From NCBI GenBank assembly GCA_021831785.1, contig JAKBMB010000025.1, positions 2,377-66,376 on the forward strand: a DNA stretch of 64,000 bases, in the 5' to 3' direction. Shown here piece by piece: positions 1 to 64,000 of this stretch (position 1 is the stretch's first letter; every line of letters begins with the position of its first letter). The stretch is from Deltaproteobacteria bacterium. Lineage in GTDB: Bacteria; Desulfobacterota; Binatia; Binatales; Binataceae. The notes beneath the pieces were generated by a model. That model saw nothing but the letters and a program-made list of their open reading frames with translations, had not been told where the DNA came from and did not search any database. Both the position numbers and the translations under genes were made by a program.

Positions 1-203
1 TGATGAAGTTTGAGCCCGGGGCTCGCCTAGGGCCCCATGAATACGCGGCCGGCGCCGAGATTCTAGTGCTCGAAGGCACTCTGGCAGACGAGCAAGGACG
101 CTATTTGCAAGGAACATGGCTGCGAAACCCGCCCCACAGCGTCGCTACGTTTGTTTCCGAATCAGGCTGCGTGATCTTTATCAAGACCGGCGGCTTGAAC
201 TAA
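1..203 (+). CDS. ChrR-like cupin domain protein, 5'-truncated at window edge
   Basis: PHEYAAGAEILVLEGTLADEQGRYLQGTWLRNPPHSVAT resembles the cupin_7/ChrR motif pair; TAA at 201-203. Confidence 0.7.
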   Translation, partial: MKFEPGARLGPHEYAAGAEILVLEGTLADEQGRYLQGTWLRNPPHSVATFVSESGCVIFIKTGGLN

Positions 204-481
204 TCCGGCAGCGTTGCCCTAAAGCGCGCGTTCGCGCAGCCTCACGTGTCCGGCAGCGATCTTCTGTCGAGCGCTTGCAGGGTTGTCGGAATATTTCGCT
301 TAACGCGTTTGGTGTTGGCCGGGTTCGCTGGCGATTATCTCGCTCACGCGGCTCAAGTTAAAGCCTGCGGCAAGACGCCTGGCCCGCCGTGCTTCGCCCC
401 CGGTTATGGCAGCTTTCCTGTCCGGCCTCTGCTGATCGCGCGGACGACGGCACGCTCCCGAAGCCCAGTAGCGGCGAAGGC

Positions 482-1507
482 ATGGCGCGGCGCGAAGCGC
501 TTTCGCGAAAAGAACGTTCGGCGCCAAGCCCGCGCGCGCTCTCGCGGGGAGATTTTTTAGCGCTCGCCGCGCGCGGGCTTGGCGCCGCGATGCTGGCCGG
601 CGTGGCCGCAGCGGTGAGCACAGAGACGGCGCGGGCCTCGGCAGGTTCGAAGGACGGGACGATGAAACGATCGAATACGCTGATGATAACGCGAGCGATC
701 CCCAAAACCGGTGAGCCGCTGGCGGTGATCGGGCTCGGCACGTGGCAGACTTTCGATATCGGCAATGACCCTGCGACCCGAGGCAGGCTCGCGGAGGTGC
801 TGCGAGCGCTGTTCGCGGGCGGGGGTAAGGTTATCGACAGCTCGCCGATGTACGGCCGAGCCGAGGGTGTGGTCGGCGACCTGTTGGCCCAGCTCCACGC
901 GCGCAGCTCGGCCTTTCTCGCGACCAAAGTATGGACGACCGGGCAGCAGGCGGGAATCGAGCAGATGCAGCGCTCGTTCGAACTGCTCCGGACCCGCACG
1001 ATCGACCTGATGCAGATTCACAATTTGTTGGACTGGCGCGCGCATCTTTCGGCGCTGCGCCGGATGAAGGACGCCGGGCAAATTAGATATATCGGCATCA
1101 CTCACTACACCGCGTCGGCGCTGCCGGAGTTGGCCGAGATTATCGAGCGCGAGCAAATCGATTTCGTCCAATGCGCCTATTCGATCGAGGAGCGCGATGC
1201 GGAAAAACGGCTGTTGCCGCTGGCGGCCGAGCGCCGCGTCGGGGTTATCGTCAACCGGCCGTTCGGCGGCGGCGGTTTGTTTTCCCGCGCGCGCGCCGTC
1301 GCCCTGCCGCCGTGGGCGGCGGAATTCGGATGCAGCAGTTGGGCCCAGTTCCTTCTGAAGTTCATCCTGTCGAATCCAGCGGTGACCTGCGTGATTCCGG
1401 CGACGGCCAACCCCGAGCATCTGGCCGATAATTTAAGCGCCGGGTACGGACGTTTGCCCGACGCCGCCGAGCGCCAGCGCATGGTCAGGTTATGGGATTC
1501 CATCTGA
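482..1507 (+). CDS. Aldo/keto reductase with Tat-like N-terminal extension
   Basis: IGLGTWQ, IDSSPMYG (catalytic Asp/Tyr), LATKVW, IDLMQIHN, RYIGITHY, VIPATANPEH motifs; start uncertain (482, or 662 without the signal). Confidence 0.9.
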   Translation: MARREALSRKERSAPSPRALSRGDFLALAARGLGAAMLAGVAAAVSTETARASAGSKDGTMKRSNTLMITRAIPKTGEPLAVIGLGTWQTFDIGNDPATRGRLAEVLRALFAGGGKVIDSSPMYGRAEGVVGDLLAQLHARSSAFLATKVWTTGQQAGIEQMQRSFELLRTRTIDLMQIHNLLDWRAHLSALRRMKDAGQIRYIGITHYTASALPELAEIIEREQIDFVQCAYSIEERDAEKRLLPLAAERRVGVIVNRPFGGGGLFSRARAVALPPWAAEFGCSSWAQFLLKFILSNPAVTCVIPATANPEHLADNLSAGYGRLPDAAERQRMVRLWDSI

Positions 1508-1714
1508 GCGACGAATTGGACAACCGAACCACAGCAAGGGCGCGCCATTCTTATACAGTCGGCGACACCAAGCGGTTGCCGCTCGGAGCGCGCGCAGCTT
1601 GACCGCGGGCGCGAGTTCGACCAAATTCTTTGTTAAGCTCGGAGTACCGTTACCACCGCGCCGTAATTCAGGTGCTGGCAAAGGCCCGGTGCAAATATCC
1701 GAGGAGGGGGGAAG

Positions 1715-2146
1715 ATGGCTAAGATTTACGTGAGCTCGGTGATCGACGCGCCGGTCGACAAAGTATGGGCGGTCGTGCGCGGTTTCAACGATTTGCCAAA
1801 GTGGCTCCCGGCGTTCGTTGACAGCCACATCGAGAGCGGTCTACCCGCCGACGCGGTGGGCTGCGTGCGTAACTTCAACCTAAAGGAGGGCGGCAACATC
1901 CGCGAGCGCCAACTGGCGCTCTCTGACGCGGAGTATTTTTGCACATACGGCATCGTGTCGGCGCCGCTGCCGGTAGAAAATTACGTGGCGACGCTGCGCC
2001 TGAGACCGGTCACTGACGGCAACCGGACCTTCGCCGAATGGACGGCCGAGTTCGACTCGCCCAAGCCCGAGGAAATGATCGAGACCATCGGCAACGGCGT
2101 TTTTCAAGGAGGGTTCGACGCTCTCAAACAGCGCTTCAAGCGTTAG
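1715..2146 (+). CDS. SRPBCC (polyketide cyclase/START-like) family protein
   Basis: SSVIDAPVDKVWAVVRGFNDLPKW...GCVRNF...IRERQLALSD; GGAGG RBS upstream. Confidence 0.88.
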   Translation: MAKIYVSSVIDAPVDKVWAVVRGFNDLPKWLPAFVDSHIESGLPADAVGCVRNFNLKEGGNIRERQLALSDAEYFCTYGIVSAPLPVENYVATLRLRPVTDGNRTFAEWTAEFDSPKPEEMIETIGNGVFQGGFDALKQRFKR

Positions 2147-2264
2147 CCATACGGAGCGCGCCGCTTGAGGTGTAGCGCGGCGCGGCGGGCCCGAAAAACA
2201 TCGAGAATGCCGGGAGTTAGCGTCGAGGTCAAACCCGTGCGTGGTCGTTTGCCGCTCGCGGCAT

Positions 2265-2684
2265 TCATCGCTCCGCCGGCGCTTCGCGAAGGCGTCCGTT
2301 TGACTCCATCAGGGGACAGAGTTGGTGGTCGGTCCGGGCTGCCGGCCGTTTGCGCACCAATGTGCGCAGTTGGTGGGCAAGCGCTTCGAGCTCACGAATC
2401 CTGCGATCGACGTCTTCGAGACGACGGCGGGCAAGTTCCTGCACGCGACGGCACGGCTGCTCGCCCCGGCCGGCAAGCTGGAGCAATTCCTTTATCTCCG
2501 CGAGCGTCATGCCGAATGCCTGGGCCCGCTGTATAAAGTTCAACCGCCCGAGCGCGTCTTTGCTATAGACGCGATAGCCGTTGGGAAGGCGAGAGGGACG
2601 TGGCAGGATGTGATGGCTTTCGTAATAGCGAATCGTAGAGGCTCGAAGACCCGCCTCTCGCGCAACTTTGCCAATCGTCAACAT
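2265..2684 (-). CDS. MerR-family heavy-metal-responsive regulator
   Basis: LTIGKVAREAGLRASTIRYYE HTH, NGYRVY, FIQRAQAFGMTLAEIKELL, Cys at start of the dimer helix (QPC) and C-terminal LCPL. Confidence 0.92.
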   Translation of the reverse strand: MLTIGKVAREAGLRASTIRYYESHHILPRPSRLPNGYRVYSKDALGRLNFIQRAQAFGMTLAEIKELLQLAGRGEQPCRRVQELARRRLEDVDRRIRELEALAHQLRTLVRKRPAARTDHQLCPLMESNGRLREAPAER

Positions 2685-2829
2685 GGCTCGCACCTATGCA
2701 AAATCTCAATTTATGTGCCCACCACACCTTACCTGGACAGCGCTGAACCACGAAAGTTCGCTGTCGAGTAATAAACCGGACGTATGAGAGCGGGACGGTC
2801 CGGCACACGGACCGTCCCGCCTCGGCCTG

Positions 2830-2976
2830 TCAGCCGACTTTCTTCATTTCCTTTCCGCAACAGCATCGGGGGGCGTATGTGCCGCGGCAGCCGGGGTCGG
2901 CGCCCTTGGTCACCTCGATTGCACAGCCGCAGTTCGGATCCGGACACTCATATTTTTCCCCTTTTACTAATGGCAT
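2830..2976 (-). CDS. Small Cys-rich metallothionein-like protein, 48 aa (not in ORF track)
   Basis: Hand translation MPLVKGEKYECPDPNCGCAIEVTKGADPGCRGTYAPRCCCGKEMKKVG; 7 Cys; strong SD AAGGAGGTG 7 nt before ATG; pattern C-x4-CxC...CxCG resembles mycobacterial MymT. Confidence 0.8.
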   Translation of the reverse strand: MPLVKGEKYECPDPNCGCAIEVTKGADPGCRGTYAPRCCCGKEMKKVG

Positions 2977-3027
2977 GTCGATTCACCTCCTTGGAATCAC
3001 GTTGCCGGTGTCAATTTTCGTCAGGTC

Positions 3028-3636
3028 TCAAAAGCCCATTACCAGCGGCAGCACGTAGGCCACGCTGAAGCCCGCAAGCCAGATCGCCGCCGAGCACCAC
3101 ACTGCGACGCGGCTGAGCCTGCTCACTGTGTTACAGGCGCTCAGGCCGTCGATCCCGCAGGTCACGCCCCGCGCGCGCAATCGCGGCGCGACGCCGTAGA
3201 CGTAGACGAGGTTGCCTAAAATGAGCGCGCCCGCAAGCGCAAAGACCAGCTTTTTGTGATGTGAAAGCGCCACCAGCCAAGAGACGTTCGAGACCAATGG
3301 CGCCCAAGTTGCTCCGAGCCCGAGCATCACGAGCGCCAGCGGGAGCGCGCAGCACAGAATCGTTCCGAGCGAAGTGAAAAGCGCCGGCACCGATAGCGAG
3401 ACCTGCAGATCGGGCGTGATTCCGTATGCCAGCATGGTGCGGAACATGCTCCCGGAGCCCGCTCCGCCTCCCGTTCCCATAAAGCTCGTATCGAGGCTCC
3501 ATCCGTCTTCAACGTTGGTCGGCGTGCTAAGTCCGAACACCGGACCATGGCCGTTGGCCAAGGCCGCGCGAGGCCCCATGAGCAGCACGCACAATCCAAC
3601 AAGAAACGCCGTCTGGTCCGCTCTTCTAGTTGTCAT
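3028..3636 (-). CDS. MerT/MerF-like metal transport membrane protein with an unrelated signal-peptide-bearing N-terminus (possible chimera)
   Basis: C-terminal half has LFTSLGTILCCALP, 3-4 hydrophobic segments and a C-x7-C loop; N-terminal half has a signal peptide then NGHGPVFGLSTPTN; ATG at 3636 preferred over the ORF-track start. Confidence 0.65.
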   Translation of the reverse strand: MTTRRADQTAFLVGLCVLLMGPRAALANGHGPVFGLSTPTNVEDGWSLDTSFMGTGGGAGSGSMFRTMLAYGITPDLQVSLSVPALFTSLGTILCCALPLALVMLGLGATWAPLVSNVSWLVALSHHKKLVFALAGALILGNLVYVYGVAPRLRARGVTCGIDGLSACNTVSRLSRVAVWCSAAIWLAGFSVAYVLPLVMGF

Positions 3637-3659
3637 CGGCGCCGGCGCTGCGCGGCATC

Positions 3660-3953
3660 CTAAAGCCGCAACCACCAAAGCAGGGCAACCATCGCGGTTG
3701 ACCACCACACAATCCACTTCGACCAGCGCGGCCCGTGGCCACGCCACGCGCTCAGATAGAGAGCGCGCAACATGAACCCGATCGAGGCGCCGAGCAGGAC
3801 GTACTGCGGCCATCCGGCGAGCCATCGCCACGCCGCCATCGCAAACCCCGCTAGCCCGAGCAGGGAAAGCATCGCCGGCAGAATTCAGCGCCACGGCAGC
3901 GCAGCCGCCACGGCGCCGAGACCGAGATCTGCGATGTCCCTGAGCCCGCCCAT
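3660..3953 (-). CDS. Small MerT-like membrane protein with in-frame TGA at codon 23 (selenoprotein or pseudogene)
   Basis: MGGLRDIADLGLGAVAAALPWR*ILPAMLSLLGLAGF...; TGA at 3887-3885 is in frame with ORF 3660..3872 and falls where MerT-type proteins carry the CC-x-LP motif. Confidence 0.6.
3846..3865 (-). promoter_or_regulatory. Candidate bacterial SECIS hairpin
   Basis: CCCUGCU-CGGGCU-AGCGGGG, 7-bp stem starting 19 nt after the UGA, with G at the second loop position. Confidence 0.4.
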
Positions 3954-3959
3954 GCAGCG

Positions 3960-3991
3960 AGCCTAGACCTTGAACCTAGGTTTAAGGTCAA
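3960..3991 (-). promoter_or_regulatory. MerR-type promoter/operator
   Basis: TTGACC-20 nt-TAGGCT with near-perfect 22-bp palindrome ACCTTAAACCTAGGTTCAAGGT (3967-3988) in the over-long spacer. Confidence 0.85.
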
Positions 3992-4393
3992 CACCGCACG
4001 GACCGCTCTGCGCGCTGCGCTATTTCGCAATGAGCGGCCTATCGCCGGCCTTTGAGCGAGCGCCACTCGCCGAACCGCCGCCCGCCCGGCCGCTCCGTCA
4101 GGTGACCCTCCGTTAGCAAAAGCCGGTCGAAGGCCGCCTCCTTGTCCCGTTGGCATGAGGGGCGCTCATTGCAGACAACAACAGCTCGCCGCAGCCGCCG
4201 GGCGCCTTGCGCGTGCCGGATTGCCGAGGGAAAGCATTGCGCGGGCGACGATCGCCGGTTGCCTTCAGAGCCGTTAGAGGTTAAGGCGCCTTTGCATTTG
4301 GAGGCGACATCATTTAGTCTGGCTATGCGTAAAGGGCCGTTAGGTTTCAAAACGTTGTGGAAAAAAAATGACACAAGGGCGCGGATTTCGAAC

Positions 4394-4858
4394 ATGAAAG
4401 AACGAGCCTGGGTTAGCGTGGTTTGGCGCGGGATGGGCGCGATCGCCGTCGTCGCCTGTGTGCATGGGAAAGCGTGGGCGCTCCAATCGCGTGGCTGCGT
4501 GACGATTGCGGATTGCCGGGTGGCGGCATTTAGCGCCCCTGAGGGTCGCAAACCGCCGGCGTTGCAGCGTATAGCTCAGGCCCAGCCGGGGGGTCTTTTA
4601 TCTGGGCACGTGACCCAACCGGCGCAGTCCGGCGCGATCGAAGTTGGATCGCAGCCTCGTGAGGGCCTTCTCGCAGGCGCGCCCAACGCCGCAACCAGCG
4701 CGGCCGAGGTGCAAAGCCAGGTTGTCCCCGAGCCGGGCCAGCCGCCACGCGGCCTGTTGGCCGGCGCGATCAGAGGAAATGAAGCCGCGCCTGGAGGAAC
4801 GGGCGTTGCTGCGCCGTCCGGCCGCGGCCTGCTAGCAGGCGCGATCAGGGGAAATTAA
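4394..4858 (+). CDS. Hypothetical exported protein with repeated GLLAG motif
   Basis: Signal-peptide-like N-terminus ending AWA; GGLLSG, EGLLAGA and RGLLAGAIRGN x2. Confidence 0.45.
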   Translation: MKERAWVSVVWRGMGAIAVVACVHGKAWALQSRGCVTIADCRVAAFSAPEGRKPPALQRIAQAQPGGLLSGHVTQPAQSGAIEVGSQPREGLLAGAPNAATSAAEVQSQVVPEPGQPPRGLLAGAIRGNEAAPGGTGVAAPSGRGLLAGAIRGN

Positions 4859-5035
4859 ACCCGCACCGAGACAAACCAGCGCCGATACACCGGCTACGCT
4901 CGTCTGCCGGGGTTTCACCAAGAACGAAGAGCGGCCGCCCGACCTAACGGGAGGCGCACTCGTCGGGCGCGGCGGGTCTTCAGCGCCCCTGCCGGAGCGG
5001 CAGCCGCAAGCCCGCCGCCGTATTCTCGGTGCGAG

Positions 5036-5446
5036 ATGGGGAGCTTTCATTTTTACCGCCGAAAGGAGATTTTCCCGGGGGTTAGGGTAAATCTCTCGAA
5101 GTCGGGGCCGTCGCTCACCTTTGGCGCCGCAGGCTTTCATCTTACGGTCGGCCCGCGTGGCGTGAGGAGAACGATCGGAATCCCGGGCAGCGGGCTCTAT
5201 TACACCTCCAGCGCCGGCTACCACAGCGGAATTCATAGCGCGCATCGTGAGGCGGAAGAACCCGGCCTAAAGCTCCGTCACCTGGTCTGGACGTGGCTCA
5301 TCTTGTGGGCGGCGCTGCTTTTCGCAGGCCAGCCACAACTGAGTGCCTACGTGACGGTATACGGATTTTTGGCGATCCTGGTCGGCTGGCCTCTATACAA
5401 GCTTTTGCGCCGGTTTCTCGCCGCTCGTCCCGAACGCGCGCCGTAA
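5036..5446 (+). CDS. DUF4236 domain membrane protein
   Basis: FYRRKEIFPGVRVNLSKSGPSLTFG...GIPGSGLYY signature followed by two TM segments. Confidence 0.85.
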   Translation: MGSFHFYRRKEIFPGVRVNLSKSGPSLTFGAAGFHLTVGPRGVRRTIGIPGSGLYYTSSAGYHSGIHSAHREAEEPGLKLRHLVWTWLILWAALLFAGQPQLSAYVTVYGFLAILVGWPLYKLLRRFLAARPERAP

Positions 5447-5592
5447 CTCCGCGGCCCGTTCTCGGTTTCGTGGGGGGCCTTCCGCCGCGCGAGCAATTGG
5501 CCGGCGCGCCAAGTTCGCCGGTCGGGGTCAGGTTAACGTGCGCCTCGTCGAGTTTGGCCAACGATGGGGACCGGGTAATCAGAGGCCGGCGT

Positions 5593-7746
5593 TCAAGGCT
5601 TGGTTTTCAAGGCGGCAATTAGGTGCTCGGCAAGGCCGGAGTGACGATCGATCTTGCGGCCTGCCGCAGCACGTATCAGTCTCTCCTCGCCGGCCAGGAC
5701 GACCGAGCTTCGGCTTCGGGTGAGCGCCGTATAAAGCAGTTCCCGCGTAAGCAGGGGAAGGTCTTCGTTGGGCATGATAAGCGCGACCTTGTGGAATTCC
5801 GAGCCCTGCGCCTTGTGCACCGTCATCGCATAGCAGAGCTCCACCGACCCGCTGAGAGTTTCCAAAGGGAACGTTTTGAAAGCGTCTTGGCGCGGAAAGA
5901 CGGCAGCTGGGAACGACCTGTCGCTCGGAGTGCGGCGCACCGTAAGCACGATTCCTTGGTCGCCGTTGAAAAGACCGCGCGCGTAGTCGTTATGCAGCGC
6001 CATTATCGGCTCGCCCGGCAAAAGCGCAAAGCGTTCAGGCGGTTTGCTCGCTTGTCGAGCGGCGCGAGCGTGCAGCACGGCGTTTACGCGTTCGGAACCG
6101 GTCGCCAAAACCCGCGTCACGCATAAAAGCCGCGCGCTTTGCAGATAGTTGAACAGCGGCCTTAGGCGGGCCGACTCCGCTCGATCAAGCGCGTCGGATT
6201 CGACCACGCTATAAACGCTTTGCGCTAGCGACTGCATGCGCGCGTCGCCTTGGACCTGCGCGGTGTACCATCGGTCCAGGAACGCGTCAATGTCAACCGC
6301 GCCGGCACTCAGCAATTCGACGCCGCGGTAGGCGAGTTCGTCCGGCGAAACGCGCCTGATGACCGACGATTCCCCGTTGAGCCACGGGGCGCTGTCCTCG
6401 TCGGGCGGGCCGGCATTAATCGCTTGGGCGAAGGCCAAGATTTCCTGCCCCGCCGCTTGCGCCTCATCCACGCGATAATTTCGTTTGAGCTTCACGCTCG
6501 CGCCGCAGGCCGACGCGGCGCGCACATGGTCTTCGGCGCCTCGTCCGCGGCGCCGGAGATGCGCGCCGACTTGTATTAAATTTCGAAACACTGCGCCGGC
6601 GGCCACGGACGGAAGTTGTTCCTCGTCGCCCAGAAGAATTAACCGCGCATCTACGCCAAGCGCATCAGCTAGCGCCCGCATCAGATCGAGATCGACCATC
6701 GACACCTCGTCGACGATTACAACCGACGCCGATAGCGGATTGTTGTGATGATGCCGAAAGCGCCCGCGGCTGGGCGAGTAAGCGAGCAAGCGATGAAGCG
6801 TCCGCGGTTCGGGCCGCTCGGACCGCAGCGCCGCGTCGTGTTCATCCGGCTCCTCGACTGCGCCGAGCATCTGCTCAAGTGCCTCGCCCATTCGATAGGC
6901 GGCTTTTCCGGTCGGCGCGGCAAGCGCGATGTTCTCGGCGCCGACGCCGATTCGCGCGAACAGCCGCAAGATCGCCGCGACGATCGAAGTCTTGCCGGTT
7001 CCCGGCCCGCCCGAGATTACCGTGATCCTAAAGCTGGCCGCCGCCGCCACCGCCGCTTTTTGCTCGTCCGAGAGTTTCAACGCCCTCCCCTGCCTTACCG
7101 GCGGCCGCTTCAGCACGTCTTGCAGCGCTGCTTGAAGCTGCGGTTGGTCAACCGTCAAAGGCTGCTGTCTCAGTGTTGCGGCCAATCGCTGCGCCAGCGA
7201 AACCTCGGCTTTGTAGACGCGCTGATGGTAGACGTACGGCCGTAAATAAAGCAGGGGCGCGTATGAATCCGGGTCGTGGCCGACTACGCTCGAAGCTTTG
7301 CCGGATTCCAGCAGCGATTTGATCGCGCCGGCGACGTCCCCCAATCCGGCTGCGTTGGAGCTCTCGCCGCATAGCTCGGCTGCGATTTGACGCAGCGCTT
7401 GCCTGCCTTCGCGCGTGCCGATCGGGAGTCGCGAGCTTCCCTGGTTGAGCGCGGCAAGCGAGATTACGCACAGCACGATCAGCGCCAGGCGCCGCTTGGG
7501 GTCAAGGCCGGGTTCGAGCGAGGCGATTTCGCACGCCAGGTGAACCGCGTCCGGGGATAGATTGAAGCCTCCGGCGCGCTCTTCAAGCTCGCGCAAGCAT
7601 CGGACAAAGCCGTCTGCGGGAGCGGCCGGCGATTGCATGTTCTCTCCGGCGGGCTCGCCTCTCCGCTCTAGCCATCCCCACGCAGCTCGTGCTCCGACGG
7701 GCGGCCGGAAATCTCGTTCGGATGGGGATTGTCCGAAGAAGGTCAT
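5593..7746 (-). CDS. recD: Exodeoxyribonuclease V alpha subunit
   Basis: ISGGPGTGKT, LAAPTGKAA, TLHRLL, VDEVSMVD, LLGDEEQLPSV, NGDQG, AMTVHKAQGSEF, RELLYTALTR; overlaps the recB stop. Confidence 0.95.
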   Translation of the reverse strand: MTFFGQSPSERDFRPPVGARAAWGWLERRGEPAGENMQSPAAPADGFVRCLRELEERAGGFNLSPDAVHLACEIASLEPGLDPKRRLALIVLCVISLAALNQGSSRLPIGTREGRQALRQIAAELCGESSNAAGLGDVAGAIKSLLESGKASSVVGHDPDSYAPLLYLRPYVYHQRVYKAEVSLAQRLAATLRQQPLTVDQPQLQAALQDVLKRPPVRQGRALKLSDEQKAAVAAAASFRITVISGGPGTGKTSIVAAILRLFARIGVGAENIALAAPTGKAAYRMGEALEQMLGAVEEPDEHDAALRSERPEPRTLHRLLAYSPSRGRFRHHHNNPLSASVVIVDEVSMVDLDLMRALADALGVDARLILLGDEEQLPSVAAGAVFRNLIQVGAHLRRRGRGAEDHVRAASACGASVKLKRNYRVDEAQAAGQEILAFAQAINAGPPDEDSAPWLNGESSVIRRVSPDELAYRGVELLSAGAVDIDAFLDRWYTAQVQGDARMQSLAQSVYSVVESDALDRAESARLRPLFNYLQSARLLCVTRVLATGSERVNAVLHARAARQASKPPERFALLPGEPIMALHNDYARGLFNGDQGIVLTVRRTPSDRSFPAAVFPRQDAFKTFPLETLSGSVELCYAMTVHKAQGSEFHKVALIMPNEDLPLLTRELLYTALTRSRSSVVLAGEERLIRAAAGRKIDRHSGLAEHLIAALKTKP

Positions 7747-10700
7747 TCGGCGTCCGCCAACTCCGTTTCGTAGCGCTTGATGTCCGCCCAGGCGGGACGG
7801 CGATAGTAGACGCCGCTTAAGCCGCCGCCGACTGCGCCGGAAAGACCACGCAGAAACAGGTAGAGCAGCCCTCCGAAACGCTTCTCGTACTCGCTTGCGC
7901 TCCCGATTTGCAAAAGACGGATAACGGCGACGGCATAAATTTTTATCTGGGACTCATAGTGACGCTTGACGTGCGTCTTGAGCGCTGCCGGCTCGTACGA
8001 CGGTAGAATATCGCTCTTCCAATCGGCCAAGTAGATAAGACCCTGATGCTCGAAGACAAGGTCGACGAAGCCCCTAAAATACACCGGCCGGATTTCCCGT
8101 CCGCCGCCGCTTGCCCCTGGCGACGGCGGACCGGCGAATTCAAAAACCGGGTATAGAAACTCCGTTTCGCGCAGGCTGGCAAGCGTGTACAGCTCGCTTG
8201 CGGTTCGCTGGCCGCTCGCGGCGAAAGAACAACGTAGAGCGCGGTAGACCAGCCACATCGCCGGCTCGGCGGCCGCTTCGTCGATCCCCCAGCGCCGGCG
8301 GATTGCGCGCCGGAAAGTCTCGCGCACGTCCGCGCGGTTCTTCCACGAATCGAGATCCCCGGTTTCGGCCAGCGAGCGCAGGTTTAGTTCCCCTATTGCC
8401 TCGTGGAGAAAGATCCCGACCTCGCGGCTTCCCGCAAGTTCGTGCACAGCTTCGCGAGCCTCGCTCCGGCCCGCAACTTCGAGGCTGCGGTCGAACGCGG
8501 CCACTTGCGGGTCGGCCTCGGCGTAGCGGTTGAGCGAGGTGTAGGAACGCACGGCAAGGGGCGCATGCCGCGCTCTAAGCTCTGCCAGCTTCACGCGCAA
8601 GGCGTAGCGGTTGTCCTCGTCCTCGAGCAGTCTCTGGGGCGGCGACCAGCGCGGGGGTTGCGGGAACCGATCGCTCGCACGGCGGGGGTCCGCGCCCGCA
8701 TCGGAATTTTCAGCCGCGCCGCCGCATCTGTGCGTTTCCGGCGCAGGCCCCTGCGCCGCCGCGCTTGCTCCCGCTCTTGGCGCGCCCGCGCCGTTCTCGT
8801 CTATCGTCGCCCCGCCGGTCGCGCCGGTTCCCGCTGCGGCGTCTTCTTGCGCGCCATCGCCCGCCGCGCCGGGGCGCGCGCCTTCATATTCGAGGACATT
8901 CTCCAGGGCGAAAAGGTCCTCGCGCAGTTGTCCGCCGGAAGCCATGGCGTTGAGGCGCCGGTTGAGGGCTGCGTAGTATCCGGTCGGCGGCTTTTTGAGC
9001 GAGCCGTCCGGAAAAAAAGACAGATAAAGTTTGGCGCATGCGCGCGTGATCGCCACGTAAAGCAAGCGCTGGTCTTCTTCCGTATGCTCTCTACTAAGTG
9101 TGTCTTTAACCAAATCTTTGGCGTATTTGCCGACCGCAAGGCGACATTGGCGCCCTTCGTGGTAACGGCTGATCGGCGAGTCGTCGGGTCGAGCATAGAA
9201 TCCTCCAAACAGCACCACGATTTTTGCTTCGAGGCCTTTGCTCTTATGCACGGTAAGTATCCGCACCGCGGCGCGGGTGCCTTCCGGCCGTTGAAGGTTT
9301 TGCTCGGCCTCGATGGAGGATACGCCGCCGGCGATATAGCCTTGCAGCACAAGGATCAGGTCGCTCAGAGCGAGCTTGTTTGCGGACGACCGTTCGAGCA
9401 GGGTTTCGAACATCTGCTCATAATTGGCCAGCCGGCGGCGGCTTGCGGAAAGCAAAAGCTCGCGCGCGACAAGGCCGCTCTGATGGAGCACGCGGTCGAA
9501 GAGCTCCGCTAACTGCTCCTGTTCGGCGAGCGCGTTCCATTCCAGCAGCGTCTCGTAGAACGGGTCCGCGGAAACTTCGTCGTCCAGGGGAAGCCGGCTT
9601 AAGCTGAGGCCGAAAAACGGCGTGAGATAAGCTTTGAGCCGGCGCGCGCGGGTAGCCGGCCGTTCAACTGCCTTCAATAAGTCGAGGATGTCGCGCGCTT
9701 GATCGGTCTGGAAAAGCCCGTCGAGCTTGTAGAAGGTGAAGGGAACGCCGGCTTCCTGAAGATACGAGCCCGCTTCGACGCTCTCCTGCGCCGTGCGCGT
9801 CAAGACGAAGATTTCCTCGGCCCCTACCCTTCGCGGCGCGTCGTTTCCTTGCCTGATCCTTACTTCGTAGTCGGGGTCGAGGAGGATGCGCCGCAGGTTC
9901 TCGGCGAAGTGCCGGCCGAGCGCTTTGCGGGCGCGGCCCGCCGAGCCGTTCCCTTGTCCTTCGGGCGCGTAGCGCATCAAGCTGACGGGCTTTAGCGGCT
10001 GTCCTCGCCGGTTCACCGCGTGAAAGTCCGGCCGCGCGGACTTTGACGCCACCCGGTAGTTTATTTCACCCGTGAACAGCGGGTTGGCCGCGCTCTGATC
10101 GAGAATTGCGTTCAGCGCATCCACCATGGGCGCCGTCGAGCGGAAATTTTCGTTGAGCGAAAGGCGCGAGGCCTGTCTGCCGGTCAGCTCGTCTACCGCC
10201 GCGAGGTAGGCAAAAACGTCAGCGCCCCTGAAGGCGTAGATCGCCTGCTTAGGATCGCCGATCAGGTAGAGCAGGTTGCCGCCTTTGCTTTCGACAAAGA
10301 TGCGCCGAAGTATCTTCCACTGCAGTTCGTCGGTATCTTGAAACTCGTCGATTAACCCGTAGCGCAGCCGCGCTCGCAGGGCGGGGAGAATTTGCTCGCT
10401 TCGCGGCCCGTCCAGCATGCCCCAGACCCGTCGCAGCATGTCGTCATAGTCCAGAAGCCCTTGCTCGCGCTTATCCTTTTCCAGACGCTCGGCGACCCGG
10501 GGCAAAATGGCGTCGATCGCCCGCACCTCGATCTGAGCAGCGGCTCGCGCCTTTTTCGCCGCGGACAGGAACGCTTTGCCGCTCGACGAGAGCTCCTCGG
10601 GAAACCTTCTCTTGCCGCTGCGCGCTGCGACTCGCCGAGGCTCGAGCAGCGGCGAGAAGTCAAAGCCCGCGAGCTTCTCGGCCAGCGCCTCGACATCCGC

Positions 10701-11417
10701 GCGATTGCCCGCGATGAGCTTTGCGAGATCGTCAAGGGCGCGTATGGCGTTATGCCGAGCTTGCGCTTCCAGCGCCGCCGCGGCGTAGTCCTGCTTGACG
10801 GCATCGATGTCGCGCATTGTCAGCAAGCCTAAAACAGCGGCGCGGTGATCCGCGACCGCGCCGCTTTCAAGATAACGGTGACAGTGCGCCGCAAAGAGCA
10901 GCGCTTCCAACCGCTCCACGCTTCGCTCCGTAAGCCACCCCTCCAGCAAAAGGTTGAAGCGCTTTTCGACGGCGAGATGCTCGCGCAAAAAAGCGCGAAA
11001 TGCTCGATGAAAGGCGCGCCCGCTGTTGGTGACCTCAAGGCTGCGCGGTCCCAGAGAGTCGGGCGAAAACTCGAGCAGCAACTGATGGCAGAACGAGTGA
11101 ATCGTATAGATCGGCGCGAAGCTAAAAGAAACCAGCGCCGATTCGAGCTTGCGCTTTTGAGGCGCGGCCGCCCGCCTGTCCGCCTTGGCGGCCTCGAGCA
11201 ATTGCCGCACTCGTTGGCGCAGCTCGGCCAGCGCCCGCTCCGTGAAGGTCACGGCCAGAATTTGCTCCAACTCGCACGGCGTGGAAAGCAGCAGGTCCGC
11301 GAACAGATGCGCTAGGACGTGCGTTTTGCCCGTGCCGGCGTTGGCTTCGAGCACGCCGTGTTGGTCGCGCGGGAGACCGGACAAGATCGCCGGTTTGTCG
11401 TATAGGCTCTCGGCCAT
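7743..11417 (-). CDS. recB: Exodeoxyribonuclease V beta subunit
   Basis: EANAGTGKT, VTFTE, IDEFQDTD, IGDPKQAIYAFRGAD, TVHKSKGLE, RLLYVAITRA; C-terminal nuclease RGFVDLVF...ADWKS. Confidence 0.95.
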   Translation of the reverse strand: MAESLYDKPAILSGLPRDQHGVLEANAGTGKTHVLAHLFADLLLSTPCELEQILAVTFTERALAELRQRVRQLLEAAKADRRAAAPQKRKLESALVSFSFAPIYTIHSFCHQLLLEFSPDSLGPRSLEVTNSGRAFHRAFRAFLREHLAVEKRFNLLLEGWLTERSVERLEALLFAAHCHRYLESGAVADHRAAVLGLLTMRDIDAVKQDYAAAALEAQARHNAIRALDDLAKLIAGNRADVEALAEKLAGFDFSPLLEPRRVAARSGKRRFPEELSSSGKAFLSAAKKARAAAQIEVRAIDAILPRVAERLEKDKREQGLLDYDDMLRRVWGMLDGPRSEQILPALRARLRYGLIDEFQDTDELQWKILRRIFVESKGGNLLYLIGDPKQAIYAFRGADVFAYLAAVDELTGRQASRLSLNENFRSTAPMVDALNAILDQSAANPLFTGEINYRVASKSARPDFHAVNRRGQPLKPVSLMRYAPEGQGNGSAGRARKALGRHFAENLRRILLDPDYEVRIRQGNDAPRRVGAEEIFVLTRTAQESVEAGSYLQEAGVPFTFYKLDGLFQTDQARDILDLLKAVERPATRARRLKAYLTPFFGLSLSRLPLDDEVSADPFYETLLEWNALAEQEQLAELFDRVLHQSGLVARELLLSASRRRLANYEQMFETLLERSSANKLALSDLILVLQGYIAGGVSSIEAEQNLQRPEGTRAAVRILTVHKSKGLEAKIVVLFGGFYARPDDSPISRYHEGRQCRLAVGKYAKDLVKDTLSREHTEEDQRLLYVAITRACAKLYLSFFPDGSLKKPPTGYYAALNRRLNAMASGGQLREDLFALENVLEYEGARPGAAGDGAQEDAAAGTGATGGATIDENGAGAPRAGASAAAQGPAPETHRCGGAAENSDAGADPRRASDRFPQPPRWSPPQRLLEDEDNRYALRVKLAELRARHAPLAVRSYTSLNRYAEADPQVAAFDRSLEVAGRSEAREAVHELAGSREVGIFLHEAIGELNLRSLAETGDLDSWKNRADVRETFRRAIRRRWGIDEAAAEPAMWLVYRALRCSFAASGQRTASELYTLASLRETEFLYPVFEFAGPPSPGASGGGREIRPVYFRGFVDLVFEHQGLIYLADWKSDILPSYEPAALKTHVKRHYESQIKIYAVAVIRLLQIGSASEYEKRFGGLLYLFLRGLSGAVGGGLSGVYYRRPAWADIKRYETELADAE

Positions 11418-11429
11418 GACGTTCGCCGT

Positions 11430-14400
11430 TCAGATAAAAATCTGACGGAACGGACCGAAGCGGCGTTCGATGATCTCTTGCACCTCGTCGTCCGATTTGG
11501 GCGGAGGGAAGCGTCTCGCGTTTCGCACCGGGCCAGACGCGGAGCTTACGGGTAAGCGCTCGTCTTCTCGCAGCCGCCGGATGATATCGCGCAGGGAGCC
11601 TTGATGCTTCGCGTCGGCGGGGCGCAGATGCGAGAGGACGGCGGCGACGGCTTCGATGGGCAAGAAGTACTCGGCGCGGCCGCTGAGTAGATCGTCTGCC
11701 GAGTCGGTAAGATAAGCGAGCGCCGCTTGCGGAGTCGGCAGCGCCAGCGTTTTTTTGCTCGCCTGCCCTTGGCCGTGCTCCGAGACGGCGATAACGACCG
11801 TCTCGAAGCAGTCCCCATCTAAAACTCCTGCGGCCCTCAGCGCGAGTGCCCAAATAAATGGACCGAGAAAATCTCTTGGCGTGGCGCGGTCGCGCGCTAC
11901 GAGATGCAGCGCGCATCCAAGCGTTGCGGACAGGCGCGAGAGCCGGCCATGAAGGCTCACTGCGACGCTCACCGGCGAGCCGTCGGACCGGCGCAAGGCG
12001 CTGCCGTCGGCGGCCCGGCGCGGTACATTGAGGTGAATCGCAGGCAGGGAGCGGTTCGCGGCCTCGGCAAACTCATCTGCGGGTCCGATTTGGAGGTCTT
12101 GCCACTTGGCGAGGTCCCCTAGATCAGCCTCTCGCGTCAGTCGCAACCATTCTTGCAGCATCGCCAGATCGGCCTGCTGCCGGACCTGCGCGAAAGGACC
12201 GAAGGGCGCCTGTCCTTTGACCTGCTCCAGGCGGAAGCCATCAAGGTAAGCTTTTCTAACCGCATCGGGATCGCCTCGCCCTTGCCAGAATGCGCGGCGC
12301 AATAGCCGGACGCGCTGCGGCCTGGGCTGCGATAGGGGCTCGTTCTCCTCAACCTCGACCGGGTCGTCCTCGGACATGCCAAAGGCGTACATGGCGGTTC
12401 CCTGAATCGGACATTCCAGAAAGCGGCGCAACGCCGCCAGGGGCAGCGAGACCTCGGAAGGCGGGTTAGATGTAGACCTTTCTGCGCGCCAAGCCTCGGG
12501 TAGGCGCAGAGTTCCCCTTAGCTTGTCCCGCTGCTCTTGCGCGAGCAACCCCAGAACCGCGGTCCCTTCGGGCGGCGCGATCCGTCCGTAATGGCGTTCG
12601 AGGTCTTCGCGCAGTGCGCTCAGCCGGGCCGCCTGTCGCGCTTCACTGTCAAAGCTGGCCACCTCGTACCTTTGAGCCGGGATTTCGCTCGCGCTGACAG
12701 GCGCTTGGTCAGGCTGCTGCTCCGCGGGCGATTGCAGGTTGGGAAAGCACTCCAAATCGTAGCGGTTCAGGGGATGGGGAATCGTCATCTGCTCAAGCGC
12801 GGATTGACTCACGTAGCCGCGCAAAATCGATTGTAGCTCGTGCACCACGATGGAAGGCTCCAGCGGGTCGCCGGTATGAGGATCGAGCGAGCCATAGGAG
12901 AGAAACAGGCGGTCGCGCGCCGCGAGCAGCGTTTGAAGGAACCAGTAGCGCTGGCGTTCGGTTAGCGTTGAATCTTCTCTCTCACGCTTGTCGAGACGAA
13001 GGTCACGCCAGTCGAGTCTTTCCCGGTCGGGAAAGGCCGCCCCGCCGAGGCCGAGAAAAAAGATGGCCCTAAAAGGGAGCGCGCGCAGCGCCGAGAGCGG
13101 GCCCACGACCAAGCCGGTGTACGAAAGCTGTCCCCGCGCGGCTTCTATCTCGGCGGCCCGACGCGCCACAAGCCGGCGCGCGATATCGTAGCCGACCGGG
13201 CCGCTCGCCACGCCGTGCGGCGCGATTGACTCAAGCGCGCGCAGGCAGCAATCAAGAACTCGCTCATCGGCGGCGTCTGCGGCTTGAACGTAACTTTTCA
13301 CTAGCCTGATTAGCGTATCCGACCAATCGGCGAGGACCAGTTGCGCGCTCTTGAGCTCAAGCGCGCTGCCCAAGAGCCCGCGGGCGCTGCGGACCAACTT
13401 CGCGACGCTCTCGCCTTCATCCTGCTCAACCTCGAACGGCAGGTAAGCACATCCGTCCTCGGCGTGAAACAATTCGGTGCTGCCGCCGCGTTCGCCGACC
13501 ATGAAGGCCCCCAGCGACAGGCGGCGCAGAGCCTGATCCCAATGGTAGACGTCCTTCGGTATGTAGGTCCCGGCAAAATCACGGGCGTCGGCGCCGAACA
13601 CGATACCCAGCTCTTCGCACCACCGCCGCCATCGCTGGGCGTTCGCTTCCGCGTTAGGGCCGGTTATCGCCGGATGGGTGAGCACGCGGATCACTTCCTC
13701 GCGCGTAAACCGGCTTAAGGGAAGGTCCAACAATAGCCCGAGGACCTCGGCGACGCGGCTTTCGCTAATCAAAGAACGGTTCACAACATTCAGCGGAATC
13801 TGGTACCTCTGCTCGAACAAGGCCTCGATATGCGGCAGATAAACCTCGCGCTGGGAGTCCGGGAAGAGCACGGCTATCTCATGAAACCTAAGTGGCGGCG
13901 AGCCCGGCGCCGTGGCTGCGTCGCTCTCCTGCAGGAACGACCAGACCGCGGTCGCGACGGCCTCGACCTCGCGCCGCGCGCCAGGGCACGCAACAAAGCA
14001 AATGCTTGCGCAGGGCTGCGCCGGCTCGCCATCCGGGACCGGGGGGCGCTCCGGCTCTCCATTCAGGATGCTGTCCTGAAGCGAGCCCAGCAGGCTTTGC
14101 CGGCCGTCGTCCGCGGCCAAAATAAAGTGCGAGTCGAAGTCGTAGCCCGAAAGCTCGTTGAGTAAGCGCGTTAGCTCTCTGCCGGGCCGGGCCCAGAACC
14201 GCAGCGCCGGAGAGTCGCGCTCCGCGCCGGCGCAATCAAGCCCAAGCTTTTCCAGGTCGTTCACGCCGCCGTCATCGGCCTCGGGGTCAGCCTGCACGGC
14301 CGCCGCGCGCAATTCCAGGTCTGCGGCGCGTCCGGCCGCGACGTTCTCCCAGAATTCGCGGCACGGGTTCAAAGCATAGACGCGGAGGTCGCCGGAGGCG

Positions 14401-15161
14401 TTCAGAACCGTCAAGGCGCGCGTCAAGATCGGGTCAGCGTCCGAGCAGCCGAAAAAATGGAGCATGAGCGGCAGCCCGGGCTTGAGCGTCGATGGCTCAA
14501 GCGCATCGAGCGCATCGGGCAAAAGCATGCATCGATGGCTTTGCTCCGCTGCCCATTGCGGGCGTAGCGCTCCGTCGGAGTCGAACAAGGAAAGATAGAG
14601 CCGGCGTTGCCAGCGCTCGAGGCGTCGATAGGGCTCGGTTGTGACGAGCGATCCGGCGCGCCATTTGCGCAGCATCGCGCGGCGCGTGGCGGCATATTCG
14701 TGAAACAAAGTTCCAACCTTAGCGGCCAACTCGAACGTTCTTTTCTCGATCTCTCGGTCGTCCGCCGCAGCGGCGGCGTCGGCGTTGCTGAGCACCAACA
14801 ACTCGGGATCATCTCTAAAAGCAGGCGTGCGCAAGCATTCGAAGACCGCGAGCTGCAAGTCTTGACAGCCGAGCACGCGCAGGCTCGGGTTGAGCCCCTC
14901 GAGGGTCCGCGACAGGTAGCCGCGCAAAGTCGGGAAGTCGAGATTTGCGGCTACGCCCAGCCGTTCGGCAAGCCTAAACCTTACGAAGTGCTCAAGGGCG
15001 CGATAGGATTCAAGCGAGTCGCCGAACGGTCCCGGCACAAATGCGTCCGGCACAACGATAACCACGGTTTCGAGGGGACGCTCGGCCTGCTGCTCGGCAA
15101 CAGCCTGTGCGAGAGGCGCGACCAAGCTCTCCAACCGATTTGCATAGTATAGCCGCATCAT
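11430..15161 (-). CDS. recC: Exodeoxyribonuclease V gamma subunit
   Basis: MRLYYANRLESL start, GVAANLDFP, LNPCREFW, RREVEAV, RALPFRAIFFLGL, FLQTLLAARDRLFLSY; 1243 aa, directly upstream of recB. Confidence 0.93.
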   Translation of the reverse strand: MMRLYYANRLESLVAPLAQAVAEQQAERPLETVVIVVPDAFVPGPFGDSLESYRALEHFVRFRLAERLGVAANLDFPTLRGYLSRTLEGLNPSLRVLGCQDLQLAVFECLRTPAFRDDPELLVLSNADAAAAADDREIEKRTFELAAKVGTLFHEYAATRRAMLRKWRAGSLVTTEPYRRLERWQRRLYLSLFDSDGALRPQWAAEQSHRCMLLPDALDALEPSTLKPGLPLMLHFFGCSDADPILTRALTVLNASGDLRVYALNPCREFWENVAAGRAADLELRAAAVQADPEADDGGVNDLEKLGLDCAGAERDSPALRFWARPGRELTRLLNELSGYDFDSHFILAADDGRQSLLGSLQDSILNGEPERPPVPDGEPAQPCASICFVACPGARREVEAVATAVWSFLQESDAATAPGSPPLRFHEIAVLFPDSQREVYLPHIEALFEQRYQIPLNVVNRSLISESRVAEVLGLLLDLPLSRFTREEVIRVLTHPAITGPNAEANAQRWRRWCEELGIVFGADARDFAGTYIPKDVYHWDQALRRLSLGAFMVGERGGSTELFHAEDGCAYLPFEVEQDEGESVAKLVRSARGLLGSALELKSAQLVLADWSDTLIRLVKSYVQAADAADERVLDCCLRALESIAPHGVASGPVGYDIARRLVARRAAEIEAARGQLSYTGLVVGPLSALRALPFRAIFFLGLGGAAFPDRERLDWRDLRLDKREREDSTLTERQRYWFLQTLLAARDRLFLSYGSLDPHTGDPLEPSIVVHELQSILRGYVSQSALEQMTIPHPLNRYDLECFPNLQSPAEQQPDQAPVSASEIPAQRYEVASFDSEARQAARLSALREDLERHYGRIAPPEGTAVLGLLAQEQRDKLRGTLRLPEAWRAERSTSNPPSEVSLPLAALRRFLECPIQGTAMYAFGMSEDDPVEVEENEPLSQPRPQRVRLLRRAFWQGRGDPDAVRKAYLDGFRLEQVKGQAPFGPFAQVRQQADLAMLQEWLRLTREADLGDLAKWQDLQIGPADEFAEAANRSLPAIHLNVPRRAADGSALRRSDGSPVSVAVSLHGRLSRLSATLGCALHLVARDRATPRDFLGPFIWALALRAAGVLDGDCFETVVIAVSEHGQGQASKKTLALPTPQAALAYLTDSADDLLSGRAEYFLPIEAVAAVLSHLRPADAKHQGSLRDIIRRLREDERLPVSSASGPVRNARRFPPPKSDDEVQEIIERRFGPFRQIFI

Positions 15162-15352
15162 CGCCGCTGTCCCGGTGCCCTAAGAGTTGGCGCGGGCGCG
15201 CCGCGCTCGCAAAGCGAAAGTGGGGAGCCTTGAATCTGCCCAGCTTTCATCACGCGGCCTCAGTTTGTCCGATTGTTCTCTAACATAGTCAACCCGAGCG
15301 TTCCCGGCGAGGTGAAATCAACCGCCCTTAGAGTCAGCCCTCTGGTTAATGC

Positions 15353-16537
15353 TTAGTCGAGCCATCTGTCCCGCACCACGCGGCGCGCCGCCTTGAGTAC
15401 ATGCTCTGGACTGACGTCAAGCATGCAGCGAGACTTCTCGGTAAAAAAACAGGCGTCTGGAATGATGCGCCGATAGCTGTTAATGCACGGGCTGCACGGG
15501 ACTCGAGTGACGTACACAAATGCGGCGCGTTGGCCAACCGGCGCCCAGCACTTCGGCGTATTGGGTCCGAAGATTCCCACTGTCGGCGTTGCCATTGCCG
15601 CTGCAAGGTGCATCAGGCCCGTGTCGGCGCTGATCAACAGGTCGCATCGCTCGACTAGCGCGGCGCTGTGCTGAATCGAGCCAAGTCCTGTCGCGTCAAC
15701 CAACCGCCCGTCGTACAGGGCTTTGAAAGCCTCGGTCAGCGGGCGCTCGGCTTGCTCGCCCGTGAAAACAATCGTGAGACTGTGGTCCCTCGACTTAAAT
15801 CTGCGCGCTAATTCCGCAAAGCGCTCCAGCGGCCAGCGGCGATATTGCGCTCGCGGGCCCACTCCGAGATGCATCGCGACCACGTGACCGGTATCCGAAC
15901 CGATGTTGGCCTGCCACCACTCATCAATGTGTACTGCGGCGGTGGCACTGATCGGAATGGGAAGAATTGAAAGTTCCTTGGGCAGACTGGGATCGATGAT
16001 TCGCCCGAGCTCGTTCATCGCCTGCCACATAGACTCACCCTCGCGCAGGTCGACGGCGTGGCTAAGGAAGAAACGGCGTCGCTCGTCGCCTGGAGGAATG
16101 AATCCGACACGCACCGGTATGCCGCCGGCGTAAAGAAATGCGGCAGTTAGCACGGACACCTGCTCGAAGTCGATCGCCGCGTCGTAGTGAGCGGCTCTGA
16201 TTGCGCGCAGGATACGCGAGGCGGCGGGTAAGCCGTCGGCTCGCGGGTCGTAGCAGAACACGCGCGCGTCGCTCTCACACGTCATGGCTTCGCGTGTGCG
16301 CGCGTCGACCAGCATGTCGATCCGCATCCCCGGATGGCGCGCGCGCAAGTGATCGGCAATCGAGCGCGCCAGGACAGCTTCGCCTATGCCCCCGAACTTA
16401 AGAAAAAGAACACGGCGCGGAATTGTGCTGATTGGAGCGCAAGGCCGTTTGGTCGCACGTCGGGCCAAGTGCGATAGAATCCATTCCAGCGCCGCGTGAA
16501 CCGGGCGGTAGTAAAAGTGCGAGCGATGCGTGGCCAC
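15353..16537 (-). CDS. Glycosyltransferase family 9 (ADP-heptose:LPS heptosyltransferase-like)
   Basis: GGIGEAVL, RRWPLERFAEL, LLISADTGLMHLAAAMATPTVGIFGP, CSPC. Confidence 0.9.
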   Translation of the reverse strand: MATHRSHFYYRPVHAALEWILSHLARRATKRPCAPISTIPRRVLFLKFGGIGEAVLARSIADHLRARHPGMRIDMLVDARTREAMTCESDARVFCYDPRADGLPAASRILRAIRAAHYDAAIDFEQVSVLTAAFLYAGGIPVRVGFIPPGDERRRFFLSHAVDLREGESMWQAMNELGRIIDPSLPKELSILPIPISATAAVHIDEWWQANIGSDTGHVVAMHLGVGPRAQYRRWPLERFAELARRFKSRDHSLTIVFTGEQAERPLTEAFKALYDGRLVDATGLGSIQHSAALVERCDLLISADTGLMHLAAAMATPTVGIFGPNTPKCWAPVGQRAAFVYVTRVPCSPCINSYRRIIPDACFFTEKSRCMLDVSPEHVLKAARRVVRDRWLD

Positions 16538-16605
16538 GGATGAGACTCGCCTTTGTAGGAGTGGTGAGCAGCGCCGCTGCGGTCGTTGGCGTCTGTGGCT
16601 CTCGA

Positions 16606-17547
16606 TCAGATGGCGATGCGCTCGGGATGGGTGTAAATATTGAAGCCGCGCTCGCGCAAAAAACCGACCAGGGTGACGCCCACTTCCTCGGCCAGCTCGA
16701 CTGCCAGCGATGAGGGCGCGGAGACCGCGGCGAGAAGTGGAATTCCGGCCGCCGCCGCCTTCTGTACAATCTCGAAGCTTAAGCGTCCGCTCACCATCAT
16801 CAGAGAGCGCGCAAGCGGCGTAAGGCCGTTTAAAAGCGCGTAGCCGATAACTTTGTCGACCGCGTTGTGACGCCCCACATCTTCACGTAACACTTTAAGT
16901 TTTACGCCGTCGAGCGGCGTCGTTTCCTGGCCCGCGCAGGATCGCGCGCCATTACTGCTCGGCGGGAGGAAGAGCGCCGCCGCATGAAGCCCGCCGGTGG
17001 CGGCAAAGATTTCCTGCGCCTGCCGCATGCGGGCCGAGAGCTTGAGCAGCACCGCCGGTTGAACCCGCATTCGGTCCGTAAGCGGCGCGATGCGCCGCTG
17101 GATCGATTCGATGCTGGTCTTGCCGCACACGCCGCAACTCGAAGAGATGATGAAGTTACGCTTTAGCCGCTCGCGCAAGTGTGCGGCCGGCACGTTCAAC
17201 ACTACGTCAACCACATTTGGTTCAAGCCGGCCCCGGCCGTCTCTGATTCTGCGAATCTCGCCCAATTCGGTAGGAGCGCCGACGAACCCCTCGGTGAAGA
17301 GGAAGCCCGCGGTGAGTTCCTCGTCATGCCCCGGCGTGCGCATCGTGAGCGTGAAGCGACGGCCTCCGAGTCGAATCTCCAAGGGCTCTTCGACCGCCAG
17401 CGTCTCTGACACCGCGCCTTTGATCGCCGGTTGGCCGCCGCCGGAAGCATGCTCGACGATGGCCGAGGGTGAGACGGTGCCCAGACCGCTCGACGGATCG
17501 ATGCGCCATTTGACGGCTTCGCGTCGCTTTATTGCCGCGGCTATCAT
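16606..17547 (-). CDS. fdhD: Formate dehydrogenase sulfurtransferase FdhD
   Basis: AVEEPLEI, MRTPGHDEELTAGFLFTEG, SSCGVCG, TGGLHAAA, REDVGRHNAVDK, SAPSSLA. Confidence 0.95.
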   Translation of the reverse strand: MIAAAIKRREAVKWRIDPSSGLGTVSPSAIVEHASGGGQPAIKGAVSETLAVEEPLEIRLGGRRFTLTMRTPGHDEELTAGFLFTEGFVGAPTELGEIRRIRDGRGRLEPNVVDVVLNVPAAHLRERLKRNFIISSSCGVCGKTSIESIQRRIAPLTDRMRVQPAVLLKLSARMRQAQEIFAATGGLHAAALFLPPSSNGARSCAGQETTPLDGVKLKVLREDVGRHNAVDKVIGYALLNGLTPLARSLMMVSGRLSFEIVQKAAAAGIPLLAAVSAPSSLAVELAEEVGVTLVGFLRERGFNIYTHPERIAI

Positions 17548-17781
17548 CCTGTGCGCCGTTTTCGCATCCTCATCGTGCTCATGCGCGACAAGCTTTTATG
17601 CACGATGCCGTTAAGGCAGCGCGCGGCGAGCACCAGGCCACCTTCCACGACTCCACGCCGTATCAATATTTTGCAATCCACAATAGGCGCCTAAAGCCTT
17701 AAAAGCCCGCTGCTTTTTTATCCTAGGCGAACGGCTTGAACTAAGCCACTGCACCAGGGTCCGGCTCGAACTAAGCCGCGC

Positions 17782-18732
17782 TCACATCCTGAGCAATATC
17801 TTAAAGTTTTGTGCTCGGCGAGCGGCGCCGATCGCCGCTTTTGCGCGCTCGAAGGGCAAAATCGCCGAGATCAGCGGCCGAGGGTCGATTTCGCTGCGCG
17901 CCAGCGCCTTAAGCGCGGGTCTCAAGCGACCGCATCGCGAGCCGATAAGCGTTATTTCATTGATCACCGCGGGGACAAGATTGAGTTTCGCTGACTTTGC
18001 GGTCGTACTCTTGAGGATCACTTTGCCGCGAGGGCGCACAAGCTCAAGCGCGCGCAAGAGGCCCGCGTAGTTGCCGGTGCAGTCGGCCACCACGTCGAAG
18101 CCGGCGGAAAGCTCACCTTCAAGTTTTGCTTTAAGTCCAAGCGAATGCAGGCGAGCGAGCTTTTCCGGATGATGGCCGCCGACCACCGTCTCGTAGCCGC
18201 GGGCGCGAAGCGCAAAGGCGACGATCGCGCCGAGCCGACCATCGCCTAAGACTGCGATACTCTCGCCGCGGCCGATCGAGGTGTTTTCGAAAATCTCGAG
18301 TGCTGCGGCGACCGGCTCGGCAAACACCGCGACCTCGTCCGGCATCGCCTTGGGCACGAGGAGCAGGTTCCCATCGGGTAAGGTAAGGTAATCGGCGAAG
18401 GCGCCGTTGCGCTTTACGATCCCGAGCACGGTGCGCGACGGGCAGTGGCGCGAAAGCCCTGCGCGGCATTGCGCGCACGTCCTGCAGCCGGCGTTGATCT
18501 CGCCCACCACCCGCTTTCCGATAAGCTCGCGCCGCTCGCTCCATACGACCTCGCCGACGAACTCATGGCCGGGGATGCCGGAAAAGCCCATGTAGCCCTG
18601 CATAAGCTCGAGGTCCGTGCCGCAAATTCCGGCCAAACGCACGCGCACCAGACTTTCACCGCGTGGCGGGCGCGGCAAAGGATGGTTGCGGTGCAGAATA
18701 AGGCGTCTCCCGCTAAGCGTAAGCGCGCGCAT
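17782..18732 (-). CDS. Zinc-dependent alcohol dehydrogenase (MDR family)
   Basis: GICGTD, GHEFVG, CxxCxxCx7C structural Zn site, GDGRLG; start at MRALTL. Confidence 0.9.
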   Translation of the reverse strand: MRALTLSGRRLILHRNHPLPRPPRGESLVRVRLAGICGTDLELMQGYMGFSGIPGHEFVGEVVWSERRELIGKRVVGEINAGCRTCAQCRAGLSRHCPSRTVLGIVKRNGAFADYLTLPDGNLLLVPKAMPDEVAVFAEPVAAALEIFENTSIGRGESIAVLGDGRLGAIVAFALRARGYETVVGGHHPEKLARLHSLGLKAKLEGELSAGFDVVADCTGNYAGLLRALELVRPRGKVILKSTTAKSAKLNLVPAVINEITLIGSRCGRLRPALKALARSEIDPRPLISAILPFERAKAAIGAARRAQNFKILLRM

Positions 18733-19002
18733 GACTGTGGGTCTCGCGGAGCGCGCCATTCGCGCCTGATTCGGATTAAGCATAAAATCTGAACTGGGGG
18801 TGAACGGCTTTGACCGGCGTTGCGCGCCGCTCGCTCTAGAGGCTTCGGCTTGCCCAAAGGCGCACTAAAGTTTAGCACATCTGGGCGCCGCGAGCGGGTA
18901 AGCCTTGCACAACGGACCGAGTGGTTACCCAGGCCCGTGCTTAAATTCGTCCTTCGCTATAACGGTTGACGAAGCCGGCATTTGTTAGGGATGAGCGGAG
19001 TC

Positions 19003-20355
19003 ATGCTCAAGTCGAAAGCTGGTCACGGCCGCCATCGCTTGTTCACACCCTCTTCGCTGCGAGACCTGCTTGATTCTGTGAGTCGGCGAGTAGCGCGGTC
19101 GAGGCCGTGGAGGGTCTTGTGCCTATCGGTCAAAAACTTTGTCCGCAACAATGATCCGCTGTGGGCATCGGCGCTCACTTACACGACCACCCTTTCGATA
19201 GTTCCAATTCTGGCGCTTGCCCTGTCCACTGTTGGCGCCCTCCACGCCACCGCGGGCTTGCATCGGTTGATCCAGCGTTACATCGCGGCCGGCTCGCCCG
19301 AGATCGCTGATAGAATTGTGAGCTTCGTTTCCAACACGGACAACAGCGAATTGAGCGCTTTTGGCGGCGTCGCGCTGCTGGTCACCGCGATAATGACGCT
19401 GGGCGCAGTGGAGCAGGCGTTCAACAATATATTTCACGCGCCCGAGGCGCGTAGCCTCGCGCGCAAAGTCACGGATTACCTCGGCGTGATTTTCGCCGTT
19501 CCGCCGATCATCGTCGCGACCGTCGCGTTTCGGGAGGGTATCGCGGGCTTCCTGCCGCATTGGGTAGTGCTGCGATGGGTGGTTTCCAGTCTCATGCTGT
19601 GGGGAAGCATCTGCTTTCTTTATATCTTCTTCCCCTATACGAAGGTCCGCGGCAGCAGCGCGCTGGTGGGCGGGCTTGCGGCCGCGTTGATGCTTGACCT
19701 GGCGCGGAGAGCGTTCATCCATTTCCAGTACGGGGTCTCGAGCTATAAAGCGATATACGGAGCGCTGGCGGCAATCCCGATACTCATGACCTGGACCTAC
19801 ATCAGTTGGACAATTTTGTTGTATGGCGGAGAGCTGGCTGCGGCATTGCAAAGCGGGGCGGACGTGTACCGCCCGCAAGACGAGCCATCACCGCAGGACT
19901 TCGCGCGAGGCGCCGCGCTGCTCACGATGCTTCGCTTGGCGGAGCGCATGATGAACCGGCGCGCGCGCGTTAGCGTGGACAGCATCGCAGGCGAATTGGG
20001 CGTGGCGCAAGAGACACTGACGCCGGTCTTGTCTCGGCTCAAGGACGCCGGTCTGGTGGTTGAGGCTCAAGACCGGCGCAGCGAGTTCCAGCACCAGGGG
20101 CTCTTCCTGGCGCGCGACCCCGGCCTCATTTCCCTGGCGGAGGTGATACAGCACGCGCACGCCGTTGGCGAGGTGCACGTGCATGACCCGCGCGTGCAGA
20201 GCGCGATTCATCTGCTTGCTCAGCGCGAGAGCGAAATTTTACAACCCCTTACGGTCCGCGACCTGCTCGGCGACGGGGGCGCGGGCGACCAACTGGTCAA
20301 ACAAGGCGCCGTGGGCGCGGCTGAAGCGGCGCTATTGAGGATTGCAAAACATTGA
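19003..20355 (+). CDS. YihY/virulence factor BrkB family membrane protein with C-terminal winged helix
   Basis: ASALTYTTTLSIVP, AFNNIF, YKAIYGALAAIPILMTWTYISW; Rrf2-like tail (LARDPGLISLAEVI). Confidence 0.88.
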   Translation: MLKSKAGHGRHRLFTPSSLRDLLDSVSRRVARSRPWRVLCLSVKNFVRNNDPLWASALTYTTTLSIVPILALALSTVGALHATAGLHRLIQRYIAAGSPEIADRIVSFVSNTDNSELSAFGGVALLVTAIMTLGAVEQAFNNIFHAPEARSLARKVTDYLGVIFAVPPIIVATVAFREGIAGFLPHWVVLRWVVSSLMLWGSICFLYIFFPYTKVRGSSALVGGLAAALMLDLARRAFIHFQYGVSSYKAIYGALAAIPILMTWTYISWTILLYGGELAAALQSGADVYRPQDEPSPQDFARGAALLTMLRLAERMMNRRARVSVDSIAGELGVAQETLTPVLSRLKDAGLVVEAQDRRSEFQHQGLFLARDPGLISLAEVIQHAHAVGEVHVHDPRVQSAIHLLAQRESEILQPLTVRDLLGDGGAGDQLVKQGAVGAAEAALLRIAKH

Positions 20356-20445
20356 GACCGCGCGGGGTCGTGGGCTGCGCGCCCGCCGGCTTACCGAGGA
20401 CTGCGGAAGGTAGTGACAGGCGCACTTTCAGCTTGGCCTTCTGCC

Positions 20446-20522
20446 GTGGAACAGGCTTTTAGCCTGTCATCTCGGGCTAAAGGCCCGAGCCACTGTCATC
20501 TCAGGCTGGAAGCCTGAGCCAC
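20446..20522. repeat. Cluster of three GTGG-type REP-like hairpins
   Basis: GTGGAACAGGCTTTTAGCCTGT (+, 20446-20467), GTGGCTCGGGCCTTTAGCCCGAG (-, 20471-20493), GTGGCTCAGGCTTCCAGCCTGAG (-, 20500-20522). Confidence 0.75.
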
Positions 20523-20612
20523 CACCCCCATCCTGACCTTCCCCCGCGTCGCGGCGAAGGCCCTATTTCCGGTTCCTTCTCCCGCTCTGCGGGGGAAGGA
20601 GTCAGCAGGTGC
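20523..20612. repeat. Degenerate pair of CCCTCTCCC/GGGAGAGG-type palindromic repeats
   Basis: cccccatcctgaccttcccccgcgtcgcggcgaagg and ccttctcccgctctgcgggggaagg; similar to 59047-59182. Confidence 0.5.
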
Positions 20613-20638
20613 GGCAGTTAAGAGGCGTTCCGCGGCCC

Positions 20639-21562
20639 TCATTCCTGGCTGGGGAAAACAAACGACACGGGCGTTAAGCGATGCCATCCGGCTTCGCCGA
20701 GCAAAAGGTCAAGCGCGATGCTGCCGGCGTCGTCGGCGACAGGATCGAGCCCGGGCCCCTTCTCCATGTACAGGAGCTTGAGGTAGACCTTGCACTTCTC
20801 GCAGCTCTCGGCCTTGAGCGCCTGATCGCCGCCCTCGATACCGTAATAGGCGATTTCTTCGGTCGATTCGCAATTGCTGCACGTGATTCGCGCCATGCGC
20901 CATTGCGTGGCACACAAGCTGCAGCATAGGTAGCGATTACCCCGAATCACCGGCTCGGCCGAGACGATGCCGCTGACCGGCGGCGACCCGCACACCGGGC
21001 AATTTCCCGGCGGGGTGAGCCTCACGATTGTATCGGCGTCGCATAGGTGGGCCATCTTGGCCCAGTAAACTTGCAGCGCGGCGCTGATTAACGGGGCGAT
21101 CGCCGGATCAACTGGCTTGTACACCTGACGCAAAAGCGCGCTCGCCCAAGCCTCCACAACCGCCGCGTCAAGCTGCCGCGCACGCTCTATCGCCGAGTTG
21201 GTCTGCGCGGGGAGCGCGGCGCCGGCGAGCTCGCGCAGTATGCCCGTGAACGCAGCTTGCCAGCTTACGCCGAGCTTAATGCTCGCGGCTGCCAGCGGCG
21301 GCAAGCCCGCAGCGCGACGGCGTTCGATCTCGGACGGCGCCGGGGAGTCAAGGAGATTCAATCTGCGAACCGCCGCCTCCTGCGCCCGCGCCAAAATACC
21401 CATGAAGACAAAGAAGTCCTTGGGTTGGCGCGATAGGGCGATACGATCGAAACGGTCAGCGCGTCTGAGGAAAAGCGAATCGGGATTAGGCAGGCGTACG
21501 AACGGCGCTTGAGCGCCCGGCTGTAGCGCTTGCGTGTCCAGCGGAAATGAGGTGTCGCTCAC
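20639..21562 (-). CDS. fdhE: Formate dehydrogenase maturation protein FdhE
   Basis: CPVCGSPP, RYLCCSLCATQW, RITCSNC, KAESCEKCKVYLK, DPVADD; GTG start just after fdoI. Confidence 0.93.
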   Translation of the reverse strand: MSDTSFPLDTQALQPGAQAPFVRLPNPDSLFLRRADRFDRIALSRQPKDFFVFMGILARAQEAAVRRLNLLDSPAPSEIERRRAAGLPPLAAASIKLGVSWQAAFTGILRELAGAALPAQTNSAIERARQLDAAVVEAWASALLRQVYKPVDPAIAPLISAALQVYWAKMAHLCDADTIVRLTPPGNCPVCGSPPVSGIVSAEPVIRGNRYLCCSLCATQWRMARITCSNCESTEEIAYYGIEGGDQALKAESCEKCKVYLKLLYMEKGPGLDPVADDAGSIALDLLLGEAGWHRLTPVSFVFPSQE

Positions 21563-21567
21563 CCGCT

Positions 21568-22200
21568 TTATGCCTTGCCCTCCGAGATCTCCCGGTACCA
21601 TTCCGGGTGATGTTGCCGCGCCCAGGCAGGCGTTACCTTGCCGCCCACCATCGCGTGGATGGAGCCCTTGACCCAGATGCTCGCATAGATGTGCACGATG
21701 ATTCCTTCGACGAGCACGAAAGCTGCCAAAGCATGAATGGCGGCGGCCGATTGGCGCACCCAAAGCGGGAAGTACAAAGCAAAGTATGCGTACCACATGA
21801 CGATGCCGCTGAGCAGCAGCAGCGCGAGGCTTGCCACCAACACCCAGAACAAAATCTTCTGGCCGGCGTTGTAGCGGCCCGCCGGAGGCAGGTGCTCTTC
21901 ACGGTTGCCGATTACGTCCGAGATTTGCGAAAGCCAGCGGCGATCGTTGTCGTTCAAGTAGTTGTCGCGCCACATCCATTTGGCCATCAGCACGAAGGCG
22001 ACTACCATCACGATTCCCGTCCAAGGATGGAGGATACGCGTCCAAGGACCGCCGCCGAAAAGGTTCGTCAAAAAGAACAAGCTCGGATGGAACAGCGCGA
22101 GTCCGCTCAGGCTGGAAAGGAAAAACGTGATCGCCACGATCCAATGATTGATTCGCTCGCTCGCGTCGTAGCGAACGATAGTTTCCTCTTCGCTGCTCAT
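21568..22200 (-). CDS. fdoI: Formate dehydrogenase-O/N cytochrome b556 (gamma) subunit
   Basis: ERINHW, LSGLALFHP, RILHPW, GRYNAGQK, VHIY, WARQHHPEWY. Confidence 0.93.
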   Translation of the reverse strand: MSSEEETIVRYDASERINHWIVAITFFLSSLSGLALFHPSLFFLTNLFGGGPWTRILHPWTGIVMVVAFVLMAKWMWRDNYLNDNDRRWLSQISDVIGNREEHLPPAGRYNAGQKILFWVLVASLALLLLSGIVMWYAYFALYFPLWVRQSAAAIHALAAFVLVEGIIVHIYASIWVKGSIHAMVGGKVTPAWARQHHPEWYREISEGKA

Positions 22201-22353
22201 GGTTGCCTCGAGCTAGTTTGGAGCTGCTATACGTTTGATATGGATGAACGCCGCCCGGCGAGGCGTACTGATTCGCGGTGCGTTCGCGCTTTCCCGCCGG
22301 GTCTGCGCTGTTACCTCACCGACCTGCTTGCCTCGCCCTGCGGCCGGTAAAGC

Positions 22354-23235
22354 TTAAGTCCTGTCCCTCCGGTCGCTCGCCTTCTTTTCGTGCTTCACCT
22401 CGTTGGGTCCGACATCGACGTAGTGCAGGAACCCGACCAGTACCGAGGCGCCCAAGGCAAGCATCGCCAGCGGCTTGGTAATGCCTTTCCAGAGCTTGAC
22501 CACCGGGCTGATTTTGGGATCCTTCGGTAGCTCGTAAAGCTCGGGCTGGTCGGCGTGCTGAAGTACATATATGACGTGCGTTCCGCCGACTCCAGCGGGG
22601 TCATAGATGCCGGCGTTCTTGAAGCCGCGCTCCTGAAGTTCCGCCACGCGGTCGGCCGCGTGCTCACGCATCGCTTCCTTGCTGCCGAAGACAAGCGCCT
22701 GGGTCGGGCAGGCCTTGATGCAGGCGGGTTCGAGCCCTACCGCCACGCGGTCGGAACAGAGCGTACACTTATAGGCTTTGTCGTCCTGCTTGGAGATGCG
22801 CGGGATGTTGAACGGGCATCCGGTGATGCAGTAGCCGCAGCCGATGCAGTTCTCCTCGACGAAGTCGACGATCCCATTGGAGTACTTGACGATGGCGCCC
22901 GGTGACGGGCACGCCTCGAGGCATCCGGGCTCCGCGCAGTGCATGCACCCGTCTTTTCGGATGAGCCATTCGAGGTGTCCCGCCGGCTCGACCTCGTAAA
23001 AGCGCATCAAGGTCCACGACGCCGGGGTCAAGTCGGCCGGGTTCTGATACGAGCCGAAATTGAAGCCTACCTCGTCGCGCAGGTCGTTCCATTCCATGCA
23101 CGCCGCTTGACAGGCCTTGCATCCGATGCACTTGGAAATGTCGATGAGCTTGGCGACCTCTTCGGTGCGCCTAATCCCCGGAGAAGGCAGGGTCGTCGCC
23201 GAACGTGCGGCAATGTCGAGCGATTGTAACGGCAT
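22354..23235 (-). CDS. fdoH: Formate dehydrogenase-O/N iron-sulfur (beta) subunit
   Basis: [41 protein letters not shown]-terminal TM anchor. Confidence 0.95.
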
Positions 23236-23253
23236 AGCGCAAGCCTCCCCTTC

Positions 23254-26200
23254 TCAAGCCCTCTCGACGTTGACCAGAAAAGCCTTGGTTTCCGGCGTCT
23301 GAGTGTTGGCATCACCAACACAAGGAGTCAGCACGTTAGCCGGGAAGCCCTTGCGAGTAAGCCCGGTGAAACCCCAGTGGATGGGGATGCCGACGTGTTG
23401 GATCACCTTGCCGTTGACCGTCAGGGGTTTGATGCGCTTGGTCACCACCGCCACTGCTCTAATCCGTCCGCGCGCGCTGGTGACGATGATCTCGCCCCCG
23501 TTGACGATGCCTTTTTCCGCCGCCAATTGCTCGGAGATCTCGACGAACTGCTGCGGCTGCAAAATAGCGTTGATCAGGCAATGCTTGCTCCAGTAATGGA
23601 ACAACTCGGTGAGGCGATAAGTCGTGCCCACGTACGGGAACTCCGAACTGTTCCCAAGTTCGCTGTGGTCGTCCTTGTAAACGCGCGCCACCGGGTTGGT
23701 GACCACCTTAGGATGAATCGGATTAGTGCCAAGCGGCGTCTCAAACGGCTCGTAATGCTCGGGGAACGGGCCGTCCTTGACGAAGGCACGGCTAAACAGG
23801 CGACCCACGCCCTCGGGATGCATGATAAAGGGTCCCATGTCCTTGCTGGGCGCGGCGGTAGGAACGTAGTCGGGCACGTCAAGCCCGACCCACTTCGTGC
23901 CGTTCCAATGGATTAGCGGGCGGTTAGGGTCCCACGGCTTGCCGTTAGCGTCGCAGGAGGCGCGATTATACAGGATTCGCCGGTTGGCCGGCCACGAGAA
24001 AGCCCACCCCGGCACCAAGCCGCGGTCCCCCGGGTCATGGGTCTCGCGTCGCGCCATCTGGTTGCCCTTCTCGGTCCAGCAGCCGCTGTAAATCCAGCAT
24101 CCGCAGGCGGTGCTGCCGTCGTCGCGAAGCTGGGCGAAAGTCGCGAGCTGCTGACCTGCCTTGACCAGCACCTTGGTCGGATCCTGCGGGTCCTTTACGT
24201 CCGTGATGGCGTAGCCGTTAAGTTCCCGCGCCAGCTCAGCCGGCATGGGCCGTTCTGGGATCAGATAAGGCCAGTGCAAATTCAGAATCGGCTCGGGAAA
24301 GACGCCGCCTTCCTTGCGATAAAGCTCGCGTATCCGCAAAAACAGCGCCGCTATGATGTCAATGTCGGTGCGCGCTTCGTCCGGCGGGTCTTGGCCCCGA
24401 TAGTGCCATTGTAGCCAGCGCGAACTATTGGTCAGCGAGCCCTCGTCCTCGGCAAAACAGATGCTGGGCAGGCGAAAGACCTCGGTCATTATCTTGGAGC
24501 TGTCCGCGGGATTGTATTCGCCGTGGTTCTCAAAAAACGCCGAGGTTTCCGTAGCCAAGGGATCGATGACGACCAGAAATTTGAGCTTGCCGAGCCCGGC
24601 CAGCGTTTTGGCCTTGTTGGGCGAGGCTTGCAGCGGGTTGAAGCCCTGGCAAATGTAGCCGTTCATCTTGCCCTGGACCATCAAATCTTGCACCCGCAGC
24701 ATGTCGTATTCGTGGTCCACCCGGTCAAGCTTCGGCAGCCACCCATAACCGTAATCGTTCTCTTTGGTAGCGGCCGGTCCGTACAGCACCTTCATCAGAC
24801 TGACGAAGAACTTTGGGTAATTAGACCAGTAATTGAGCTGCCCTGGCCGTAGCGGCTTGGGCGTCCGTTTGGCCAAGTAAGTCGCCAGATTGGGCTCGGC
24901 GGCGGCCGGCAGAGTCAGATACCCCGGCATCAGATTACTCAGCAGCCCCAGGTCGGTGAGACCTTGAATATTGGAATGGCCGCGCAGCGCGTTAAGTCCC
25001 CCGCCGGACATGCCGACATTGCCCAGCAGGAGCTGGATTATAGCCATGCAGCGGATGTTTTGCGTCCCCACGCTGTGGTTGGTCCAGCCCAGTGCGTACA
25101 GGCTGGTCATCGTACGGTTGAGGGCGGCGGTGGAGGCGATTAGCTTACACACCTCAAGGAACTTGTCCTTCGGCGAGCCAGTGACGTTTACCACTACCTC
25201 CGGCGTATAACGGGAGTAGTGCTGCTTCATTAGCTGGAAGACGCAGCGCGGATGCTGCAAGGTCTCGTCCACTTGGACGTAGCCGTCCGGCCCGAGCTCG
25301 TAGTCCCACGTGCTGTGGTCGTATTCGCGTTTGTCGGAGTCGTAGCCGCTAAACAGCCCCTCGGAGAAGCCGAATCCGTCCTTGACGATAAAGGAGGCGT
25401 TGGTGAAGGCTTTGACGTATTCGTGCTGGATGGCGTCCTTGGTCAGCAGGTAGTTGATCACGCCGCCTAGGAACGCGATGTCGGTGCCGGCCCGAAGCGG
25501 CACGTAAACGTCCGCCACCGCCGCGGTTCGGTTGAAGCGCGGGTCAACGACGATGAGTGTCGCCTTGTTGCGCGCCTTGGCTTCAATCACCCACTTGAAG
25601 CCGACCGGATGTGCCTCGGCGGTGTTTCCGCCCATCACCAAGATAACGTTCGCGTTCTTGATGTCGATCCAGTTATTGGTCATCGCGCCACGGCCGAATG
25701 ATGGGGCCAAACTGGCCACCGTTGGGCCGTGTCAGACGCGTGCCTGATTGTCAAACCCTAGGATGCCTAGGCTGCGAACCGTCTTGAAGGTGAGGAAACC
25801 CGCCTCGTTGGTCGAAGCCGATGCCGCGAGCATGCCCGTGGTCAGCCATCGATTAACGTCTTCGCCCTGTGCATTTTTAGCCACGAAATTGCGGTCGCGG
25901 TCTTCCTTCATCAGATGCGCGATGCGGTCGGTCGCCCAGTCCCATGACACGCGCTTGAAGCCGCTCTCGCCCGGCGCTCGATATTGAGGATAGAGCAGCC
26001 GGCTCGGGCTGTGGACGAAATCAAGAAGTCCCGCGCCCTTCGGGCACAGACTGCCGCGGCTCACGGGATGGTCCGCGTCGCCCTCGATGTGCATAATCGA
26101 GGCGCGATTGTTCTGGGCGCGGTCGCCAAGACTGTACATGATCACGCCGCAAGCAACCGCGCAGTAAGGGCACGTGTTTCTGACCTCGGTCGTGCGTGAA

Positions 26201-26319
26201 AGCTTGAATTCACGCACCTCGGCCACGGCCTCGGCAGCGGGAAACCCCAAGGCCGCCATGCTGGAGCCTGCCAGAGCTGCCCCGCTCAACTTAAAGAATT
26301 GGCGCCGGCTCAATTCCAT
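23254..26319 (-). CDS. fdoG: Formate dehydrogenase-O/N alpha subunit, selenocysteine-containing (1021 aa, split in the ORF track)
   Basis: Tat signal SRRQFFK, CPYCAVAC...LCPKG; in-frame TGA at 25734-25732 in DNQARV-U-HGPTVASLAPSFGRGAMTN joins ORFs 25732..26319 and 23254..25719. Confidence 0.96.
25703..25720 (-). promoter_or_regulatory. SECIS element of fdoG
   Basis: UGA-CACGGCCCAAC (11 nt)-GGUGGCCAGUUUGGCCCC, same geometry as the E. coli fdhF/fdnG SECIS. Confidence 0.85.
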
Positions 26320-26635
26320 GTAAATTCACTCCCCCAAAGCTTGGGTGCTCGGACAACATTCCGTCTAAAGCGTAGCCAATTAGTGCGCGCTTAGTTCCGA
26401 ATGATTATTCGCTGTCCTAAATGTGTCAATGCTAGACCCGATAACTCCGAATTTCAACAGGGTTTCCGTGGCTGCCGACCTTACAGGGCGGGGTCAACGG
26501 GCAACAGAGGTTGTGCTCTACAGAAGGCCCGCACGCCCACCGTCCTTAACGCCCAGCGCGCGCTCCGTCCCGCATATTTGCGCCCCCGTGGACCCTTTCG
26601 CCTGTGTTCACCGCGCACGACCCTGTTTTTATAGC

Positions 26636-26701
26636 GTTCAGTGAACATACAGTCCGATCACTGAACATAAAGTCAAGGACTTCAGTGAACAGGCAGTGAA
26701 T
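26636..26701. repeat. Three to four copies of the GTTCA-N-TGAAC palindrome in a divergent promoter region
   Basis: GTTCAGTGAAC 26636, GATCACTGAAC 26656, CTTCAGTGAAC 26680, partial GGCAGTGAAT 26692. Confidence 0.6.
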
Positions 26702-26747
26702 TGAACCAACGCGCGGCGGCAAAAAACCCGACGCAAAAACGCGACGT

Positions 26748-26777
26748 TTGACATACGTGGCTCCGCCGTTCTAAGTT
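26748..26777 (+). promoter_or_regulatory. Candidate sigma70 promoter for the E1 genes
   Basis: TTGACA-18 nt-TAAGTT. Confidence 0.4.
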
Positions 26778-27012
26778 TGACCCGGGGACTCAATTTCGCC
26801 GCGATTTCTTTCCGTCTCGGCTGCGCGCCGGACCGCAGCAGGCCCGTTTGCGGGTATGTGGCTCGGTGGGCTGCCTGATTGGGGCGCGCGTCGCGTGCAT
26901 CGAAGCGAGGCGGCCAGCCGGTGATGGGCTGGGTGTCTTTATCGCGGTTCGATTGGGGTGATTCAGGCGAGTTAAATCGACCAAAGATGCGTCTGGTTGC
27001 CGGAGGTTTATC

Positions 27013-28050
27013 ATGTGGAAGCCGGAGCCGAATCTCGAGGATTTGCGCTACCTCTTAGACCGCGCTGGCCTCACTGCTGACCTTTCACTTTCTGCCTTTC
27101 GGCAGATGTGTCTCATCCGCTTCTTTGAAGATGGGATCGCCGAGCGCTACTACGTCGGCAAGCAGCCCGAATTCAACCTGGCCTCGGGGCCAATTCGCGG
27201 GGAGATGCATCTGGCGGTCGGCCAAGAAGCTGTGGCGGTTGGGGTTTGCTCCTTGCTTGATGACGAGGACGCGGTGGTCAGCACCCATCGTCCCCATCAT
27301 CACGCGATCGCTAAGGGCCTGGCGCCGGGGCCGCTGGCGGCGGAGATCTTCGGCAAGGCGTCGGGCCTATGCCAGGGCAAGGGCGGACACATGCACCTGT
27401 TCGACAAAGCGAGCAATTTTTCGTGCAGCGGCATCGTGGGCGCTTCTTTCCCCCAGGCCGCAGGCGCCGCTCTGGCCTTTCAGTGCGCCGGCAAGCACCT
27501 GATCGCCGTAGCCTTCGCCGGCGAAGGGGCGGCCAATCACGGTACGTTCAGCGAAACCCTTAACGCGGCTTCCCTGTGGCAGCTTCCGCTAATCATCGTG
27601 ATTGAGGACAACCTCTATGCCGACTCGACGCCCAAATGGCAGGCGATGGCAACGGCCCAACACTATCAGCGTGCGCTGAGCTACAACATTCCCGCCTATC
27701 TGGTCGACGGGATGGACTTCATGGACGTCTATCGCGTGGCCAAGGCCGCGACCGAACGCGCCCGCCGCGGGCATGGCCCGACGGTCATCGAGGCGGTGTG
27801 TTATCGCTACCGTGGCCATTTTGAGGGCGACGCCGGCGAGTATCGCACCCAAGAAGAAGTCGATCTGTGGCGGTTGCGCGACCCTATTACGTTGCTCGGC
27901 GCGAGGCTTAAGAAGCTCGGTTGGGCCGATGATGGGACGCTGGAGCGGGAGCGCGAAGCGGCCAAACGTGAAGCCGAGCAAGCGCTGGCGTTTGCCGAAC
28001 AGAGTCCGTTGCCTGAGGCAAAGCAGGCCCTCATGGGGGTGTTCCGATGA
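27013..28050 (+). CDS. TPP-dependent 2-oxoacid/acetoin dehydrogenase E1 alpha subunit
   Basis: HLAVGQEA, STHRPHHH, GKGGHMH, GEGAANHG...EDN, YRYRGH; GGAGG RBS. Confidence 0.9.
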   Translation: MWKPEPNLEDLRYLLDRAGLTADLSLSAFRQMCLIRFFEDGIAERYYVGKQPEFNLASGPIRGEMHLAVGQEAVAVGVCSLLDDEDAVVSTHRPHHHAIAKGLAPGPLAAEIFGKASGLCQGKGGHMHLFDKASNFSCSGIVGASFPQAAGAALAFQCAGKHLIAVAFAGEGAANHGTFSETLNAASLWQLPLIIVIEDNLYADSTPKWQAMATAQHYQRALSYNIPAYLVDGMDFMDVYRVAKAATERARRGHGPTVIEAVCYRYRGHFEGDAGEYRTQEEVDLWRLRDPITLLGARLKKLGWADDGTLEREREAAKREAEQALAFAEQSPLPEAKQALMGVFR

Positions 28051-29084
28051 GAAAATTAAGAGGAATCGCCTTTGGAGTCGCCGAGGCCATCGATCAGGAG
28101 ATGGCCAAAAACGCCAAGATCATCGTTCTAGGCGAGGACGTCACCTACTGGGGCGCCGTATTCGGTTTCACTTACGGTCTGCATAAAAAGTACGGCCGCG
28201 ACCGGGTGATCGATACTCCCATCACGGAGCAAACCTTCATGGGGATAGCCGTGGGCGCGGCCGCGGCCGGGCTGCATCCGGTGGTGTCGCTGATGTTCGT
28301 CGATTTTCTCGGCGCCGGTTTCGACCAGATGTACAATCACATGGCCAAGAACCATTACATGTCCGGCGGGCAGTTCGCGATGCCGGTGACGGTGGTGACC
28401 GCGATCGGCTCCGGCTATGGCGACGCCGGACAACATTCCCAGGTTCTCTACAGCCTTTTCGCCCATGTGCCGGGCTTCAAGGTCGTCGTGCCCTCGACTG
28501 CTTACGATGCCAAGGGTCTGACTTCGACCGCCCTGCAGGACCCCAACCCGGTCGTCATCTTTGGTCATAAGCTTTTGACCGGCCTGCCCTTCCTGCCGTT
28601 CGAGGGTGAGGAGGAAGAGGTTCCGGAGGAGCCGTACACGATCGAATTCGGCAAGGCCGCAGTGCGCCGCGAAGGCAGCGACCTGACGATTATTTCCGCC
28701 GGCCTGATGGTGCATCGCAGTCTGCGCGCCGCGGAGCACTTGGAGCGCGAGGGCATTTCGGCCGAGGTGATCGACGTGCGCACGCTGGTGCCGCTCGACG
28801 TTCAGACGCTGGTGTCTTCGGCGCGCAAGACGGGCCGCGTCCTGATAGTTGACGAGGACTACCAAAGCTATGGCATGAGCGGGGAATTGGCCTTCCGTAT
28901 CCAAGCGCAATCATTCGGGACGCTCAAGGCGCCGATAAGACGCGTTGCGACGCCCGACGTGCCGATACCTTTCTCGCAGCCGCTGGAAAACGCGGTAATG
29001 CCCGGGGTAGAACGGATTTGCGAAGAAGCCAGGCTGCTCGCCGGACAAGCCTCGCGCGAGGCGGCCCTTGCACAGCCGGCTTAG
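28047..29084 (+). CDS. TPP-dependent 2-oxoacid/acetoin dehydrogenase E1 beta subunit
   Basis: LGEDV, DTPITEQ, MFVDF, QHSQ, EVIDVRTLVPLD; ATGA overlap with the alpha gene. Confidence 0.9.
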   Translation: MRKLRGIAFGVAEAIDQEMAKNAKIIVLGEDVTYWGAVFGFTYGLHKKYGRDRVIDTPITEQTFMGIAVGAAAAGLHPVVSLMFVDFLGAGFDQMYNHMAKNHYMSGGQFAMPVTVVTAIGSGYGDAGQHSQVLYSLFAHVPGFKVVVPSTAYDAKGLTSTALQDPNPVVIFGHKLLTGLPFLPFEGEEEEVPEEPYTIEFGKAAVRREGSDLTIISAGLMVHRSLRAAEHLEREGISAEVIDVRTLVPLDVQTLVSSARKTGRVLIVDEDYQSYGMSGELAFRIQAQSFGTLKAPIRRVATPDVPIPFSQPLENAVMPGVERICEEARLLAGQASREAALAQPA

Positions 29085-29181
29085 CCGGCGCTTCGGCGGC
29101 GCGACTCGACGCGAAAGCGAGCTGTACGGCAGTGTGGAATCGAGAATCCAAGACCAAGACTCAAATAAGGAACAGGTGGAC

Positions 29182-30087
29182 ATGCGAAAGGACATCGAAT
29201 TTAAGGCTGAAGATGGGACGACTCTGCGCGGCTGGCATTATCTGCCCGACCGGCACAGCGGACGGGTGCCGACGATCGTGATGGCGCACGGCTTCTCCGC
29301 GCTGAAGGAGAATTATCTAGATAAATATGCCGAGGTTTTTGCGGCTGGCGGGTTGGGCGCGCTGGTGTTCGACAACCGCAACTTCGGCGCCAGCGACGGA
29401 GAGCCGCGCTACGAGATCGACCCGTGGCAGCAGGTGCGCGATTATCGCGACGCGATTACCTTCGCCAGTGGCCTGTCCGAGGTTGACGAAGAGCGCATCG
29501 GCGTCTGGGGCTCGAGCTACAGCGGCGCTCACGTGATTGTTTTGGGGGCCACCGACCGGCGCATCAGGTGCGTTGCCGCGCAGGTGCCTTTGATCAGCGG
29601 GCATCGCAACGCCCGCCGGCTGATTCGCGCGGACATGATCGCGGCGGTGCAGAAGATGTGCCAGGATGACCGCAAGGCGCGTTACGCGGGCAAACCGCCG
29701 GCGATGATTCCGGTGGTCTCGGATGATCCCGCCAATAAACCGTGTGCGTTGCCAACCGCGGACTCCTACGAGTGGTTCACCGAAACGGCCAAGAAGCGGG
29801 CCCATGGCTGGCGCAACGAGGTGACGCTGCGTTCGATCGAGATGTTCCTTGAGTACGAGCCGGGCGCCTACATCGAGTACGTGAGCCCCACGCCTCTGTT
29901 GATGGTCCTGGCCGCAGGCGACCACTTGACGGTGTGCGATGAGGCGCTTAGCGCCTACCAGCGCGCGCTTGAGCCGAAAAAACTCGCGCTGCTCAAGGGC
30001 GGTCATTTTGACGCCTACGTCAAAGACTTTGAGCAATCATCCGGCGCGGCTTGCGACTGGTTCGTGCAGCACTTACTCAAGCCGTAG
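29182..30087 (+). CDS. Alpha/beta hydrolase (S15/CocE-NonD-like)
   Basis: MAHGFS, FDNRNFGASDGEPR, nucleophile motif WGSSYSG, GGHFDAY. Confidence 0.88.
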   Translation: MRKDIEFKAEDGTTLRGWHYLPDRHSGRVPTIVMAHGFSALKENYLDKYAEVFAAGGLGALVFDNRNFGASDGEPRYEIDPWQQVRDYRDAITFASGLSEVDEERIGVWGSSYSGAHVIVLGATDRRIRCVAAQVPLISGHRNARRLIRADMIAAVQKMCQDDRKARYAGKPPAMIPVVSDDPANKPCALPTADSYEWFTETAKKRAHGWRNEVTLRSIEMFLEYEPGAYIEYVSPTPLLMVLAAGDHLTVCDEALSAYQRALEPKKLALLKGGHFDAYVKDFEQSSGAACDWFVQHLLKP

Positions 30088-30205
30088 CCTCTCGCTGTCC
30101 TCGACCTCCTTATCTGGAGGCATGCCCTCGAAAATCGGCCCGCGCGTTTCTCCCCAGGGCGAGACGCGCGGGCTGCCGGCCGCCGCGCGTGGGCGCCGAA
30201 GTTCG

Positions 30206-30556
30206 CTACGTGACTGTGCGGTCAAGCAAGAGCCGCGTCGGAAGGTAGACCCAAGCGCGGCGGGCGCGGCCGTCGCGTTCGTGAACCGTAAGCCGCCGGC
30301 GCGTATACAGTCTGGGCGCCTCCTCGTAGCGGTCCAGAGCACAGAGTTCGTCCGCGGTGAGGGGGCTCAGGATGTGGCCTTCGACCACGGTCCCTGGCTT
30401 GCGCTCCACGTAAAAGTAACGCCCGCGCCGGCGCTCAAAATCACGCAAGTAAGCGGGCTGCGCTGCGACCTCACGGCCGAGCAGGCGGCGGCGCAGGTCA
30501 GGCTGCATCAGGCTCCCATAAACAAACAGGCTGCTGCTTGTGCCGCTTTTGTGCAT
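30206..30556 (-). CDS. Gamma-glutamylcyclotransferase (AIG2-like) family protein
   Basis: LFVYGSLM, VEGHI, LDRYE, AWVY. Confidence 0.85.
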   Translation of the reverse strand: MHKSGTSSSLFVYGSLMQPDLRRRLLGREVAAQPAYLRDFERRRGRYFYVERKPGTVVEGHILSPLTADELCALDRYEEAPRLYTRRRLTVHERDGRARRAWVYLPTRLLLDRTVT

Positions 30557-30620
30557 CGCCCGGCTTGCCGCTCGTACGGGGCTGGCTTACCCTCATTTCA
30601 GCTTGCTCAGACGAGGCGCA

Positions 30621-31376
30621 ATGGCAAACAGCCTTGCTGGTTTTCTCTCCGAGTTGGGCGAAGTAGGCTTGTTGACGCGCGACTTCGCCCGGCTGCTCGT
30701 GCGCCGGCCCTTCGAGGCTCGCCTGCTGATCGAGCAGCTCGACAATGTCGGCGTCAAATCGTTTACCGTGGTAAATCTTACCGCGATTTTCAGCGCAATG
30801 GTGCTCGCGCTGCAGACCGGAACGCTGCTCGGGAAGTTTGGCGCGAAGATTTACGTCAGCCGGATCATTGGGCTCTCGCTGTTCAGGGAGCTGGGGCCGG
30901 TGCTCACCGCGCTAATGATCGGCGGCCGCGTCGGTGCCGGAATCACGGCCGAGCTCGGGGCGATGAACGTCACCGAACAGATCGATGCCTTACGCGCGCT
31001 GGGAGCAAACCCGGTAAAAAAGTTGGTCGTGCCGCGTGTGCTCGCCACGATGATAATGCTGCCGACGCTGACCCTTATCGCCGACGGTTTTGGCATACTT
31101 GGAGGGATGCTGATCGGCGTCGCCCAGCTTGGCCTGGGCGCAAATTATTTTCTCGGTTCTCTGATGCAAATGACGCAGCTCAGCGACGTTTTCGGCGGGT
31201 TTCTGAAGGCCGCCGTCTTTGGCTATATAATCGCGATTATAGCCTGCGCCAAAGGCCTGGGTGCCAGCGGCGGCGCCGGCGGAGTCGGCAGAGCGACGAC
31301 CTCGACTGTGGTCACCGCGTCGGTAAGCATTCTGGTGTCGGACTTTTTCTTGACCAAGGTTTTGCTCTCGCTATGA
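30621..31376 (+). CDS. mlaE: MlaE-family ABC permease
   Basis: RELGPVLTALMIGGRVGAGITAELGAMNVTEQIDALRALG, GVGRATT. Confidence 0.93.
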   Translation: MANSLAGFLSELGEVGLLTRDFARLLVRRPFEARLLIEQLDNVGVKSFTVVNLTAIFSAMVLALQTGTLLGKFGAKIYVSRIIGLSLFRELGPVLTALMIGGRVGAGITAELGAMNVTEQIDALRALGANPVKKLVVPRVLATMIMLPTLTLIADGFGILGGMLIGVAQLGLGANYFLGSLMQMTQLSDVFGGFLKAAVFGYIIAIIACAKGLGASGGAGGVGRATTSTVVTASVSILVSDFFLTKVLLSL

Positions 31377-32125
31377 GGCAAGAGAGATCGCCGGCGCCGT
31401 TTTTCTCGATTCGCGGACTCGAGAAGTCTTTCAACAACAAGCCCGTGCTCACTGGCGTCACGCTTGATGTCGAGGAGGGCGAAACGCTGGTGGTGTTGGG
31501 TGCCAGCGGGGTGGGCAAGACGGTGCTGCTACGCCATCTCAACGGTCTTCTGCAACCGGACCGCGGTGAGGTGCGCGTGCGCGGCGTAAGCCTTAACGAT
31601 CGCGACGAAGAACAACTCGCCGAGCTGCGCAAAGACGTGGGCATGGTTTTCCAGCTCGGCGGGCTCTTCGACTCGCTGACCGTTTACGAAAATATCGCCT
31701 ACCCGCTGCGCGAGCACACTGCTTGGCGCGAACGCGAGATCTCGCGCCGGGTCGGCGAATTGCTGGCGGCGGTCGAACTCGAGAGAAGCGGAAAGCTTTA
31801 TCCGGCGGAGCTGTCGGGTGGGATGCGCAAGCGGGTGGCGTTGGCCAGAGCGCTCGCGCTTGAACCCAAGGCCGTGCTCTATGACGAGCCGACCACCGGA
31901 CTGGACCCATTGGCAACCCGCAAGATAAACTTGCTCATACGTAACCTCCAAAGGCGCCTGGGGTTTACCTCGGTGGTGGTTACTCACGACCTGAGGAGCG
32001 CCTTCGCGGTCGGCGACCGCTTTGCCCTGCTCGACGGAGGCAAGGTCTGCTTCATGGGCAACCGGGAAACGGTTAGCCGCGCTGAGGATGGACTGATGAA
32101 AGAGTTCGTCGAAGCGGCGTTGTAG
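31373..32125 (+). CDS. mlaF: MlaF-family ABC ATPase
   Basis: GASGVGKT, FQLGGLFDSLTVYEN, LSGGMRKRVALARA, YDEPTTGLDP, VTHD; true ATG overlaps the mlaE stop. Confidence 0.92.
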   Translation: MRQERSPAPFFSIRGLEKSFNNKPVLTGVTLDVEEGETLVVLGASGVGKTVLLRHLNGLLQPDRGEVRVRGVSLNDRDEEQLAELRKDVGMVFQLGGLFDSLTVYENIAYPLREHTAWREREISRRVGELLAAVELERSGKLYPAELSGGMRKRVALARALALEPKAVLYDEPTTGLDPLATRKINLLIRNLQRRLGFTSVVVTHDLRSAFAVGDRFALLDGGKVCFMGNRETVSRAEDGLMKEFVEAAL

Positions 32126-32148
32126 CCGGCCCGGGTCTGAGAGGCGCG

Positions 32149-33324
32149 GTGTCCCCGGTTCAATCTTCCGCGGCAAAGGTGGGCGCGCTGATGCTCGCCG
32201 GTATCGGGGCGCTTATCGTTGTGATCGTTTTGGCTGGCGGCAGACCCGGACTCTTCGCGCCCGGCATCGACTTGGAGGCTCGTTTCCATCGCGTAAACGG
32301 CTTGCAAGCGGGCGCTCCGGTAGCGCTTTTCGGGATGACCGTCGGCGCGGTTGAACAAATAAGCTTTTCCGCCGACCCGACAGCCGATTATGTGGTAGTT
32401 CGAATGTGGATCGAGCACGCCGCCGCCCGCCGCTTGCACGCCGATTCGGAGGCCGAGATCGAGACGATCGGCCTATTGGGTGATAAGTTTGTCGAGTTGA
32501 CCCCAGGTACGCCGCAAGCCGGGGTGATCCGGCCGGGCGCCGCGCTCCACGCTCGCGATCCGGTGGACTATGAAGCCTTGGTGGGCCGGCAGAATACGCG
32601 CGATTTTCTGACCAACATTTATTTTATCGCCGGCTCGATGCGTGTGCTGCTCGAACAGTTGCAGAACGGGCGCGGCCTTTTGAGCGAACTGATTCGCGGT
32701 GACGAGAACGGCGGACAGCTTTCGCTGGCCAACCTGAGACAGACCTTGGAGCATATCGACCGCGCGAGCGCGGCCCTGCAGCGCATGCTCGACCGGGCCG
32801 CGGATGACCGCAGCCTCGCCGGCGCTTTGCTGAGCAATAAAAACGACGGCCGCAAGATGATCTCGGACATCGCGGCTTCCGTCGCCTCCTTGCGCGCGTC
32901 CGCAGCGCGTCTCGACGGTTTTAGCGCCCGCGTGGAACGCGCTCGTGGACTGATTCCGCGCCTCGTCGAGGATTCACAGCTAGCAGACCGGCTAATAGGC
33001 GAGCTTGACCGGACTTCCCGCCAGCTCGAGCGAATCCTGTACAAGATCGATGCCGGGCAGGGCACGCTCGGCAAGATGATCAACGATCCCACGCTCTACT
33101 TCCGCGCGGATTCGCTGCTCAGCGGCGGTGGGTGGGGTCTTTCGCTGATGCGAGGCTTGTACGGCATCTCTCATCCGTTCAGCCCTTCCCTTTCTCCATC
33201 CCAGTCTGTCTCGTCCGTGGCCTGCACCTGCTCGCGAGCGTCCGACCCGGGCGATCCGGCGGCAACTGACCCTGGCTCGACGAAAGAGTTCGCTGCTCCT
33301 TCTTCTTCAGCCGCCAGCCCGTGA
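32149..33324 (+). CDS. mlaD: MlaD/MCE family protein with long helical domain
   Basis: N-terminal TM, GLQAGAPVALFGMTVGAV, GLLGDKFVELTPG, GTLGKMINDPTLY. Confidence 0.85.
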   Translation: MSPVQSSAAKVGALMLAGIGALIVVIVLAGGRPGLFAPGIDLEARFHRVNGLQAGAPVALFGMTVGAVEQISFSADPTADYVVVRMWIEHAAARRLHADSEAEIETIGLLGDKFVELTPGTPQAGVIRPGAALHARDPVDYEALVGRQNTRDFLTNIYFIAGSMRVLLEQLQNGRGLLSELIRGDENGGQLSLANLRQTLEHIDRASAALQRMLDRAADDRSLAGALLSNKNDGRKMISDIAASVASLRASAARLDGFSARVERARGLIPRLVEDSQLADRLIGELDRTSRQLERILYKIDAGQGTLGKMINDPTLYFRADSLLSGGGWGLSLMRGLYGISHPFSPSLSPSQSVSSVACTCSRASDPGDPAATDPGSTKEFAAPSSSAASP

Positions 33325-33519
33325 GGTTTTTCATGCACTCGTCGAGCAATCGGCTCTTCGGATATCTCAGGAACGCGCGGGCGGAATGGGCTCCGTGCGT
33401 TCGCGACGTTCCGGTCAGCGACGATTCTATGAACGCCCGGCCTTGTAGTTTGCGCTCCGGTGTCGGAGCCGCAAGACCCCGGCGAAGTCGACGCCGTCCG
33501 GCGCCGCGCGAAGTTGCAC

Positions 33520-34719
33520 ATGCCGGCGCTTAAGGATGAATTATCCGGCGCGCTGGACGAACTGGAGGCGCGCTTTTTGCGCCGCCGGTTGCGCACGGTC
33601 GAAACCGCGTGCGGTCCGTTGGCTCGCGTTGACGGCCAAGACGTAATTTTGCTGTGCTCGAATAACTATCTCGACCTTGCCAATCATCCCGCGCTGCGGC
33701 TCGCCGCGACGGCCGCGCTCGAGCGCTATGGTGTCGGCGCGGGAGCCTCACGCCTGATCGCCGGCAGCCTCGAGCCGGTCCATCGACTGGAGCGCAGCCT
33801 CTGTCGGTTGAAAAAGGCTGAGGCTGCTCTCGTCTTCGGGTCAGGCTATCTGGCAAACCTGGGCGCTTTAACTGCTCTGGCCGCTCCAGGCGACGCGATT
33901 TTCAGCGACGAATTGAACCACGCCAGCTTGATTGACGGATGCCGCTTGAGCCGGGCAGCGGTGAAAGTGTACCGCCATTGCGACGCCGACCATCTAAGGA
34001 CCCTGCTCGACGAGGCTGGTGGTGCCAGGCGCAGGCTGATCGTAACCGACGCGATTTTCAGCATGGACGGCGATCGCGCGCCGCTCGAACAGATAGTCGA
34101 ACTAGCCCGCCGCTATGATGCCGCCGTGATGATCGACGAAGCGCACGCGGTGGGGGTATTCGGTCCGCACGGCAGCGGTCTTGCCGCCGAGCTCGGGCTT
34201 GGGGAGCAAATTGAGGTCCGCGTCGGAACGCTGAGCAAAGCGCTGGGCGCCTACGGCGCCTATGTCGTCGGGTCGCGGGCCCTGATCGATTTTCTCGTCA
34301 ACCGCGCGCGCAGCTTCATCTATACCACCGGCCTTCCACCTGCCCTGGCGGCTGCGGCTAACGCCGCGCTCGAGGTGATGGCGAGCGAGCCCGAGCGTAT
34401 CGCGCGGCTATGGAGCAACGCGGCCTATCTGCGCAGCGAGCTCGCTGCGGCGGGCTTTGACCTGGGCCGCTCGGCGTCGCCGATTCTGCCGGTGATGGTT
34501 GGCGAGGCTGGCTGCGCGCTGGCACTAACGCAAGGGCTGTATGAACGAGGGGTCTTTGCCGGCGCTATTCGGCCGCCCACGGTGCCGGCGGGAAGCGCGC
34601 GCCTTAGGCTCACGCCGACCGCCGGCCATGACCGCTCGCAGCTTAGGCGCGCCGTGGACGCGCTGGTTGAAGTCGGCGCGCAAATAAAGCTTGTTCCGCC
34701 GACTTCGAGAATCGCGTAA
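33520..34719 (+). CDS. bioF: 8-amino-7-oxononanoate synthase
   Basis: SNNYLDLA, GASRLIAG, SDELNHASLIDG, FSMDGD, DEAH, GTLSKALG, IRPPTVP. Confidence 0.93.
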   Translation: MPALKDELSGALDELEARFLRRRLRTVETACGPLARVDGQDVILLCSNNYLDLANHPALRLAATAALERYGVGAGASRLIAGSLEPVHRLERSLCRLKKAEAALVFGSGYLANLGALTALAAPGDAIFSDELNHASLIDGCRLSRAAVKVYRHCDADHLRTLLDEAGGARRRLIVTDAIFSMDGDRAPLEQIVELARRYDAAVMIDEAHAVGVFGPHGSGLAAELGLGEQIEVRVGTLSKALGAYGAYVVGSRALIDFLVNRARSFIYTTGLPPALAAAANAALEVMASEPERIARLWSNAAYLRSELAAAGFDLGRSASPILPVMVGEAGCALALTQGLYERGVFAGAIRPPTVPAGSARLRLTPTAGHDRSQLRRAVDALVEVGAQIKLVPPTSRIA

Positions 34720-34878
34720 AGTCAGTGGCGACCAGGGGGCACCTTGCCGGACTCTGCCTCGCCTCGCTAATTTTCGCGCCCGCGAATTGTGCCCTGGAAC
34801 CATACCAGCAACGAACCGCCCGGACGCGCGGCGCCGGACGGCCGCCTGAAGCCGCTGAATCGCGGAGCCTGGAGAGAA

Positions 34879-36246
34879 ATGAGCGAATCGCATGACTTGC
34901 GCTTAGTAGAAAACGACCATCGCTATCTGTGGCACCCTTTCACGCAGATGCGCGCCTGGCTTAACGATCGGCCGATAATTATCGAGCGCGGTGAGGGCAA
35001 CTATCTGATAGACGTTCACGGCCAGCGCTTTCTGGACGGCGTATCCTCGCTCTGGTGCAACGTTCACGGCCATCGCAAGCCTGAACTCGATCAGGCGCTC
35101 ATCGATCAGGCCAAACGGATCGCGCACTCGACGATGCTCGGATTGTCCAACGTCCCGGCGATCGAACTGGGACGACAGCTAATCGCGGTGGTGCCTACCG
35201 GATTAAAGCGCGTATTTTACTCCGACTCGGGCGCGGAGGCGGTGGAGGTCGCGCTTCGCATGGCGGTTCAGTATTGGCAATTAAACGGCGCGGCCGAGCG
35301 CAAGCTTTTCCTCACCCTTACCGAGTCTTATCACGGCGACACGGTTGGGGCCGCGAGCCTCGGCTACAGCGAAGTGTTTCATCGCTACGCGCGTCCCGTT
35401 CTCTTTCCGGTGCTGAAGACCGATCCTCCGTTGGTGTTTCGTCTCTATCGAGGGCTAACAGCGCAGGACGCTCTGGCGGCCGCGCTGGAAGCTGCCCGGG
35501 CCTTGATAGAGCGTCATCGTGAAGAGATCGCGGCGTTGGTGATCGAACCTATCGTACAAGGTGCTGCGGGCATGTGGACTCATCCGCCGGAGTATCTGCG
35601 GCAGATCGTGAGGCTCGCCCGTGAGGCAGGCGCGCTGGTCATCTTCGACGAGGTTGCCACCGGCTTCGGCCGCACCGGAAAAATGTTCGCCTGCGAGCAT
35701 GCGCAGGTTACTCCCGACCTGCTGTGCCTGGGCAAGGGCATCACCGGCGGCTATCTACCGCTGGCCGCGACGCTGGCCACCGAGCGAATTTTCAACGCCT
35801 TTTTAGGCGAGCCCGCCGAGTTCCGCGCCTTTTACTACGGTCATACCTATACCGGTAATCCTTTGGCTGCCGCGGTAGCTGCGGCTAATCTCAAGCTGTT
35901 TGGAGACGAGGCCATAATCGAGCGAATCGCGCCGCGCATCGCCCTTTTAAGCCGCGCGCTTGACGAGGAAGTAGCGACGGCGCCGCACGTGGCTGACGTT
36001 CGCCAGTGCGGCTTGATGGTCGGTGTCGAACTAATGCGCGACGTAGCGCGCGGAGAGCGCTACGATATCTACCGACAAATGGGGACGAAGGTCGCGCGCG
36101 CCGCGCGCAACGCCGGCGTGCTCATCCGTCCGCTGGGCGACGTGGTGGTTTTGATGCCGCCGCTCTCGATAAACGAGGCCGAAATCCGCCATCTGGTGAG
36201 CGCCGCCGGCGAGGCAATCAGGCAAGTCGTCGCGCACGACGATTAA
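34879..36246 (+). CDS. bioA: Adenosylmethionine-8-amino-7-oxononanoate aminotransferase
   Basis: [51 protein letters not shown]. Confidence 0.95.
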
Positions 36247-36262
36247 GGATCGTACGATTAGG

Positions 36263-36946
36263 ATGGGGCTCGCGGCGATCTTAGTTTCCGGCACCGACAC
36301 CGCGGTTGGCAAGACCAAGATAACGTGCGATCTGGCGCGAGCGTTGATGCAGCGTAGCATTAGAGTTGGCGTGATGAAGCCGGTCGAGACCGGTTGCGAG
36401 GCGACAGGCGCGCAGCTCGCGCCGGCGGACGCGCTGGCGCTGCGCGCAGCGAGCGGCTGCCAGGCGCCGCTCGAGACGATCTGTCCCTACCGTTACCGCG
36501 CGCAGCTGGCGCCGGCGGCCGCGGCCGAAGCGGACCGGACGGCGGCGCCCGACTTCGGCGTCATCAGGAACTGCTTTGCTATCCTCGCCGACGCGCACGA
36601 AATCGTCCTGGTCGAGGGTGCCGGCGGTTTGGCGGTGCCCATTACCTGGGAAAAAAGTTACGCCGATTTGGCGCTGGAGTTAAACCTGAAGTTGATTTTG
36701 GTTATCGGTAATCGGCTCGGATGCATCAATTCCGCGGTGCTCTCGTTCGAATATGGGGATCGGCGGGGCCTGCGGCTCGGCGGCTATATCTTGAACGACG
36801 CAGACCCGCAAAGCACGCTCGCGAGAGAGACCAACGCCGGCTCGCTGCGTCGTCTGCTGCGCGCCGATTGTCTCGGTGAAGTTGGTTACCGGCAGTCGCT
36901 GACTGCTGAAAGCGTAGATCGGATCGCGTCTCTTTCACGCAGGTAG
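36263..36946 (+). CDS. bioD: Dethiobiotin synthase
   Basis: GTDTAVGKT, MKPVETG, VEGAGG, RLGCIN. Confidence 0.95.
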   Translation: MGLAAILVSGTDTAVGKTKITCDLARALMQRSIRVGVMKPVETGCEATGAQLAPADALALRAASGCQAPLETICPYRYRAQLAPAAAAEADRTAAPDFGVIRNCFAILADAHEIVLVEGAGGLAVPITWEKSYADLALELNLKLILVIGNRLGCINSAVLSFEYGDRRGLRLGGYILNDADPQSTLARETNAGSLRRLLRADCLGEVGYRQSLTAESVDRIASLSRR

Positions 36947-37364
36947 GCTTGCGAATGAATGGGACGAAATTAGGCGTTAGTTGGCGTATTGCGCGCAGCG
37001 CGAGCCTTAATTTTGCGCGATCAATAGGGATCGGCGCAGTTCACGCGAGAGTGCCGGAGTCGTACAATGAGCGTAGTCCCGTCGGCAGTTTTCGGCGGTT
37101 TCGCTCGCTCGCGCTAATGCCCACGACGTGTTGAGCACGCCGGCGCCGGCTGTCGGCCAGAGGTTGTCATCGGAGGCGCGAGTCGCGCTGCGGATTTTTG
37201 CGGCGGCAGCGGCTCGGTCCGAACGGCTTGGACATTGAGCGCTGCCCGTAACGAAGGCGAACCGACGGGGCTCGACGCCGCGTCCAAAGGCGAGGCGCAA
37301 GCCGGGAGTCCGCGCCTGGAGCGGATCGAACGCTTTTATCAAGGAGCATAGGGCGGTAATGGCG

Positions 37365-37640
37365 ATGAAAATTGACGTCGACCTTAAGGGCGGTTTCTTG
37401 CAAAGCCTTAAGCGTGAAGTGCTGTCCGTCCTCGACCAGGAAGAGCGCGCGGTGATCGAAACGTCCACTGGGGAGCTGGGCAACAAGCCTGACGCGGTGA
37501 AACTCGGATGGCTGCGAATGCGAACCAAGCAGGATTGGACCAAGCAGCGTTACGTCAAGACCCTGAATCACGCGATCGAGAAGCTGCGCAAAGCCGCCGA
37601 ACAGGCGACCAAAGCGCAACAGACCAATAAGAAGGATTAG
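37365..37640 (+). CDS. Small hypothetical protein, weakly sigma70 region-4-like
   Basis: Coding-like composition and AAGGAG upstream; LSVLDQEERAVI...AIEKLRK pattern. Confidence 0.65.
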   Translation: MKIDVDLKGGFLQSLKREVLSVLDQEERAVIETSTGELGNKPDAVKLGWLRMRTKQDWTKQRYVKTLNHAIEKLRKAAEQATKAQQTNKKD

Positions 37641-37856
37641 ACCGGGCCGGCCGTCCATGCCCGCGGGCGCTGACGGCGAGACCGCCGCGCAGTCGCGAGA
37701 TCGCAAGCGGCATGCGGCGGCTATGCAGGCCGCGCCTCGGGCGAAATTCGCGCGCCCGGACGATCCCCAGCACCGGTTCCGGCCCGCGCAACTACAGAGC
37801 CCCCCCTTCGGCCCGGCCAAAAGCGCCTTGGTCTGCGCCTCACGGATTATCCGCGT

Positions 37857-39032
37857 CTATTTCTGTATTCTGGCGATCCTGCGTTTGCCGACTTCGAGCA
37901 GACTCTGTTGGCCCGGCGTGAACCGGTAGTTCATATCGGTGACCACTTCGCCGTCCACTTTGACCGCGCGCTGGGCGATAAGCCGGCGCGCCTCGGTGGT
38001 CGATGCCGCGAAGCCCAATTGCTTCATCAGCTCGCAGATCCATAGCGCTTCGGCGAGTCTGAACACGGGCACCTGCTGGGGAACCTGACGGCGCTGGAAT
38101 TTGATCTCGAAGTATTCGCGCGCCTTCTCCGCCGCGCGCGGATCGTGATAGCGGCTGACGATCGCCGAGGCGAGCTGTTTTTTTGCCTCCATCGGATGAA
38201 GCGCGCCTGATTTTATTCCGGCGATCTCTTCCGCGCTCGCGTCGGTCAGCAATTCGTAATACCTGACCATCAGTTGGTCGGAAATTGACATCAGCTTGCC
38301 GAACATTTCCTCCGCCGGCTCGACCAGACCGACATAGTTGCGCAATGACTTGGACATCTTGCGGGTTCCGTCGAGACCCTCCAGAATCGGCAGCGTCATG
38401 ACCACTTGCGCCGGCTGGCCGAAGGCGCGCTGGAGCTCGCGTCCGATCAGCATGTTGAATTTCTGGTCGGTGCCGCCTATCTCGACGTCCGCCCTCAGCG
38501 CAACCGAGTCGTAGCCTTGAATCACCGGGTAGAGCAGCTCGTGCAGGAAAAGCGGTCTGCGCTCGTCCAGGCGCTGTTCGAAGTCATCTCTTTCAAGCAG
38601 GCGCGCCACGCTTATGTGGGCCGCGGTCTTTATCAGATCGCTGGTCCCCATCTCGTTCATCCATTCGCTATTGAAGCGAATCTCGGTGGTGCGCGGGTCG
38701 AGTACCTTAAAGACCTGTTTCCGGTAGGTCTCCGCATTCTTTCTGATCTGTTCCGCGGACAGCGCCGGTCGGACCTCCGAACGTCCGGTCGGATCGCCGA
38801 TCATCGCGGTGAAGTCGCCGACGAGAAAAATAACGGTATGGCCGTGGCGCTGAAAGTCGCCAAGCTTTTGAAGCGCTATCGTGTGGCCGAGGTGCAGGTC
38901 CGGCGCGGTGGGATCCATGCCGAGCTTGATCCGCAACGGCCGCTTTTCGTCGAGCTTCCTAATCAGCTCAGGCTCGGAGATAACCTCGACGGCGTTGCGG
39001 CTGAGCGTTTTGACCTGTTCGCTGATTGCCAT
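37857..39032 (-). CDS. tyrS: Tyrosine--tRNA ligase
   Basis: KLGMDPTAPDLHLGH, QGYDS, GGTDQ, KMSKS, C-terminal S4 domain; alternative start at 39119. Confidence 0.96.
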   Translation of the reverse strand: MAISEQVKTLSRNAVEVISEPELIRKLDEKRPLRIKLGMDPTAPDLHLGHTIALQKLGDFQRHGHTVIFLVGDFTAMIGDPTGRSEVRPALSAEQIRKNAETYRKQVFKVLDPRTTEIRFNSEWMNEMGTSDLIKTAAHISVARLLERDDFEQRLDERRPLFLHELLYPVIQGYDSVALRADVEIGGTDQKFNMLIGRELQRAFGQPAQVVMTLPILEGLDGTRKMSKSLRNYVGLVEPAEEMFGKLMSISDQLMVRYYELLTDASAEEIAGIKSGALHPMEAKKQLASAIVSRYHDPRAAEKAREYFEIKFQRRQVPQQVPVFRLAEALWICELMKQLGFAASTTEARRLIAQRAVKVDGEVVTDMNYRFTPGQQSLLEVGKRRIARIQK

Positions 39033-39154
39033 CTCCTGGTTTGGACGCGCCGCCTCTTCGGCTGCCGCGCGCGGCTTGCTCGGACCGGCGAGCGTGCCGT
39101 GCGGGCTACTTCGCTTCATCCTGTTCGCTTCGTCGCGTAAGACAATCCGCGAGC

Positions 39155-39811
39155 TTACGCGCGCCGATTGTACAGATTCATTGCCGCGGCCACGCCTTGC
39201 GCAATAATCGTTTCGACGGCCGCGCCGGCGCGCTCGATTAGGTTTCCGAATGCGGCTAACTCCTGCTCCGGCATCTGATATAGCACGAACTCAACCGGAT
39301 CCCGACTTGGCGACGGCCGCCCAATCCCCAAGCGCAGGCGCGCGAAATCTGCGCCGCCGAAGGCCTCTTGGAGTGAACGCACGCCGCGATTACCGGCATC
39401 TCGTCCGCGGGCAAGTATCTGCAGGCGTCCTGCTTCGAGGTCAAGATCGTCGTGAATCACGATCATGCGTTCGAGCGGAACTTTAAAATAGCGAGCAAGA
39501 GCCGCGACGCTGCGGCCGGTCTGGTTATAGAAAGTTTGCGGCTGAACCAGCAGCACCCGCGCCTCTTCGCCGATTACGATTTCCGCCACGCGCGATTCGA
39601 ACTTTGAAACGCCGGCTGCGGCCTGATGCTTGGCGGCGAGGCTATCGATTACCATGAACCCCAGGTTGTGGCGCGTACGGCGATAGCGGTCGCCCGGGTT
39701 CCCCAGTCCGACGACGATCCAGGTTGGCTTTGACGCTGCGGCGGTTTGGTCGCGGACGTTATCGGCCGGGCGCGCGCGAAAGCGGCTGAAGAGATTATGC
39801 AGTCTGCTCAT
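39155..39811 (-). CDS. pth: Peptidyl-tRNA hydrolase
   Basis: VGLGNPG, TRHNLGF, PQTFYN, HDDLDL, RLRLGIGRP. Confidence 0.93.
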   Translation of the reverse strand: MSRLHNLFSRFRARPADNVRDQTAAASKPTWIVVGLGNPGDRYRRTRHNLGFMVIDSLAAKHQAAAGVSKFESRVAEIVIGEEARVLLVQPQTFYNQTGRSVAALARYFKVPLERMIVIHDDLDLEAGRLQILARGRDAGNRGVRSLQEAFGGADFARLRLGIGRPSPSRDPVEFVLYQMPEQELAAFGNLIERAGAAVETIIAQGVAAAMNLYNRRA

Positions 39812-39996
39812 TAAAGCGCACTGAAGAGGACAAACGTGGTCGAGCCCGCGGCCCGAAACGGCCTGGCTTGTCGGGCGCGCGCGCGAGGGCAATCCGAGCG
39901 AAGGCAATGTCACCGCGCTCATGGTCGCCCGGCTCAGAGCCGGTGAATTTTTGGCAAGCTGCCGCATGCCGCCGTAGGCTGCGCCCGATAGGTCTC

Positions 39997-40051
39997 TAGT
40001 GGGGCGGGCCGCCGTGCCCGCCCCACTACTCAAAAATTCACAAACTCTCAG
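39997..40051 (+). repeat. REP/MITE-like element, copy 1
   Basis: Perfect 13-bp hairpin TAGTGGGGCGGGC-CGCCGT-GCCCGCCCCACTA plus tail CTCAAAAATTCACAAACTCTCAG; related copies at 55195, 63825 and 63941. Confidence 0.75.
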
Positions 40052-40112
40052 GACAACTTGCAAGAGGGTTCACAAAATAACGAACGAGAGCCGATCTCTG
40101 CGCGGTGTCCGT

Positions 40113-41285
40113 TTAGGTAGAATCCCTTTCGCGCAGCGAGGAGCGTCGATCCCGAGCTTCTTGCGCCGATTGCGATTGCGCTTGGAGCGCGAGCGCTGCC
40201 GCTCGGCGATAGTCTCCGGTTCGCCCGCTCGGCCGGAGCAACCCCCCGAGCGCCTTGTATAGAGCGCTCATTTCGGCCCGGGTTCCGATCGTTATCCGCA
40301 GTCCGTCGCGAAGCTCAGGCGAGCTGAAATGGCGCACGAGGATGCCCCTTCGGCGAAGCGCGTTGGCAAGCGCTCCCAGGTCGCAGTCGGGAATGCGCGC
40401 GAAGACGAAGTTGGCCGACGAGGGTAAAACCTCGAAGCCCAACCGGGCGAGCTGCTCCTGCGCGCGGTCACGTTCGCGCTTTATTCGGGCGACATTGTGC
40501 CGCATCCATGGAATATCTTCCAGCGCGCCAACACCCGCCGCCAACGCCAGGCGGCTTACGTTGTACGAGTCTTTGATTTTGCACAAGGTCCGGATTACCG
40601 GCGGAGAAGCGAAGCAGAGGCCAAGCCGCATCCCGGCCAACGAAAACGACTTGGAAAAAGATCGCAGGACAACAACGTTGTTGTGGCGCTTGAGCAGGCG
40701 CAAAGCGTGGTCTTCGGCAAAATCAACGTATGCCTCGTCGATTGCCAGCAGCCGCGGCTTAAGCTTTGCCGCAAGCCGGTCAAGGCTCTCAACCGGCGTG
40801 AATGCTCCGCTGGGTGAGTTCGGGTTGCACACGATCGTGAGCTTGGCGCGCGCCCGCGCCAACGTTGCCGGCATCGCCGCGTTGCCCAGAGAAAACGGAA
40901 CGCGCCGGACGCGCGCCTCTTGTATCGCCGCCAGGGTATCGTAGAGCGTATAGCTCGGCGCGGGATAAGCCAGCGTATCTGCCCGGCCCAGCACGGCGCG
41001 AAATAGAATCCCGAGCAACTCATCGCAACCGTTGCCTGCGAGAATTGTGCTGCGCCCCACGCCGAAGACGGCGGCTGCGCGTTCGATTAGCCCGTCTGCG
41101 CGCGGTGGCGGGTACAAGCGCAGGACCCCGTTCTTCAGCGCCTGCGCCACCCTTCTTCCGACCACGGGCGAAGGCGGATAGGGGTTCTCGTTGGTATTGA
41201 GCTTGATCAGGCGGTGCCCGGGCCCTGGCTGCTCGCCGGGCACGTACGGCGCCATCCTTTCAACCGCGGAACGAAACACGGACAA
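40113..41285 (-). CDS. hisC: Histidinol-phosphate aminotransferase
   Basis: YVPGEQP, KLNTNENPYP, GNGCDE, CNPNSPSG, DEAY, RSFSKSFSLAGMRLG; TTG start after AAGGAGG. Confidence 0.93.
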   Translation of the reverse strand: MSVFRSAVERMAPYVPGEQPGPGHRLIKLNTNENPYPPSPVVGRRVAQALKNGVLRLYPPPRADGLIERAAAVFGVGRSTILAGNGCDELLGILFRAVLGRADTLAYPAPSYTLYDTLAAIQEARVRRVPFSLGNAAMPATLARARAKLTIVCNPNSPSGAFTPVESLDRLAAKLKPRLLAIDEAYVDFAEDHALRLLKRHNNVVVLRSFSKSFSLAGMRLGLCFASPPVIRTLCKIKDSYNVSRLALAAGVGALEDIPWMRHNVARIKRERDRAQEQLARLGFEVLPSSANFVFARIPDCDLGALANALRRRGILVRHFSSPELRDGLRITIGTRAEMSALYKALGGLLRPSGRTGDYRRAAALALQAQSQSAQEARDRRSSLRERDST

Positions 41286-41314
41286 GTCTTGGGCACCCTC
41301 CTTTTGGCCGGCTC

Positions 41315-41737
41315 TCAAGTCGCGCTTCGCCGGCCGGAGGTCGCGGACGGTTGCTTAGGTGCCGCCGCCGTCCGGCCTGAATTACCGGTCGATTGAGTCA
41401 ACCAATCCAGGTAGGTTTTTGCGCCCGCCCACAGCTCAACTCCGATAATCTCCGGGATCTCGTAGGGATGAAGTTCTTTAAGCCGTTGCTCCAACGCGGC
41501 GTAAAGCGCGGCTCGCGTTTTGATCAGCATCAGATGCTCGCTTTCAGTGGTTAGCGCGCCGCGCCATCGGTAGATGGAGTGAATCGGTCCGGTAACGTTG
41601 ACGCACGCGGCAAGGCCCTCCTCCACCAGCGCCGCGGCGATCCGGCCGGCGACCAGCGGATCGTCGACGGTCGAAAGTATAAGTACGGCATTAGTCTTTC
41701 GGCGCGCTTTCGGCGCGCGCGTCTTCCGGCGTGGCAT
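41315..41737 (-). CDS. cutA: Divalent-cation tolerance protein CutA
   Basis: LVEEGLAACVN, SIYRWRG, IKT, HPYEIPEI, YLDWL. Confidence 0.93.
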   Translation of the reverse strand: MPRRKTRAPKARRKTNAVLILSTVDDPLVAGRIAAALVEEGLAACVNVTGPIHSIYRWRGALTTESEHLMLIKTRAALYAALEQRLKELHPYEIPEIIGVELWAGAKTYLDWLTQSTGNSGRTAAAPKQPSATSGRRSAT

Positions 41738-42032
41738 CGATAATCAGCCGCTCTATAGTTGAAGCTTCGAACCGCCTTGTCGACGGCTTAAGCGCAGGGG
41801 CCGCGCCTGCGGATTAGCGCGCGTGAGGCCGCAGGAGGCGGCGTTGGCCGCGGTCTGGAGCTTAATTTCAACGACGCTCGCTCACTTCTTGCCGCGCGCG
41901 CACGAACACGTCAACGAATGCGGCGCGCAAGCGATTCTATGATCGCATATGTATACGCGATATCCGGGGGTAAAGGCTACGAATACAACGCATTCTCCGG
42001 CGCAACTCGCAAGTCGGTTGCGCTCAGCGGCA

Positions 42033-42815
42033 CTAGATCAGACGCAGTCGCTGCAGCAGCTTGGCGGTTGCCGGGCAGGGATGCTGCTCAAGCGTGCCCG
42101 ACCACGCTTCACTAGTGTCTACGCGGCTCCCGTATCGGCGCCGCAGAAGGCGCAAGTGGGCTGCGAGCAGCCACAAATCGTTCGGCTCGTCCACATCATA
42201 CCACCACGGCGCTAGCGCGTAGGCCATCGTGCGAGCCGCCAGCCGCTGTCTGGTCAGCGTAAAAACCTCGCTGCTGCCCCACTCGATATCGTTGAAGATG
42301 TCAGGCATCGGGCCGCGCACCCCAACCATATAGTAGCCTCCGTCAAGGCTTGGACCCAAAACCACGGGAAACCTGTTTAGTAACTCGATCGCGCGGGCAA
42401 TGCAGGAGCACGGCAGGGACGGCGTATCGGTGCCGATTAGGATAGCCCCTTTGAGCCGACAGGGCTCAAGCGCGCGGGCCATCCTTTCACCCAGGTCGCC
42501 CCGGCCTTGCCTTATAAATCGGCCTTTCGCACGGTTGGCCAAGTCCGCAAAATACGCGCCGTCTCCCGCGCCCGCGACGAGCACGCGGACGCCGATCCGG
42601 GCGGCCTTTGCCGCGGTATCCAAGTTAAACGCGTGCGCCAGCGCCGCCGCGGTCCGCGCCCCGAGCGCCGGGATCAGCCGTGTCTTGGTCCTGCCGGCGA
42701 TGGGCTCGCGCGCGAAGACAATTAGGGCCGGCCGGTAAATCCCGCGCTCTGCCTCCGAGAAAATCGCTTCGTTGCTAAGGTCTGACGTCATGGCGCGGTT
42801 GCGGCGTACGCTCAA
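42033..42815 (-). CDS. DUF2064/TIGR04282 family glycosyltransferase-like protein
   Basis: FAREPIAGRTKTRL, QGRGDLGERM, IGTDTP, LGPSLDGGYY, YDVDEPND. Confidence 0.88.
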   Translation of the reverse strand: MSVRRNRAMTSDLSNEAIFSEAERGIYRPALIVFAREPIAGRTKTRLIPALGARTAAALAHAFNLDTAAKAARIGVRVLVAGAGDGAYFADLANRAKGRFIRQGRGDLGERMARALEPCRLKGAILIGTDTPSLPCSCIARAIELLNRFPVVLGPSLDGGYYMVGVRGPMPDIFNDIEWGSSEVFTLTRQRLAARTMAYALAPWWYDVDEPNDLWLLAAHLRLLRRRYGSRVDTSEAWSGTLEQHPCPATAKLLQRLRLI

Positions 42816-45800
42816 TTGTCCGGCGAGCTCGGCTTCAATTCGGAATTAATGATGTTCACCGGCAGGCTCAGAATTTTCTTTAATATTTTTGTCACTGAAG
42901 TGATCGGCGCCGGCAGCACTGAAGGGTCGCTGACCGAACCGCTGGCGGTGACGTAAATCGCGAGCAGACTGTCTTGGCTCGCGAGCCCGTTACCCAGCAC
43001 AGGCAGTAGGCTCAAGACGTTGTCTACCATGTTGAACGGCATCACGCCCACCGTCAGATTCAGCGCGTCGCTGGGGAGATCCACGTAGCCGACCGCCGAA
43101 AGGCGCATTACCGGTCCGTCCAGTATGAGGTCCTTAGTGTGGAGGACGCCATCCTTGCACGTGAGATTCGCCTTGAGAACGCGGAAAGGGATGCCCTCGA
43201 CGAATGGATCGGGAAGCCTGCCGCGCAGCAACCCGCTGACGCTCATCAGACTTAGAACACGCGCCAACAGCTTAAGCCTGTAAGCCGTGCCGTCGTTGAC
43301 CCGAAACGAACCTTTGCCGCTGAGGGTCTGCTTGAGGTCGTTGTTAGTGTTGGTATCGGCGCGAAACTTGGCCTCGGCGCTAAGCCGGCCGGAAAGCACC
43401 GGTTTAGAGCTCGGGTCCGCTGCAGTAAGAAACCAAGCAATATCGATAGCCTTGAGTTGTGTGGTTACATCAAGTATCTCGTCCTCCGAGCGTCCGGTCA
43501 GGTTTATTAGAGCGTGGCCCCCGTACGCTCCGCCGCCGATGTTCGACACCGTCCAATTGTTACCGCGCCGGTCGAAATCGAGCGTGACGCCGGAGAACGT
43601 CAGGCGATCGACCTGAGCCCGATCGATCTTCACATGGCCAGAGATTCTGGTTTCCGGTGAAAAGCGTTTTGGCGGGGGCTTGGGCTGTCCAGGGAAATGT
43701 ACGAACTTCAACGAGCGCAGGTCCAGACGCGCGACGTTGATGCCGATCTGAACCACCGGCCGCATTACGTCGGGAACTTTGATCTTGATATTGGCCTTTT
43801 CGCCTTCGAACTCGGCGTGGTCGACGCTCATCTCGCCGCCGCGGCCGTCGAGCTTAATCACCACGGTCTGAGCCTCGATCGGCGAACGTAAAATCCCCAG
43901 CTTTATCGAGGCCGGACTGGCGGAGAGCCGGCCATGCGCCGAAAAATCGGGGTCGATGCCGGGCGTGCCGAGGACAGACACCCGCCCTTCGACCAAGCCC
44001 GTCGCGATAGCCTCTTTGGGCTTTACCGCCAATCCCAGCCAGTTCTTAATTTCGACCGGCTGAAGGTCGACCACCAGCCTGCGCAGCCTCGAATCTCGGC
44101 CGTCAATTTTCGCGCTTCCGTCAAGGAATGCATTTGACCGACCGTCGGCCAGATGCAAACGCTCGACGGTCAAAAGCCCCGGGACAAGCGACGCCGTACC
44201 GTCGACGAGCTTCACGGAACGGGCCGGCGAGCGCATGACGACCGAGACCTGCCGAGGGCGCAGTTCAACCTGGTAGGTGCCCAGGGCGAACTTGGACGCT
44301 TGACCAATTCGGCCTTCTGCCTTGGCGTCGAGCGTGGCGATTCCGTCGATTGCTTTGAGGTATTGGCGTATCGTGCGGGCGCGGTCGCCGGCCAAGCCAA
44401 GGGCTGGTTTGTACAGCTCGCCGAGCGCAAGGCTGGCGTTGAGACGCGCGATAAACCGTGCTTGACCAGCCGAAGGTATCAGGTCCGCGCTCACGCTGCC
44501 CGCCGAGAGCACCGAATTGCCTAGCCGCGCTTGCATCTGCGAGACGCTTAGTCGGCTTTTTTCCAGAAGCAGGCGTGCTTGAACGCCGGTGAGCGCGGGT
44601 AGCCCAAGCGAGGGAGGAAGTGAAGCGGCCGCCTGGCTTATGTTGGCGGCCAGGTGAAGGTTCCTTATCAGTTCGTCCTTCTTCGGTAGTCGCCCGCCAC
44701 CGATTTGCGTGCTCAGCTCAGCCTGCTCTAGCGTCAAGCGCCCGGACTGGACGTTTGCGGCGAGCGTCTCGGCCGCGCGGGGGACTGCTTTGAGTTGTCC
44801 CAGCCAGAGCTTCGTTTGAGCCAGGTTCAAGGTCAGCCCGCTGACCTTTAGCGTCAGCCGCGGGGCCGCGGTCGCAAGCTCCGTCAGCGCGCCCTCGCCG
44901 TGCAGCAGAGGGTCGGAGCCTTTTTTCAGTGAAGCCTGCTCGACACGCAAACTGTCGCCGGTGAAGATTATCGACGAGCTGAACGAGTAGTCCGCTGCGT
45001 CGGTGGGCCGTTTGAGTATGGGACTCGTAATCACGGCTTGCACAAGCTTGAGACTAATCGTACCCGCCGCTCGGCCGTCGTCGCTTAGCACAAGCATCAG
45101 GCTTCCCTTCGGGCGTGCCTGCACCGCCGTGCCGTTGAACGCAACCTGCATGGCGGATTCACGCAAAAACCGGAGCCTCCCTTGAGCCCACGTATGATCG
45201 GCCCGCTCGGCGGGGCTTAACTCGCCGTCACCCGTGATTAGAGCTCCGGATGCGATGGTCGTCGCGGGGACCAGCCGAAATTTAGTCTGCCAAACACCGC
45301 TTGCCGGGCTTGGGCGAGAAATCCGCAGACTGAAATCTGTGACCAGCGGTTTGCCGTCGGCCGCGAGGACGGCCGCATCCTCGACGCCGAGATCAAGCGT
45401 GACGTTGCCGAGCGTCTTGAGTATCTGTCCCAGGTGTTCGGACGCCTGTTTTTCTAAAGTGATGAACTGTGTCGCGTAGGGTTCGAGTCGCGCAGCCGCC
45501 ATCGGCCGCGCCCCAGATGAAGCCGGCGCCGCTTGTCCGGCCGCACCGACGCGCGCAGCCGGGCCGCGCAACGGAGCCGAAAGCTGCGCCGCGGCCGCGA
45601 ACGAGCCGGGCATAACGGGTGAACTTGAGCCAACCAGTGCCGCAGGCGTCGCGGGCGTAGTCGGCAGCCTTATGCGCGGCGCTTCGACGACAATGGCCGC
45701 TAGCGGCAGGCCGCGGTTATGAAGCAGGCTGCGATAATGGTAAAAGACCGTCAGACGCTTGAAGGTTACGAGCCTATGACCGTGGCTAATCAGTTCTCCG

Positions 45801-46000
45801 TCGTCGATCTGGATTGCGGGATGAACGAGAAACCTGAATCTGATGGCGCGGAAATTGATGTCAAGCCCGGTCACCGACCTCAATAAGGCGACCGCGAGCG
45901 GCGCAAACCGATTGCGGCCGTAATCGTAGGAAACCGTGGCGCCGATAGCCAGCATCACCACCAGGACGAGCGCCAATGCGATTGCGAGCCGCCGCCTCAT
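42812..46000 (-). CDS. AsmA-like (YhdP/DUF3971-type) envelope protein
   Basis: N-terminal TM anchor, long beta-rich body, C-terminal LSAVGYVDL...LSLLPVLG...ASGSVSDPSV AsmA_2-like end. Confidence 0.8.
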   Translation of the reverse strand: MRRRLAIALALVLVVMLAIGATVSYDYGRNRFAPLAVALLRSVTGLDINFRAIRFRFLVHPAIQIDDGELISHGHRLVTFKRLTVFYHYRSLLHNRGLPLAAIVVEAPRIRLPTTPATPAALVGSSSPVMPGSFAAAAQLSAPLRGPAARVGAAGQAAPASSGARPMAAARLEPYATQFITLEKQASEHLGQILKTLGNVTLDLGVEDAAVLAADGKPLVTDFSLRISRPSPASGVWQTKFRLVPATTIASGALITGDGELSPAERADHTWAQGRLRFLRESAMQVAFNGTAVQARPKGSLMLVLSDDGRAAGTISLKLVQAVITSPILKRPTDAADYSFSSSIIFTGDSLRVEQASLKKGSDPLLHGEGALTELATAAPRLTLKVSGLTLNLAQTKLWLGQLKAVPRAAETLAANVQSGRLTLEQAELSTQIGGGRLPKKDELIRNLHLAANISQAAASLPPSLGLPALTGVQARLLLEKSRLSVSQMQARLGNSVLSAGSVSADLIPSAGQARFIARLNASLALGELYKPALGLAGDRARTIRQYLKAIDGIATLDAKAEGRIGQASKFALGTYQVELRPRQVSVVMRSPARSVKLVDGTASLVPGLLTVERLHLADGRSNAFLDGSAKIDGRDSRLRRLVVDLQPVEIKNWLGLAVKPKEAIATGLVEGRVSVLGTPGIDPDFSAHGRLSASPASIKLGILRSPIEAQTVVIKLDGRGGEMSVDHAEFEGEKANIKIKVPDVMRPVVQIGINVARLDLRSLKFVHFPGQPKPPPKRFSPETRISGHVKIDRAQVDRLTFSGVTLDFDRRGNNWTVSNIGGGAYGGHALINLTGRSEDEILDVTTQLKAIDIAWFLTAADPSSKPVLSGRLSAEAKFRADTNTNNDLKQTLSGKGSFRVNDGTAYRLKLLARVLSLMSVSGLLRGRLPDPFVEGIPFRVLKANLTCKDGVLHTKDLILDGPVMRLSAVGYVDLPSDALNLTVGVMPFNMVDNVLSLLPVLGNGLASQDSLLAIYVTASGSVSDPSVLPAPITSVTKILKKILSLPVNIINSELKPSSPDN

Positions 46001-46641
46001 CGGTTCTTTTTCTCACGCTCTGCCGCGAATTTCCTCGGGTCAAGTCGCAAGCTTTCGCCTCCGGTAAGCCCTGCTACGCGCTTCGCTGCGCTAGACTCCA
46101 GTATCGCGTTCAGCAAATGATTTTACGAGAGCGCCGGCGCTCAACCGACGCGGCGACGGCGGGCCGGCGCAAGCAAGCTAGTTCGAGAGGCGGGGGCTCT
46201 ATCCGAGGCGCCGAATTGAAAATTATCGCGGCGATGGCGGTTGCGACGAGACTTCCGGTCCGACCGGATTGGGGCTATCTTCCGGTGCGCTGCCTGCGCG
46301 GGGCAAGCGAGGCTGACTCATTCCCTACGCACCCCGTCTTCTCCACGGGTGTTCCCCATGCGCATTGGCGACACCCATATCCACGGGTGCGGCTCATGCT
46401 TGAGAACCGGATTAGGTTGGCGGTCGTTTTCGCCGCCGGCGCCTCGCTAGCTTGCTAGGATGCCGCCGGCTCGCGCTCTTCGCGCAGCGCCAAGCTCCCG
46501 GTTAAGTGTCTTCGGCGTTGATTTGCGGACGTGCCGCTTTGACCCGTCGTCCATGTCTAACTCTGCTTCATCATGGACGTAGGAGCGCCGCGGATGGTTG
46601 ACCTCAGAACTGCAAATCGGAGGTCCTTCGTCAGAACCGGT

Positions 46642-48687
46642 TCAGGAGTTTAGCAGCTTTAGCGCGCGGGCGACGACGTGTTCCGTCGTAAAATTAAAGT
46701 GTTTCATTAAGTCCTTGTACGGCGCGGAGGCGCCGTAGCCGGTCATGCCGATGATGTCGCCGTAAGTTCCGACCCACTGATGCCAACATTGCGGCGAGCC
46801 CGCTTCGACCGCGAGCCGGCGCGTGATGTCCTTGGGCAGTACGCTTTGCCGGTAGGACTCGGGTTGGGCCTCAAACAGCTCGAAGCTCGGCATGCTGACC
46901 ACTCTTACCGCTGCTCCCTGGCGCTCGAGATCGTCTTTGGCTGCCAGCACGAGATGCAGCTCGGAGCCGCTGGCAAGCAGGATGACATCGCTCTTGCGCC
47001 CGGCGGTTTCGCTCAGCACGTAGGCGCCGCGCGCTAGTTCGCTTGCGGGCGCCGCCGATGTGCGATCGATGGTCGGCAAGCCCTGCCGGGTGAGCGCCAG
47101 CAGCACCGGGCCGGAGCGGTGGCTTATCGCGACGCGCCACGCTTCGACCGCTTCGTTGGCGTCGGCGGGGCGAATCACCGTCATGCCGGGAATCGCCCTG
47201 AGGCTTGCCAGATGCTCGACCGGTTGATGCGTCGGGCCGTCTTCGCCCAGGCCGATGGAGTCGTGAGTGAAAACGTAGATCACGTGCAGGCGCATCATCG
47301 CCGCCAACCGCAGCGAGGGCCGGCAGTAGTCGGTGAAGATGAGAAAGCTCGCGCCGAATGGAATCAATCCGCCGAAGAGCGCGACACCGTTGAGCGCGGC
47401 GCACATCGCATGCTCGCGCACGCCGAAGTGTACATTGCGCCCCGAGAAATTATCGCGCGCAAACTCGCCCCCGTCCTTGATTTTGGTCAGCGTCGACTCG
47501 TTGAGGTCCGCCGCGCCGCCGAAAAGATTCTTGACGCGCTGGCTGACCATCGCCATCGCTTTGGAGCCCGACTGGCGGGTTGCCATAACCTCGCCGGCGG
47601 AGAATTCAGGGAGCGCCGCGTCCCAATCTTGCGGCAGCTTGCCGGAAAGCGCGGCCTCGTACCGGCGCGCCAGGTCCGGATAGCTTTGCGCATAGCGGGC
47701 GAAGCGCGCGCGCCAGTCGGCCTCAAGCTTGTTGCCTCGCTCGACACAGCGGCGAAATTCAGCCAGCGCACGCTCCGGCACGTAAAACTCGGGTTCCAGC
47801 GGCCAATCATAGTTGCCTTTGGTGAGCTTCACCTCTTCCTTGCCGAGCGCCTTGCCGTGGGCTTCCGAGGAGTCCTGCCGGTGCGGACTTCCGTAGCCGA
47901 TATGCGTGCGCACGCGAATCAGCGAGGGACGCCCGCGCTCGGCGCACGCTCGTGTCAGCGCCTGGTGTATCGCGCCGATATTGTTGCCGTCCGCCACCGC
48001 CTCGGTGTGCCATCCGTAAGCCTCAAAGCGCTTGCCCACGTCCTCGGAAAAAGCCAACTCGGTCCCGCCGTCGATCGTGACGTGGTTGTCGTCGTACAGG
48101 TAGATGATATTGCCGAGCCCGAGATGACCGGCCAGCGAGGCGGCCTCGCTGGCCACCCCCTCCATTAGGTCGCCGTCGCTTACGATCCCGAACACCCGCC
48201 AGTCGAATAGCGCAAAGTCATCGCGCTCGAAGCAAGACGCGGTGTGCTTGGCCGCCATCGCCATCCCTACGCCGTTGGCAAAACCTTGTCCCAGCGGGCC
48301 GGTTGTGGTTTCGACGCCGGACGTGTGCCAGTTTTCCGGATGGCCCGGAGTGCGGCTGCCGAGTTGGCGGAAACGCTTGATTTCGTCAAGCGGCAGATCG
48401 TAACCCGTGAGATACAGCAGCGCGTAGAGCAGCATCGAGCCGTGCCCGGCCGAAAGCACGAAGCGGTCGCGTCCGGGCCAGCGCGGGTTTGACGGGTTGT
48501 GCCGCAAAAAGCGCGTCCACAGCACGTATCCCATCGCCGCCGCGCCCATCGGCATCCCGGGATGCCCCGAGTTGGCCCGCTCCACCGCGTCGATCGCCAG
48601 GGTCCTTATCGTACTGATGCACAGCCGATCGAGCTCGGCGTACTCCAGGGTCTGCTCAGCGTGTTTCTTAACTGCCATTGTCGTCAT
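46642..48687 (-). CDS. tkt: Transketolase
   Basis: [59 protein letters not shown]. Confidence 0.97.
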
Positions 48688-49049
48688 AATTTCCCGCTAA
48701 AAGCTGTCGAGAGTTTTACGGTGCCGCCCGCCGGTCTCCCCAAGTAATAGGCACTATTTTGCTACAGACCGCGCGGTCAAACCATGCCGCGTTGCCAAGG
48801 TGCGTTTCAAGTGTGTCGTGGGCGGCCGCTCTGCCTAAAGCCTGCCGGTAGGCGTACGCCCTATCTCGCTAGCCGCCGTTGCGAGCGCCACCGTGAGCGT
48901 GACCTTGCGAGCAGCCCCAGCGCGGAGCGCGTCGCGGTTTCTGCCGGCGAGCGCCTTGGGGCGGTCGGAGCTGCGTTAGACAAAAGCGGAATTAGCGGCG
49001 GCCCTCGATGCGGTGATGATTTTGCGCGCCGGTCGCGCCGCGGTGAGCA

Positions 49050-49967
49050 TCAGTCGTGCTCCGCCGTCTTAGTTTTGCTTTCGTCCATGACCCGGCTGGC
49101 CATAATTTCTTCAGCCTCGAGCGTCATGAGAGCGTCGCGCGTGAGCGGCCGTTCGCTTGAAGCGAGCAGGCGCGCGGCCTGGCGCAAGCGAGCGCGCTCG
49201 AGGGCGTTGCGGATACTGCGCGCATTGGCGAAGTTGGGCTGTGCCATGCGCCGCGCGATATACTGACCAAGCGCATTCTCGCCCTCCGGGCTGAGGCGGT
49301 AGTCTTGCTGCGCCAGCATCAGCTTGGCAATCTCCATCAGCTCTCCGGCGGTGTAGTCAGGAAAGTCGATATGATGGGTGATCCGGGATTTCATTCCCGG
49401 GTTGCCCTGGAAGAAACGGTCCATCCGATCCTTATAGCCGGCAAGAATCACCACCAAGTCCTCGCGGTTGTTCTCCATTATCTGGAGCATGATCTCGATT
49501 GCTTCCTGGCCGTAGTCGCGTTCGTTCTCGGGCCGATATAAGTAATAAGCTTCGTCGATAAATAAGACCCCACCCATCGCGCGCTTGAGCACCTCTCGCG
49601 TTTTGGGCGCGGTATGGCCGACGTACTGGCCGACCAAGTCGTCGCGAGTCACGGTGACGAGATGGCCTTTGCGGCTGTAGCCCAAGCGGCGCAAAATCTC
49701 CGCCATGCGCATCGCGACCGTGGTTTTGCCGGTGCCCGGATTGCCGGTGAAGCACATATGAAGCGAGGGACTTTCCGCGATGAGCCCCTCTTCCCGCCGC
49801 ATGCGGTCGATGACAAGCAGCGCGGCGATCTCGCGAATTCGCGTCTTCACCGGCTTAAGGCCGACTAGCTCGGTATCGAGCCGCGCCAGGATTTCACGCA
49901 CGGCCGCGTCGAGGCCCGGCTTCGATTCACCGACGCCATTGTAAGACCGGGGCTCTTCAGTCGCCAT
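49050..49967 (-). CDS. cbbX: Red-type RuBisCO activase CbbX
   Basis: [64 protein letters not shown]. Confidence 0.96.
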
Positions 49968-50385
49968 GAGAATAGCGCCGTCCGGCGGGGCTATTGGTCG
50001 CGTACGGCCGCAGCGTGTACTTTATCTGGCGGTCGGCGAAGTCGGTCCGTTCAAGGCCGAAGCCCGGCTCTTCGGCGGGACGGTCGACGATGAAGCTTAG
50101 GGCCGTGGTCTGGCGTCCCTTGCTGCGATCGAAGGCGCTGAGACGCACATAAATGCCCGGGTTGGCCTTGCGGCATCGTTCGAGCTCGAGCATGACCGCG
50201 GCCGCGTCCCTCGCTTCGAACATCGGCGTTTCCCACATATTCCAATAGACGTTGCGGGGATGCGGGTCGTCGGTGTATTCAATCGCTACCGGCCATCCGT
50301 GCTCCAGCGCGTAGTCGACCTGCGCCCGGATTTGTTCGTCGCTCAGCGGCGGCAGGTATGAAAAAGTTCCCTGGGTCAGGTGCAT
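49957..50385 (-). CDS. cbbS: RuBisCO small subunit, red type
   Basis: [42 protein letters not shown] with red-type C-terminal extension. Confidence 0.96.
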
Positions 50386-50400
50386 CGTCGTTAAACCTCT

Positions 50401-54061
<3,661 letters not shown>

Positions 54062-54146
54062 CAGTCGTTTCCCTCCCGCCGTCGGCGCCTTCAAGGCTCG
54101 TCGATTCGTTGCTCTCGGTGCGCGGATTAACGGCTTGCCTTGGACC

Positions 54147-54198
54147 AGGCTAAGCGATATCAATCATGCAGTCAAATACAATTCTTAAATGCTGTTGA
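54147..54198 (-). promoter_or_regulatory. cbb operon promoter with CbbR box
   Basis: TTGACT-17 nt-TAGCCT (54175-54147); upstream TCA-N7-TTA (54198-54186) fits the CbbR TNA-N7-TNA motif; AT-rich divergent spacer. Confidence 0.7.
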
Positions 54199-54210
54199 TT
54201 GATTATTTCT

Positions 54211-55155
54211 ATGGCTAGTTCCAGACTTGAACGTCAGATTACGCTTCATCAGCTCCGCGTTTTCAAAAGCGTCGTCGAGCATCGCGGCTTTACCAGTGCC
54301 GCCCGTGAGCTCTTCTTGAGCCAGCCCGCCGTAACCCATCAGATGCAGACGTTGGCGGGCGCGATCGGTTATCCGCTGTTCCAGCCCGACCGAAAGCGCT
54401 TCGCACTGACGCCGGTGGGTCAGGCGCTGTACGAGCGCGCCGGGCGGATTCTGGCCTTGGTGCGCGAGACAGGCGAGGTAATAGACGACCTTGCCGGACT
54501 GCGCACCGGCTCGCTTCAGGTCGCGGCGGATACCACGGTCGGAATTTATGTGATACCTGACGCGCTCGCCGAATTTCACCAGCGCCATCCGTTCATCAAA
54601 TTGCGCCTGGAGGTGGCTAATCGGGCGCGCGTGCGCGAACTGCTCGAGCGCGGCGACGCCGACCTGGGGATTCTCGGCCGCCTGTGGACCGATCAGGTGC
54701 TCGAAGCCGAGCCGTTCATGGAAAATAGCATCATGTGGTTTTGCGCGCCGAGCCATCCGCTGGTCGAGCGCGAACCGCTGCATCCTAAAGCGCTGCTCGA
54801 AGGTCCCCTGCTGTTGCGCGAACCGGGCTCAGGCACGCGGGAAACGGCGGAGACGGCGCTGAAAAAACACGGCGTCGAGCCGGTGGCGGCGATGGAGATC
54901 GCAAGCAACGGGGCGCTTAAGCGCGCGGTCGGCGGCGGTCTTGGCGTCGCCGCGTTTTCGACTTGGGCGGTCAGGCTCGAACTAGCCTCGGGCCTGCTCC
55001 ATCCGCTTCGCGTGCGCGGCTTTCCCATCAAAAGAACGTGGCACCTGGTACGGCTTCGGGGCCGGCTTTTGAGCCCCGCCGCGCGCGCCTTCCGCGACCA
55101 TCTCCGAAGCCCGCAGTGGCGCAAACGAATCCCGCTGTCGTTGGGCAGCGAGTGA
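54211..55155 (+). CDS. cbbR: LysR-family regulator CbbR
   Basis: ITLHQLRVF...FTSAARELFLSQPAVT HTH, LLREPGSGTR; divergent from the cbb genes. Confidence 0.9.
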   Translation: MASSRLERQITLHQLRVFKSVVEHRGFTSAARELFLSQPAVTHQMQTLAGAIGYPLFQPDRKRFALTPVGQALYERAGRILALVRETGEVIDDLAGLRTGSLQVAADTTVGIYVIPDALAEFHQRHPFIKLRLEVANRARVRELLERGDADLGILGRLWTDQVLEAEPFMENSIMWFCAPSHPLVEREPLHPKALLEGPLLLREPGSGTRETAETALKKHGVEPVAAMEIASNGALKRAVGGGLGVAAFSTWAVRLELASGLLHPLRVRGFPIKRTWHLVRLRGRLLSPAARAFRDHLRSPQWRKRIPLSLGSE

Positions 55156-55194
55156 CCAAAGGACGCGGACCACGCGCGCGCCGCGGCCGCGTTC

Positions 55195-55239
55195 GGCACC
55201 GCGGCCCGCCCCACTACTCAAAACTTCACCAACGCTCAG
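55195..55239 (+). repeat. REP/MITE-like element, copy 2
   Basis: GGCACCGCGGCCCGCCCCACTACTCAAAACTTCACCAACGCTCAG; between convergent cbbR and metH, overlapping the metH stop. Confidence 0.7.
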
Positions 55240-58200
55240 AATGACGCGCGGGCGCCCGTTGTCTCCGCTTCGTCTCCCAGAGCGCGCTCGAGGGCCTGCG
55301 CGTCCGCCTGGGAGAGAGCGAAATATTTCGCCTCGGGATGGTGGAAGACCATCGCGCTGACCGAGCTCTCCGGGTCCATCATGAAGCCCTCGGTGAGCTT
55401 GAGCTCAATGGCGGCTTCGAGGTTCAGCAGGCGGAAAAGCTGGGCCTGGTCTTCGAGCCGGGGGCAGGCCGGGTAGCCGAAGGAGTAGCGCCGGCCATGG
55501 TAGCGCGCCTGAAACAGGTCTTTCATCGTCAGACCCGGCGGGTCTCCGATTCCCCACATCGCGCGGATTTTCTTATGCAGCAGCTCGGCGAACGCTTCAG
55601 CGCTCTCCAAAGCCAGGGCCTGGAGAATGTGCGAGCGCAAATACTCGCCCTTTTCTTTCCACTTGTCAGCCAATGCGCGCACGCCGGCGCCGATCGTCGT
55701 CGCGAAAAAGCAAATGTAGTCAGCGCGGCCCGAGCCCACGGGCGCGACGTAGTCGGCCAGGCACAGATGCGGCGGCTCGCTCTGGCGGCCGAAGATGAAT
55801 GTGGTCAAGGTGGTCTTGGCGTCAGCGTCATAGATGATTACCCGGTTTTCGTCGGAGTGCGCCGGGAAAAAGCGGTAAACCGCGTTGGCGCTGATGTCCG
55901 CGCGCGCGAGCATCACTTCCTCGACTTCGGCAACCGCCGCGCGCAGTTCGCGCGCCTTCGCATCGCCGGCGTCCAGCGCCTGCTCGAACTGCTTGAAGCC
56001 GAGATGGCGCGTATAGAGCATCAGCGGGTTGATATAGCGGAAGATTTCCTCCAGGTCATAGTTGCGCAGCACGCGCTGAACGAGGTCAGGTGGCCTGGGA
56101 ATCGGCGCCTCGCCAACCGGTCTTCGAGCGCGCGCGGGCGCCGGCTGGGGCGCACTTTGCGCCGGGGCGGAGGCCAACAAGCGGCGGGTCTCGTTCGCTA
56201 GGCGTTCGGCCAGCTTGGGCCTGAGCGCGTCGTCCATGAGTTGGTTTGCCAGGTCGAGCCCCTCCATCGCGTCTTTGGCGTAGGCGACGATCCCCCCATG
56301 CTCGGGCGCGATCTTGATGCGCGTGAAACGCGCGGAAAGCGCGGCGCCTCCCACGAGGAGTGGGCACGCAACGCCGGCATTTTTGAGGTCTTGCGCCGTC
56401 ACCGCCATCATCTGCGCCGACTTAACCAGAAGCCCGGACAGTCCGATCAGGTCCGGCCGATGGTCGCGGTAAGCCTGGATGATCGTCTCCGGCGGCACCT
56501 TGATTCCCAGATTAACTACGCGGTAGCCGTTGTTGCTTAGGATTATCTCGACCAGGTTCTTGCCGATGTCATGGACGTCGCCTTTGACCGTGGCCAGGAT
56601 AATCTTGCCTTTGACCGCGCTCTCGGCCTTTTCCATGTGGGGCTCGAGGTAGGCGACGGCCGCCTTCATGACCTCGGCCGACTGGAGTACTTCGGCGACG
56701 ATCATCTGATTGCCGTTGAACAACCGGCCTACCTCGGCCATCCCGTCCATCAAGGGGCCATTGATGATGTCCAGCGCCGCGCTGGTCTTGAGCGCCAGGT
56801 CCAGGTCTTCCCTAAGCCCTTCTTTAGAGCCTTCGATGACGGCGCGCGAGAGCCTTTCCTTAAGCGGCATCGACGCGCGTTCCGCCGGCGGGCGCCCGAG
56901 CTTCTTTTCGCGAAAATAGGCGTTGAAGGCGCCGAGCGGATCGCTTCCGCGCCACCAGATCAAATCCTCGGCCAGCGCCCGCTCCGGCTCCGGTATTGAC
57001 GGGTAGCGCTCGAGCTTTTCGGTGTTGACTATAGCGAGGTCCAGCCCGGCCTGAACGCAGTGGTAAAGCATGACCGAGTTGAGCGTCTCGCGCCCGGCCT
57101 GGGGCAAGCCGAATGAGACGTTGGAGAGCCCAAGCATGGTCTTGCAGCGCGGCAAGGCCGCCTTGATCGCCTTGATCCCTTCGATGGTCTCGACCGCCGA
57201 GCCGATGTAGTTCGGATCGCCGGTTCCGATGGGGAAGACAAGCGGATCGAAGATGATGTCCTCGGGTTCGATGCCGTACTTGCCGGTCAGAAGCTCGTGG
57301 GAGCGCAGCGCGACCTCGAGCTTGCGCGCGCGCGTGACCGCCTGCGCCTGCTGCTGGTCGTCGTCGATACAGCCGACGGCCAGCGCGGCGCCGAAGCGGC
57401 GCGCAAGCGGCGTGACGATGCGAAAGCGTTCCTCGCCGTCCTCGAGATTAATCGAATTAATGATCGCCTTGCCTTGGATGCGCTTGAGCGCTTGCTCGGT
57501 GGCGTGCGCGTCGGTCGAGTCGACCATCAGCGGAACTTTGACCTTCTTCACCAGGACTTCGAGCAAGCCGGTCAGGTCGGCGAGCTCGTCGCGGTCGGGG
57601 TCTTGCAGACAGACGTCGAGAATATGGGCGCCGCGGCGCACTTGCAGGCGGCCGACTTCGGCCGCCTCCTCGAATTTCCCGTTGGCGATGAGGCGTTTGA
57701 ACTTGCGGCTGCCAAGCACGTTAGTGCGCTCGCCCACCAGCACCGGCCGGGTGTTCTCGTCGATGACCAGGGTTTCGATTCCGGCTACCACCGAGCGCTT
57801 AAGCGTTGAGGGCCGGCGCGGGCGCCGGCCCTCGACGGCCTCAGCGATGCGCCGTATATGCTCGGCGGTGGTGCCGCAGCATCCGCCGGCCAAATTGACC
57901 CAATCCTGGTCGGCGAAGCGGGCGATTTTGTCCGCCAGCATATCCGGCGTCTCGGCGTAGCGCCCCTCTTCGTCGGGTAGGCCGGCGTTCGGCACGCAAG
58001 CCACGAAAAAGCGGCTTATCTGCGAGAGCGTGCGCAGGTGGTCGGTCATGAAGTCGGGACCGGTCGCGCAATTGAGCCCCATCCAGAGCAGGTCGCGATG
58101 AGCGAGCGAGGTGTACAACGCTTCGATATCTTGTCCGGCCAGAAGCGTGCCCATCTGCTCGATCGTTCCGGAGACCGCAACCGCGGCCCGCGCCCCGAGC

Positions 58201-58763
58201 CTATCCAGTGCGCGTTCGATTCCAATCAGCCCGGCCTTGGCGTTTAAGGTATCTTGCACGGTCTCCAGCAGCAGGATATCGGCACCGCCTTCCACTAGCC
58301 CCTCGGCCTGCTCCTGGTAGGCGTCGCATAGCGCGTCGAAAGAGACGCCGCCGGTAAGCGAAATAGTCTTCGTCGTGGGCCCCATCGAGCCCGCCACGAA
58401 ACGCGGCTTTCGCGCCGTAGTGGCGGCGTCGGCCGTCTCGCGCGCGAGTTGCGCGGCCAGCCGATTAAGCTCGCGGGCGTCGCGCCCAATCCCGTACTCG
58501 GCGAGCACGATCGAAGTCGAGCCGAAGCTGTCCGTCTCAACGATATCGGCTCCGGCCTCGAGATAGCTCTCGTGAAGCGCGCGAATCTTGTCCGGCCGGG
58601 TGCGAACCAGATTCTCGTTGCATCCCTCCAGCTCGGCCCCGCCGAAATCGTCGTCGGTGAGCTTCATCGCCTGAATGGCGGTGCCGATGGCGCCATCGAG
58701 CACCAGGATTTTTTCCTCCAGCGCTTGGCGCAAAGTCTTAAGCCGTGCCTCGTCTTTGCTCAT
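55236..58763 (-). CDS. metH: Cobalamin-dependent methionine synthase
   Basis: LVLDGAIGT, GLNCATGP, GGCCGTT, GERTN, B12 motif ATVKGDVHDIGKN, RYSFGYPACP; start at MSKDE. Confidence 0.96.
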   Translation of the reverse strand: MSKDEARLKTLRQALEEKILVLDGAIGTAIQAMKLTDDDFGGAELEGCNENLVRTRPDKIRALHESYLEAGADIVETDSFGSTSIVLAEYGIGRDARELNRLAAQLARETADAATTARKPRFVAGSMGPTTKTISLTGGVSFDALCDAYQEQAEGLVEGGADILLLETVQDTLNAKAGLIGIERALDRLGARAAVAVSGTIEQMGTLLAGQDIEALYTSLAHRDLLWMGLNCATGPDFMTDHLRTLSQISRFFVACVPNAGLPDEEGRYAETPDMLADKIARFADQDWVNLAGGCCGTTAEHIRRIAEAVEGRRPRRPSTLKRSVVAGIETLVIDENTRPVLVGERTNVLGSRKFKRLIANGKFEEAAEVGRLQVRRGAHILDVCLQDPDRDELADLTGLLEVLVKKVKVPLMVDSTDAHATEQALKRIQGKAIINSINLEDGEERFRIVTPLARRFGAALAVGCIDDDQQQAQAVTRARKLEVALRSHELLTGKYGIEPEDIIFDPLVFPIGTGDPNYIGSAVETIEGIKAIKAALPRCKTMLGLSNVSFGLPQAGRETLNSVMLYHCVQAGLDLAIVNTEKLERYPSIPEPERALAEDLIWWRGSDPLGAFNAYFREKKLGRPPAERASMPLKERLSRAVIEGSKEGLREDLDLALKTSAALDIINGPLMDGMAEVGRLFNGNQMIVAEVLQSAEVMKAAVAYLEPHMEKAESAVKGKIILATVKGDVHDIGKNLVEIILSNNGYRVVNLGIKVPPETIIQAYRDHRPDLIGLSGLLVKSAQMMAVTAQDLKNAGVACPLLVGGAALSARFTRIKIAPEHGGIVAYAKDAMEGLDLANQLMDDALRPKLAERLANETRRLLASAPAQSAPQPAPARARRPVGEAPIPRPPDLVQRVLRNYDLEEIFRYINPLMLYTRHLGFKQFEQALDAGDAKARELRAAVAEVEEVMLARADISANAVYRFFPAHSDENRVIIYDADAKTTLTTFIFGRQSEPPHLCLADYVAPVGSGRADYICFFATTIGAGVRALADKWKEKGEYLRSHILQALALESAEAFAELLHKKIRAMWGIGDPPGLTMKDLFQARYHGRRYSFGYPACPRLEDQAQLFRLLNLEAAIELKLTEGFMMDPESSVSAMVFHHPEAKYFALSQADAQALERALGDEAETTGARASF

Positions 58764-59046
58764 CCAGCTAGCCTTTCCGCGAATTAGTCGGCGAACTCTT
58801 AGTCGCAAATGGCCGGCGCCGTTGCCGTGAGCAAGAAGCAACCGGCCTGTGTGAGACAAGTGTAGCCGATGTTTGTCGCCGCGTCAGGTGCGGATGCGGC
58901 CGGCGTTCTTTCCCATCGAGCGTGCCTGTCCCTATATCCAGCGCTCATGACCAGAAGCGGTCTCATAAATGGTCTTGCTTGGATTTTGCGGAAAGTGAAG
59001 TCGCGGCGGGGCTTTCGTTGCCCTGCGTGCGGCGCGCCGGTTTGCG

Positions 59047-59182
59047 CCTCTCCCGACGGGGAGAGGCCGGCGGGCCCGCCGGGCCCGCCGGGTGAGGGAC
59101 CACTGAAAAACAACAATTGCTGCGCGCCCCGTCCGGCTCAGCACCCTCACCCCAGCCCTCTCCCGCTTCGCGGGCGAGGGGG
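59047..59182. repeat. Inverted pair of CCCTCTCCC/GGGAGAGG palindromic repeats
   Basis: CCTCTCCCGACGGGGAGAGG...GGTGAGGG (59047-59098) and CCCTCACCCCAGCCCTCTCCCGCTTCGCGGGCGAGGGG (59144-59182). Confidence 0.7.
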
Positions 59183-59384
59183 GCAGACAAGGGCTGCGCG
59201 GGCGAGGGAAGGGAAAACGTCGGCATCTTGCTGAGGCGCTACTTATGAGATGACTTCCAGGTTGCGACGAACCAGAGCGTCGGATCGTGTCGACGTTGCC
59301 ACCTTCTTGGGTTGGGTGAGCTGCAATCCGCGTGGCGACCCGGGGGTTTGCGCGCGTAGTCTTGACTTATGTTTGCCTACCATG

Positions 59385-59402
59385 AAATGGTATAGACCAT
59401 TT
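59385..59402. promoter_or_regulatory. GntR (HutC/DasR/NagR)-type operator upstream of the lasso enzymes
   Basis: Palindrome AAATGGTATAGACCATTT. Confidence 0.6.
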
Positions 59403-59478
59403 AAATCGACCTCTGCTCCGCTTGCGCGGGCGGCTTGCGCTGCGCGATTGGCGATTGCCGGCGGGAGGGCTTTTTAAG

Positions 59479-59778
59479 ATGGCTACACGGCAGCTTGAAA
59501 TGGCTTCAGTCGTAGTTGCAAGCAAGGAGCAGGTTTCCTGCGACCTGGCTGGAGAAGCGGCAATTCTCAACCTCAAGAACGGCAGCTATTACGGGTTGAA
59601 CCCGGTCGGCGCGACGGTTTGGGACTTGGTAAAAGAGCCGATTTCGATAAGCGCCCTACATAGCGCCGTCTTGGAGCGCTATGAGGTGGAGCCCGAGCGC
59701 TGCGCCGGCGATCTGCTGAATCTGTTGGGAGAGATGGTCGAGCAGGGGCTGATCGAGGTCAAGCGCGCCGATGAATAA
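59479..59778 (+). CDS. Lasso peptide RRE (PqqD-family, B1)
   Basis: QVSCDLAGEAAILNLKNGSYYGLNPVGATVW...YEVEPERCAGDL...GLI. Confidence 0.93.
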   Translation: MATRQLEMASVVVASKEQVSCDLAGEAAILNLKNGSYYGLNPVGATVWDLVKEPISISALHSAVLERYEVEPERCAGDLLNLLGEMVEQGLIEVKRADE

Positions 59779-60259
59779 GTTGCTGCGGCTGAGTGCCGCG
59801 GAATACCTGCTTCTAATCGGTGCGATGCTCAGCGTGGGCGCGGCGCGGCTCGCGCTATGGCTGCTACCCTTTCGCATCGTAAGCCGCCTCGGCGACGGAC
59901 GGGCGCGTCGCGACACTGCACTACCTCTCCCCGCAAAGGGCGGGAATGCCAGGAACGGGGCCGCGCCACAGCGGTTCTCCCCTCAGCGTGTGGCGTGGGC
60001 GGTAATGGCCGCAAGCCGGATGCTTCGCGGCGAGCGGGTATGCCTGGTGCGCGCGCTGGCGGCCCGATGGATGCTGGCCGCACTGGGGCATCCCTCGGAG
60101 TTGCGCATCGGGGTTGCCAAAGCGCCCGGCGGCAAGTTCTCGGCCCACGCCTGGCTTGAGAGCGAGGGCGAAATCGTGATCGGCGGAGCCGAGGCAGAAA
60201 GCTTTACGGCCCTACCGCCGCTTACGCCGGACCATTCACGAGCGGCTAACGCGCCATGA
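59771..60259 (+). CDS. Lasso peptide leader peptidase (B2, transglutaminase-like)
   Basis: CLVRALA (catalytic Cys), LRIGV, AHAWLE. Confidence 0.93.
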   Translation: MNKLLRLSAAEYLLLIGAMLSVGAARLALWLLPFRIVSRLGDGRARRDTALPLPAKGGNARNGAAPQRFSPQRVAWAVMAASRMLRGERVCLVRALAARWMLAALGHPSELRIGVAKAPGGKFSAHAWLESEGEIVIGGAEAESFTALPPLTPDHSRAANAP

Positions 60260-62199
60260 GCGGGATCGCAGCGATATACAATTTTGACCGCCGGCCGGTC
60301 GACCTCGCTCTGCTCGAGCGCATCACCGAGGCGGCCGCTTATCGCGGGCCCGATGCGGGCGGCGTGTGGCACGAAGGCCGCGCCGGGCTGGGCCATCGGA
60401 TGCTGCACACCACGCCCGAGTCCCTGCGCGAGACGCAGCCGCTGGTTGACACTACGGCGAAGCTCGCGCTGGTCATGGACGGGCGCGTCGACAACCGCGA
60501 CGAGCTTATCACCGACTTGCGCGCTCACGGCGTCCGCCTCGCCGACGAAACCGACGCCGAGATCGTGCTGCGCAGTTATGAGCTTTGGCGCGAGGACTCA
60601 CCGCGCCGGATAATCGGCGATTTCGCTTTTGTAATCTGGGATGGGCGCGAGCAGCAGTTATTCTGCGCGCGCGACCCGTTCGGCATCAAGTCGTTCTATT
60701 ACCACCGCGACGCGCGGCGCTTTTTGTGCGGTTCCGAGCTTCACCAAATACTTGAAGACGCCACAGTGCCGCACGAGCCCAACGAAGGCATGGTCGGCGA
60801 GTACCTCGCCGACCGTATCAGAAACCGCGAAGAGACGCTGTTCAACGGCATCTTCCGCCTCGAACCGGCCCATTATCTCATCATTCGAGAAAGCGGACTC
60901 GTAAAGCGCCGATACTACGATATCGACCCGGAAAACCGGATAGTCCATGGCAGCGACGATGAGTACGCCGCCCATTTCCTTGAGCTGTTCAAGCAGGCTG
61001 TGGCCTGTCGCATGCGCAGTTGCACGCCGGTCGGCGCGGAGTTAAGCGGGGGGTTGGACTCATCCTCGGTGGCTTGCACCGTCCAGCTCTTACTTAAGAG
61101 CGGCGCATGTGCTGCGCCCGGTTTCGAGACCTTTTCCGCGGTATATCCGGGCTTGCCCTGCGACGAGAGCGAATACATCGCGAGCGTGGTCGAAAAGGCT
61201 GGTCTCAAGGCAAATTTGCTTCGGCCCGGGCCAACGCCGCCGGGCAAGTGGGTGACCGAGGCGCGTCGGTTTGGCGACTTTCCGGGCTACGCGAACGGAT
61301 TGATGAACGAAGCCGTCTTAGATTCCGTGCGCGCCAAGGGCATGAGGGTCGTGCTTACCGGCGTTGGCGGAGATGAATTTCTGACCGGCAGCTTCCGCCA
61401 TTGCGCCGACCTGTTAAGCAGGCTTGAGCTCCGCGCGTTAATCGGTTACTTGCGGGACGCTTTTTCGAGGTACGGGCTCGAGCCCTGGCGGCTGGGCGAC
61501 CTCCCTGCCGTTGCCGCGATCATGCGCGATGTCGTTCGACCGCTGGTTCCTTTGCCCGCAGTCCGTGCGCTTAAGCGGCTGCGTAGGCGCGATCCCGTAC
61601 CGAGCTTCATCAACCGGGAATTCGCTCGGCGAAGCGCCTTGGCCGAGCGCCTTACCGTCGAGGAGAAAGTTCCCAACGCTTTCAGCTTCGCCCAGGCTCA
61701 TATGTATGGCGCGCTGCTGGACGGGCGCCTTTGTCAGGCCGCGGAACAAGGCAGCCGTTCGGACGGTGCCTACGGAATCGAGAGCAGGCACCCGTTTTAC
61801 GACCGGCGCATAGTGGAGTTTGCATTTGGTATCCCTGAAGAGCAGCGCCACTGGCGAGGCCTAACTAAGCTCGTCTTGCGCAACGCGATGAGGGGCATTT
61901 TGCCTGAAAAAGTACGCCAGCGGCGGACCAAGGCCGAGTTTTCTTCGACGGTGCTTCAGGAGCTGGAAGCCTTGGGCGGTGAGCGGTTATTCGCCTCGCT
62001 CGCGATCGCTGAGCTCGGATGGGTGAACCAAGAGGAGGTGCGCCGGATGTACCGCCGGGCTGTGGCTATTAGCGCGGCAGATGGAGACCCCGCTTTAACT
62101 CGGCTGCGCGAACTGTGGCGGCTCTTCGGCATTGATCTGTGGTACAGAGTTGGTTTTCTCGATCGGGGTGGACAAAAAACGCGTACCTGTGCTGCATAA
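60256..62199 (+). CDS. Lasso cyclase (asparagine synthetase-like, C protein)
   Basis: MSGI start (Ser in place of the glutaminase Cys), ARDPFG, ELSGGLDSS, TGVGGDE, RHPFYDRR; translationally coupled to B2. Confidence 0.92.
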   Translation: MSGIAAIYNFDRRPVDLALLERITEAAAYRGPDAGGVWHEGRAGLGHRMLHTTPESLRETQPLVDTTAKLALVMDGRVDNRDELITDLRAHGVRLADETDAEIVLRSYELWREDSPRRIIGDFAFVIWDGREQQLFCARDPFGIKSFYYHRDARRFLCGSELHQILEDATVPHEPNEGMVGEYLADRIRNREETLFNGIFRLEPAHYLIIRESGLVKRRYYDIDPENRIVHGSDDEYAAHFLELFKQAVACRMRSCTPVGAELSGGLDSSSVACTVQLLLKSGACAAPGFETFSAVYPGLPCDESEYIASVVEKAGLKANLLRPGPTPPGKWVTEARRFGDFPGYANGLMNEAVLDSVRAKGMRVVLTGVGGDEFLTGSFRHCADLLSRLELRALIGYLRDAFSRYGLEPWRLGDLPAVAAIMRDVVRPLVPLPAVRALKRLRRRDPVPSFINREFARRSALAERLTVEEKVPNAFSFAQAHMYGALLDGRLCQAAEQGSRSDGAYGIESRHPFYDRRIVEFAFGIPEEQRHWRGLTKLVLRNAMRGILPEKVRQRRTKAEFSSTVLQELEALGGERLFASLAIAELGWVNQEEVRRMYRRAVAISAADGDPALTRLRELWRLFGIDLWYRVGFLDRGGQKTRTCAA

Positions 62200-62235
62200 A
62201 AATGCATGGATTTTAAAGACAGGCCATAAATTCGC

Positions 62236-62263
62236 TTGACTTAGCGTAAATTGATGCTACGGT
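62236..62263 (+). promoter_or_regulatory. Candidate sigma70 promoter for the lasso precursor
   Basis: TTGACT-16 nt-TACGGT with TGn extension, in an AT-rich spacer. Confidence 0.35.
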
Positions 62264-62412
62264 AGCCGTTAGTGACTTGAAGTTTTCTTGGTTTCGCAAA
62301 AATTGTTTGCATTGCGCCCAGCGTTTCGGTATCCATTTGATGACGAAATGAGGGCGACAGGCTCGATAGGATAAAGAACAAAGCAACGACCGGACAGGAG
62401 GTATCAGTTGCG

Positions 62413-62428
62413 ATGGGTCTAGACAATC
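62413..62428. promoter_or_regulatory. Second GntR-type box, upstream of the lasso precursor
   Basis: ATGGGTCTAGACAATC shares the GGT-N-TAGAC core with 59385-59402. Confidence 0.45.
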
Positions 62429-62475
62429 TTGCAGGACGAAGGCTGCAATCCGTAGGTGCAGAGAAACAGGCGGAA

Positions 62476-62610
62476 ATGAGCGCGCGTCAACGATACGAGG
62501 CGCCCAAGCTGGTTCATTACGGGAGCGTCGCGGAACTCACCGAGGCCGGAAAGAGCCGTGGTGCCAATGACGGACAGCACCGCCCGTTTGTTGGCGGTGT
62601 AGGGCTGTAA
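62476..62610 (+). CDS. Lasso peptide precursor (A), 44 aa
   Basis: MSARQRYEAPKLVHYGSVAELTE-AGKSRGANDGQHRPFVGGVGL: YxxPxL..G leader motif, Thr at -2, Asp at core position 9. Confidence 0.9.
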   Translation: MSARQRYEAPKLVHYGSVAELTEAGKSRGANDGQHRPFVGGVGL

Positions 62611-62711
62611 ATACCGGCTCGTGGCGGGATGCCTGAGCTCTGGGAGGCGGGGAGTACCCGTGGTACGTCCCTAGGCCGGCGCGTCACGCGAGGGCAAGGC
62701 GTACGTAGCCC

Positions 62712-63734
62712 GTGCGTTATCTGGCATATGGCCTCGCGGTGGAGAGCGATGCCCGACTGCCCGAGCTGCCGCAGCTCGAGACAGTCGTCGACGCTCGCGT
62801 TGACTTAGCGGCTCGCTTAGCCCGCCCGTCGGGCGTGATGCCGGAGGTTCTGGATGTGGTCCAGACCAGAGCGCACGATGATGGAGCGCCGTGGATAAGG
62901 ATCGCCCGGACCGCGTCGGGCTATCTGATTAGCGAAGCCGGCACGGCTGACTTTGCGGTTGACCGGCACGGGCGCGAGGTCGTTTTGTGCCGGGCCGGGC
63001 CCGGGGTTTCCGAGCTCACGCTCCGCCACGTATTGCTGGACTGGGTGCTCGCTCTGGTCCTATGCCTGCGCGGTAAGCAGGTTCTGCACGCGAGCTCGAT
63101 CGTCACGCCGGACGGACTTTGCGCCTTCGCTGGCCCGTCGGGCGCCGGGAAGTCCACTCTGGCAGCGAGCTTTATCGCCGCCGGCTATCCCCTCTTGTGT
63201 GACGATTGTCTCGTGGTTGAAAAAAGCGCCGAGGCCGGGCGCTTTGAATGCACGCCGGCCTATCCGGGGCTTCGCCTTTGGGATGATTCGGTAGATGCCT
63301 TAGGGCTCAGGGCGGACGTCACGCAAAGCGTGGCGGGTTATATGCCCAAGCATCGCGTCGTCATCGAAGATCGCGCAAACGGCTTGACCGCAGGAAGCCA
63401 CCCGCTGGCGCGAGTGTACTGCATTAATCGCAGGCCTAGGGCGGCCGGGTTCGAAATGCCGTCGGTCGAACCGCTTGAAGGTAAAGACGCCCTGATCGAA
63501 CTGGTCTCGCGCTCGTGGATGTGCGATCCTACCGACAAGACGGCGCTGGTGAAGCATTTCCGCTTTTTTGAGTCGCTAGCAAAGCACGTCGCCGTCAGGA
63601 AACTTCGCGTGCCCGACGATATTGCTCTGCTCCCGGACGTCCGGAGGGCAGTGCTGGCCGACCTGGCCGGTGAGCGACAGGCGAGTTCAGGCCACTCGAA
63701 GCAAGCGCTGCCTTACGAATCGCAGCCTCGATAA
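62712..63734 (+). CDS. HPr-kinase-like lasso tailoring kinase
   Basis: LHASS, GPSGAGKSTLA, LLCDD, RLWDDS; immediately after the precursor. Confidence 0.85.
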   Translation: MRYLAYGLAVESDARLPELPQLETVVDARVDLAARLARPSGVMPEVLDVVQTRAHDDGAPWIRIARTASGYLISEAGTADFAVDRHGREVVLCRAGPGVSELTLRHVLLDWVLALVLCLRGKQVLHASSIVTPDGLCAFAGPSGAGKSTLAASFIAAGYPLLCDDCLVVEKSAEAGRFECTPAYPGLRLWDDSVDALGLRADVTQSVAGYMPKHRVVIEDRANGLTAGSHPLARVYCINRRPRAAGFEMPSVEPLEGKDALIELVSRSWMCDPTDKTALVKHFRFFESLAKHVAVRKLRVPDDIALLPDVRRAVLADLAGERQASSGHSKQALPYESQPR

Positions 63735-63824
63735 GGAGTCTCGCAAGCCTAAACACCTGCCCCGGCAGCCACCTACCGTATTCTCCCATTAGTGAAGCCT
63801 GTCAAAGCTGTCCACCATTCCGGA

Positions 63825-63967
63825 AGTTTGTGATTTTTTGAGTAGTGGGGCGGGCCGCCGTGCCCGCCATGATGCGCGGGCGCCGCGCCCGCGCGGCCAA
63901 TGAATTACCGGGGACCAGGGCCAGGCACGGCGGCCGCAGCGGCGGGCACGACGGCCCGCCCTACTAC
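63825..63967. repeat. REP/MITE-like element copies 3 and 4, forming an inverted pair
   Basis: AGTTTGTGATTTTTTGAGTAGTGGGGCGGGCCGCCGTGCCCGCC (63825-63868) and GGCGGGCACGACGGCCCGCCCTACTAC (63941-63967). Confidence 0.75.
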
Positions 63968-64000
63968 TGCTTCGGCCCATGCCTAACGCCTTTAGCGCTG

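Follow-up and report, generated by a model that had tools for sequence, protein, structure and literature searches.

The locus lies on the minus strand of the window, by which we mean the whole stretch of DNA that was analysed (64,000 nucleotides). It comprises a short membrane-protein gene with an in-frame TGA, its promoter and a few neighbours, as follows:

3660..3953, minus strand: coding sequence of a MerT-like membrane selenoprotein, as predicted (P0001); 97 sense codons, TAG stop included
3885..3887, minus strand: TGA, codon 23, proposed to encode selenocysteine (Sec); aligned with the second Cys of the family motif LPWCC
3888..3890, minus strand: codon 22, CGC (Arg), at the family position of the first Cys of the pair
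3835..3875, minus strand: putative SECIS, a two-tier stem-loop inside the coding sequence
3960..3991, minus strand: MerR-type promoter/operator; -35 TTGACC (3991-3986), 20-nt spacer, -10 TAGGCT (3965-3960)
3028..3636, minus strand: next gene (202 aa), in which an in-frame deletion has fused a barrel N-terminus to a second MerT-like protein
2830..2976, minus strand: open reading frame for a 48-residue protein with 8 Cys; weak match to MymT (E 0.17)
2265..2693, minus strand: MerR-family metal-responsive regulator, 142 aa (Pfam MerR_1, MerR-DNA-bind, MerR)

The gene, its promoter and its neighbours

The frame of P0001 runs from ATG (3953-3951) to TAG (3662-3660), and another TAG (3965-3963) lies in frame shortly upstream of the start. 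A single in-frame TGA occupies codon 23 (3887-3885), in the context LPWR-U-ILPAMLSLLG. An ATG behind a MerR promoter, a 97-codon frame and one TGA were what the initial annotation of this DNA had proposed, and all of it was found, on the minus strand. Three helices (5-43, 49-71 and 76-96) are predicted in an AlphaFold model of low confidence (mean pLDDT 69.8, pTM 0.33). There is no Cys after residue 23; the loop has a conserved H-G instead. Gene callers make a shorter protein of this frame: the database entry is a 70-residue product that begins past the TGA, and a word-indexed protein search returned this shortened product of the window gene and nothing else. Public runs with DNA of the window are labelled mine-drainage and sediment; among the public runs listed, no RNA run contains the locus.

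Promoters of the MerR type have an over-long spacer, of 19-20 nt, that holds a dyad. Here an inverted repeat of 12+12 nt (3989-3966) is 92 % complementary, and the promoter layout and its conserved bases are common to the window and to two relatives, G012 and L155, that we describe below. A standard sigma-70 scan, which allows a spacer of 16-18 nt, does not call a promoter at 3960-3991. The -10 element ends 6 nt 5' of the ATG, from which we infer that the mRNA is leaderless or nearly so. To judge from sequence, the MerR-family protein at 2265-2693 is likely the regulator of this promoter; against the NCBIfam models for MerR, ZntR, CadR and CueR it scores 87-108 bits, below all the cut-offs. 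P0001 would be expressed from a metal-sensing promoter of this type.

The neighbours of P0001 are the barrel/MerT-like fusion, the Cys-rich peptide and the merR-family gene. Neither merP nor merA is adjacent to it, the two merA genes of the genome being both on contig C13. The 48-residue protein with eight Cys is a possible cytoplasmic metal-binding partner, akin to a metallothionein.

A conserved TGA followed by a conserved hairpin

Six more loci, belonging to four phyla, have a TGA in the column of codon 23. G012 is from a different genus of the same taxonomic family; it is 50 % identical and has the sequence LPWC-U-IAP. Among 60 relatives searched there was no other match, and the gene is rare in its own taxonomic family (one of 36 other genomes searched). 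A metagenome contig, L155, 87 % identical to G012 in its DNA, shares the TGA. The four other loci come from Blastocatellia (L178), Latescibacterota (L179), Acidobacteria (L180) and Gemmatimonas (L181), each with the TGA and with a full-length frame that is open on either side of it. These four were found with a DNA pattern that required the TGA together with some bases of the hairpin codons, and part of their invariance is ascertainment; the window, G012 and L155 were discovered independently of the hairpin. A looser degenerate DNA pattern for TGA forms matched at least 120 stretches, and a tblastn screen of the stretches listed found no family member among them.

Some 40 homologues have Cys at this column, within the motif LPWCC, and PWCC is found in all five Cys-form loci for which DNA was at hand. 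A homologue search in 1.84 billion sequences gave 59 matches at E<=1e-3, whose full-length representatives are nearly all PWCC. Of these matches, seven, including the product of the window gene itself, begin just past the U column, which is the pattern to be expected of miscalled Sec genes. In the tree, four of these seven late-start proteins group with proven Sec forms. An alignment of P0040 and P0055 yielded just two matches, of 20-24 residues, which we regard as spurious.

Between the window and G012, codons 10-22, which precede the TGA, show pS 0.68 and pN 0.26; between G012 and L155, the overall values are dN 0.04 and dS 0.16. On these comparisons purifying selection acts on the codons that precede the TGA, and translation probably runs on past it. 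The initial annotation had raised the possibility of a sequencing error. This is rejected, because contigs of two runs from two studies (X1 and X5, at depths of 33.5 and 49), independently assembled, are identical to the window, TGA included, and because the changes listed in a third run, X9, which holds a strain about 95 % identical, spare the TGA. Its retention in that strain is deduced from the differences listed, 17 weaker ones having been left out. The TGA at 3887-3885 is not an assembly error.

The genome is equipped to decode such a codon. A tRNA-Sec gene (selC) is present, and selA (582 bits), selB (378 bits) and selD (383 bits) all score above their cut-offs, the full set of genes that had initially been presumed from the use of Sec in a formate dehydrogenase. 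The latter proposal is sound as well: the gene for the alpha subunit (FDH-alpha) lies in the window and contains a single TGA, at 25734, flanked as in ARV-U-HGPT; it is, like that of SelD, a gene with an in-frame TGA at a classical Sec site. As for the other genomes with Sec forms, selA is above its cut-off in four out of five, the fifth having a fragment at a contig end.

Bacterial SECIS elements are stem-loops located shortly downstream of the UGA, with a G in the apical loop. In the window, the lower stem of the putative element pairs 3875-3869 with 3842-3835; after an internal loop, an upper stem of 7 bp (3865-3859 with 3852-3846) carries the apical loop CGGGCU (3858-3853). The hairpin CCCUGCU/AGCGGGG with its G-containing loop, described at the outset as beginning 19 nt after the TGA, is this upper part (CCCUGCU / CGGGCU / AGCGGGG, 3865-3846), the top of a longer stem-loop spanning 3875-3835. 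The consensus hairpin has 13 bp in two tiers, with CGGGCU, CGGGUU or CGGACU as the apical loop of Sec forms, starting 26 nt after the UGA.

The 13 consensus pairs are formed in 94.5 % of cells, a value reached by 6 of 500 shuffles, while no slid control exceeds 62.6 % of paired cells; the covariation score, 0.271, was reached by 8 of 500 shuffles. Pair 17-49 is U-A in four sequences and C-G in three. Covariation is weak and is located in the lower stem. The upper stem is nearly invariant and has no double-sided compensation, its only changes being switches between G-U and A-U and, in L181, the loss of one pair. The seven Sec forms do not differ at all in columns 23-32. Codons 29-36, which make the hairpin, show 1.0 synonymous difference over 8.7 sites between the window and G012 (pS 0.12), as against 0.62 downstream, and the two changes of the X9 strain within the hairpin, at 3863 and 3849, are synonymous and leave the pairing intact. 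At the same site, a covariance model gives the Cys forms 10.7-19.6 bits against 54.6-79.1 bits for the Sec forms used in its training; the latter scores are high by construction, and the information resides only in the low scores of the Cys forms. The folding energy tells us little. Its z-scores (-2.1, -1.6 and -1.6) are unremarkable for G+C-rich DNA, and relatives of the Cys form fold as strongly as the window hairpin. A search of Rfam with 3500-4100 found no family, only a chance match to isrO (E 7.4). It is via comparison with relatives, and not via folding energy, that the predicted hairpin is shown to be better than chance. The check on homologues proposed in the initial annotation came out in favour of its reading: they have either Cys or TGA at the column, and the TGA forms keep the hairpin.

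In terms of sequence, then, the TGA at 3887-3885 almost certainly encodes selenocysteine. It would be decoded by the SelB/tRNA-Sec system, under the direction of the stem-loop that lies in the coding sequence at about 3875-3835 and that presumably binds SelB.

An unannotated family related to short MerT proteins

Proteins of the family have about 95-110 residues and share the motifs LPWC[C/U][IV]xP[AG], GRAHYL and HG.R.SR..W.ST. The majority have a vicinal Cys-Cys pair in the first membrane helix and a minority, in at least four phyla, has Cys-Sec. The pair is C-C or C-U in the family, R-U in the window and C-U in the sister strain of run X9. Databases name these proteins 'hypothetical protein' at most, or hold products shortened to 53-77 residues.

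The initial annotation had called the protein MerT-like. This stands as distant homology: 29 of 46 family members match NF033560 (merT_RC607) over the whole length of the model, with a best E of 1.1e-11, the relatives scoring 22.9-42.5 bits, far below a cut-off of 130. The window protein, in contrast, matches no model, either in Pfam or in NCBIfam, at E<=1. PF02411 is matched by two of the 46 members (best E 0.011). A search of PDB sequences with the family profile gave chance matches only (E 0.52 and 7.7). Queried with a natural homologue of the Cys form, an atlas leads toward MerT clusters, which we record as a lead only. As judged from these profiles, the LPWC[C/U] family is an unannotated, distant relative of short MerT.

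The Tn21/Tn501 MerT proteins have a second Cys pair, in a cytoplasmic loop. P0001 is devoid of it. With canonical MerT (PF02411; NF010314, 116 positions; NF033560, 97 positions) the family shares its size (some 100 residues), the presence of three membrane helices, an x-x-Pro sequence after the vicinal pair of helix 1 (a pair that is R-U in the window) and a MerR-type promoter; yet the profile similarity, although full-length, is weak, and it is to the 97-residue RC607 type. The neighbours also differ: HMA proteins, NHL propellers and MetA-like barrels in this family, merP and merA beside canonical MerT.

Selenoproteins for mercuric transport had been predicted before, as the initial annotation rightly stated. 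Selenoproteins of the MerT family in which Sec follows Cys (CU) have already been mentioned in a preprint by Haft and a co-author, with WP_250634603.1 as an example (bioRxiv 10.1101/2022.07.06.499078). As far as that description goes, they resemble the present family in being MerT-related membrane proteins with Sec after Cys, presumably at a metal site in helix 1, and in being shortened in databases unless specially annotated. The comparison is by description only; the family of P0001 lies far below all the MerT cut-offs. A more canonical short MerT with CU, found in G364 (L142:1486-1773), scores 42.5 bits against merT_RC607. The Zhang/Gladyshev catalogues include a 'putative mercuric transport protein' selenoprotein, which a 2026 review (PMC13188914) gives under PF02411, with motif C/SxxU and example ABB16073.1, and which appears also in PMC1976440 and PMC2398784. 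Like P0001, this entry is a computationally predicted Sec protein of mercury or metal transport. As described there, however, its motif is a spaced pair, whereas in the present family C and U are adjacent within helix 1 (R and U in the window). P0001 does not match PF02411. Likewise, NF045683 (MerT/CopZ fusion-like heavy metal transport selenoprotein; 235 positions, cut-off 375 bits) describes a selenoprotein with a MerT-type membrane part. P0001 does not match it; its G012 orthologue reaches 13.9 bits, and seven of 46 members match weakly (best E 1.1e-5). Nothing exceeds the cut-off of this model in 401 genomes of the phylum, and in its top matches the TGA is an ordinary stop separating merT from a merP-like gene. 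With its 97 residues, P0001 lacks the fused CopZ/HMA domain of NF045683, HMA being a separate gene in the relatives.

Indeed, the loci of relatives have HMA proteins (in six), NHL propellers (in seven), MetA-like barrels (in two) and regulators of the MerR or CsoR type (in three). At the G012 locus, HMA and NHL genes go together with a putative barrel open reading frame without Pfam match. Elsewhere than in the window, the family gene is part of a conserved cassette, alongside genes for a periplasmic protein with an HMA domain, for an NHL propeller and for a MetA-like barrel of the outer membrane. The thiol/selenol pair of helix 1 may bind an ion of a soft metal such as Hg, Cu(I), Ag or Cd and may pass it across the inner membrane. 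We are quite confident in describing P0001 as a predicted 97-residue inner-membrane selenoprotein with three helices, a putative member of a MerT-like metal-carrier family, in which a stem-loop would direct Sec insertion.

The Arg-Sec allele and competing explanations

In the strain of the window the cassette is altered, with an Arg-Sec pair and with the barrel gene fused to a second MerT-like gene. Both oddities had been entered as caveats in the initial annotation, and both are real. In the X9 strain codon 22 is TGC, giving Cys-Sec, where the window has CGC (place 3890, G>A on the + strand), and Arg22 is a recent replacement of Cys. The next gene begins with a signal peptide and about 60 N-terminal residues of an outer-membrane barrel of MetA-like type, a half that matches the barrel part of P0017 (PF13557) at E 2e-6. 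Beyond a junction at codons Ala-Leu (3384-3379) it continues as a second MerT-like protein, of CCALP type, for which MerT matches are weak. In G019 these halves belong to two distinct genes with 1287 nt between them, and the X9 contig has about 1315 nt extra at 3380/3381. The fusion at 3028-3636 was made by an in-frame deletion of about 1.3 kb.

It might be that a true selenoprotein family is at hand of which this strain is losing its copy, the product being no working metal carrier. This overlaps with Sec decoding as we explain it and differs on function only. Arg stands where every other Sec form, and almost every Cys form, has Cys, a strain as close as ~95 % identity keeping it; the deletion left little of the barrel, took away the HMA-type gene and cut off the beginning of the second MerT-like gene; and in 97 codons the two strains differ by seven non-synonymous against five synonymous changes. 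Yet four of these seven replacements fall in the N-terminal tail, which varies across the family, and the frame, start codon, promoter dyad, TGA and hairpin are all intact. The deletion itself is in frame and leaves the signal peptide and the three helices of the second MerT-like protein, and the allele, recovered at depths of 33.5-49 in runs of two studies, is that of an established lineage. We consider such decay rather unlikely, while giving it a substantial share of our belief. From the Arg-Sec pair and the deletion of about 1.3 kb we conclude that the copy of the window is probably still translated past the TGA, and that it may be functionally weakened.

Far less probable is a plain nonsense mutation, with a TGA that terminates translation and a dead gene. 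It would fit the behaviour of gene callers, which yield just the 70-residue product past the TGA, and the other damage at the locus. It would leave us at a loss to explain a TGA at the identical column in six loci of four phyla with frames intact on both sides, the purifying selection upstream, the conserved hairpin and the presence of the Sec machinery. Just as improbable is the synthesis of two products, a 22-residue leader ending at the TGA and a 70-residue protein starting at the ATG of codon 28, with the hairpin acting in regulation or coupling rather than as a SECIS. The window does have that ATG, five codons past the TGA, and folding energy alone is no proof of a SECIS; nonetheless G012, L155 and L178-L181 have no ATG at that position, the Cys forms are one protein, the first helix spans the TGA, and the 70-residue form would be without half of helix 1 and without the conserved LPWC motif. 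That TGA stands for another amino acid, by a deviant code or general read-through, is scarcely credible, since ordinary genes, both here and among relatives, terminate with TGA (those of the G012 and L155 homologues, for example) and since the other in-frame TGAs found are where SelD and FDH-alpha classically have Sec.

Sec decoding at the TGA being the reading that we prefer, a broader one can be put forward, tentatively and with chances that we place somewhat below even. The LPWC-U proteins would be the first description of a distinct selenoprotein family, with Sec in helix 1 and a distribution over four phyla or more (Binatia, Acidobacteriota, Latescibacterota, Gemmatimonadota), systematically truncated by gene callers and encoded in a conserved, uncharacterised metal cassette under MerR/CsoR control. 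The natural Arg-Sec allele would then mean that a lone selenol can replace the vicinal pair.

Several consequences follow for annotation and for biology. A model recognising LPWC-U together with the hairpin would repair database calls that are now shortened or hypothetical. Sec in the membrane helix of a transporter is rare, a handful of Sec transport proteins being named in those portions of the literature cited above. A family that interchanges Cys and Sec, with a very well conserved in-frame SECIS, would be useful for bSECIS models outside Proteobacteria and Firmicutes. Finally, the LPWC[C/U] gene marks a conserved, uncharacterised metal-handling cassette, and its natural Arg-Sec and Cys-Sec alleles would allow comparison of what the partner thiol contributes.

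A probable recoded codon in a small membrane-protein gene

The gene lies on the minus strand, and three features define it:

3991-3986 (-35, TTGACC) and 3965-3960 (-10, TAGGCT), minus: MerR-type promoter with a 20-nt spacer, directly 5' of the gene
3953 (ATG) to 3662-3660 (TAG), minus: putative selenoprotein coding sequence, 97 sense codons
3887-3885, minus: TGA, codon 23, preceded by CGC at codon 22

The promoter spacer carries a 12+12 nt dyad of 92 % complementarity; being long, it explains why a scan for ordinary sigma-70 promoters gave no call here. The -10 hexamer ends only 6 nt before the ATG, which makes a leaderless or almost leaderless mRNA probable. An in-frame TAG (3965-3963) precedes the ATG, and there is no obvious Shine-Dalgarno sequence between 3953 and 3965; in G012, a genome of the same family but a different genus, the gap is 10 nt and includes GAGG. 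Read through with TGA as selenocysteine (Sec, U), the product is hydrophobic, and three helices (5-43, 49-71 and 76-96) are predicted in a structural model of the 97-residue protein, P0001 (mean pLDDT 69.8, pTM 0.33).

Searched in six frames, 60 relatives yielded a single homologue, that of G012, which is 50 % identical, has TGA at the same column and reads LPWC-U-IAPAALSLLGLAG. The same TGA is present in a metagenome contig, L155, whose DNA is 87 % identical to that of G012. A DNA pattern for TGA forms, requiring P-W-x-TGA plus the letters, at amino-acid level, of the motif that comes next, matched five stretches in the genomes of 185,579 species. One is G012's own contig; the others belong to metagenome-assembled genomes labelled Blastocatellia, Acidobacteria, Latescibacterota and Gemmatimonas, and all four are full-length family members with the frame open on either side of the TGA.

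The family is small: only 59 proteins reached E<=1e-3 in an exhaustive profile search covering 1.84 billion representatives. Nearly all full-length members have LPWCC[IV]xP, and the five Cys-form loci for which DNA is available all have PWCC. Among the 59, seven, the window's own product included, start just past the U column, which is what a gene caller makes of a Sec gene; four of these seven group with proven Sec forms in a maximum-likelihood tree (supports 91/89, 87/76 and 99/80). The tree intermixes Sec and Cys forms, the window protein itself joining the Cys forms P0006 and P0008 (95/86). Some relatives are built differently: P0017 (365 aa) is the family domain fused to a following MetA-like barrel, while P0018 (191 aa) has an N-terminal extension of about 100 residues with Cys motifs ahead of the domain. 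A family gene may have left a remnant at locus L154 (G041:C1:994234-994314), where a short stretch reads LPWCCIVPAIL and the sequence after it is unrelated.

When the window is compared with G012, an overall pS of 0.58 shows saturation at synonymous sites. Upstream of the TGA, at codons 10-22, pN is 0.26 against a pS of 0.68, and G012 and L155 differ by a dN of 0.04 against a dS of 0.16. Such constraint argues that the 22 N-terminal codons are translated in frame with the remainder of the gene.

Downstream hairpin and selenocysteine machinery

The hairpin that the initial annotation had placed behind the TGA is present (3865-3846), as the top of a two-tier stem-loop (3875-3835, minus). Its folding energy is unremarkable (z-scores -2.1, -1.6 and -1.6); the folds of Cys forms are just as strong. 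The comparative signal, as read from aligned sequences, is clear. Across the hairpin (codons 29-36) synonymous differences amount to only 1.0 in 8.7 sites (pS 0.12), against a pS of 0.62 further downstream. Columns 23-32 do not vary among the seven Sec forms, in four of which the DNA pattern had itself fixed some hairpin bases; the window, G012 and L155 were discovered independently of the hairpin. In the consensus structure of 13 pairs, 94.5 % of cells pair, a value reached by 6 of 500 shuffles, while slid registers pair at most 62.6 %; the covariation score, 0.271, is reached by 8 of 500. In the lower stem, pair 17-49 is split between U-A (four sequences) and C-G (three); in the upper stem changes are one-sided only. 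A covariance model gives the same site in Cys forms 10.7-19.6 bits, versus 54.6-79.1 bits for its own training sequences. No Rfam family matches the hairpin.

The organism's own genome has a tRNA-Sec, and its selA, selB and selD all exceed their cut-offs. SelD is itself a selenoprotein (CKAAG-U-AGK; G000:C4:205303-206229, plus), beside selB at C4:203223-205115; a hairpin lies a few nucleotides 3' of its TGA. The window also encodes a formate dehydrogenase alpha subunit (23260-26313, minus; TIGR01553, 1518 bits) with one in-frame TGA, 25734-25732, at the classical site ARV-U-HGPT; a two-tier hairpin follows this TGA too. Among the other Sec-form genomes selA exceeds the cut-off in four of five, the fifth having a contig-end fragment, and it does so in four of five Cys-form genomes as well, so that its presence is not discriminating. 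Taken on sequence evidence, the TGA at 3887-3885 very probably encodes Sec, and the gene appears to be a real, conserved Sec-encoding member of an unannotated MerT-like family.

State of the local copy

Contigs from two sequencing runs of separate studies (X1 and X5, labelled mine drainage and sediment; depths 33.5 and 49) are identical to the window over 3000-4100, and may include its own source. A run from a third study, X9, holds a strain about 95 % identical. We infer that this strain keeps the TGA, since none of the differences listed touches it (17 weaker rows lie outside those listed). Its changes at 3863 and 3849, both synonymous, lie in the upper stem and turn C-G into U-G and U-G into U-A. 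At codon 22, Arg stands in place of the first Cys of the pair; because the X9 strain (TGC, at 3890) and all other Sec forms have Cys there, Arg22 is a derived state of recent origin.

The gene that comes next is a chimera: residues 27-86 resemble the beginning of P0017's barrel part (E 2e-6), and a second MerT-like protein, of the CCALP type, makes up the C-terminal part. The genes that follow the selenoprotein gene are:

3636-3028, minus: barrel/MerT-like fusion, 202 residues
2976-2830, minus: Cys-rich protein, 48 residues, 8 Cys
2693-2265, minus: MerR-family regulator

In G019, a relative's genome, each half has a gene of its own (73 % and 57 % identity), and the 1287 nt that separate them hold an HMA-type gene; the X9 contig has about 1315 nt extra at 3380/3381; and the fusion junction, Ala-Leu codons 3384-3379, is in frame. 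It follows that a deletion of about 1.3 kb has cost the window strain the greater part of the barrel, the gene in between and the beginning of the second MerT-like gene, and that it joins the barrel's signal peptide and first strands to the second MerT-like protein. The Ala-Leu codons are common to both parental genes, which suggests a microhomology-mediated event. The local allele and its operon are damaged. That the Arg-Sec copy is in functional decay would fit Arg22 and the fusion; we consider it less likely than not.

Relation to MerT and predicted role

P0001 matches no Pfam or NCBIfam model, and members, where named at all by their sources, are called 'hypothetical protein'. Matches among 46 members were:

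NF033560 merT_RC607 (97 positions): 29 members, over the whole length; best E 1.1e-11, 22.9-42.5 bits, cut-off 130
MerTP_fusion (NCBIfam): 18 members, weak
NF045683 (MerT/CopZ selenoprotein): 7 members, weak

With scores so far under the cut-off, the family is a distant relative of MerT, not a member. Atlas look-alikes of one Cys-form member include MerT clusters, a lead in the same direction. The two share size, three helices and, in helix 1, a vicinal pair with x-x-Pro behind it, which in the family is Cys-Cys or Cys-Sec and in the window protein Arg-Sec; the family differs in having no later Cys, with conserved His instead (RAHY, H-G). The basic loop joining helices 2 and 3 would, on the positive-inside rule, face the cytoplasm, as it does in MerT.

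Selenoproteins of MerT type are a known kind: prokaryotic catalogues list a 'putative mercuric transport protein' (PF02411, motif C/SxxU, example ABB16073.1, in PMC13188914; also PMC1976440, PMC2398784), and NCBIfam NF045683 models a MerT/CopZ-fusion selenoprotein. The LPWC-U family falls outside the PF02411 and NF045683 models, and a term search of the 2026 review (PMC13188914) turned up no short LPWC-U family. MerT-family selenoproteins with a Cys-Sec (CU) motif, with WP_250634603.1 as the example, are mentioned by Haft and a co-author (bioRxiv 10.1101/2022.07.06.499078), and the LPWC-U family may be identical with that group. A more canonical short MerT in genome G364 (L142:1486-1773, plus; 42.5 bits to merT_RC607) carries an in-frame TGA within its helix-1 pair (AFC-U-QLP), followed by its own, different hairpin, and is probably one of the literature's MerT-family Cys-Sec selenoproteins.

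As to the metal, the regulator at 2693-2265 scores alike against MerR, ZntR, CadR and CueR models, always under the cut-offs. Two merA genes about 3 kb apart on another contig (G000:C13:13971-15377, minus, and C13:18281-19669, plus), both over the curated cut-off, suggest a separate mer locus. A 238-aa frame (4142-4858, plus) runs divergently from the promoter region and contains the motif GLLAGA.(I/P)RGN three times in its C-terminal half. Beside family genes of relatives, in Sec and Cys forms alike, lie:

6 loci: HMA-domain proteins
7 loci: NHL-repeat propellers
2 loci: MetA-like outer-membrane barrels
3 loci: MerR-family or CsoR-type regulators

This cassette (an HMA-domain protein of about 175 aa, an NHL-repeat propeller, sometimes a MetA-like barrel, a MerR or CsoR-type regulator) recurs across phyla (L178, L179, L180, L181, L015, L016, L018, L019 and L014); G012 has in succession a putative barrel frame, without Pfam match, and HMA and NHL genes. 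Such neighbours point to a family that handles a soft metal across the envelope.

Follow-up and report, generated by a model that had tools for sequence, protein, structure and literature searches.

The locus at the end of the window (the whole 64,000-nt stretch of DNA that was analysed) raises the question of what peptide a lasso-type cassette with a kinase gene would make, and whether the kinase would act on that peptide. Lasso peptides, as stable scaffolds, can act as antibiotics or bind receptors, and they are rarely tailored within the ring. Open reading frames and profile searches placed five genes on the + strand at 59479-63734: B1, B2, C, a gene for a 65-aa precursor (A) and an HprK-like kinase gene (K). 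The B1-B2-C-A-kinase order of the original prediction therefore stands, with each gene where it had been placed and each supported by family matches. Judged from these matches, the locus is almost certainly a genuine lasso peptide biosynthetic cluster. Our main reading, at a probability of about 0.6, is a class II lasso cluster with kinase/nucleotidyltransferase tailoring, in which B1-B2-C-A-K is followed by N and D beyond an assembly break. The class II assignment was made because the core lacks Cys; the locus also has a YxxPxL leader with Thr at -2, an Asp9 acceptor, and B1, B2 and C.

B1 (59479..59778, + strand; 99 aa) is a PqqD-like RRE and leader-binding chaperone (Pfam PqqD 63.4 bits, cut-off 23.4; NF033536 E 1.6e-20). 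We preferred its ATG start at 59479 over a TTG at 59422; the MA... N-terminus also occurs in the same-genus genome G001, whose B1 is 76% identical. B2 (59771..60259, + strand; 162 aa) begins within the last 8 nt of B1 and is a transglutaminase-like leader peptidase (Transglut_core3 PF13471 E 5.8e-25; NF033537 lasso_biosyn_B2 98.8 bits, cut-off 33), which at the family level makes it the putative Cys protease of the lasso pathway. C (60256..62199, + strand; 647 aa) begins within the last 4 nt of B2 and is an Asn-synthetase-like macrolactam cyclase (Asn_synthase PF00733 E 1.4e-44) that scores 481 bits against NF033535, short of the strict lasso cyclase cut-off of 525. It has the PP-loop SGGLDS at residue 264, and its N-terminus is MSG, without Cys2.

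The precursor gene (62413-62610, + strand; 65 aa) matches NF033521 lasso_leader_L3 at 23.7 bits (cut-off 19). Its SD sequence AGGAGG and ATG are conserved in G001, and the two genes differ by a 9-nt in-frame indel. Translation confirmed the leader motif YxxPxLxxxGxxxxxT and the core at 62545-62607 that had been proposed from the sequence. The 44-aa leader (62413..62544, + strand) carries Tyr-17, Pro-14, Leu-12, Gly-8 and Thr-2, and the 21-aa core (62545..62607, + strand) is AGKSRGANDGQHRPFVGGVGL, in which Ala1 and Asp9 are predicted to form an isopeptide ring. The core has a single hydroxyl residue, Ser4, with no Ser, Thr or Tyr elsewhere, and its C-terminus is Leu, not Ser. His12, Arg13 and Phe15 in the tail are candidate plugs. 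The calculated mass of the dehydrated Ala1 core is 2061.0616 Da, or 2141.0280 Da with phosphate.

Upstream of the precursor gene, a block in the C-A spacer (62290..62350, + strand) is near-identical between our genome (G000) and G001, while the rest of the spacer has diverged. This conservation suggests a candidate promoter or operator of the precursor gene; a simple promoter scan returned nothing at these positions. The promoter and terminator scan did not rise above shuffled sequences, with one promoter-like site (1.2 expected) and two terminator-like sites (5.7 expected), all within gene C. Rfam had zero matches across 58800-64000, and the fold of the A-K spacer was insignificant (z -0.97).

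The peptide had been described as unfamiliar, and our searches agree. In a database of 5.8 billion proteins the precursor retrieved itself and one 81%-identical metagenomic protein (P0002), nothing more; the core of the latter, AGKSRGANDGQHRPFVGGVF, has the same ring and tail as AGKSRGANDGQHRPFVGGVGL save for the last residues. Searching proteins of 30-34 aa for the precursor gave zero matches, and in the literature neither the ring string nor the combination of lasso peptides with "Binat" led to any paper.

K (62712..63734, + strand; 340 aa, GTG start), which the original prediction listed without interpreting it, is the most informative feature of the cluster. Its Pfam and NCBIfam matches are weak and under the cut-offs, and the best matches of a PDB sequence search reached only E 0.07-0.09. 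The best Foldseek match to its AF2 model (mean pLDDT 89.1) was the L. casei HprK/P structure 1kkl (E 2.3e-6, TM 0.60 on target), with 1kkm and 3tqf also retrieved. The P-loop GPSGAGKST at residues 141-149 fits GxxGxGKS/T, and the catalytic motif H126, G141, G144, G146, K147, S148, D164 and D165 is conserved in a 30-sequence alignment. K thus shares its P-loop and catalytic-domain fold with the HPr kinase/phosphorylases of L. casei (1kkl) and C. burnetii (3tqf), but identity is only 13-14%, its all-beta N-terminal domain differs, and its context is a RiPP cluster, not a PTS. On the modelled structure, K is a member of the HPr kinase/phosphorylase superfamily, and a distant one because its Pfam score (16.6) lies below the gathering threshold of 33.3.

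Among described systems, ours most resembles the Bradymonas sediminis FA350 bsf cluster (Duan et al. 2023, PMC10368454), which comprises A, B1, B2, C, D, K and N, the same gene set as here if N and D do adjoin our locus. There, BsfK phosphorylates ring Ser3 on the leader-bearing precursor, is accelerated by B1 and is strictly selective for core position 3. The spacing of the K motif (+15, +18, +20, +21, +22, +38, +39) equals that of BsfK H148-G163-G166-G168-K169-S170-D186-D187, a comparison by motif spacing and context only, and H126, K147, D164 and D165 correspond to the conserved His-Lys-Asp-Asp kinase residues (PMC9266682, PMC10368454). The precursors are alike in having no C-terminal Ser, a ring Ser located towards the N-terminus, and YxxPxL at -17 to -12. 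They differ at position -2, which is Thr here and Ile in bsf, the Bradymonadales group being marked by Ile/Val there. They also differ in the ring, which is Ala1-Asp9 (nine residues) with Ser4 here and Gly1-Asp8 with Ser3 there, as well as in gene order and host phylum.

A second set of lasso kinases, PadeK, ThcoK, SyanK and PsmK, (poly)phosphorylates a C-terminal Ser, according to PMC8498205 and PMC9266682. As described there, the paeninodin/ThcoK, SyanK and pseudomycoidin (PsmK/PsmN) clusters resemble ours in their split B1/B2, their HprK-like kinase acting on a linear precursor and their ABC exporter; a nucleotidyltransferase is often present, as N is here, and PsmN attaches a hexose to the phosphate. 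We ruled out a paeninodin-type assignment, with phosphorylation of a C-terminal Ser, given that AGKSRGANDGQHRPFVGGVGL ends in Leu. Because the core has no C-terminal Ser, the precedent for K is ring-Ser phosphorylation, for which bsf is the only cluster studied so far (PMC10368454). The peptide is new, but the type of system, in which the kinase probably phosphorylates a ring Ser, has already been described.

We examined whether related loci fit this analogy. Of 80 related loci, 68 contain a K homologue along with the cyclase. Candidate precursors in the K-bearing loci have a C-terminal Ser in 4/68 cases and a ring Ser/Thr in 63/68, a tally from an uncurated regex in which at least two rows look false and for which K-less loci supplied only seven candidate precursors. 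In the clade of K itself (SH-aLRT 98), all nine members (9/9) carry Ser or Thr somewhere in ring positions 2-5. A ring Ser/Thr is missing from some cyanobacterial cores whose loci include K, and therefore ring phosphorylation would not be universal in the wider family. By analogy with BsfK, we put the odds that K phosphorylates Ser4 at slightly better than even. It is unlikely, on the same evidence, that the lasso peptide stays unmodified and that K and N act on a leader residue, on the mature peptide for self-protection or on an unrelated substrate. Such a role would suit the sub-threshold Pfam and NCBIfam scores of K and the Leu C-terminus, which offers no target to kinases of the PadeK, ThcoK, SyanK and PsmK kind; paeninodin is reported to be made both phosphorylated and unphosphorylated, and BsfN, the bsf counterpart of N, has no known function. 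The tight co-occurrence of K with the cyclase clade, its eight intact catalytic residues, the retention of ring Ser/Thr in the K-bearing clade and the ring-Ser precedent from the same gene set in bsf (PMC10368454) all argue instead for a tailored peptide.

Phosphorylation of Ser4 presupposes where the leader is cut, since the residue stands at position 4 when the cut follows Glu-1, with Thr at -2, and at position 3 only when the cut falls one residue later. The spacing described for lasso leaders comprises Tyr-17, Pro-14, Leu-12 and the position -2 residue (PMC10368454), and the spacing of Tyr-17, Pro-14, Leu-12 and Thr-2 in our precursor therefore indicates cleavage before Ala. Residues P31, G37 and T43 of the leader are invariant across 22 aligned precursors. 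From the sequence, the ring is probably the nine-residue Ala1-Asp9, as originally proposed. Ala1 had been called less common than Gly1, which needs qualifying for this clade, where 22/75 predicted cores begin with Ala. A cut one residue later, yielding a Gly1-Asp8 ring GKSRGAND with Ser at position 3 (calculated dehydrated mass 1990.02 Da), is improbable. It would place Thr at -3 and Tyr/Pro/Leu at -18/-15/-13, breaking the spacing of 22/22 aligned precursors and conflicting with that stated in PMC10368454. Eight-residue rings are the commonest among the predicted cores (40/75), but nine-residue rings are frequent too (31/75). Ser3 would fit the BsfK regiochemistry (PMC10368454), and G001 offers a parallel. 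Its ortholog (L099/L100) has the same cluster, flanks and leader (identity 56% for the precursor, 67% for K, 68% for N and 77% for D), whereas its core, VKSTGAKDAANRRYGL, has a Val1-Asp8 ring and a shorter tail than AGKSRGANDGQHRPFVGGVGL. That eight-residue ring, VKSTGAKD with Ser3, aligns with GKSRGAND at K2, S3, G5, A6 and D8, across a one-codon indel.

The cluster had been called complete, which holds for the window's five genes; N and D are found on a different contig of the same genome. Likewise, the window holds no exporter or isopeptidase, as had been noted, but an exporter exists on contig C7, where N (nucleotidyltransferase NTP_transf_5, PF14907, E 1.6e-51) and D (ABC exporter) occupy C7:234-3243. 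Past position 64000, where the original prediction had advised looking, the contig of the window (C30) runs for 499 nt and ends within a dispersed repeat. One copy of this palindromic hairpin repeat, which lies outside the pathway and has 81 matches in the genome, is at 63816..63969 (no strand assigned), with arms at 63841-63868 and 63941-63968 (fold -101.8 kcal/mol, z -5.7). A second copy stands at the end of C30, and C7 begins with the same repeat, followed by N and D; the end of C30 and the start of C7 are identical over 126 nt. In G001, A-K-N-D are contiguous and the flanking genes agree with a C30-C7 join. Because of the repeat overlap and this synteny, we infer that C30 and C7 are adjacent and that N and D would continue the cluster. 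Read mapping from K through the contig end neither bridged nor contradicted the join, as every contig stops at the first repeat; K was covered without differences in four runs from two studies, possibly the samples from which the genome came. A sequencing-run search found the locus in ten DNA data sets from four studies and in zero RNA runs. We weighed an epimerase gene that follows D on C7 as a sugar supply for N and rejected it as a flank gene, because its G001 homolog sits on the other side, adjoining metH.

With the join, the K-N spacer would be about 800-870 nt with two hairpin repeats, compared with 65 nt in G001, and this could uncouple N and D. Decay or silence of the cluster, with the operon broken by the two repeat copies in the roughly 870-nt spacer and no product exported, is very improbable given that all seven reading frames (A, B1, B2, C, K, N and D) are intact with zero internal stops, the catalytic motifs are kept and the repeat is evidently tolerated between genes genome-wide.

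For the tailored class II cluster, we propose the following pathway. The RRE protein B1 would bind the 65-aa precursor through its YxxPxL leader, and K would move phosphate from an NTP onto Ser4 while the leader is still attached; N may further decorate the Ser4 phosphate. B2 would cleave after Glu-1, with Thr at -2, and C would adenylate Asp9 and join it to Ala1 by an isopeptide bond, so that the ring closes around the tail, in which Arg13 and Phe15 would be the likely plugs. D would export the product. Threading, the role of N and any bioactivity belong to the inferred part of this scheme. More tentatively, the product may be a phospho-Ser4 ring, which N perhaps builds up into a phospho-glycosyl or nucleotidyl form; the kinase would then have position-4 regiochemistry, and the cyclase lineage an 8-/9-residue ring switch between sister species.

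As a genome feature the cluster is ordinary, one more RiPP cluster. Together with its many relatives it belongs to a large clade, for the most part uncultured, that spans Binataceae, Acidobacteriota, Nitrospirota, Chloroflexota, Cyanobacteriota and Methanobacterium. This clade pairs the same kinase with cores that have a ring Ser/Thr and so offers alternative simple substrates for phosphorylation chemistry; AGKSRGANDGQHRPFVGGVGL is one such simple substrate because it has a single hydroxyl residue. The G000/G001 pair provides a natural comparison of nine- and eight-residue rings for cyclase specificity. None of five hosts yielded a mature lasso peptide from the bsf cluster (PMC10368454). If the phospho-Ser4 ring is real, its product would thus be the first mature ring-phosphorylated lasso peptide, and the uncultured Binataceae lineage would have yielded its first lasso peptide.

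The window holds five co-directional genes on the + strand (ORF list for 56000-64000), and the lasso peptide cluster that they form, in the order B1-B2-C-A-kinase, is real and far above chance. B1, the RRE protein (59479-59778), matches Pfam PqqD at 63.4 bits and NCBIfam lasso_PqqD_Bac at E 1.6e-20, and the leader peptidase B2 (59771-60259) matches Transglut_core3 at 87.9 bits and lasso_biosyn_B2 at 98.8 bits (cut-off 33). The cyclase C (60256-62199) matches Asn_synthase (153.7 bits) and GATase_7 (101.7 bits), and its score of 481 bits against the lasso cyclase model NF033535 lies below the strict cut-off of 525. Its PP-loop, SGGLDS, is found at residue 264, and the glutaminase Cys2 is lacking, since the N-terminus reads MSG. 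The precursor A is a short ORF at 62413-62610 (lasso_leader_L3, 23.7 bits, cut-off 19), and a 340-aa ORF at 62712-63734 (K) has weak HprK-type matches (Hpr_kinase_C, E 6e-3; TIGR04352, E 7e-8). All five genes of the original prediction were thus recovered with Pfam or NCBIfam matches, those of K being weak. Overlaps of 8 nt between the reading frames of B1 and B2 and of 4 nt between those of B2 and C suggest that both pairs are translationally coupled.

The precursor is 65 aa long, likely starting at the first ATG (62413), and its C-terminal part is the core AGKSRGANDGQHRPFVGGVGL (62545-62607). Relative to the Glu|Ala junction, Thr is at -2, Leu at -12, Pro at -14 and Tyr at -17, the same spacing that PMC10368454 gives for lasso leaders. 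When 22 precursors of related clusters are aligned, P31, G37 and T43 show no variation and Y28 and L42 very little. The leader motif and the cleavage site leaving Thr at -2, as originally proposed, are well supported by this conservation, and the predicted ring is Ala1-Asp9. The peptide belongs to class II because its core has no Cys. Among 75 predicted cores of related clusters, an uncurated regex set in which at least two rows look false (the second L062 match and L093), residue 1 is Gly in 33, Ala in 22, Ser in 5 and other residues in the remainder; 40 of the cores have the acceptor at position 8, 31 at position 9 and 4 at position 7. Ala1 is thus rarer than Gly1, as had been stated, but it is not unusual in this clade. 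The predicted first residues across the clade also include I, Q, K, V, T, N, R and F; if these predictions are right, the cyclase clade tolerates unusual N-terminal residues.

A same-genus genome, G001, carries an orthologous cluster in which the Shine-Dalgarno AGGAGG and the ATG of the precursor are kept; the N-terminal part of the leader shows a 9-nt indel that preserves the frame. Its precursor (L099:12702-12875) has the same leader end, AELTE, followed by the core VKSTGAKDAANRRYGL, which starts with Val. Aligned at the DNA level, the two cores differ by a one-codon indel (Ala-Gly vs Val), so that cleavage with Thr at -2 is predicted to give a 9-residue ring with Ser4 in the window and an 8-residue ring with Ser3 in G001. 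The indel could be read as favoring the main alternative, a cut after Ala, with a Gly1-Asp8 ring and Ser3 as in the sister species, but we consider this unlikely because such a cut would break the conserved leader spacing. The calculated monoisotopic mass of the Ala1-Asp9 lasso is 2061.0616 Da ([M+2H]2+ 1031.5381), which would rise to 2141.0280 Da ([M+2H]2+ 1071.5213) with one phosphate and to 2303.0808 Da with phosphate and hexose; a cut after Ala would give 1990.0245 Da. A block of ~60 nt in the C-A spacer (62290-62350) is nearly identical between the two genomes in diverged surroundings and may act as promoter or operator for A; a simple promoter scan gave no hit there.

Judged from its modeled structure and alignment, the kinase K does belong to the HprK/P fold, though distantly, and its P-loop is intact. 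An AlphaFold2 model built from a 30-sequence alignment (pLDDT 89.1, pTM 0.87) had HprK/P structures as its top Foldseek matches (1kkl, E 2.3e-6, target TM 0.60; 3tqf), followed by PEP carboxykinases. ESM Atlas neighbors fall in unnamed clusters, some members of which carry Hpr_kinase_C or ScmC. H126, G146, K147, S148 and D165 are invariant in the alignment, and G141, G144, T149 and D164 nearly so. Of 80 related loci, 68 have a K homologue next to the cyclase (tblastn, E ≤ 1e-3), several of the other 12 being truncated close to the cyclase.

Kinases of paeninodin-type clusters phosphorylate a C-terminal Ser, the defining feature of that type, and this cannot apply here because the core ends in Leu. 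The nearest described system is instead the bsf cluster of Bradymonas sediminis, with genes A, B1, B2, C, D, K and N. According to PMC10368454, its kinase BsfK acts on the precursor with its leader attached, phosphorylating ring Ser3; it is strongly accelerated by B1, is strictly selective for position 3 and does not accept the bare core as a substrate. The conserved BsfK motif reported there (H148-G163-G166-G168-K169-S170-D186-D187) recurs in the window kinase as H126-G141-G144-G146-K147-S148-D164-D165, with identical offsets when compared by motif spacing. Ser4 is the sole hydroxyl residue of the window core and hence would be the site of any core phosphorylation. By analogy with BsfK, K probably phosphorylates this ring Ser4, although the strict preference of BsfK for position 3 speaks for caution.

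Of 68 candidate precursors from K-bearing loci, 4 end in Ser, 63 have a ring Ser/Thr and 40 have one at position 3 or 4, although loci without K yielded just 7 candidate precursors and so are no true control. In some cores from cyanobacteria the ring lacks Ser/Thr. A quick maximum-likelihood tree of 54 K sequences places K within a clade of nine (SH-aLRT 98) that includes a Binataceae MAG, three genomes of the same family and a Nitrospira MAG, and all cores associated with this clade have Ser/Thr at ring positions 2-5. Methanobacterium (archaeal) genomes also encode a related cyclase, B1 and K, with candidate precursors at L040, L042, L053 and L058; the kinases of L040, L053 and L058 form a well-supported clade.

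The original prediction described the cluster as complete, with no exporter visible. There is indeed none in the window, but a nucleotidyltransferase (N) and an ABC exporter (D) exist on another contig of the same genome, C7. The window's contig, C30, runs 499 nt beyond the window end. A palindromic repeat of ~150 nt at 63816-63969 forms a long hairpin when folded (-101.8 kcal/mol, z -5.7) and has no match in an Rfam search. Across the 3.68-Mb genome it gives 81 matches, several of which lie at the ends of contigs. A second copy terminates C30 (L001:3558-3700), and C7 opens with the same repeat (L102:1-141), its first 126 nt being identical to the C30 end. The repeat, which resembles a REP/MITE-type element, appears to break up the assembly. 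The gene order in G001 is C-A-K-N-D, N being a PF14907 nucleotidyltransferase (E 3.1e-54). Searched against the window's genome, G001 N and D gave one match each, C7:240-1421 (68% identity) and C7:1453-3240 (77% identity), corresponding to intact ORFs with Pfam matches at C7:234-1421 and C7:1453-3243. From these sequences, we conclude that the full cluster would be B1-B2-C-A-K-(two repeats, ~870 nt)-N-D; the C30-C7 join is without direct read support because short-read contigs from four runs all stop at the first repeat and none bridges it. A second dispersed repeat family lies in the metH-B1 spacer (~59035-59260); this 619-nt spacer has 37 matches in the genome, mostly to its central ~150 nt.

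The flanking genes also fit the join: the window gene to the left of metH adjoins D in G001, and the epimerase after D on C7 adjoins metH in G001. The block of metH plus the lasso cluster (54164-62199 vs L099/L100) thus has the same two neighbors in both genomes but is turned around, indicating that an inversion separates the sister species. The window MetH shares 76% identity with those of the L015 (Candidatus Binataceae) and L019 genomes, 69% with that of a second Binataceae MAG and 43-44% with those of the L014 (uncultured Nitrospira) and L009 (Deltaproteobacteria bacterium) genomes. Together, this one protein and the neighbors of K in the kinase tree suggest that the host is Binataceae-like.

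Of 24 same-family genomes searched, 9 have a strong one-piece cyclase match (E ≤ 1e-100), G001 with its gene cut by a contig end included, and another three have split matches; weaker matches are probably ordinary asparagine synthases. The window's genome has a single lasso-type cyclase match. The locus is present in eight runs from two studies, labeled mine drainage and sediment metagenomes, which are not independent because they are possibly the source of the locus. Predicted cores of L009, L010, L011 and L013 (Acidobacteriota/Deltaproteobacteria MAGs) have Met-rich tails ending in Cys-Leu, an unusual conserved C-terminus (for example, GGQGTGADTGTTMMMMCL and NGQGSGNDGGPNAGMMMVCL), and in those of L014 and L016 (Nitrospira/Nitrospirae MAGs) the tails carry Gly-Lys repeats and are extremely basic (GSKGSFSDGKRRRKGGKGKGKN).

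The peptide is new, and the core that had been called unfamiliar proved so: a literature search found no mention of it, proteins of 30-34 aa searched with the precursor included no relative, and a database of 5.8 billion sequences returned one other protein, the metagenomic P0002, with an identical ring and a tail ending in GGVF. The kind of system is already known. We place the cluster next to the bsf-type kinase/nucleotidyltransferase lasso clusters, which it probably resembles in its mode of action; it differs from bsf by Thr(-2), Ala1, a 9-residue ring and Ser4 (Ser3 being the BsfK site). The peptide is of use as a first candidate lasso peptide from a lineage without cultured members, and its core offers a clean single-hydroxyl substrate for studying ring phosphorylation and the role of N.
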